From positions 1-5,753 of the IMG/VR virus record IMGVR_UViG_3300045988_003325: DNA of 5,753 nucleotides; one strand, given 5' to 3'. Made by a program: the position numbers and the translations under genes. The notes under the pieces were generated by a model that did not search any database, was not told the DNA's origin, and was given only the letters and a program-made list of their open reading frames with translations. The stretch is from a virus. This document shows positions 1 through 5,753 of the stretch, piece by piece. Positions within the stretch are counted from its first letter, which is position 1; every line of letters begins with the position of its first letter.

Positions 1-662
1 ATTTTTTTTGTAACGTACCCTGCAACATATCTATATGTTTCTGGCACTGCTTGTGCTATCTGTATTTGACCCATGCCCCATATGTTTGCTAGCCATTTAC
101 TTGTGAAATATCCGTTGTGTTGTATCTTGTATAGTTGTTCTAGGTCTGTTGGTTGCCATCCATATAGTATCATATGATAATGTGGCCTAGCTGTCTGTTC
201 TCCGTACTCTCCTGCTACAAAATAGCGTAATTTGCCCCTATAAGCCTTTCTGAGCCTTTTTAAGAATTTTTGAACATCAGTATACAGCAAAGTTTGGACG
301 CTTTCAGGGCGCTTCTCTCCCGGTTTCCAGACGTATTGTACTTTTCGCATGATTTCGCCTGTTTTTACTATCATGCCTGGTACGTGATCGTCGTCATACG
401 TGAGTGTGATAAACCAAACTTCTTCTCTTGGATAATCTCGTGCTTCTAATTCTATACGTGTTGTCCAGTCCTCTCTTTGTCTTATTCTGCATCCGATGCA
501 TTGCCCGCATGGTATTAGCATGACATCTTTTCTAAACATCAAATCTTCATATTTGAGCTGTTTCCCGATTATTTTAGAAAAGCGGGCAAGTGAATACACC
601 CGCCCGCTTATGTTTTTATTTTCCGGGTTGTACAGCCTTATTAACGGCTTGTAACAACTCAT
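1..662 (-). CDS. VP4: Replication initiation protein VP4 (HUH rolling-circle endonuclease), N-terminal ~220 codons. The gene crosses the circular junction and continues at 5753->5297; in unit-genome coordinates it is 5297..5654 joined to 1..662, 339 aa.
   Basis: Minus-strand translation from ATG at 662..660 gives MSCYKPLIRLYNPENKNISGRVYSLARFSKIIGKQLKYEDLMFRKDVMLIPCGQCIGCRIRQREDW...FITLTYDDDHVPG...RYFVAGEYGEQTARPHYHMILYGW...NIWG. The frame then continues without a stop into the 143-aa track ORF MGQIQIAQAVPETYRYVAGYVTKK... CGQCIGCR, FITLTY (motif 1), PHYHMIL (HUH motif 2) and YVAGYVTKK (catalytic Tyr motif 3) are the hallmarks of Microviridae VP4/gene A proteins. SD AGGTGA lies ~9 nt upstream. 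The start codon overlaps the VP2 stop (ATGA). The ORF track missed it because it runs off the window edge. Confidence 0.9.
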   Translation of the reverse strand, partial: MSCYKPLIRLYNPENKNISGRVYSLARFSKIIGKQLKYEDLMFRKDVMLIPCGQCIGCRIRQREDWTTRIELEARDYPREEVWFITLTYDDDHVPGMIVKTGEIMRKVQYVWKPGEKRPESVQTLLYTDVQKFLKRLRKAYRGKLRYFVAGEYGEQTARPHYHMILYGWQPTDLEQLYKIQHNGYFTSKWLANIWGMGQIQIAQAVPETYRYVAGYVTKK

Positions 663-1552
663 CTTAGATAATCACCTGGCTTTCTCTTTTCTCCGTATGA
701 TCCTGTTTTGTCTTGCGGTTTCATTTCTCGGCTTTCTCCTGTTTTTGGCTTGTTTCTTCCAGCGCCGCCGGCCGCTCCTGGCACAGTGCTTTCTGTCTTT
801 TGCATTTGCCTGTAGGTTTTCAGCAAATCTTCTGTTAATTGTTTTGGGCTGCTATAGCTTCTGCTCATTTGGCTGCCTACGGCTTCTGCAAGCTGATACC
901 ATTGTGAATTGCTTTCTGACTTGCTGTAATAGCTTGTCGGCACGTTGCCATTCATCGTTGATACGCCTAGTGCGCTTGATGTTGGCATTCCCATGCTTGC
1001 GCCTGTAATTGTTGCTCCGGAGCCTCCCGGTGTGCTTGCTCCTCCGTTTGCAAATGCTAAGATAGGGTTTAACCCTGCTTTTCGCATATCTTCCACGGCG
1101 CGTTGATAGCTTGTATTGCTCATGCGTTCTTGGAAATTTCGGTTTGCTAGTGCTTCTGCACTGTTGTAACTCATTGCAGCATTTTGCTCGATGTGGTTGT
1201 AAATGCCCTGTTGGATTGCTCCTAACGTGTTATAGCCCATCTGCATTAACATGTTTTGACGGTTTGTTTTGCTCTGGAATGCGTTTTGCCCTCCTTGCCA
1301 GTTATAGAAGCGGTCTAGATACTTCATGATTTGTTCGTCGTTTGTGCCGCCTTCACTTGTTGACGAACTTGTGCCAGCGCCTTGGCTTTGGCTTTGATTC
1401 CATCCCTGGCTTTGGCTGTCTGACGTTTGCCCAAACTGACTTGCTAGTCCTTTTCCAGCTAGTGTTAACGCGCTTGTTATTACTTGTGGATTATTTGCAA
1501 ACCAGCTACCTACTGCTTTTCCGGCCGCTCCGATTGCTCCTAGTATTGACAT
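659..1552 (-). CDS. VP2: Minor capsid / DNA pilot protein VP2 (297 aa)
   Basis: ATG start at 1552. Gly/Ala-rich hydrophobic N-terminus (MSILGAIGAAGKAVGSWF...), a long Ser/Gln/Gly low-complexity linker, and the block NTSYQRAVEDMRKAGLNPILA, which matches the conserved YQR..D...AGLNP motif of gokushovirus VP2 pilot proteins (from memory). Sits immediately downstream of VP1, as in other Microviridae. Confidence 0.8.
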   Translation of the reverse strand: MSILGAIGAAGKAVGSWFANNPQVITSALTLAGKGLASQFGQTSDSQSQGWNQSQSQGAGTSSSTSEGGTNDEQIMKYLDRFYNWQGGQNAFQSKTNRQNMLMQMGYNTLGAIQQGIYNHIEQNAAMSYNSAEALANRNFQERMSNTSYQRAVEDMRKAGLNPILAFANGGASTPGGSGATITGASMGMPTSSALGVSTMNGNVPTSYYSKSESNSQWYQLAEAVGSQMSRSYSSPKQLTEDLLKTYRQMQKTESTVPGAAGGAGRNKPKTGESREMKPQDKTGSYGEKRKPGDYLR

Positions 1553-1590
1553 TTAAAAATAGCCCGGATTTCTCCGGGCTTCCTCCTTTC
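1553..1590 (-). terminator. Intergenic stem-loop between VP1 and VP2: 8-bp stem AGCCCGGA/UCCGGGCU with GAAA tetraloop, followed by AUUUUUAAAUG. Candidate leaky intrinsic terminator/attenuator and mRNA-stabilising hairpin.
   Basis: + strand 1561-1568 agcccgga and 1573-1580 tccgggct are exact reverse complements. On the minus-strand transcript the stem is followed by the U-run encoded by + 1555-1559. The only SD-like element (AAGGAGGA, + 1581-1588) lies 5' of the hairpin, ~30 nt from the VP2 ATG. Confidence 0.4.
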
Positions 1591-3237
1591 TTACAGCTTG
1601 TACAAGCCCGGTACGCTGTACAACGGCATCCGTCTTGTGGTTTTGTTTGCTACGCGGATAGCTCCGAAAAATTGCGGCTCATTCTGCACAACGAGTGTGC
1701 GTGCAATTTCGTTCTTGCCTTCTTCCATCCAGTCTTGCGATAGTGTCGGTGCGGTTGAATAATTGTCTGCGTAGTGCCAGAAATCTAACGTGCCTGTTGC
1801 GTTGCTTCGCATGAGGCCGCTTACCCGGTTTGGTTTCATTCGGTAGTCCGCCCAGGCCTCCTGATAGCCGAATGTTTCTTCGTCCGTTGCCGTGCCGGTC
1901 AACATGATTTCTTTTTTCTTTACGGGCTGTTCGCCTATATTTGCAAACTGCGGTACATAGTAGTCTAGTCTGTCTTCTCGACTCCAGAAACGTTCCAAGC
2001 CTTGCTGATAACTGCGATTGTGTCGCACACAACAGACACCAATTACAAATCCATGCTCTTCAAAAGATTTGGTAAAAGAGCTTTCGTTTATCGGCGTTAC
2101 TGACATTGCACCAGTTTCGCCCAGCGGTGACATATCGTTTGCCGCTGTCTGCACGATTTGGTTGATATTGACGTGATATCTGCCGCCGCCCAGGTATTCT
2201 GGAATCTGTATCGTTTTGTCGCTGATAGTTACATTCCACAGTGCTTGTACCTGTTCGCGGTATCTGCTGCCGCCTCGTGCGAGCGCTTCGTAGTACTGCT
2301 GTACTGCTACGGCTTTTCTTAAGTCGTTGATCGTTGCTGCGGTTACACTGCTAAGGTCTGCTTTTAGGAATGCTTCTGCGGTGTAGTTACCTCCTTCAAT
2401 TGTGCCTTTTCCTGTCAGTTTTCCCGCTTTTTCCGTGTTTGTAAAGTTCGTTGTGCCGTTTGCCGGCCACGGCTGGTTTAGGATTATTTTATCTGTTATT
2501 TTGGCGGTATCTTGGATGGTGTTATATCCAAATACCGGTGCATTACCTTCCATCGGCAGCGTTACTGCCGGCCCGCGCTGAGGATAAGGCAGACAGCTTG
2601 TGAAGTAGTCGTGAAATTTGTTTACAGGTAACAGGTTTCCGCCTTTGTACGCGTTGTTTTCTGCTTCTTGCACCCAATCTTCATTTCCAAATTCGTAGTC
2701 TACGTTTGCATCGTCTGTTTTTAACGTTGCTACGTTATCTACGTTTTCATCTCTGAAAAATTCATTCCAGATTTTTACATACGCTCTTATGGGTAGTGCG
2801 TTAATGCTAAATTCTTTTTTAATTTTGGTCGGCACTCCCATATAGTCCAGTATGGATCTTTCGTTTGGTTTTGGTGCTGCGTCCGTTCCTTTGATTTTGA
2901 TTTTCGGCACTGCGTATTCTTTTTTTGGCATCCATGGTGTTGCTTCTACTTCTCCCATGAAGTATTTGAAGTTGTCCCACAGAATTCTGTTAGGACAATA
3001 GAAATAGTAGAAGTCAATGAATGCATCGTCCATCACCGGGTATTTCGGTGTGCTCATTCGTATGATTGCTGCTGTATCCACGTTGAAGGTATCGCCCGGT
3101 AATACCTCGTCAACATAGAATGGAATCAGCTTGCCGGAATCGAACGTTGTTAAAACCGTCTGGTCTCGGTTGAACCGTGTTCGGCTCGCTTTCATTTCTG
3201 GGATTTGGTTGAAGTGCCGTTCGTTGTTTCGATTCAC
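1591..3237 (-). CDS. VP1: Major capsid protein VP1 (548 aa), gokushovirus-type; GTG start codon
   Basis: Translation MNRNNERHFNQIPEMKASRTRFNRDQTVLTTFDSGKLIPFYVDEVLPGDTFNVDT... matches the conserved N-terminal block of gokushovirus VP1 (..SRF......TFD.G.L.P.YVDEVLPGDTF..) and the size is typical (530-570 aa). The first codon is GTG (revcomp of 3235-3237). An in-frame TAA lies 6 codons upstream, so no ATG alternative exists. A perfect AGGAGG lies 7 nt upstream. Confidence 0.93.
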   Translation of the reverse strand: MNRNNERHFNQIPEMKASRTRFNRDQTVLTTFDSGKLIPFYVDEVLPGDTFNVDTAAIIRMSTPKYPVMDDAFIDFYYFYCPNRILWDNFKYFMGEVEATPWMPKKEYAVPKIKIKGTDAAPKPNERSILDYMGVPTKIKKEFSINALPIRAYVKIWNEFFRDENVDNVATLKTDDANVDYEFGNEDWVQEAENNAYKGGNLLPVNKFHDYFTSCLPYPQRGPAVTLPMEGNAPVFGYNTIQDTAKITDKIILNQPWPANGTTNFTNTEKAGKLTGKGTIEGGNYTAEAFLKADLSSVTAATINDLRKAVAVQQYYEALARGGSRYREQVQALWNVTISDKTIQIPEYLGGGRYHVNINQIVQTAANDMSPLGETGAMSVTPINESSFTKSFEEHGFVIGVCCVRHNRSYQQGLERFWSREDRLDYYVPQFANIGEQPVKKKEIMLTGTATDEETFGYQEAWADYRMKPNRVSGLMRSNATGTLDFWHYADNYSTAPTLSQDWMEEGKNEIARTLVVQNEPQFFGAIRVANKTTRRMPLYSVPGLYKL

Positions 3238-3656
3238 TCTTTTTCCTCCTTTTCTTTAGTTTTTGTTTCAGGTTCTTTTTCTACTTTTTCTTCTGCCTTT
3301 TCTTCTGCCTTTTTTTGCAGTTCTTCAAGCTTCATTGCGTTTGCTTGTGCGGTCGCAATCATGCGATGATACTCGTGAATGTTTTGCGGAAATTCGGTGA
3401 TATCCACTTCTGTTCCGTTTAGTGCTCCTTGTGACAGGCTTTTCATGAATTGCGGGTCAAAACTTGCCTTTCTGACAATGCTTTTGATGTCGCATTCGTC
3501 CGCATAGCTTTCAATTTCCTGTTGGATGTCGATTGGTTCGGTCTCTTGCAGCACTTCTTGCCCTTTTTCGTCTTTTGTCCAGACGTATTGTTTTTGAAAT
3601 TTTTCTCCTGATTTTGAAAAGAAGGGCTTTCGCCCTTCTTCATATCGTTTATTCAT
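3234..3656 (-). CDS. Hypothetical ~140-aa acidic protein with Lys/Glu-rich C-terminal tail; candidate internal scaffolding (VP3-like) protein. The track ORF extends to 3716 using a TTG.
   Basis: ATG at 3656..3654 preceded by GGGAGGG ~8 nt upstream; the longer 160-aa form starts at a TTG with no SD. The stop overlaps the VP1 GTG start (GTGA), implying translational coupling with the capsid gene. The C-terminus ELQKKAEEKAEEKVEKEPETKTKEKEEKE is encoded by a tandem nucleotide repeat (ttcttctgcctttt x2 at ~3290-3320). Size and position resemble Microviridae scaffolding proteins, but no motif was recognised. Confidence 0.55.
   Translation of the reverse strand: MNKRYEEGRKPFFSKSGEKFQKQYVWTKDEKGQEVLQETEPIDIQQEIESYADECDIKSIVRKASFDPQFMKSLSQGALNGTEVDITEFPQNIHEYHRMIATAQANAMKLEELQKKAEEKAEEKVEKEPETKTKEKEEKE
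3245..3250 (-). promoter_or_regulatory. Shine-Dalgarno AGGAGG for VP1 (7-nt spacer to GTG start)
   Basis: + strand cctcct at 3245-3250 reads AAAGGAGGAAAAAGA-GTG on the minus strand. Confidence 0.7.
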
Positions 3657-3888
3657 GCGGCTTACCCTCCCACACCTTTTCTGTGTCGTTCGTGAACGTG
3701 CCGAGCTCGTCTTCAAATACTGCTAGCTTGAAACCGGTGTAGTCCTGTGGACTCTGCCCAATGAAGGTCTTTTCGTCCTTTGCCATCACGTTGCACATGC
3801 GTGCAAAGGTTGCACTGTTCTTGCTCTCGCCTACCCATGCGTAGCACTTTGCTACACTGTCCCATACGCCAAAATATTCATGCTTCAT
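3649..3888 (-). CDS. Hypothetical protein, 79 aa, mildly acidic, Trp-rich; no recognisable family
   Basis: ATG at 3888 with AAGGAAAG ~10 nt upstream. The stop overlaps the next gene's start by 8 nt (CATGAATAA). Lies in a tightly packed same-strand gene array. Confidence 0.55.
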   Translation of the reverse strand: MKHEYFGVWDSVAKCYAWVGESKNSATFARMCNVMAKDEKTFIGQSPQDYTGFKLAVFEDELGTFTNDTEKVWEGKPHE

Positions 3889-3908
3889 GATATCTACTTT
3901 CCTTTCTT

Positions 3909-4031
3909 TTACAGCCGGATGCCACCGCGCATAGGCTTCTGGCTAAGGTTGATTGTTTTGGTTTTTCGTGCGGTTACGTTAAACATGCGGCGGTCTTTTG
4001 CGCCGTTCATCCTCTTACGATGTTGTGCCAT
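3909..4031 (-). CDS. Small basic DNA-binding protein (40 aa), analogue of the phiX174 J / gokushovirus ORF8-type DNA-condensing protein. Not in the supplied ORF track because it is too short.
   Basis: Manual minus-strand translation from ATG 4031..4029 to TAA 3911..3909 gives MAQHRKRMNGAKDRRMFNVTARKTKTINLSQKPMRGGIRL. About 12 of 40 residues are Arg/Lys. The C-terminal RGGIRL and overall pattern match my recollection of the Chlamydia-phage ORF8 small basic protein. Good SD AAGGGAG 8 nt upstream. Overlaps the end of the 74-aa gene by 17 nt. Confidence 0.65.
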   Translation of the reverse strand: MAQHRKRMNGAKDRRMFNVTARKTKTINLSQKPMRGGIRL

Positions 4032-4239
4032 TGGTATACTCCCTTCTTACAAGTTCCATTTCGATTGCGTTTGCAAAACTCTTCATTCTCCATATTTCGT
4101 CAAGCATTTTTTTTGCGTCTTCGACGTTAGATATTTTGCGAAGCATTTTGTATTCGCCATCGATTTCTTTGTATTTTCGAGTTAGCATCTCTTCAAGCGC
4201 TTCTTTGGTCTGGTCTCTTACGTTCCATGTTTTGTGCAT
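4015..4239 (-). CDS. Hypothetical protein, 74 aa, predicted all-helical and Lys/Glu-rich (possible coiled coil); VP5/C-like function is speculation only
   Basis: ATG at 4239 (the track's first M is a GTG one codon upstream). AAGGAG lies 9 nt upstream, and the preceding gene's TGA stop (4248..4246) lies just before that SD. No recognisable motif. Confidence 0.55.
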   Translation of the reverse strand: MHKTWNVRDQTKEALEEMLTRKYKEIDGEYKMLRKISNVEDAKKMLDEIWRMKSFANAIEMELVRREYTNGTTS

Positions 4240-4245
4240 CACGGT

Positions 4246-4368
4246 TCACTCCTTTTCTTTTTCGTTGATGCTATCGTGCAGCGCATGATAGATTTCGTCG
4301 AGTTTTTCCAGAATCTGCATCATGATGCGGATTGCCTGCTTGATGTCTTTAATGGAAATCAGTGCCAT
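4246..4368 (-). CDS. Hypothetical small amphipathic peptide (40 aa: MALISIKDIKQAIRIMMQILEKLDEIYHALHDSINEKEKE); the alternative 71-aa form starts at ATG 4461
   Basis: ATG at 4368 begins 1 nt after the peptidase TAA stop (TAAAATG) and is preceded by AGGGGG ~7 nt upstream. The longer form from 4461 has no SD and would overlap 92 nt of the peptidase gene in another frame. Confidence 0.45.
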   Translation of the reverse strand: MALISIKDIKQAIRIMMQILEKLDEIYHALHDSINEKEKE

Positions 4369-4369
4369 T

Positions 4370-4762
4370 TTATACCCCCTTTCTGTACTTGCTGGTTCGT
4401 ACATCAAAGTGCACCCAGCTTTTGTATACGATAATGCCGCATTCATCCGGGACGATTGCATTCAGTTCGTTGGCAATTTCTTTTGCACTCATTCCATTTA
4501 CTCGGATATCTGCTGCCATACCGCGCATATGATAGCTGTATTTTGCTCCCCCGCATTTTGTGTTCCACTCTGGTGTTCTGTATCCGCTGGTGATGATGAC
4601 CGGTTTTTCTAACTTATTTCGCAGGATGTCCAGAACACTATACAAGTAGTCGTCTATGAATACTACCGGACTGCCGTCTTTACATGCAAATTCTTTTACT
4701 TTGAAGTATTTTGCAAGCTTTACATTTCCGTCAGTTTCTACAATGTAGCTTTTAATGCTCAT
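4370..4762 (-). CDS. Peptidase M15 (M15A / Peptidase_M15_3, zinc D-Ala-D-Ala carboxypeptidase-fold cell-wall hydrolase); likely lysis enzyme. The maximal ORF extends to ATG 4867 (165 aa).
   Basis: ITSGYRTPEWNTKCGGAKYSYHMRGMAADIRVNG...SWVHFDVR contains the family signature SGYR..N...GG..S.H..G.A.D plus VHxD (the His/Asp/His zinc ligands). The internal ATG at 4762 has GAGGAAA 7 nt upstream and gives a 130-aa product of typical domain size. The upstream ATG at 4867 has no SD and adds a Lys-rich 35-aa extension. No signal peptide. Confidence 0.8.
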   Translation of the reverse strand: MSIKSYIVETDGNVKLAKYFKVKEFACKDGSPVVFIDDYLYSVLDILRNKLEKPVIITSGYRTPEWNTKCGGAKYSYHMRGMAADIRVNGMSAKEIANELNAIVPDECGIIVYKSWVHFDVRTSKYRKGV

Positions 4763-4904
4763 GGCTGTTTCCTCGCTTTCTGTTTTGATTGTATCATCTT
4801 TTTTGTCGCTTGTCAATTGTTTTTTTGGCTTGAATGGCGCTTTAGCGCCTTGCCGTGCGTAGCGCATGCGGAGCTCGGCTTAATCCATTCCTTTTTAGCG
4901 CTGT

Positions 4905-5025
4905 GCGCGTTTTTAACACTTTCAACATTTTCAACAGCTTTTCAACAAAATATTGCACAATGATTTTCGTCATTTTGACGAACATTCAACATTTTAACAT
5001 TTTTTCAACAAATCTTTCAACATTG
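4905..5025. repeat. Iteron-like direct repeats: six perfect TTCAACA copies (4921, 4930, 4941, 4985, 5004, 5016) plus degenerate TTAACA copies, all in one orientation, 9-12 bp apart, in two clusters of three
   Basis: Read directly from the sequence. Each copy is preceded by a T-tract, giving ~10.5-bp phasing. The extended unit TTTTCAACA is 8/9 identical to the DnaA-box consensus TTATCCACA. Confidence 0.6.
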
Positions 5026-5120
5026 TTTTTTGTTATTTATTTACGCTTTAACGTTAAATTTTAGTACTTATCAACTTTTCCACATTGCCTACTACTACGT
5101 CTACAACAAGTTAATATTAT

Positions 5121-5190
5121 ATCGCGCGTGCGCGCGTGCGCGCTATCGCGCGTGCGCGCGTGCGCGCTATCGCGCGTGCGTGCACGTGTG
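5121..5190. repeat. GC-rich tandem repeat: the 24-nt unit ATCGCGCGTGCGCGCGTGCGCGCT occurs as two exact copies (5121-5144, 5145-5168) plus a diverged partial copy (5169-5190) ending in the palindrome CGTGCACG. Alternating purine/pyrimidine (CG/TG) tract.
   Basis: Exact copies verified by eye. About 85% GC inside a ~43% GC genome. Many self-complementary CGCGCG/GCGCGC blocks allow alternative hairpins in ssDNA or Z-DNA in dsDNA. Confidence 0.75.
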
Positions 5191-5236
5191 AATTAGATTA
5201 TTTGATAGACTGAATAGTCTGATATATGGAGTCTTT

Positions 5237-5276
5237 AAACGACAAAAGCCCAGTGCTTACTTGATAGGCACTGGGC
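5237..5276 (-). terminator. Rho-independent terminator downstream of VP4 on the minus strand: 9-bp stem GCCCAGUGC/GCACUGGGC, 11-nt loop, then UUUUGUCGUUU
   Basis: + 5248-5256 gcccagtgc and 5268-5276 gcactgggc are exact reverse complements. The A-tract at + 5244-5247 gives the U-run on the minus-strand RNA. Lies 21 nt after the VP4 TAA (5299..5297). Confidence 0.55.
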
Positions 5277-5296
5277 TAGGTGACACCATGACACTG

Positions 5297-5753
5297 TTAA
5301 AGTGTCCCTTTTTTCTTTGTTTGTTTCTTGATTACTCTTTCTTTTGTCTTGCACTGTTCCGTAAAGTCTGCGTTTTCATACTTAAGCCTGTTTTCTGCTA
5401 TGACTGCTTCTTGTCTGTTCTGCTTAATTCTCCACAATCTTTGTGGGTTTTCAGCTTCCATCATTTTTTCATAATAACGTGGAATTTGTGCGTGTTTTCC
5501 GTTTGTGCATTGGATATAGCCTTGCTTCCATATTTCTGCTTTGTGTTCTTGGTAATAGTGGTCTCCCAGGCCTGGCTTGAGACTCATACATGCAAAAGGT
5601 TTTTGTTGCCCTAGTTCATAGTATGCGTTTGCCTTTATTCCGTCTATTTCGTACATTTTTTTTGTAACGTACCCTGCAACATATCTATATGTTTCTGGCA
5701 CTGCTTGTGCTATCTGTATTTGACCCATGCCCCATATGTTTGCTAGCCATTTA
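5297..5753 (-). CDS. VP4: Replication initiation protein VP4, C-terminal part (continuation of the gene whose start is at 662). Nt 5655-5753 duplicate nt 1-99.
   Basis: The track ORF 5297..5728 (MGQIQIAQAVPETYRYVAGYVTKKMYEIDG...) is in frame with, and contiguous to, the N-terminal part across the circular junction. It contains motif 3 YVAGYVTKK and ends at TAA 5299..5297. Confidence 0.9.
   Translation of the reverse strand, partial: KWLANIWGMGQIQIAQAVPETYRYVAGYVTKKMYEIDGIKANAYYELGQQKPFACMSLKPGLGDHYYQEHKAEIWKQGYIQCTNGKHAQIPRYYEKMMEAENPQRLWRIKQNRQEAVIAENRLKYENADFTEQCKTKERVIKKQTKKKGTL
5655..5753. repeat. Terminal redundancy: 99 nt identical to window positions 1-99 (circular genome closure; unit length 5,654 nt)
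   Basis: Exact string identity of 5655-5753 with 1-99 checked base by base. The VP4 reading frame is continuous across this junction. Confidence 0.9.

Follow-up and report, generated by a model that had tools for sequence, protein, structure and literature searches.

The closest described relatives of the phage examined here are Human gut gokushovirus SH-CHD5 (KX513868, 6,042 nt) and Gokushovirus WZ-2015a 43Fra07 (KT264791, 6,028 nt), whose genes follow the order VP4, non-coding region, M15 peptidase, small ORFs, VP5, VP3, VP1, VP2. The succession VP1-VP2-VP4 is standard in the suborder (PMC9239249), and an M15_3 peptidase was reported from human-gut gokushoviruses in 2012 (PMC3394797). Chp2, a Chlamydia phage (NC_002194, 4,563 nt), has homologues of VP1, VP2, VP3, VP4, VP5 and ORF8, with VP3 lying between VP2 and ORF8/VP4, and, some 70 nt upstream of an intergenic hairpin, matches the DnaA box perfectly at two sites (both TGTGCAAAA). 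In phiX174 (Bullavirinae) the nick site is CAACTTG|ATA and the origin is a 30-nt unstructured site within gene A, on the coding strand; this phage also has an external scaffold (D), a spike (G) and single-gene lysis by E. Among bacterial origins, the published order of C. difficile oriC2 is boxes, GC cluster, (CTA)n and DUE, with the trio run CTA CTA CTA TTA CTA CTA.

We compared these systems with the window, a 5,753-nt stretch of viral DNA from IMG/VR. Its gene order is that of KX513868 and KT264791, its Rep is 91–92% identical to theirs, and the two genomes align to it at 82–86% nucleotide identity over 73–80% of the genome (megablast); all three carry a hairpin (H), a GC tract, a non-coding cassette (M) and a GC-rich segment. 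Both relatives exceed the window by about 400 nt: between their conserved non-coding region and the peptidase lie one or two additional small genes, under promoters of their own, that the window lacks. Chp2 differs in lacking both the peptidase and the TAG-trio cassette, and its hairpin has the loop motif ACTTGAT on the coding strand, in the polarity opposite to the window. Like the window Rep, phiX174 protein A has an HUH motif and two tyrosines four residues apart, and the nick core AACTTG|ATA recurs in the window as ACTTGATA in the complement of hairpin H and as AACTTG in the cassette core; searches of Pfam and PHROG profiles gave no matches in the window to counterparts of D, G or E. We found no description in the literature of the oriC-like conserved non-coding region in such a phage.

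Results

Genome form and core genes

The two ends of the window (1–99 and 5655–5753) are 100% identical over 99 nt, giving a unit of 5,654 nt as a circle. Terminal overlaps among IMG/VR relatives measure 55, 77, 99, 119 or 141 nt, lengths that assemblers typically use as k-mers, and the redundancy therefore reflects assembly of a circular template, not a biological repeat, as the preliminary description had suspected. Its proposal of a closed circle likewise agrees with the exact overlap and with a Rep ORF that runs through the junction, and every gene does lie on one strand, the minus strand of the window. We consider it highly probable that this is a complete circular 5,654-nt gokushovirus genome (Microviridae, Gokushovirinae) with the full core gene set on one strand.

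Profile searches of Pfam and PHROG (PHROG in the case of VP2, which had no match in Pfam) leave the first-proposed identities of VP1, VP2 and VP4 unambiguous. VP4 is a 339-aa minus-strand ORF, read from 662 to 1 and then from 5654 to 5297 after circularisation in silico; the N-terminal two thirds (residues 1–221) occupy 1–662 (PF23343, E=1.1e-17; phrog_942, E=4.2e-108) and the C-terminal third continues across the junction at 5297–5654, ending in TAA (5299–5297). A Cys cluster (C52/C55/C58), motif I (FITLTY, 84–89), the HUH motif H161-Y-H163 and the pair Y212-VAG-Y216 can be read from its sequence, and VP4 is a rolling-circle HUH Rep with two tyrosines. VP2, the DNA pilot protein (297 aa, 1552 to 659), matches phrog_8742 ('pilot protein for DNA ejection', E=1.9e-107); the VP2 stop codon and the ATG of Rep share bases (ATGA), so that the order VP1-VP2-VP4 with VP2 abutting VP4 stands. 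A terminator-like hairpin, AGCCCGGAGAAATCCGGGCT followed by a T-run, lies between VP1 and VP2 (1561–1580), as found by consensus scan only. VP1, the major capsid protein (548 aa, 3237 to 1591; Phage_F, E=1.4e-140; phrog_514, E=1.5e-204), matches the solved gokushovirus capsids 8des (E=1.7e-105) and 9cgm (E=1.8e-96) and starts at a GTG behind an AAGGAGG RBS, the start overlapping the VP3 stop (GTGA). Its residues ~207–290 (rotated bins 3700–3900), aligned in just 20–81% of relatives, correspond to the hypervariable surface loop.

Six small ORFs do precede VP1, as originally described; the boundaries given for two of them (165 and 71 aa) were wrong, and the block is not simply an accessory module, since three of the six genes are the core VP3, VP5 and ORF8/J-like genes. 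VP3, the internal scaffolding protein (140 aa, 3234–3656, minus strand; PF09675 Chlamy_scaf, E=5e-10; phrog_24309, E=2e-71), was correctly placed outside the VP2–VP4 interval and is found upstream of VP1. It starts at the ATG at 3656, behind a GGGAGGG RBS; the listed 160-aa ORF begins at an upstream TTG, and the phrog_24309 match spans residues 21–150 of this longer ORF. VP5, a non-structural protein (79 aa, 3649–3888, minus strand), matches PF20577 Phage_ORF5 (E=5e-9) and phrog_1670 (E=7e-16). The small basic DNA-binding protein ORF8/J-like (40 aa, 3909–4031, minus strand; phrog_10695, E=1.7e-11) ends in RGGIRL and has 41% identity with Chp2 ORF8; the phiMH2K counterpart carries a J-like annotation. 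The genome is, as noted before, about 1 kb above the classic size (Chp2 4,563, SpV4 4,421 and phiMH2K 4,594 nt), and the extra length consists of ~534 nt of non-coding sequence, the 393-nt peptidase gene and a pair of small ORFs.

Peptidase operon

The peptidase, a putative endolysin of 130 aa (4370–4762, minus strand), belongs to Peptidase M15_3, the LAS-type zinc peptidases (PF08291, E=3e-22; phrog_894 'endolysin', E=5e-41). It has the Zn-ligand motif SYH78MRGMAAD85 ... VH118FD, aligns with the active-site stretch of PDB 1lbu, and is 64–88% identical to the peptidases of relatives. The M15_3 peptidases of gut Microviridae (Roux et al. 2012) and the endolysins of Faecalibacterium phages belong to the same Pfam family with an intact LAS zinc motif, and the window enzyme shows affinity to Faecalibacterium (pro)phage lysins. 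The 165-aa ORF was rejected as the gene in favour of a start at 4762: its presumed N-terminal extension contains a promoter and RBS and does not code for protein in relatives, and matches by tblastn begin near residue 38. Upstream of the operon is a sigma-A/sigma-70-type promoter (4788–4816, minus strand; TTGACA, 17 nt, TG-n-TACAAT; 11/12 matches, extended -10), and relatives have TTGACA-17-TATAAT at the equivalent position.

The 71-aa ORF was corrected to ORF40 (4246–4368, minus strand, start 4368, GGGGGT RBS), whose 40-aa product is helical and has an acidic tail; tblastn finds it in 84/93 loci, in distant ones at 39–70% identity; a family search gave no match. ORF74 (74–75 aa, helical; 4015–4242, minus strand; AAGGAG RBS) is conserved in the clade, being present in 81 of the 93 loci and missing from relatives L086–L089, and had no match in Pfam or PHROG. 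Membrane-spanning segments are missing from all coding-strand ORFs (the highest Kyte-Doolittle mean over 19 aa is 1.32), and hence there is no holin candidate; the window thus has a peptidase with neither holin nor signal sequence, in contrast to the holin-endolysin cassettes of tailed phages.

Relatives and host

Placement in the Gokushovirinae is upheld by VP1 and VP4 profile matches to Microviridae families and by a gene order identical to that of KX513868, KT264791 and MG945447, to which the window has 82–86% nucleotide identity. We found nothing of weight against the identity of the window as a gokushovirus genome. Its suggested membership of a poorly characterised lineage did not hold: megablast matched 23 GenBank phage records, and a Rep relative is present in 232 IMG/VR contigs, of which 80 were retrieved, all with Rep at least 90% identical. 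The clade is abundant in human and pig gut and already sequenced, in keeping with the gut origin first suggested, and the genome itself is therefore ordinary; with genome-wide identity below 95%, the window is a separate species-level lineage.

The hosts are most likely Clostridia-type Firmicutes. A GGAGG-type RBS before every gene, the extended -10 promoter and the 43% identity of the peptidase to Faecalibacterium phage endolysins were counted for such hosts; the same host inference has been made for gut gokushoviruses (PMC3394797), and CRISPR-based prediction gives Clostridiales (PMC10159846). No prophage or close relative was present in 185,579 species-representative genomes, so the host is inferred rather than observed.

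The non-coding region

The ~534-nt non-coding region is as conserved as Rep. Hairpin H (5247–5277, minus strand), AGCCCAGTGC-cTATCAAGtaa-GCACTGGGCT then TTTTGTCGTTT, is present in 89/91 relatives, on the coding strand every time and in 33 distinct versions. Compensatory changes affect seven of its ten stem pairs and 96.7% of cells are paired, which none of 500 shuffles reaches; the hairpin also appears in the DNA-fold centroid. On the plus strand, the complement of the loop is TTACTTGATAG, containing the φX174 nick core ACTTGATA, and hairpins with the loop ACTTG(A/T)T, in either polarity, occur in 22 of 25 diverse gokushoviruses. Hairpin H is a candidate Rep nick hairpin and/or intrinsic terminator.

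The region also contains a GC-rich alternating purine-pyrimidine tract of three tandem 24-nt units (repeat family D1, CGCGCACGCGCGCACGCGCGATAG on the coding strand; 5120–5191), an imperfect palindrome that appears prone to hairpin or Z-DNA formation. The tract is 60+ nt in the window, whereas relatives usually have ~40 nt as two arms, and it is missing from relatives L022 and L088.

Cassette M (4911–5122, minus strand) is non-coding and oriC/BUS-like. Read 5' to 3' on the coding strand, it consists of an AT-rich stretch, ATATAATATTAACTTGTTG (5122–5104, 84% A+T), the trinucleotides TAG ACG TAG TAG TAG (5103–5089), a GCAA spacer, a DnaA-box match, TGTGGAAAA (5084–5076), and box-like 9-mers down to 4910. 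The match at 5076–5084 is the only perfect TTWTNCACA in the window; six matches with at most one mismatch fall within 4910–5084, in a single orientation. All six window copies of TGTTGAA, one mismatch from the DnaA-box core, lie in 4921–5022 (minus strand; 1.1 expected) around a small hairpin, TTCGTCAaaaTGACGAA (4982–4966), and relatives have 6–9. The core AACTTGTTGTAG-NNN-TAGTAGTAG does not vary among 175 distinct relatives, and the cassette aligns in 85–97% of relatives at 84–86% identity, a level shared with Rep and exceeding the 80% seen in the structural genes. Among 173 relatives it is oriented as the genes in 139 and inverted in 34, and in KX513864 it occupies another position, between VP2 and VP4. 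The right-hand boundary of this invertible cassette is a GC-rich non-coding segment, ACGCGCACAGCGCT...GCCGAGCTCCGC...GGCGCTAAAGCGCC (4836–4910, minus strand), conserved in close relatives and kept also where the cassette is inverted. A 47-aa ORF that covers this segment (4985–4842) is disrupted in KX513868 by a single-nucleotide indel and is therefore not coding.

Discussion

We tentatively favour the possibility that cassette M copies the basal unwinding system (BUS) of bacterial oriC and would work through host DnaA, a reading drawn from sequence comparison. Its order, AT-rich, (TAG)n, spacer and TGTGNAWAA, is the reverse complement of that in C. difficile oriC2, and element order and polarity on one strand are the same as in B. 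subtilis incC and C. difficile oriC2: the trio run is TAG NNG TAG TAG TAG against TAG TAG TAA TAG TAG TAG in C. difficile, with a proximal box 4 nt from the run and then a distal box cluster. Published BUS search rules (three or more NAN trios plus, within 16 bp, a box having no more than two mismatches) find the arrangement in the window and in 75/87 relatives. The density of box-like 9-mers in the cassette is 13 times that of the rest of the genome and seven times that of shuffled cassettes, and they average 4.6 per cassette in one orientation against 0.17 in the other; canonical TGTGGATAA boxes are present in distant relatives. The repeats are unchanged while Rep identity drops to 38–39%, the array persisting in every Rep-identity tier; such constancy is better explained by a conserved host factor than by a phage protein that evolves fast. 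The occurrence of the cassette in both orientations was also counted for DnaA. Against DnaA, the dominant repeat TGTTGAA(A) consistently departs from the box by one base, at a position that is usually stringent; a cassette has on average only 0.9 perfect boxes, and 0.04 in the clade of greatest distance; boxes show no significant excess over the window as a whole (21 against 14.3 ± 3.9 expected); and the AT-rich stretch is just 19 nt. Cassette M differs from bacterial oriC, too, in belonging to an ssDNA phage of 5.6 kb, where its neighbour is a gene for an HUH Rep and no dnaA or dnaN gene adjoins, and in its short DUE and putative boxes that are mostly the one-mismatch variant TGTTGAAAA; we found no host oriC carrying the core.

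It is somewhat doubtful that cassette M is instead the phage's own rolling-circle origin, with VP4 nicking TAACTTG|TTGTAG, in a cleavage target containing TAACTTGTTGTAG, and with the TAG and TGTTGAA repeats as Rep-binding iterons. The core shares 10 nt, ACTTGTTGTA, with the phiMH2K intergenic hairpin loop and could thus be a Rep site with Rep-binding repeats, a further point against DnaA; AACTTG is common to the core and the phiX174 nick site, ACTTGTT recurs in the loops of SpV4 and Dulem virus 161, TGTTG is in both core and repeats, and the cassette is confined to certain gokushovirus clades, being absent from Chp2, SpV4 and phiMH2K. However, the 34 relatives with an inverted cassette would then package the strand opposite to that of close relatives, and would have two nick-like motifs (the M core and hairpin H) on one strand, an arrangement that yields subgenomic circles in rolling-circle replicons; nor are repeats that stay fixed as Rep diverges what virus-specific iterons would lead one to expect.

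Hairpin H raises a separate question, because its φX174-type nick core lies on the given (plus) strand and argues weakly against the preliminary view, made by analogy, that this strand is the complement of the packaged one. That VP4 nicks CTTG|ATA in the hairpin loop, so that the given, non-coding strand is packaged and the clade is negative-sense, nevertheless seems to us unlikely. The loop complement agrees with the phiX174 core at 8/8 positions and that of relative L087, AACTTGATA, at 9/9; CTTGATA occurs in the pC194-type origin; a fixed loop on covarying stems is the usual signature of an HUH nick hairpin; the motif is on the non-coding strand in all 168 cassette-bearing genomes with a detectable hairpin; and the Rep motif YVAGYVTKK resembles the tyrosine motif of phiX174 protein A. 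Chp2, six Chp2-unrelated IMG/VR gokushoviruses, SpV4 and phiMH2K, which have the same loop motif on the coding strand, were counted on this side as well. Yet every member of the Microviridae characterised so far packages its coding strand, the motif is short, a hairpin with a T-run also fits an intrinsic terminator of the VP1-VP2-VP4 transcript, and Rep might read the coding-strand loop TATCAAG instead.

Improbable in our view is a role of the cassette repeats in transcriptional control, as operators bound by a regulator of phage or host origin (such as Spo0A-type 0A boxes) or as stacked -35-like TTGAAA. The 0A-box consensus is TGNCGAA, one mismatch from TGTTGAA; a promoter-like TTGAAA-18-TAAAAT lies inside the array (5020 to 4991), TATAAT-like sequences directly precede the core in many relatives, and the cassette is upstream of the main promoter. 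But the promoter-like site is replaced by TGTTGAAAT in relatives, the two orientations and the KX513864 position fit promoter architecture poorly, L086–L089 keep the array while lacking ORF74, and the invariant TAG run and AACTTGTTGTAG core would have no obvious role. Identical ends cannot by themselves separate a circle from a terminally redundant linear molecule, but a linear molecule with a real terminal repeat, or a prophage or fragment of a larger replicon, is very improbable given that Rep is whole only across the junction, that GenBank relatives of the same gene order were deposited as circular, that overlaps track assembler k-mers, and that the window has no integrase or flanking host genes and the bacterial genomes searched hold no relatives.

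From established microvirus biology, incoming ssDNA would be converted to a double-stranded replicative form and transcribed from sigma-A-type promoters; VP4 would nick an origin and drive rolling-circle synthesis, VP1/VP3 procapsids would be filled with ssDNA and basic protein, and the peptidase would cut peptidoglycan cross-links for release. We are less confident of two further roles: the Rep nick site would be provided by hairpin H or by the core of cassette M (AACTTGTTGTAG), and cassette M would act on the double-stranded form as a binding and unwinding module for the host initiator, DnaA.

Genome structure and gene content

The 99 nt at the two ends of the window are identical, giving a unit of 5,654 nt, and the Rep ORF spans the junction, which supports the closed circle proposed in the preliminary description. 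This 339-aa ORF (VP4; 662–1 continued at 5654–5297, minus strand) appears only after the ends are joined, neither end alone containing it. Terminal overlaps occur in 43 of 83 related loci, most commonly of 55, 77, 99, 119 or 141 nt; these are typical assembler k-mer sizes, and the 99-nt repeat is therefore an expected artefact of assembling a circle.

All long ORFs of the window lie on the minus strand, and a GGAGG-type ribosome-binding site (RBS) precedes every gene. VP1 (3237–1591, minus strand) does match Microviridae capsids, as first proposed (PF02305, Phage_F, E = 1.4e-140), with E-values of 1e-105 and 1e-96 against the solved gokushovirus capsids 8des and 9cgm, compared with only 1e-3 for phiX174 F. 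VP4 is likewise the expected HUH rolling-circle Rep (PF23343, E = 1e-17; phrog_942, E = 4e-108), in which motif I (FITLTY), the HUH motif II (HYH) and a two-Tyr motif III (YVAGY) can be read from the sequence. VP2 (1552–659, minus strand) matches a pilot-protein PHROG (phrog_8742, 2e-107). The supposed accessory module of six ORFs dissolves on closer annotation into six minus-strand genes: the VP3 scaffold (3656–3234; PF09675 Chlamy_scaf, phrog_24309), VP5 (3888–3649; PF20577 Phage_ORF5), a 40-aa ORF8/J-like basic protein (4031–3909; phrog_10695, 41% identical to Chp2 ORF8), ORF74 (4242–4015) and ORF40 (4368–4246), which have no family match but are conserved, the first in 81 and the second in 84 of 93 related loci, and a 130-aa M15_3 zinc peptidase (4762–4370; PF08291, 79 bits against a cut-off of 23.2). 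No ORF has a family match to an external scaffold (D) or spike (G) in the Pfam and PHROG profiles. Comparison with Chp2, SpV4 and phiMH2K upholds the estimate that the genome is ~1 kb larger than classic gokushoviruses, with 534 non-coding nt, the peptidase and two small ORFs making up the excess. ORF40 always adjoins either the peptidase or the basic protein, distant relatives included.

Within VP1, the stretch at 2370–2620 (residues ~207–290) aligns at the nucleotide level in only 20–55% of relatives, against >90% elsewhere in the gene, and corresponds to the surface insertion that is hypervariable in gokushovirus capsids. In places, roughly 700–1000 and 1250–1500, VP2 varies in much the same way.

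The LAS zinc ligands H-x6-D...H of the peptidase are intact (H78, D85 and H118, aligned to the active-site stretch of 1lbu). A longer, 165-aa form starting at 4867 was rejected, its first 35 codons being non-coding DNA and promoter in relatives, and the true start is at 4762; this supposed N-terminus contains a TTGACA-17-TGnTACAAT promoter and a GAGGAAA RBS, and homology begins only near residue 38. No membrane-spanning segment was found in coding-strand ORFs of at least 25 aa (hydrophobic-window maximum 1.32, below TM grade) and hence no holin candidate emerges. At its N-terminus the peptidase is hydrophilic and lacks a signal sequence, and the membrane route that a putative endolysin would require (holin, signal peptide or SAR domain) was not found in the window's ORFs.

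Relationship to known gokushoviruses

Twenty-three GenBank phage records were matched by megablast. Two stand out as the best: Gokushovirus WZ-2015a, with 86% identity over 73%, and Human gut gokushovirus SH-CHD5, with 82% over 80%. Both have the gene order of the window and an annotated M15 peptidase. The lineage is not poorly characterised, as had been supposed, but well sampled: 232 IMG/VR contigs encode a relative of Rep, which is at least 90% identical in the 80 compared, with genomes of 5.4–6.2 kb. Whole-genome identity to the nearest IMG/VR relatives is 79–89% over 85–100%, so that the window represents a distinct species-level variant within a dense cluster. In three relatives (L001 1480–2010, L002 4040–4510, L003 1530–1830) the peptidase is separated from the conserved non-coding region by one or two additional small genes, each with a near-perfect TTGACA-17-TATAAT promoter and a GGAGG RBS; their absence accounts for most of the ~400-nt smaller size of the window relative to those genomes.

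Roux et al. 2012 (PMC3394797) described M15_3 peptidases in human-gut gokushoviruses, with affinity to Faecalibacterium, and suggested Gram-positive hosts; Clostridiales hosts were predicted for gut gokushoviruses by Shah et al. 2023 (PMC10159846). Kirchberger et al. 2022 (PMC9239249) give VP1-VP2-VP4 as the usual gene order and note that peptidases recur as accessory lysis genes. No relatives emerged when 185,579 species genomes were searched with VP1 for prophages. The genome is one more member of an abundant and already known gut gokushovirus clade, and its type of accessory endolysin is known too; since earlier publications cover both the peptidase and the gene order, the genome itself changes little, and only the conserved origin region could reward further study.

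The non-coding region and its conserved hairpin

The non-coding region (5296–4763, minus strand) comprises five parts on that strand: hairpin H (5277–5247), a GC-rich tract (5191–5120), the repeat-bearing cassette M (5122–4911), a conserved GC-rich segment (4910–4836) and the TTGACA-17-TGnTACAAT promoter (4816–4788). Its first ~400 nt, from hairpin H to the GC-rich segment, align in 85–97% of relatives with 84–86% identity, a conservation equal to that of Rep and above that of the structural genes (80%), whereas the last ~100 nt are less conserved (66%). Scanned against Rfam with E-values up to 1 allowed, the window gave only a chance-level Termite-leu match, of 21 bits against a 51-bit threshold.

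Hairpin H reads AGCCCAGTGC-cTATCAAGtaa-GCACTGGGCT, followed by a T-run. Of 91 relatives, 89 share it; the 33 versions found all lie on the coding strand, with compensatory changes at seven of ten stem pairs, 96.7% of cells paired and a loop core, TATCAAG, that is fixed among relatives; neither shuffles nor slid registers approach the observed pairing. A second CTATCAA(A/G)T copy lies at 5205–5228 (coding strand tatcagactattcagtctatcaa), ~45 nt downstream of the loop CTATCAAGT, and in SH-CHD5 (KX513868) the loop copy and the downstream copy are both CTATCAAGT; the downstream copy may offer a further recognition site to the factor that reads the hairpin loop. The GC-rich tract consists of three tandem 24-nt units, 72 nt in which purines and pyrimidines strictly alternate, in a genome of 40–45% GC. 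Most relatives have instead ~40 nt in two imperfectly complementary arms, L022 and L088 being among the few without a tract, and it could form a stable hairpin, a cruciform or Z-DNA.

A nick-site-like motif in two polarities

Hairpins with perfect stems of 9 bp or more were surveyed in 25 diverse gokushoviruses; in 22 of the genomes one hairpin has CTTG or CAAG in its loop, with the consensus ACTTG(A/T)T and unrelated stems. The consensus resembles the nick sites of phiX174 (CAACTTG/ATA) and of the pC194 type (CTTGATA), in which the nick falls at CTTG/ATA. Such a core stands in an accessible context in the window: on the complement strand the hairpin H loop contains ACTTGATA, and AACTTG occurs within the AT-rich part of cassette M. 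The loop motif is on the coding strand in Chp2, SpV4, phiMH2K, Dulem virus 161 and six IMG/VR genomes. In Chp2 the hairpin has a 14-bp perfect stem, CTAGCGTATAACAG-tctACTTGAT-CTGTTATACGCTAG, with a phiX174-like core in its loop, while the intergenic hairpins of phiMH2K (L090 3296–3335, ggaccctACTTGTTGTAAg) and SpV4 (L091 512–544, attACTTGTTata) present ACTTGTT. By contrast, the window's clade has it on the non-coding strand, and so do the cassette-bearing genomes, in all 168 whose hairpin could be detected. Three genomes without a cassette share the non-coding polarity, and the tie between polarity and cassette is thus not absolute.

The two candidate cores of the window, in hairpin H and cassette M, are on opposite strands; in genomes with an inverted cassette both nick-like motifs fall on one strand. 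Two active sites on one strand would give subgenomic circles, so at most one can be the real Rep site. Cleavage of either motif in the phiX polarity would mean that the non-coding strand is packaged in at least part of the clade. Alternatively, hairpin H, with its trailing T-run, may be an intrinsic terminator, its loop being read differently. What the preliminary description says of the packaged strand should therefore be taken as an assumption rather than as a result.

An oriC-like cassette

On the coding strand, cassette M reads ATATAATATTAACTTGTTG, TAG ACG TAG TAG TAG, GCAA, and TGTGGAAAA GTTGATAAG, followed by six copies of TGTTGAA around a small hairpin; these are all the copies in the window, where 1.1 are expected. 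The arrangement was compared with the basal unwinding system of bacterial oriC, composed of DnaA boxes, DnaA-trios and an AT-rich DUE. The published search rule for trios (PMC8287927) asks for at least three consecutive DnaA-trios (3'-NAN-5', preferred 3'-GAT-5'); that for the box asks for a match to TTATCCACA with at most two mismatches, no more than 16 bp from the trios on their DUE-distal side and in fixed polarity. By sequence pattern, TAG ACG TAG TAG TAG at 5103–5089 is such a trio run; among 87 relatives, 86 have at least three consecutive NAN triplets and 85 have 4–6 TAG within nine triplets. A trio-proximal box (at most two mismatches) was found in the window and in 75 of the 87, and the published rules taken together likewise hold for the window and 75 of these relatives. 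In the window it is TGTGGAAAA, 4 nt from the last TAG, the sole perfect match to the DnaA-box consensus TTWTNCACA and one mismatch from TGTGGATAA. The AT-rich stretch beside the trios measures 19 nt in the window (84% A+T) and 30–34 nt in the related genomes L084 and L085.

The polarity of box and trios agrees with the published description of C. difficile oriC2 and with the E. coli oriC sequence. Clostridial oriC2 has boxes, a GC cluster, CTA CTA CTA TTA CTA CTA and a DUE, an order of which cassette M is the reverse complement. Six DnaA-box matches with at most one mismatch lie within 175 nt in a single orientation, and a distal array of 5–6 box-like 9-mers mostly carries one mismatch. Across the 87 relatives, box-like 9-mers are 13 times as dense in the cassette as in the rest of the genome, 7 times as dense as in shuffles of matched composition, and strongly biased to one orientation (4.6 versus 0.17 per cassette).

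The cassette extends well beyond close relatives. It is present in gokushoviruses whose Rep is 47–57% identical, some with canonical TGTGGATAA boxes and a 30–34-nt AT-rich stretch, and at another position in a clade with Rep ~39% identical. The core AACTTGTTGTAG-NNN-TAGTAGTAG has at least 120 matching stretches in IMG/VR, and the 105 further contigs compared are all at most 6.3 kb. Chp2, SpV4 and phiMH2K differ in having no cassette, and the main intergenic region of Chp2 (L092 2812–2945) contains two perfect DnaA-box matches, TGTGCAAAA at 2820 and 2832, beside the 14-bp intergenic hairpin; the searched literature mentions neither these boxes nor this hairpin with its nick-like core.

Of 173 genomes, 34 carry the entire cassette flipped with respect to the genes. 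In seven close relatives (L003, L022, L025, L045, L047, L076 and L078) the ~220-nt cassette (window 4911–5122) is inverted between the GC tract and ACGCGCACAGCGCT; in forward-type genomes the tract borders the AT-rich end of the cassette. Inverted cassettes of close relatives are nearest to each other by sequence, although the accompanying Rep genes have their nearest counterparts, at 93–97% identity, in forward-type genomes. In-place flip-flop was rejected for these close relatives, as the inverted copies form a sequence cluster of their own that Rep does not follow. This separation from their Rep genes indicates that the two orientations are alleles exchanged by recombination within the population, and hence that both must work.

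Readings of the cassette

The reading we prefer, and hold tentatively, is that cassette M would act as a binding and unwinding module for the host initiator DnaA on the double-stranded replicative form. The geometry of its elements fits, its repeats are unchanged across very different Reps, and it is orientation-independent. On the other hand, the dominant repeat, TGTTGAAA, is always one mismatch off, perfect boxes are scarce (0.04–1.6 per cassette) and the window-wide box count is not significant. Nor did the core lead to a host origin: of six matches to AACTTGTTGTAGNNNTAGTAGTAG in bacterial genomes none is a host oriC, five being accidental matches within genes (adenylate kinase 'ELVVDLVVD' in two Lachnospiraceae, a CDS with KLVVGIVVDQMRYDY common to two Flavobacteriales MAGs and one other ORF) and the sixth a microvirus contig of 5.7 kb that had been assigned to a MAG. 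An apparently complete microvirus contig bearing the cassette (L095, CAVKUS010000079.1, 5,739 nt) is in a MAG labelled 'Bacteroides sp. CAG:545', a placement that is probably a binning artefact and not host evidence.

The main rival, to which we give a somewhat lower probability, is that the cassette is the Rep origin and that its repeats would bind Rep; in its favour, the cassette core has ten bases in common with the hairpin loop of phiMH2K. The bacterial-genome matches give no evidence that the core motif mimics a host origin. A 47-aa ORF over the TGTTGAA array (4985–4842) was rejected as a gene, since a 1-nt indel disrupts its frame in KX513868 and inversion of the cassette abolishes it. 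A dif/XerCD site at GCGCGATATAATATTAAC was likewise rejected, the sequence being by eye a poor match to E. coli and B. subtilis dif. A search of PLSDB plasmids with the cassette gave only 38-nt chance matches, in Acinetobacter.

A broader proposition, which we regard as doubtful, is that the clade has captured a working oriC unwinding module as an invertible non-coding cassette. Host DnaA, rather than supercoiling alone, would then open the replicative form for phage Rep and helicase loading, or would alternatively maintain the phage as an episome. As a corollary, given the non-coding-strand position of the phiX174-type motif in the conserved hairpin, the antisense strand would be packaged in at least part of the clade.

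Significance

Gokushoviruses rank among the most abundant gut phages, and to our knowledge their replication origins, strand polarity and host factors have never been defined; we know of no antisense-strand packaging among Microviridae. The searched literature holds no account of DnaA boxes, or of nick-site stem-loops, in Microviridae, and neither the subfamily-wide hairpin motif in two polarities nor the oriC-like invertible cassette was found described there. The sequence elements gained are a covarying hairpin with a loop motif, ACTTG(A/T)T, common to the subfamily in two polarities, and an oriC-like cassette conserved among genomes whose Rep identity drops to 38–39%. If host DnaA is involved, phage replication would be linked to the host initiation machinery, and the long-term episomal persistence of gokushoviruses might be partly explained; carriage without integration has been observed for EC6098 (PMC7062461).

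Follow-up and report, generated by a model that had tools for sequence, protein, structure and literature searches.

The minus-strand open reading frame at positions 3909..4031 of the window, the 5,753-nt stretch of viral DNA analyzed here, codes for a protein and is under strong purifying selection. It represents the VP8 (ORF8) gene of a gokushovirus, and its 40-aa product, by analogy with characterized relatives, would very probably line the capsid, contact the single-stranded DNA (ssDNA) and have a role like that of protein J of phiX174.

The gene and its family

The first 99 nt of the window (1..99) are identical to the last (5655..5753), and the window is thus a complete circular genome with terminal redundancy and a true unit of 5,654 nt. 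Its nearest matches in GenBank are gokushoviruses of the human and pig gut, with approximately 80 to 86% nucleotide identity over 55 to 80% of the genome, and the virus is an uncultured gut gokushovirus. All recognizable genes of the window lie on the minus strand, as judged from Pfam, PHROG and the ORF listing. Pfam and PHROG assignments place VP1, VP2, VP3, VP4 and VP5 on the same strand as the 40-aa ORF, with the gene order VP8-VP5-VP3-VP1 and VP8 between a 75-aa accessory ORF and VP5, as follows:

659..1552, minus strand: VP2 pilot protein
1591..3237, minus strand: VP1 major capsid protein (Pfam Phage_F, 1.4e-140)
3234..3716, minus strand: VP3 scaffold
3649..3888, minus strand: VP5 (Pfam Phage_ORF5, 5.3e-9), starting 20 nt past the VP8 stop
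3909..4031, minus strand: VP8 (ORF8) coding sequence, 40 aa (phrog_10695, 8DES_E, dN/dS, intact frame in relatives)
4015..4242, minus strand: accessory ORF, 75 aa, adjoining and overlapping the VP8 start
4047..4049, minus strand: in-frame TAA, 18 nt upstream of the VP8 ATG
4246..4461, minus strand: accessory ORF, 71 aa
4370..4867, minus strand: M15 peptidase/endolysin (Peptidase_M15_3, Pfam 3e-22; phrog_894, 2.9e-41)
5297..5728, minus strand: VP4 replication initiator, 143 aa, which looks truncated at the window edge

When the genome is circularized, VP4 is full-length and crosses the junction, with its start near 671 on the minus strand.

Several features of the genome lie outside the VP8 gene. 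The M15 endolysin gene is absent from the annotated features of the Chp2 and phiMH2K records and is annotated in related gut gokushovirus records; its 3' end is overlapped by the 71-aa ORF over 92 nt. Neither accessory ORF has a Pfam or PHROG family, yet the 75-aa ORF is conserved in 79/80 and the 71-aa ORF in 74/80 related loci. These relatives were taken from IMG/VR, where they were retrieved with a 27-sequence alignment that includes three cultured-phage VP8s (hereafter A1), and 79 of the 80 are not cut by a contig end. A perfect tandem repeat of 24 nt x 2.5, GC-rich and of alternating purines and pyrimidines (TATCGCGCGTGCGCGCGTGCGCGC), occupies 5120..5180 in the 429-nt noncoding gap that separates VP4 from the M15 peptidase gene. 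When folded as ssDNA, this repeat was no more stable than its shuffles (z = 0.42); it could relate to an origin, to a Z-DNA-prone sequence or to assembly.

An earlier note on this DNA, which left the strand unstated, had located the 40-aa ORF exactly: it runs over 123 nt of the minus strand from ATG to TAA and encodes MAQHRKRMNGAKDRRMFNVTARKTKTINLSQKPMRGGIRL. The strong SD described in that note is likewise present, as AAGGGAG at 4039..4045 (minus strand), within the preceding 75-aa ORF and separated by 7 nt (TATACCA) from the ATG at 4031..4029. The same exact motif occurs no more than 25 nt upstream of VP8 in 68/80 related loci. The in-frame TAA at 4047..4049 excludes a longer upstream start, so that 4031 is the first possible start codon. 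The overlap of 17 nt with the preceding gene was also correctly described, since the 75-aa ORF ends with a TAA at 4015..4017 and shares 4015..4031 (minus strand) with the VP8 gene.

The product is small and strongly basic. Lysine and arginine account for 12 of its 40 residues (30%, in agreement with the proportion given earlier), with a single acidic residue, a calculated pI of 12.0 and a mass of 4.7 kDa; its length falls within the family range of about 38 to 45 aa. A basic N-terminal and middle part is followed by a C-terminal MRGGIRL motif, which is a putative capsid anchor.

The ORF matches phrog_10695 with an E value of 1.7e-11, residues 3 to 40 aligning with positions 2 to 39 of the 39-position profile. 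The same profile is matched by ORF8 of Chp2 (MRLKMARRRYRLPRRRSRRLFSRTALRMHPRNRLRRIMRGGIRF; E = 5.8e-19), by the protein of phiMH2K annotated “putative DNA binding protein; similar to phiX174 J” (E = 8e-8), by the “DNA binding protein” of Dulem virus 202 (E = 1.3e-9) and by VP8 of phiEC6098 (PDB 8DES chain E; E = 1.6e-10). The proposed similarity to gokushovirus small basic proteins is thus found, with phrog_10695 common to the ORF, Chp2 ORF8, phiMH2K and phiEC6098. When the single ORF was searched against the PDB with phmmer, the sole match was 8DES_E, a “Putative DNA binding protein,” over residues 1 to 40 on 1 to 39, at an E value that is modest when taken alone (0.0077). The match of the A1 profile to 8DES_E in the PDB was discounted as evidence, since 8DES_E is itself in A1 and the result is circular.

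All 27 sequences of A1 share M1, R5, F17 and R35-G36-G37-I38-R39, and all end in leucine or phenylalanine. The N-terminal third keeps its basic character while its residues vary. The identity of the window VP8 to the cultured-phage proteins is 34 to 49%. The terminal RGGIRL had been attributed in the earlier note to Chlamydia-phage ORF8; Chp2 ORF8 ends in RGGIRF, and the exact RGGIRL is that of phiMH2K and phiEC6098.

Because basic peptides can inflate scores, a profile built from only the three cultured-phage VP8s was applied to the ORF and to shuffles as a control. The ORF scored 33.5 bits, against a maximum of 17.6 bits in 5,000 composition-preserving shuffles. With the last seven residues removed on both sides, the real score was reached by 4 of 4,996 shuffles. 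Pfam gave no family for the ORF (E ≤ 1) and none for the 27 aligned relatives, which indicates that Pfam is without a VP8 model. On these comparisons, the ORF is assigned as a genuine orthologue of VP8/ORF8 of Chp2, phiMH2K and phiEC6098.

The likeness to the VP8s of these three phages extends over the size class (38 to 44 aa), the basic composition, F17, the MRGGIR-L/F end and a core genome of VP1 to VP5. VP8 of phiEC6098 is more basic, with 16 lysines and arginines (PMC11281519) versus 12 in the window VP8. The position of the gene differs as well. It comes after VP3 in Chp2, after VP5 in phiMH2K and after VP2 in phiEC6098 (PMC7062461), whereas in the window it follows an accessory ORF and precedes VP5, upstream of VP3-VP1-VP2. 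The gene order of the window is the same as that of Dulem virus 202, where the equivalent ORF of 39 aa is annotated “DNA binding protein.”

The best-resolved gokushovirus VP8, that of SpV4 (PDB 9CGM), is also small and basic, at 38 aa. It has in common with the window VP8 the spacing A-R-x2-K-x2-N ... RGG-x-R-F/L but ends in RGGRRF instead of RGGIRL. The VP8 alignment gave a weak match to it with hhalign (E = 2.8e-4 over 32 columns); SpV4 VP8 had no match to phrog_10695 and was not retrieved in the A1 profile search of the PDB, the relationship being too weak for HMMER. The SpV4 ORF was read with genetic code 4 (NC_003438, plus strand, ending near position 686). It contains a TGA (Trp) codon and is therefore invisible to table-11 ORF finding. 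The reference copy of NC_003438 in the phage collection carries a single annotated feature, VP1.

Relation to phiX174 J and proposed role in the virion

The description of the product as “J-like” in the earlier note stands as a functional analogy, whereas homology to phiX174 J could not be demonstrated with Pfam or hhalign. Microvir_J (PF04726) was not matched by the ORF at E ≤ 1 or by any of the 27 aligned relatives at E ≤ 10, and hhalign of A1 against phiX174 J gave a probability of 0.3%. As a positive control, phiX174 J itself matched Microvir_J at 1.7e-16 and phrog_2354, “DNA condensation,” at 2e-28. With no detectable sequence homology to J, VP8 is regarded as a functional analogue and not as a demonstrable homologue.

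The two proteins can be compared in several respects. phiX174 J has 38 aa and is highly basic with a hydrophobic C terminus, and the window VP8 is likewise small and basic with a C-terminal IRL. At 60 copies, the positive charge of the window VP8 would correspond to approximately 12% of 5,654 phosphates (60 x +11), against approximately 13% of 5,386 nt for J (60 x +12). The J gene (848..964) lies directly before F (from 1001) in the order D-E-J-F, whereas in the window VP5 and VP3 lie between the VP8 gene and VP1. The C termini of J and VP8 are buried in the same area of the capsid protein, although structural superposition is possible for just the last four residues (PMC11281519). The resemblance of VP8 to J is functional and positional; VP8 would work like J, and membership of the J family is not demonstrable. 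The two proteins could still be true homologues that have diverged to an extreme degree.

In the literature, VP8 is described as an Arg/Lys-rich analogue of phiX174 J (PMC11281519) and is named a conserved gokushovirus DNA-binding protein and core gene (PMC9239249, PMC7062461). SpV4 VP8 was built into the virion map for aa 9 to 38, lining the VP1 interior; near the two-fold axis, a hydrophobic pocket of VP1 encloses its C-terminal residue, and its N-terminal residues are ordered only with DNA, that is, in full capsids (PMC11281519). In phiEC6098, only the C-terminal 10 aa of VP8 are described as ordered (as cited in PMC11281519; the structure also via PMC12328618). The capsids in which VP8 was visualized are close relatives of that of the window, VP1 of which matches 8DES_A with an E value of 1.7e-105 and 9CGM_A with an E value of 1.8e-96. 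In alignment, Tyr77 of the window VP1 corresponds to Y83, a pocket residue of SpV4, and to Q86 of phiEC6098.

By analogy with these phages, about 60 copies of VP8, one per VP1 subunit, would line the inner face of the T=1 capsid. Their MRGGIR-L/F tail, which is invariant, would insert in a mostly hydrophobic VP1 pocket near the two-fold axis, with VP1 (1591..3237) as the presumed docking partner of the VP8 C terminus. The flexible N-terminal and middle part, with a net charge of about +11, would contact the packaged ssDNA and neutralize the approximately 12% of phosphates given above. DNA condensation by the window VP8 is suggested by the literature on its homologues, and its virion presence, copy number, VP1 docking and DNA binding are extrapolated from homologues that are 34 to 49% identical. 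Two database entries point away from this reading, as phrog_10695 is without a functional label and RefSeq calls Chp2 ORF8 “nonstructural.”

The way in which VP8 enters the capsid bears on how far the analogy with J would reach. SpV4 VP8 (aa 14 to 38) was also present in empty capsids, with many VP1 contacts (PMC11281519), and VP8 loading may consequently lack the coupling to DNA that is seen with J; a capsid-stabilizing role could be as important as charge neutralization. The 17-nt overlap, for its part, may serve translational coupling of the 75-aa ORF and VP8. There is a small chance that both features belong together in this gut gokushovirus clade, with VP8 coupled to the 75-aa ORF through the overlap, loaded before or independently of the DNA, and acting as a capsid-lining assembly factor rather than in the manner of J. 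It is rather improbable that VP8 is mainly an assembly or capsid-stabilizing “cement” on VP1, loaded independently of the genome, with charge neutralization as a secondary effect. The empty SpV4 capsids and their many VP1 contacts would fit such a cement, as would the finding that the most constrained part of VP8 in A1 is the capsid-anchoring C terminus. However, a basic N-terminal third whose residues vary suits nonspecific DNA binding, and the order of the SpV4 N-terminal residues in full capsids only points in the same direction. Moreover, the authors of the SpV4 study themselves offer the alternative that the empty capsids may have lost their DNA during purification (PMC11281519). A capsid-lining protein that contacts the ssDNA in a J-like role is the reading preferred here for the window VP8.

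Conservation of the reading frame

A frame of 40 codons could by itself be open by chance, but its conservation is not explained in this way. The exact 123-nt frame from ATG to TAA is present in 79/79 untruncated relatives, which comprise 75 distinct nucleotide versions with pairwise identities of 73 to 99%. Variability was counted by codon position in codons 7 to 40, which are free of the overlap (34 columns), and variable columns number 14/34, 10/34 and 32/34 at codon positions 1, 2 and 3, respectively. The Nei-Gojobori dN/dS is 0.080. An internal stop occurs in none of the 75 versions, whereas the two other sense frames contain stops in 75/75. Loss of the frame among relatives, which the earlier note had named as an observation that would speak against the gene, is decisively contradicted by these data.

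The surroundings of the gene are also tightly conserved. The overlap between the upstream ORF and VP8 is exactly 17 nt in 79/79 relatives that have the upstream ORF, and in 77 related loci VP8 is followed after 13 to 20 nt by a VP5 homologue. Such an arrangement would be compatible with an ORF that is mainly a translated leader or coupling device for VP5, or a ribosome relay from the 75-aa ORF, with an unimportant peptide. This is very improbable, because a dN/dS of 0.08 together with residues that are invariant across very distant phages shows that the amino acid sequence is selected. In addition, homologues have other places in the genome, following VP3 in Chp2 and VP5 in phiMH2K, and the homologous peptide is physically present in virions (8DES_E; PMC11281519).

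The chance that the frame is open fortuitously, or that the real gene is instead a 101-aa plus-strand ORF at 3880..4185, is negligible: 40 codons may be open by chance and the 101-aa frame has an apparently low dN/dS of 0.215, but stops interrupt that frame in 15/75 relatives, its constraint is an artifact of wobble positions common to the sense frame, the recognizable genes are all on the minus strand, and the sense ORF significantly matches both its family profile and a PDB chain. The 101-aa ORF was rejected as a gene on these grounds. It runs opposite VP8 and the 75-aa ORF on the other strand, is of the long spurious type and could be miscalled.

Annotation of VP8 genes

A tblastn search at E ≤ 1e-3 gave 107 phage records with the gene, exclusively from microviruses, and the match covers at least 80% of the query in 104. 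Annotation was surveyed in a 60-record spread of these significant matches. Under the match, 15/60 records carry the label “DNA binding protein” and 32/60 have no annotation at all, which agrees with the statement in the earlier note that small basic packaging proteins are routinely missed in Microviridae annotation. Among the top-ranked records listed, few have features under the match, and these bear other labels; in MG945383.1, the feature reported there is the neighboring upstream ORF. Near-identical proteins (90 to 98% identity) are unnamed in metagenome collections.

The PHROG labels present a separate difficulty. The VP5 family, phrog_1670, is labeled “DNA binding protein,” whereas the VP8 family, phrog_10695, is labeled “unknown function.” With the label placed on the neighbor, pipelines based on PHROGs would give the DNA-binding annotation to VP5 and not to VP8.

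The VP8 described here is a further member of an already named family and an ordinary component of the virus rather than a source of new biology. Its main value is for the quality of annotation: gokushoviruses abound in gut viromes, and VP8, one of their core virion components, is often missed in older annotations. The motif F-x17-RGGIR-L/F is a well-conserved short marker for locating the VP8 gene elsewhere, and with VP8 recognized, the set of structural genes in this genome is complete.

Follow-up and report, generated by a model that had tools for sequence, protein, structure and literature searches.

Why would a minimal single-stranded DNA phage that encodes its own replication initiator carry an ordered array of sites resembling those of the bacterial initiator DnaA? 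The question arises from the DNA analysed here (the window, 5,753 nt in full), a gut gokushovirus genome with all genes on the minus strand: VP2 (659-1552), VP1 (1591-3237), VP3, VP5, two small ORFs, a peptidase M15 gene and VP4, the last of which spans both window ends. Positions 1-99 are identical to 5655-5753 over all 99 nt, which represents the assembly overlap of a circular genome, and the unique circle is 5654 nt. Reading VP4 over the junction produces an apparent duplicated 32-aa stretch, an artefact of the same end overlap. The repeats are located in the 534-nt intergenic region between VP4 and the peptidase M15 gene (4763-5296). The longest peptidase M15 ORF begins at 4867; a near-consensus sigma-70-type promoter of the peptidase M15-led operon (minus strand, 4816-4788; TTGACA, 17 nt, TG-n-TACAAT) and a ribosome-binding site, GAGGA, indicate instead that ATG 4762 is the true start. 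We know of no established need for DnaA in a phage whose rolling-circle replication has an initiator, VP4, of its own.

Results

Ten co-oriented repeats head a compact intergenic cassette

A sequence-only reading of the window had reported six TTCAACA repeats of the same orientation in two clusters, each preceded by a T-tract. The six exact copies start at 4921, 4930, 4941, 4985, 5004 and 5016, all six on the plus strand and nowhere else in the 5753-nt window, compared with 1.23 expected; 0 of 200 dinucleotide-preserving shuffles reached six. With two TTTAACA variants (4912 and 4993) added, the heptamers form two clusters of four, whose spacings from start to start are 9, 9 and 11 in one cluster and 8, 11 and 12 in the other, and T-runs do precede most copies. 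The extent proposed for the array, 4905-5025, was right about the repeats and wrong about the end point, with two more boxes found at 5068-5084. Likewise, the claimed 8/9 match to the DnaA box holds only against the relaxed consensus TTWTNCACA; against the strict box TTATCCACA, TTTTCAACA has two mismatches (7/9). The full array consists of ten co-oriented 9-mers (TTTTCAACA, TTTTCCACA, TTATCAACT) spanning 4910-5084, beyond which lie TTGC, the triplets CTA CTA CTA CGT CTA CAA CAA and a 12-nt A+T-only run. Boxes, spacer, trinucleotide repeats and AT-rich element together form a 213-bp oriC-like cassette on the plus strand (4909-5121).

The distal cluster A (plus strand, 4910-4947) contains four boxes, TTTTTAACA at 4910-4918, CTTTCAACA at 4919-4927 and TTTTCAACA at both 4928-4936 and 4939-4947. 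Its consensus over 114 cassettes is TTTTCAACA TTTTCAACA CTTTCAACA GG TTTTCAACA, and its box pair TTTCAACAggTTTTCAACA is found in the oriC of candidate hosts (see below) as well. The middle cluster B (plus strand, 4983-5022) also has four, CATTCAACA (4983-4991), ATTTTAACA (4991-4999), TTTTCAACA (5002-5010) and CTTTCAACA (5014-5022), with the consensus TTTCAACA A TTCAACA AG TTTTCAACA AAAC TTTCAACA over the same 114 cassettes; the third box is a perfect DnaA box TTATCCACA in 14 of them, and host locus L158 has TTTTCAACTTTTCAACAagTTTTCAACA. Between the two clusters lies a 7-3-7 palindrome, TTCGTCA TTT TGACGAA (4966-4982), which is conserved in most cassettes and resembles a dimeric-protein site or a small hairpin. 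A second palindrome is present at 5047-5058, and the host origins have no counterpart of either.

The proximal tandem boxes (plus strand, 5068-5084) are TTATCAACT, with two mismatches to TTATCCACA, and the abutting TTTCCACA, which as the 9-mer TTTTCCACA has one. They are followed by the 4-nt spacer TTGC (plus strand, 5085-5088), replaced by NCCC in most relatives and by cccc or gccc in host oriC. The triplets at 5089-5109 read 3'-GAT GAT GAT GCA GAT GTT GTT-5' on the minus strand. Overlapping the last of them and the start of the AT-rich run is an almost invariant, phage-specific 13-mer, CTACAACAAGTTA (plus strand, 5101-5113), which is kept in 12 of 14 BLAST-found relatives and absent from host oriC. 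The A+T-only run TTAATATTATAT (5111-5122; 12 nt, 100% A+T), a candidate DNA unwinding element, has the consensus ATATATAATAATA over 114 cassettes, and at the matching position the AT-rich DNA of host oriC is longer (~25-40 nt versus 12 nt in the phage).

The whole-cassette consensus thus runs from four boxes through a spacer with TTCGTCA-N3-TGACGAA, four further boxes and an AT-rich spacer with TTTAACGTTAAA to TTTTCAACT TTTCCACA, NCCC, CTA CTA CTA CNN CTA CAA CAA G and the A+T run, and is closed by GC-rich hairpins that vary in sequence. The cassette folds only weakly as single-stranded DNA (z -1.9), which fits a double-strand function, and 5100-5296 is strongly structured (z -4.6). A search of Rfam found no known RNA family, the best matches falling far below gathering scores.

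The proximal part matches the basal unwinding system of bacterial origins

The oriC basal unwinding system (BUS) was defined in Bacillus subtilis incC as DnaA-box#6/#7, DnaA-trios and an AT-rich element (Richardson 2016, Pelliciari 2021/2023). A DnaA-trio is 3'-NAN-5', preferentially 3'-GAT-5', and the mode of the BUS spacer is 10-13; the DnaA-trio and the DnaD recognition element are defined in PMC8287927 and PMC10201434. According to the rule of Pelliciari 2021, a BUS has a DnaA box with ≤2 mismatches, a spacer of ≤16 bp and ≥3 DnaA-trios. We applied this rule by script, with perfect CTA trios, to the whole genome. A single genome site satisfied it, namely TTATCAACT/TTTTCCACA followed by TTGC and three CTA, and a comparable box with three CTA occurred in only 2 of 500 shuffled genomes.

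The agreement extends to the details. Both boxes, TTTTCCACA at 5076-5084 and TTATCAACT at 5068-5076, are within the permitted mismatches and have the same strand and orientation as in B. subtilis; the spacers, 12 nt from the upstream box and 4 nt from the proximal one, equal those in the B. subtilis row of Table S1. Three perfect GAT trios are followed by GCA, GAT, GTT and GTT (5089-5109), and the adjoining 5111-5122 is all A+T, although shorter than in host origins. TTGC at 5085-5088 corresponds to the 'GC-rich' gap of the BUS. The B. subtilis BUS reads TTATCCACA AATCCACA GGCC CTACTATTACTTCTACTA and then A/T (Pelliciari Table S1, printed as complement), and window 5068-5122 follows in the same register as TTATCAACT TTTCCACA TTGC CTACTACTACGTCTACAACAAG TTAATATTATAT, the proximal boxes (5068-5084) being the equivalent of DnaA-box#6/#7. 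In Firmicute origins, the strand opposite the trios carries a DnaD recognition element of two or more 5'-TnnT-3' motifs (PMC10201434); this too has its counterpart, TACT occurring twice in CTACTACTAC on the plus strand (5090-5096). One typical, though not strictly defining, feature of a BUS is a dnaA/dnaN neighbour, and here the element lies between VP4 and peptidase M15. We thus refer to the cassette as a mimic or variant and not as a chromosomal oriC.

The cassette is conserved, with the boxes as its most constant part

More than 110 gokushovirus genomes contain the cassette. Matches to the intergenic region were found in 44 gokushovirus records of GenBank, with window 4909-5167 as the core, and in some GenBank relatives this region is the sole part of the genome that megablast detects. 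Searching relatives for the heptamer had been proposed as a check on the repeats, and they passed it: all 14 BLAST-found relatives have 4-9 copies in one orientation. In a pattern scan of IMG/VR that matched at least 120 contigs, 111 of the 120 listed were microvirus genomes with the cassette, a sample picked by a pattern inside the cassette and thus inflating the apparent conservation of 5098-5113 and accounting for part of that of CTACAACAAGTTA. The nine non-microvirus matches listed were chance matches inside coding repeats, without boxes, and were discarded. When relatives were picked by VP1 capsid similarity alone, 72 of 80 had the array, and the exceptions were mostly partial contigs.

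Across 114 unique cassettes, the mean number of heptamers is 6.75 forward and 0 reverse, and pairwise identity is 92% in box columns compared with 60% in non-box columns. TTTTCAACA, TTTTCCACA and the perfect TTATCCACA replace one another at homologous positions of the cassette, which lends comparative support to the earlier description of the repeats as DnaA-box-like. The classical cultured gokushoviruses phiMH2K, SpV4 and Chp2 have no box array and no convincing BUS, so the cassette is not a general feature of the subfamily. Full-text literature searches agreed with the sequence-only reading that nothing of the kind is described for gokushoviruses. In the searchable literature, from which most subscription journals are excluded, we found no such element for Microviridae or gokushovirus combined with DnaA box, oriC or replication origin, nor for DnaA-trio combined with phage; a full-text search for TTTTCAACA returned primer lists only.

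The cassette is inverted or relocated as a unit

Of 115 genomes, 87 share the arrangement of the window, in which the cassette directly follows VP4 and its boxes are on the non-coding strand. A lineage of 23 genomes with ~38-40% identical VP4 has it between VP2 and VP4, boxes on the coding strand, and the remaining 5 have it inverted downstream of VP4. Four close relatives (L023, L069, L101, L137) have exactly window 4909-5121 inverted in situ between collinear flanks; the flank 4824-4912 remains collinear where the cassette is inverted. Because of this in-situ inversion in four relatives and the move upstream of VP4 in the other lineage, the cassette is a self-contained unit that tolerates either orientation, and such tolerance counts against both a directional promoter element and a single-strand signal specific to one strand. 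GC-rich runs, GCGCTGTGCGCG (4895-4908) and CGCGCGTGCGCGCG (5123-5136), flank the invertible cassette and are partly self-complementary. They could have mediated the inversions in the four relatives.

Bacterial dnaA-dnaN origins carry the same boxes and arrangement

The predicted boxes of Ruminococcus albus are TTTTCAACA GGT TTTTCAACA, and Clostridium acetobutylicum and C. botulinum have CAACA-type boxes followed by NNCC and (CTA)n (Pelliciari Table S1). We scanned 185,579 bacterial species genomes for three copies of TTTTCAACA with short gaps, and at least 120 arrays matched. At least 11 of the arrays listed are directly beside a gene with DnaA signatures, all of them in Oscillospiraceae, Ruminococcus or Eubacteriales, and Pfam confirmed the order DnaA - array - DnaN - RecF at two loci. 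Before dnaN, these origins end in TTTTCAACAgTTTCAACA(g/c)cccCTACTACTACTACTA and then AT-rich DNA, for example TTTTCCACTgTTTCAACAgcccCTACTACTACTACTAttatatattt. The phage cassette closely matches Oscillospiraceae/Ruminococcus dnaA-dnaN origins in the unit TTTTCAACAgTTTCAACAgcccCTACTACTACTACTA plus AT-rich DNA, with (CTA)5 in host oriC where the phage trios lie. Phage cassettes and host origins are collinear, at 86-95% identity over 35-57 nt at the BUS, and at 71% over 212 nt with L215. At the free positions of the boxes the base frequencies are nearly equal too: A at position 6 has a frequency of 0.84 in phage and 0.80 in host boxes, and T at position 3 of 0.95 and 0.93. The suggestion that the repeats form part of a replication origin gains comparative support from this shared arrangement of DnaA boxes, DnaA-trios and AT-rich DNA. 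None of the 120 bacterial arrays listed has microvirus genes beside it, and an integration site at the host origin was rejected on this ground.

The DnaA proteins encoded at L153, L160, L171 and L215 have GGRDHSTV(V/I)Y(A/S) in place of the GGRDHTTV(L/I)HA of E. coli and B. subtilis, and lack the proline at the position of E. coli P423. The altered positions are presumably base-contacting. The substitutions at P423, T435 and H439 are suggestive, in that they fit an altered box preference and are possible determinants of the preference for TTTTCAACA; H439Y is present in M. tuberculosis DnaA too. Going by the origin sequences, Clostridial DnaA would bind TTTTCAACA.

The host cannot be told from the box alone, since Bacteroidales genomes (L145, L156, L173, L257) likewise contain arrays mixing TTATCAACA and TTTTCAACA, and these arrays have no adjacent DnaA signature. 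At these four loci the stretches viewed showed no CTA trios by the arrays, and Bacteroidales appear less likely as host. Thermotogota MAGs (Mesoaciditoga/Athalassotoga; L167, L199, L206, L241) have such boxes, and L167 has the BUS-like TTTCAACAgtacCTACTACTACTA; the CAACA box variant thus extends beyond one clade. Box and context in the cassette alone point to a phage host among Clostridia of the Oscillospiraceae/Ruminococcus type.

Neighbouring elements include candidate sites for VP4

Abutting the AT-only run is a GC-rich tandem repeat of alternating purines and pyrimidines (5120-5191; 2.5 copies of the 24-nt unit TATCGCGCGTGCGCGCGTGCGCGC), which bounds the cassette and is outside the inverted unit. 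Relatives have unrelated, perfectly palindromic GC-rich hairpins in its place, indicating that structure or composition is conserved and not sequence. The repeat might form a cruciform or Z-DNA, or be a barrier to unwinding.

A stem-loop at 5247-5277 lies 20-50 nt after the VP4 stop. Its stems co-vary in relatives (GCCCAGTG/CACTGGGC, GGCCAAGTA/TACTTGGCC, GGCCTAGTC/GACTAGGCC), its loop is conserved (CTATCAAGTAA on the coding strand), and 85 of 115 genomes, irrespective of cassette orientation, have TATCAAG 21-45 nt past VP4. Since the T-run downstream is not conserved, the stem-loop may be more than a terminator, and we regard it as a candidate rolling-circle origin for VP4. VP4 could alternatively act at the 13-mer CTACAACAAGTTA, whose complement TAACTTGTTGTAG has AACTTG in common with the phiX174 origin core. 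Origins of the phiX174 type have a conserved ~30-bp gpA recognition and nick sequence with CAACTTG/ATATTAATAAC on the packaged strand. Similarity here is limited to AACTTG, the complement of 5107-5112, and to ACTTGATA, which occurs apart from it on the non-coding strand, within the hairpin loop at 5247-5277; the matches are only 6-8 nt long, with a strand context that is inconsistent across genomes, and the SpV4 match to ACTTGATA is outside a hairpin. On these grounds we do not assign a phiX-like nick site.

Discussion

We consider the repeats to be, probably, host-variant DnaA boxes set in a 213-bp miniature of the Clostridia origin unwinding module. That they are DnaA boxes is very likely; that the cassette is an active site of unwinding or helicase loading is a somewhat weaker but still favoured proposition; any one specific downstream use can be suggested only tentatively. 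The site of action would be the double-stranded replicative form. There, host DnaA-ATP, from a Clostridia host whose DnaA uses the variant TTTTCAACA/TTTTCCACA, would bind the ten co-oriented boxes via domain IV, spread as an oligomer from the proximal boxes along the trio strand (the minus strand of the window) and melt the adjacent AT-rich 12 bp. The strand opposite the trios would offer TnnT repeats of the kind recognised by DnaD. The opened site could serve to load the host helicase, so that the replicative form is replicated (theta-type, DnaA-driven) or maintained, and/or supply single-stranded DNA to the phage VP4 endonuclease. DnaA binding, unwinding and a benefit to the phage are what we infer from the sequence.

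How such a site would fit a phage with its own initiator can be imagined in two ways, both of them speculative. The phage may have two replication modes, with VP4 rolling circle alongside a replicative form that behaves as a DnaA-dependent minichromosome ('oriC plasmid'), or melting by DnaA may license VP4 nicking at CTACAACAAGTTA. The minichromosome, if real, would provide non-integrative, cell-cycle-coupled persistence in Oscillospiraceae; under licensing of VP4, the orientation of the cassette would decide which strand is displaced and packaged. DnaA titration, DnaA-controlled transcription and complementary-strand priming are possible as secondary or alternative roles.

As explanations in their own right, these roles fare less well. 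The boxes might be a sink that titrates host DnaA to stop host initiation, or a DnaA-level switch of the phage promoter, and we regard this as unlikely. With ten boxes in every genome, times the copy number of the replicative form, the sink would indeed be large; cluster A is ~95 bp away from a strong promoter; and no part of the cassette is better conserved than the boxes. However, a sink or an operator needs neither the register of two boxes, 4 nt and trios nor the AT-only run, both of which are conserved and match real origins, and the order within the cassette is kept when it is inverted or moved away from the promoter.

A complementary-strand origin, on which DnaA bound to the trio strand, or, where the cassette has the opposite orientation, DnaD bound to the TnnT strand, assembles a primosome on the incoming single-stranded genome, comparable to the PriA site of phiX174, seems less likely still. 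Every single-stranded phage needs such a site, the coding strand (presumed packaged) carries 5'-TAGTAGTAG-3', the strand that DnaA binds, in 87 of 115 genomes, and the other strand matches the DnaD element. Yet DnaA boxes are read as duplex, and the cassettes contain no reverse heptamers with which to form duplex boxes in single-stranded DNA. Moreover, the boxes are the most constrained part of a nearly unstructured cassette, while strong structure lies next door at 5122-5296. A complementary-strand role may coexist with the main explanation.

The sequence-only reading had also offered iterons for a phage protein, and we find it very improbable that the repeats are bound by the initiator VP4 and mark the rolling-circle origin. 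They are direct repeats in an intergenic region beside the VP4 gene and adjoin the near-invariant CTACAACAAGTTA, whose complement has the AACTTG of the phiX174 origin core. Iterons of the Rep type co-vary with their initiator, whereas this heptamer is constant across VP4 proteins 38-100% identical, down to genomes whose VP4 is only 38% identical; bacterial dnaA-dnaN origins hold the same repeats with the same statistics; and an inverted cassette would shift the nick site to the other strand. Least probable of all are an UP-like or curved-DNA enhancer of the minus-strand promoter, a further suggestion of that reading, in favour of which are T-tract-phased repeats with 8-12 bp spacing upstream of the operon, and passively captured host DNA, for example an attachment site, which would explain the similarity to host oriC: an UP element has a fixed position and orientation just upstream of -35, whereas this promoter is outside the cassette, with the nearest box ~95 bp from the -35 hexamer and the cassette inverted or relocated in relatives, while captured DNA does not fit boxes under purifying selection across genomes diverged beyond megablast detection, nor an attachment site the absence of microvirus genes beside the 120 bacterial arrays listed.

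If the DnaA-dependent unwinding site proposed here is real, this would be the first virus in the searchable literature with a complete bacterial origin-opening module (boxes, DnaA-trios and unwinding element), and its carrier would be a minimal single-stranded DNA phage that itself encodes a rolling-circle initiator; how Gokushovirinae replicate in the gut, or persist there, would become a concrete question open to testing. The box variant and trio context would furnish a sequence-based host clue for abundant gut microviruses. The naturally minimised 213-bp origin would be a compact substrate for DnaA of uncultured Clostridia and usable as a replicon part in genetic tools for such Clostridia.

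Among known systems, the B. subtilis origin resembles the phage cassette in having upstream 'distal' box clusters as well as the BUS. Unlike the B. subtilis BUS, the phage element is in a 5.65-kb genome and not next to dnaA, its boxes are of the CAACA variant, it has the extra invariant 13-mer CTACAACAAGTTA, and its AT-rich element is only 12 nt, bounded by GC-rich repeats. The dnaA-dnaN origins of Oscillospiraceae, Ruminococcus and unclassified Eubacteriales (L146, L148, L153, L158, L160, L171, L191, L215) have in common with the cassette the box variant, the GG-spaced box pairs and (g/c)ccc followed by (CTA)3-5 and AT-rich DNA. These origins are 400-700 bp long with 5-19 forward and some reverse boxes, whereas the phage unit has 213 bp and one orientation only.

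Host DnaA boxes in the origin region of a mobile replicon are known from P1 oriR, pSC101, F, R6K and lambda, where the replicon's own initiator acts on its own iterons and one to few DnaA boxes serve as helpers. In contrast, the phage array is entirely of the DnaA type, with DnaA-trios and no separate iterons. The PriA n' site of phiX174 and the DnaA-box hairpin ('A site') of the ABC primosome (Masai and Arai) act as single-stranded DNA hairpins. As at these primosome sites, a small single-stranded DNA replicon would draw a host initiation protein to a specific site, but the cassette has no hairpin that makes a duplex box. Finally, the iterons of CRESS-DNA viruses (geminivirus, circovirus) are likewise short direct intergenic repeats in small circular single-stranded DNA with an HUH initiator. 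They co-vary with Rep and flank the nick-site hairpin, whereas the phage repeats show no co-variation with VP4 and match the site of a host protein.

Follow-up and report, generated by a model that had tools for sequence, protein, structure and literature searches.

A GC-rich tandem repeat and likely replication signals in the non-coding region of a gut gokushovirus genome

What does a block of alternating CG and TG dinucleotides do in the AT-rich non-coding DNA of a small single-stranded DNA phage? The window analysed here, 5,753 nt in all, is the circular genome of a gokushovirus, 5,654 nt long, with a 99-nt terminal redundancy at the window ends; every gene lies on the minus strand. Few ssDNA phages of the human and animal gut are as abundant as the gokushoviruses. 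To our knowledge, the gut clade to which this genome belongs has no cultured member, and the literature searched holds no description of its replication signals. The GC-rich repeat is housed in the single large non-coding region of the genome, between flanks of 24-31% GC, the genome as a whole having 43.9%. Apart from this non-coding block, megablast aligns nothing between the genome and several distant microviruses from pig faeces (52 records), and the region that houses the repeat holds the likely replication signals of the phage.

The repeat and the conserved palindrome

Tandem Repeats Finder places the array at positions 5120-5180, with a period of 24 nt, 2.5 copies, 100% matches and a score of 122, and also detects an underlying 8-nt period (CGCGCGTG, 7.2 copies). 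The first-pass annotation had described two exact units and a diverged third, and this is indeed what is found. Its figure of about 85% GC was too high, the content being 75.7% for 5121-5190 and 77.9% for 5123-5190, with about 90% reached in the 21-nt blocks only. The parts of the element are as follows:

5120-5143, + strand: repeat unit 1, TATCGCGCGTGCGCGCGTGCGCGC; the CG/TG block within it (5123-5143) is the counterpart of the hairpin's 5' arm in relatives, and a homologous arm occurs in about 60 genomes
5144-5167, + strand: repeat unit 2, identical in sequence to unit 1 and private to this genome; it pairs with unit 1 on the + strand in a 20-bp hairpin with the loop CTAT
5168-5191, + strand: repeat unit 3, TATCGCGCGTGCGTGCACGTGTGA, diverged (75% identical); it is the 3' arm of the ancestral hairpin
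5123-5190, + strand: the whole GC-rich hairpin element, folding to -33.5 kcal/mol (complementary strand, -27.3)

Over the window as a whole, purines and pyrimidines alternate longest in three runs that all lie within the element (21 nt at 5123-5143, 21 nt at 5147-5167 and 20 nt at 5171-5190), the longest outside it being 14 nt, and 21 of the genome's 299 CpG dinucleotides fall in its 70 nt. The expectation that the single strand would fold into GC hairpins is borne out by computation: as ssDNA, the segment 5090-5230 folds to -36.6 kcal/mol on the + strand (z = -2.74, with 0 of 200 shuffles as good) and to -30.6 kcal/mol on the minus strand (z = -1.19).

A homologous imperfect palindrome of alternating CG and TG, 18-26 bp long, is found at the same place in about 60 related genomes, whose VP4 proteins are 45-95% identical. 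The homologues come from GenBank records from France and China and from dozens of IMG/VR contigs, so that the suspicion that the whole element might be an assembly artefact can be rejected. All 15 of the closest type-A genomes carry one unit plus the diverged unit, without the extra one, and a 39-nt probe over the unit1/unit2/unit3 junctions gave zero exact matches in IMG/VR or metagenome collections. Judged by sequence comparison, the conserved entity is the imperfect palindrome made of two quasi-palindromic 24-nt units, and the third, extra exact copy is a duplication private to this genome among the sequences compared. The hairpin folds to -33.5 kcal/mol here versus -22 to -25.5 kcal/mol in the closest type-A genomes. 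The extra unit is unique and present in no second assembly, as would be expected if it alone had been created during assembly. This is nevertheless extremely improbable, since the 99-nt redundancy suggests a k = 99 graph, in which case the 72-nt array and its flanks would lie inside single read-derived k-mers, and since comparable small duplications occur in independent relatives. Length variants in or near the element include an 8-nt duplication (L003 and L020), a 9-nt duplication (L067), deletions (L108 and L159) and an insertion (L179).

The pairing does not stop at the edges of the alternating core. It runs on into non-alternating, lineage-specific flanks (TCATGCG.../...CGCATGA, CTGCGCG.../...CGCGCAG, ACCG.../...CGGT or TATAGCG.../...CGCTATA), and in one relative (L111) the outer complementarity, ATACAGGCATG.../...CATGCCTGTAT, yields a perfect 23-bp hairpin. 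The element is therefore an inverted repeat and more than a tract. Its loop is usually of 3-4 nt and at most 7 (CTAT, CTT, TTT, TCTA, ATTA or AAA). C-G pairs are replaced by T-A pairs via U.G intermediates (at column pair 15-49: UA 7, CG 5, UG 5). Core covariation is weak, with 96.2% of cells paired compared to up to 94.1% in shuffles, and 92% still paired when the partners are slid by 2. A (Y-G)n alternation can form its pairs in every even register, and the case for a hairpin rests on the outer, non-alternating stems.

The palindrome decays in a strand-specific manner. When G.T and A.C were given equal treatment in the scoring of 42 distinct hairpins, the + strand was found to carry 164 G.T mismatches versus 5 A.C, and it is the more stable strand in 40 of the 42 (mean -24.2 versus -18.7 kcal/mol). 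With one representative per cluster, the G.T:A.C ratio is 47:3 (P = 0.012 against the genome-wide T:A bias). This excess could largely reflect a C-to-T mutation bias on the + strand, and not selection.

The neighbouring nick-like stem-loop and oriC-like module

Downstream of the hairpin lie three conserved elements:

5207-5220, + strand: small conserved hairpin AGACT-GAAT-AGTCT, within the conserved spacer TTGATAGACTGAATAG
5247-5277, + strand: putative nick-site stem-loop of the Rep protein (VP4), stem AGCCCAGTGCTT/AGGCACTGGGCT, loop ACTTGAT, 56 nt downstream of the hairpin
5281-5286, + strand: TGACAC box, near-invariant, on the 3' side of the nick-like stem-loop; 13 of 14 representative sequences share an unchanged TGACA, Chp2 being the exception

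VP4 matches PF23343 and is an HUH-type Rep. The loop ACTTGATA is identical to the ACTTG/ATA of phiX174, whose annotated origin we checked (CAACTTG/ATA), and carries the CTTG/ATA consensus of phiX174 and pC194-family double-strand origins. Moreover, CTTGAT is invariant over eight different covarying stems, that of Chp2 among them. We infer that 5247-5277 is a candidate origin of this type, in which VP4 would nick between G5263 and A5264. In phiX174, the motif is located inside gene A, on the coding strand, and without a hairpin, whereas here it occupies the loop of a covarying 11-17-bp stem, is followed by TGACAC and lies on the strand complementary to the genes. Read on the minus strand, 5247-5277 is a hairpin followed by a T-run and resembles a terminator for VP4.

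The strand that carries the stem-loop can be compared with the composition of four-fold degenerate sites, the T/A skew of which tracks the stem-loop strand in every examined genome with a detected stem-loop. The coding strand of the window (five genes pooled) has A 0.49 and T 0.11; in Chp2 and in the relative L290, where the stem-loop is on the coding strand, T on that strand reaches 0.50 and 0.61, respectively, and the phiX174 control has T 0.63 and A 0.07. Three lines of evidence suggest that the non-coding, T-rich + strand of the window, and not the coding strand, is the one packaged, which contradicts the textbook rule for Microviridae. Should the coding strand be packaged, the hairpin would contain 4-7 A.C mismatches, yet would still be predicted to fold at -27 kcal/mol.

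On its other side, the hairpin adjoins a module that resembles a bacterial replication origin:

4837-4849, + strand: GC hairpin GGCGC-TTTA-GCGCC, on the far side of the non-coding region
4897-4909, + strand: left GC palindrome AGCGCTGTGCGCG, the left breakpoint of the invertible module (4910-5122)
4910-5084, + strand: about ten co-oriented DnaA-box-like 9-mers (TTTTCAACA and relatives), the last of which, at 5076-5084, is a perfect TTTTCCACA (TTWTNCACA)
5089-5109, + strand: DnaA-trio-like repeat CTA CTA CTA CGT CTA CAA CAA (complement, 3'-5': GAT GAT GAT GCA GAT GTT GTT), in 74 distinct sequences
5110-5122, + strand: AT-rich tract GTTAATATTATAT, which resembles a DNA unwinding element and contains a reverse-strand TATAAT

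A basal unwinding system is defined by a DnaA box that departs from the consensus at no more than 2 positions, followed after 0-16 bp by at least 3 NAN trios on the trio strand, oriented like the box (PMC8287927). The module has this grammar, conserved in 74 distinct sequences: TTTTCCACA at 5076-5084, the spacer TTGC, then CTA CTA CTA CGT CTA at 5089-5103, with the same box/trio orientation as the C. difficile sequence taken as comparator. The trios also come close in sequence to those of C. difficile oriC2 (5'-CACCTACTACTATTACTACTATGA-3'), and the module shares with the bacterial oriC unwinding system the tandem co-oriented boxes, the 4-nt spacer, at least three trios with a conserved middle adenine and the AT-rich tract. 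Its dialect of box, spacer and trio reads TTTTCAAC-TTTTCCACA-N4-CTACTACTAC. It differs from a bacterial oriC in several respects: its carrier is a rolling-circle ssDNA phage of 5.6 kb, lacking a dnaA/dnaN context and with DnaA sites that are putative; most boxes are TTTCAACA, one mismatch off the consensus; and, with respect to the genes and the nick site, the module is found in either orientation. The idea that (CTA)n marks where a Firmicute primase would start on the virion strand was dropped because of this double orientation.

The module is inverted in L126, L186, L229 and KT264801, and the hairpin stays in place there. This bears on the perfect minus-strand TATAAT (complementary to 5116-5121) that had been noticed next to the repeat and seen as part of a promoter that the structure could gate. 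The motif is present, and is part of the AT-rich end of the oriC-like DnaA-box/DnaA-trio module. It moves away when the module is inverted, the hairpin remaining behind, so that gating of a promoter is not a conserved function. By contrast with the module, the hairpin keeps the same order and polarity with respect to the ACTTGATA stem-loop in all relatives, the four inverted-module genomes included, at a distance that varies greatly, from 5 to about 130 nt. It is missing in L123, L130, L133, L139, L141, L157, L169, L171 and L225, which retain the DnaA-box module and the nick-like stem-loop. Since one sublineage does without it, the hairpin is accessory, and non-essential there.

Possible functions of the hairpin

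Among the roles that the first-pass annotation had offered for the repeat, that of a complementary-strand (single-strand) origin gives the best fit, and we hold it to be the most plausible reading, with a confidence that stays a little short of even. The element would be a strand-specific ssDNA hairpin of the origin region: a stable structure of the 20-bp class that the T-rich + strand carries on the 5' side of the Rep nick-site stem-loop, some 56-140 nt away from it. Nicking, displacement and packaging would all concern this strand. With SSB coating the remainder of the incoming or displaced single strand, the hairpin would stay duplex and would offer the host priming machinery an entry or recognition structure from which to start complementary-strand synthesis, in the manner of the sso of rolling-circle plasmids or of hairpins that act as origins in other ssDNA phages. 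Slippage of the quasi-palindromic unit, private to this genome, would have given rise to the 24-nt tandem duplication, which lengthens and stabilises the structure. What makes this reading fit is the position of the element just 5' of the nick-like stem-loop and on the same strand, the strand-specific tolerance of G.T and the accessory, cassette-like distribution. In addition, the CG/TG core stays similar while VP4 diverges to 45% identity, which argues for recognition by a host factor or for a purely structural role rather than for a Rep-specific site.

The sso of rolling-circle plasmids, at which priming that depends on RNA polymerase or a primosome turns ssDNA into dsDNA, classically lies just upstream of the nick site and is displaced last. 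The element at 5123-5190 would occupy this position, 56 nt 5' of 5247-5277, if the candidate nick site is correct, and it displays strand-specific intrastrand pairing, of which mutation bias would be an alternative cause. As with ssoA, ssoU, ssoT and ssoW of Firmicutes rolling-circle plasmids, we are dealing with a one-orientation imperfect palindrome on the presumed displaced strand, shortly upstream of the nick, exposed last, accessory and exchangeable; the presence/absence polymorphism of the hairpin fits the behaviour of dispensable, exchangeable sso cassettes. The putative origin is shorter, however, with a 20-bp stem and a 3-4-nt loop compared to structures of about 130-200 nt, and consists almost purely of CG/TG dinucleotides. 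It has neither an RSB nor a CS-6 (TAGCGT/A in the terminal loop of ssoA), TAGCG being absent from all the loops, and no sequence similarity to a characterised sso or PAS was noted.

With the phiX174 n' (PriA) site, the G4 oric and the M13/f1 ori(-), the element has in common that it is a stable intergenic hairpin of a small ssDNA phage, a type of structure that is not coated by SSB and to which the priming enzymes of the host are recruited. Its stems, which are made of CG/TG only, differ from those of M13 in having no promoter-mimicking -35/-10 sequences, and a promoter scan finds none in 5123-5190; from G4 it differs in having no three-hairpin array with a CTG start. A comparison by eye revealed no resemblance to the phiX174 n' site, a hairpin between genes F and G that activates the PriA ATPase, or to the filamentous promoter-mimic hairpins, the two models originally put forward; this part of the proposal is not supported. 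As for a packaging signal, the other role envisaged for the repeat, nothing in the analysis supports it.

The repeat could alternatively act in duplex DNA. The (CG/TG)n blocks (21 + 21 + 20 bp) would then be Z-DNA, a cruciform or a GC clamp, and would, together with the left GC palindrome (4897-4909), bracket the DnaA-box/trio/AT-rich module and restrain or buffer the unwinding that supercoiling drives in the replicative form of 5.6 kb, the palindromes being, as a side effect, recombinogenic borders of the module inversion. We regard this as rather unlikely. The Z-DNA propensity noted from the outset does exist at the sequence level: alternation of CG/TG over at least about 12 bp is amply present in runs of 21, 21 and 20 nt, the three longest of the genome, which share with d(CG)n/d(TG)n tracts a perfect alternation in 20-21-bp CG blocks with interspersed TG. 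An alternating tract of 20-21 bp is long enough for a B-Z transition at natural superhelical density. Substitutions among relatives are nearly all transitions and preserve the alternation, but transitions do this automatically and are therefore not independent evidence. The pairing extends into non-alternating flanks, for which Z-DNA has no need, and the conserved central loop with these outer paired flanks points to a hairpin and not a tract alone; the 4-7 A.C mismatches in the hairpin of one strand disfavour cruciform extrusion. In most genomes the element sits next to the AT-rich end of the module, the module inverts at breakpoints that match the two GC palindromes, and the left GC hairpins flank the module even where the right hairpin is absent. 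However, in the inverted-module genomes the hairpin adjoins the DnaA-box end, so a role at the unwinding tract is not positionally conserved. Finally, the strand asymmetry would be meaningless for an element that works only as a duplex, save as a mutation bias.

It is unlikely that the hairpin has no selected function and is just a slippage- and recombination-prone CpG-rich quasi-palindrome in permissive non-coding DNA, its triplication being neutral. The sublineage without a hairpin, the frequent length variants, small duplications and deletions among which the 24-nt duplication of the window is to be counted, and the weak core covariation would all agree with this. Yet position and polarity are retained down to about 45% VP4 identity, lineage-specific complementary changes maintain the outer stems, and a CpG-dense island of 76% GC in a tract of 24-31% GC would, under a strong C-to-T bias, be expected to decay quickly without selection. 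More doubtful still is the idea that the hairpin belongs to the plus-strand origin, as a binding or positioning site for VP4 or as an enhancer of initiation or termination, like IR-III of pT181 or the bind locus of pMV158. VP4 is of the appropriate HUH type and the hairpin is always 5' of the nick-like stem-loop, with fixed polarity, but its core sequence does not co-diverge with VP4, its distance to the stem-loop is highly variable, and it is absent from a sublineage with the same stem-loop. A transcriptional element, whether a gate of the adjacent TATAAT promoter (5121-5116, minus strand) or a terminator, is very improbable. The element does lie between the terminator-like hairpin of VP4 and the downstream promoters, but the TATAAT has no -35, the promoter scan calls nothing there, and its adjacency is lost in the inverted-module genomes, in which the hairpin stays. 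In addition, neither strand has a T-run after the hairpin, the part of VP4 terminator is already taken by 5247-5277 with its T-run, and Rfam has no match for the element.

Several other identities were considered and rejected. A CRESS-like origin, nicked within the GC hairpin's own loop, was discarded since the loops are too short; in CRESS/geminivirus-type origins the nick nonanucleotide lies in the loop, and here a TAATATTAT-like sequence is found outside the stem. An open reading frame (5030-5191) runs through the repeat, but most frames of a GC/TG tract lack stop codons anyway, and type A, type B and other lineages have no conserved frame in common; a coding reading was therefore set aside. 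No match to the dif consensus was seen by eye at the AT-rich junction or at 5247-5277, where the stem arms covary and are not conserved, and a dif/XerCD site was not retained. An Rfam scan of the window gave only a chance-level hit to Termite-leu at 527-612 (E = 0.42).

A possible composite origin and the host

The non-coding region is now mapped into a candidate nick site, a candidate single-strand origin and an unwinding module of the host-DnaA type, and the map yields a simple prediction of the virion strand. Taken by itself, the repeat is a modest result: the hairpin is conserved and accessory, and its change in copy number is private to this genome. Its neighbours, an oriC-like DnaA site and a phiX174-like nicking hairpin on the non-coding strand, are more surprising. 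The three could conceivably make up a composite gokushovirus origin of a kind not described before, in which a DnaA unwinding module, apparently that of a Firmicute-like host, would recruit DnaA to the replicative form, an antisense-strand phiX174-like nick stem-loop would go with antisense packaging, and the CG/TG hairpin would serve as sso. This assembly as a whole is a tentative and somewhat doubtful proposition. The literature searched contains no paper that ties Microviridae to DnaA boxes, and papers on DnaA-trios and bacteriophage, or on Microviridae, DnaA and replication origin, do not deal with microvirus origins according to their titles and abstracts. If the proposal is true, this would be a rolling-circle phage using a chromosomal initiator, and with the + strand in the virion, strand-specific viromics data for these phages would need a different reading.

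The DnaA-box and trio dialect would then also be a sequence handle for host prediction, since it should match the oriC of the host. Host and prophage searches of 185,579 genomes gave no match with VP1 as query, and with the DnaA-module pattern only a 5.7-kb phage contig in the MAG of 'Bacteroides sp. CAG:545' and one chance coding match. The host is probably not an enterobacterium. VP1 is preceded by an AAGGAGG Shine-Dalgarno sequence and a TTGACA/TACAAT promoter is present, which we infer to argue against a host from the Bacteroidota.

Genome layout and the CG/TG repeat

The window closes into a circular genome of 5,654 nt; the exact 99-nt direct repeat at its two ends (1-99 = 5655-5753) was probably left by a de Bruijn assembly with k = 99. 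Megablast against phage records returned gokushoviruses only, from human, pig and monkey faeces, the top relatives being KX513868, at 82% identity across 80% of the query, and KT264791, at 85.5% across 73%. Every recognisable gene lies on the minus strand:

659-1552, minus: VP2
1591-3237, minus: VP1 major capsid protein (Phage_F, E = 1e-140)
3234-3716, minus: scaffold protein, Chlamydia-phage type
3649-3888, minus: ORF5/VP5
within 4370-4867, minus: peptidase M15
spanning the contig ends, stop at 5297, minus: VP4 (PF23343 match, ORF2/G2P rolling-circle Rep family)

The GC-rich CG/TG element (5123-5190) sits in the sole large non-coding region, between the VP4 stop and the peptidase gene. The mechanical start of the peptidase ORF is 4867; since a strong promoter-like site (TTGACA-17-TACAAT with TG, 4816-4788) lies inside the ORF and the product is annotated as 131 aa in relatives, the true start is probably the ATG at about 4762, which gives a non-coding region of about 530 nt.

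Tandem Repeats Finder delimits, at 5120-5180, 2.5 copies of a 24-nt period with 100% matches and an underlying 8-nt period, CGCGCGTG, in agreement with the tandem repeat described in the first-pass annotation. Units 1 (5120-5143) and 2 (5144-5167) are identical and unit 3 (5168-5191) is diverged. The GC content, put there at about 85%, was measured as 76-78%, compared with 43.9% for the genome and 24-31% for the flanks. The element's alternating purine/pyrimidine runs of 21, 21 and 20 nt rank as the longest in the genome, ahead of one of 14 nt elsewhere, and 21 of the genome's 299 CpGs fall within the element.

An assembly artefact had been named as a possibility. A homologous GC-rich CG/TG element occupies the same place in two GenBank relatives from different countries, and further relatives, gathered with two conserved flank motifs and a VP1 profile, bring the total to about 60 genomes, some of them from lineages in which VP4 and VP1 share only about 45-47% identity with the window proteins. 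This conservation in independent relatives disposes of an artefact for the element itself. The copy number is a separate matter. The type A genomes closest in the region read ...GTTAATATTATA TCGCGCGTGCGCGCGTGCGCGC TATCGCGCGTGTGCGCACGTGCG AATTAG..., that is, one full and one diverged unit. The extra exact unit is absent from all 15, and a probe across the unit junctions had no match in either IMG/VR or the metagenome collection, which makes the third copy private to the window genome. That it is artefactual is very unlikely, since the probable k = 99 assembly would hold the whole 72-nt array inside single k-mers. Small duplications and deletions in and beside the element are common among relatives, marking the region as slippage-prone.

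A palindrome with a preferred strand

What the relatives conserve is an imperfect palindrome. Its two units pair, in type A, in a stem of 21-26 pairs with the loop CTAT or CTAC. The type B (KX513868-like) form is CGCGCGTGCGCGCGTGCGCG-CTT-CGCGCGCGTGCGCACGCGCG, with an extra hairpin, GGCGCT...AGCGCC, in front of it; the stem of that hairpin covaries (GGCACT/AGTGCC, CAACGCT/AGCGTTG). Distant lineages have the same kind of core with differing outer stems:

MG945391: ATACAGGCATGCGCGCGCGCGCG-AAA-CGCGCGCGCGCGCATGCCTGTAT, a perfect 23-bp hairpin
more distant lineage: TCATGCG...CGCATGA
more distant lineage: CTGCGCG...CGCGCAG
more distant lineage: ACCG...CGGT
more distant lineage: TATAGCG...CGCTATA

RNAalifold returned a 16-pair consensus helix for the element. 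Covariation within the core cannot prove a hairpin, because every even register of an alternating (Y-G)n tract allows pairing: with partners slid by 2, 92% of cells were still paired, and column shuffles reached 94.1% vs 96.2% observed. Three features argue for a hairpin: the loop at its centre, outer flanks that are complementary without alternating, and T-A pairs that stand in place of C-G, reached through U.G intermediates.

When G.T and A.C mismatches were scored alike, so that the register was chosen without strand bias, the window + strand showed 164 G.T vs 5 A.C mismatches in 42 distinct hairpins. With one representative per 85%-identity cluster the ratio was 47:3, a larger excess than expected from the genome-wide T:A bias (P = 0.012). 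The + strand was the more stable in 40 of the 42 (mean -24.2 vs -18.7 kcal/mol, DNA parameters). For the window element the values are -33.5 (+) and -27.3 kcal/mol (minus), and ensemble folding gave a well-defined hairpin on the + strand only. The hairpins of the closest type A genomes have -22 to -25.5 kcal/mol; the private duplication thus stabilises the window hairpin by about 8-11 kcal/mol.

Flanking origin-like elements and the probable packaged strand

On the 5' side of the element lies a module of DnaA-box-like and DnaA-trio-like repeats and AT-rich DNA (4910-5122), and on its 3' side a nick-like stem-loop:

4910-5084: about ten co-oriented 9-mers, TTTTCAACA and variants
5076-5084: last 9-mer, perfect DnaA box TTTTCCACA (TTWTNCACA)
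after the proximal box pair, +: spacer TTGC, 4 nt
5089-5109, +: CTA CTA CTA CGT CTA CAA CAA, DnaA-trio-like
5110-5122, +: AT-rich tract
5247-5277, +: stem-loop AGCCCAGTGCTT-acttgat-AGGCACTGGGCT, putative VP4 nick site

Across relatives the stem of the stem-loop takes at least eight unrelated sequences (e.g. GGGCCTATACC, GTGGGCCTAATCC, GGGCCCCAATAAG, GTCAGCCCCATTAC, and CTAGCGTATAACAG in Chlamydia phage Chp2), with compensatory double changes at 7 of 10 consensus pairs. The loop core CTTGAT is invariant across gokushovirus relatives, Chp2 included, and a TGACAC box follows 3' of the stem-loop in every lineage but Chp2 (window 5247-5286 in all). CTTG/ATA, shared by the window loop ACTTGATA, is the nick consensus of pC194-family plasmids. 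The same loop corresponds to the viral-strand origin of phiX174, CAACTTG/ATA (J02482, annotation at 4306). On account of these two matches, we regard the stem-loop as the likely VP4 nick site. Read on the coding strand, the hairpin with its T-run also resembles a VP4 terminator. The Chp2 intergenic region (2810-2900), upstream of its nick-like stem-loop, has repeated GTGCAAAAAA-type iterons and neither a DnaA-box/trio module nor a CG/TG hairpin; thus, origin accessory elements differ between gokushovirus clades.

In the window and all of its clade the strand opposite the genes carries the CTTGAT motif; in Chp2 and an IMG/VR contig (L290) the coding strand carries it. In phiX174 the virion strand is the coding strand, and it is T-rich at four-fold degenerate sites (T 0.63, A 0.07), as are the coding strands of Chp2 (T 0.50), SpV4 (0.65) and L290 (0.61). 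The window is their mirror image, with A 0.49 and T 0.11 on the coding strand (five genes pooled; VP1 alone A 0.45, T 0.08) and therefore T about 0.49 on the + strand. The T-rich strand bears the CTTGAT loop in every compared genome where the stem-loop was detected. phiMH2K, in which no nick-like stem-loop was found, likewise has a coding strand rich in A and poor in G. Since the T-rich strand bears the loop and the CG/TG hairpin decays by G.T only, the sequences suggest that the window + strand is the one nicked, displaced and packaged. We lean towards the view that the whole clade packages the strand antisense to its genes, which would contradict the textbook rule for Microviridae.

In 76 genomes, perfect DnaA boxes are about 330 times commoner on the strand of the module that carries the 9-mers than in the rest of the genomes. 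The block of box, spacer, trio and AT-rich tract is shared by 74 distinct sequences, whose gokushoviruses reach as low as about 45% identity in VP4, and the module is the most conserved DNA between distant members. The TATAAT reported as adjoining the repeat on the reverse strand is present (5121-5116); it is the end of the module's AT-rich tract. The arrangement fits the grammar of the oriC basal unwinding system, i.e. a box, a 0-16 bp spacer, at least three trios (consensus 3'-GAT-5') and an AT-rich element (PMC8287927), and the trio run closely resembles that of C. difficile oriC2, 5'-CACCTACTACTATTACTACTATGA-3', which stands after three boxes and before the unwinding element (PMC7561715). 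The module is thus oriC-like and a candidate for DnaA unwinding. No paper in the literature searched mentions Microviridae together with DnaA boxes, and none describes the module; judged by titles and abstracts, papers on DnaA-trios and bacteriophage, or on Microviridae, DnaA and replication origin, include none on microvirus origins. Within the box cluster, 5047-5058 is a perfect 12-nt palindrome, TTTAACGTTAAA, in place of which relatives have ACGCTTTAGCGT; this includes TAGCGT, known as CS-6 in the ssoA elements of plasmids.

The module is reversed relative to the genes in KT264801, L126, L186, L229, L153 and L232. L126 is telling, its VP1 being 97% identical to that of the window: the left flank is collinear (90% identity), the module can be aligned solely in reverse complement, at 77% identity across all 212 columns, and the GC element and right flank are collinear again. 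This places the breakpoints at two GC palindromes, 4897-4909 and 5123 onward, which would therefore be recombinogenic. Since the module occurs in both orientations, its probable substrate is duplex DNA.

A strong AAGGAGG before VP1 and the TTGACA-17-TACAAT promoter suggest a non-Bacteroidota host, probably a Firmicute; VP1 and module-pattern queries of 185,579 genomes identified no host. A MAG labelled 'Bacteroides sp. CAG:545' includes L232 (CAVKUS010000079.1), a complete 5.7-kb gokushovirus contig that has the module. This binning is probably not evidence for a host, as the strong Shine-Dalgarno and sigma-70-type promoter of the window argue against Bacteroidota.

Possible roles of the hairpin

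The CG/TG hairpin is best read, tentatively, as a strand-specific single-stranded hairpin of the origin region, most plausibly a single-strand (complementary-strand) origin. The hairpin is stable on the + strand, probably the displaced and packaged one; it lies just upstream of the putative nick site, as plasmid ssos do; it tolerates only mismatches that keep pairing on that strand; and it is dispensable and cassette-like. Its core does not co-diverge with VP4, which points to a host factor or to pure structure and makes an accessory Rep-binding site improbable. Of the roles first proposed, the complementary-strand origin has thus fared best. The gating of a promoter by the repeat is very unlikely: in the inverted-module genomes the hairpin keeps its place and polarity beside the nick-like stem-loop, now adjoining the box end of the module, so that its linkage is with the nick strand rather than with the AT-rich tract and its TATAAT.

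A role in duplex DNA, possible though less probable than a single-strand origin, could be that of Z-DNA, of a cruciform or of a GC clamp that brackets the DnaA-unwound module; recombination at the palindromes would then be a by-product. A neutral palindrome would suit the frequent small duplications and deletions in the region; we think this unlikely, if slightly less so than Rep binding. The hairpin is missing in one sublineage (L123, L130, L133, L139, L141, L157, L169, L171 and L225), where the module runs straight into the nick-like stem-loop, so that the element must be accessory or replaceable. On its other side, the module of this sublineage still has a GC hairpin (in L130, L133 and L141, homologues of the hairpins at window 4837-4880).

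In other microvirus clades, predicted hairpins have been put forward as complementary-strand signals (PMC9865509). The element is thus of a known kind; what is new is the CG/TG form, with its strand asymmetry and context. The window hairpins at 4837-4880, on the far side of the module, are GC-rich (GGCGC-TTTA-GCGCC and neighbours), and in L110, L111 and KT264801 several G-run/C-run hairpins have accumulated between the CG/TG hairpin and the nick-like stem-loop.
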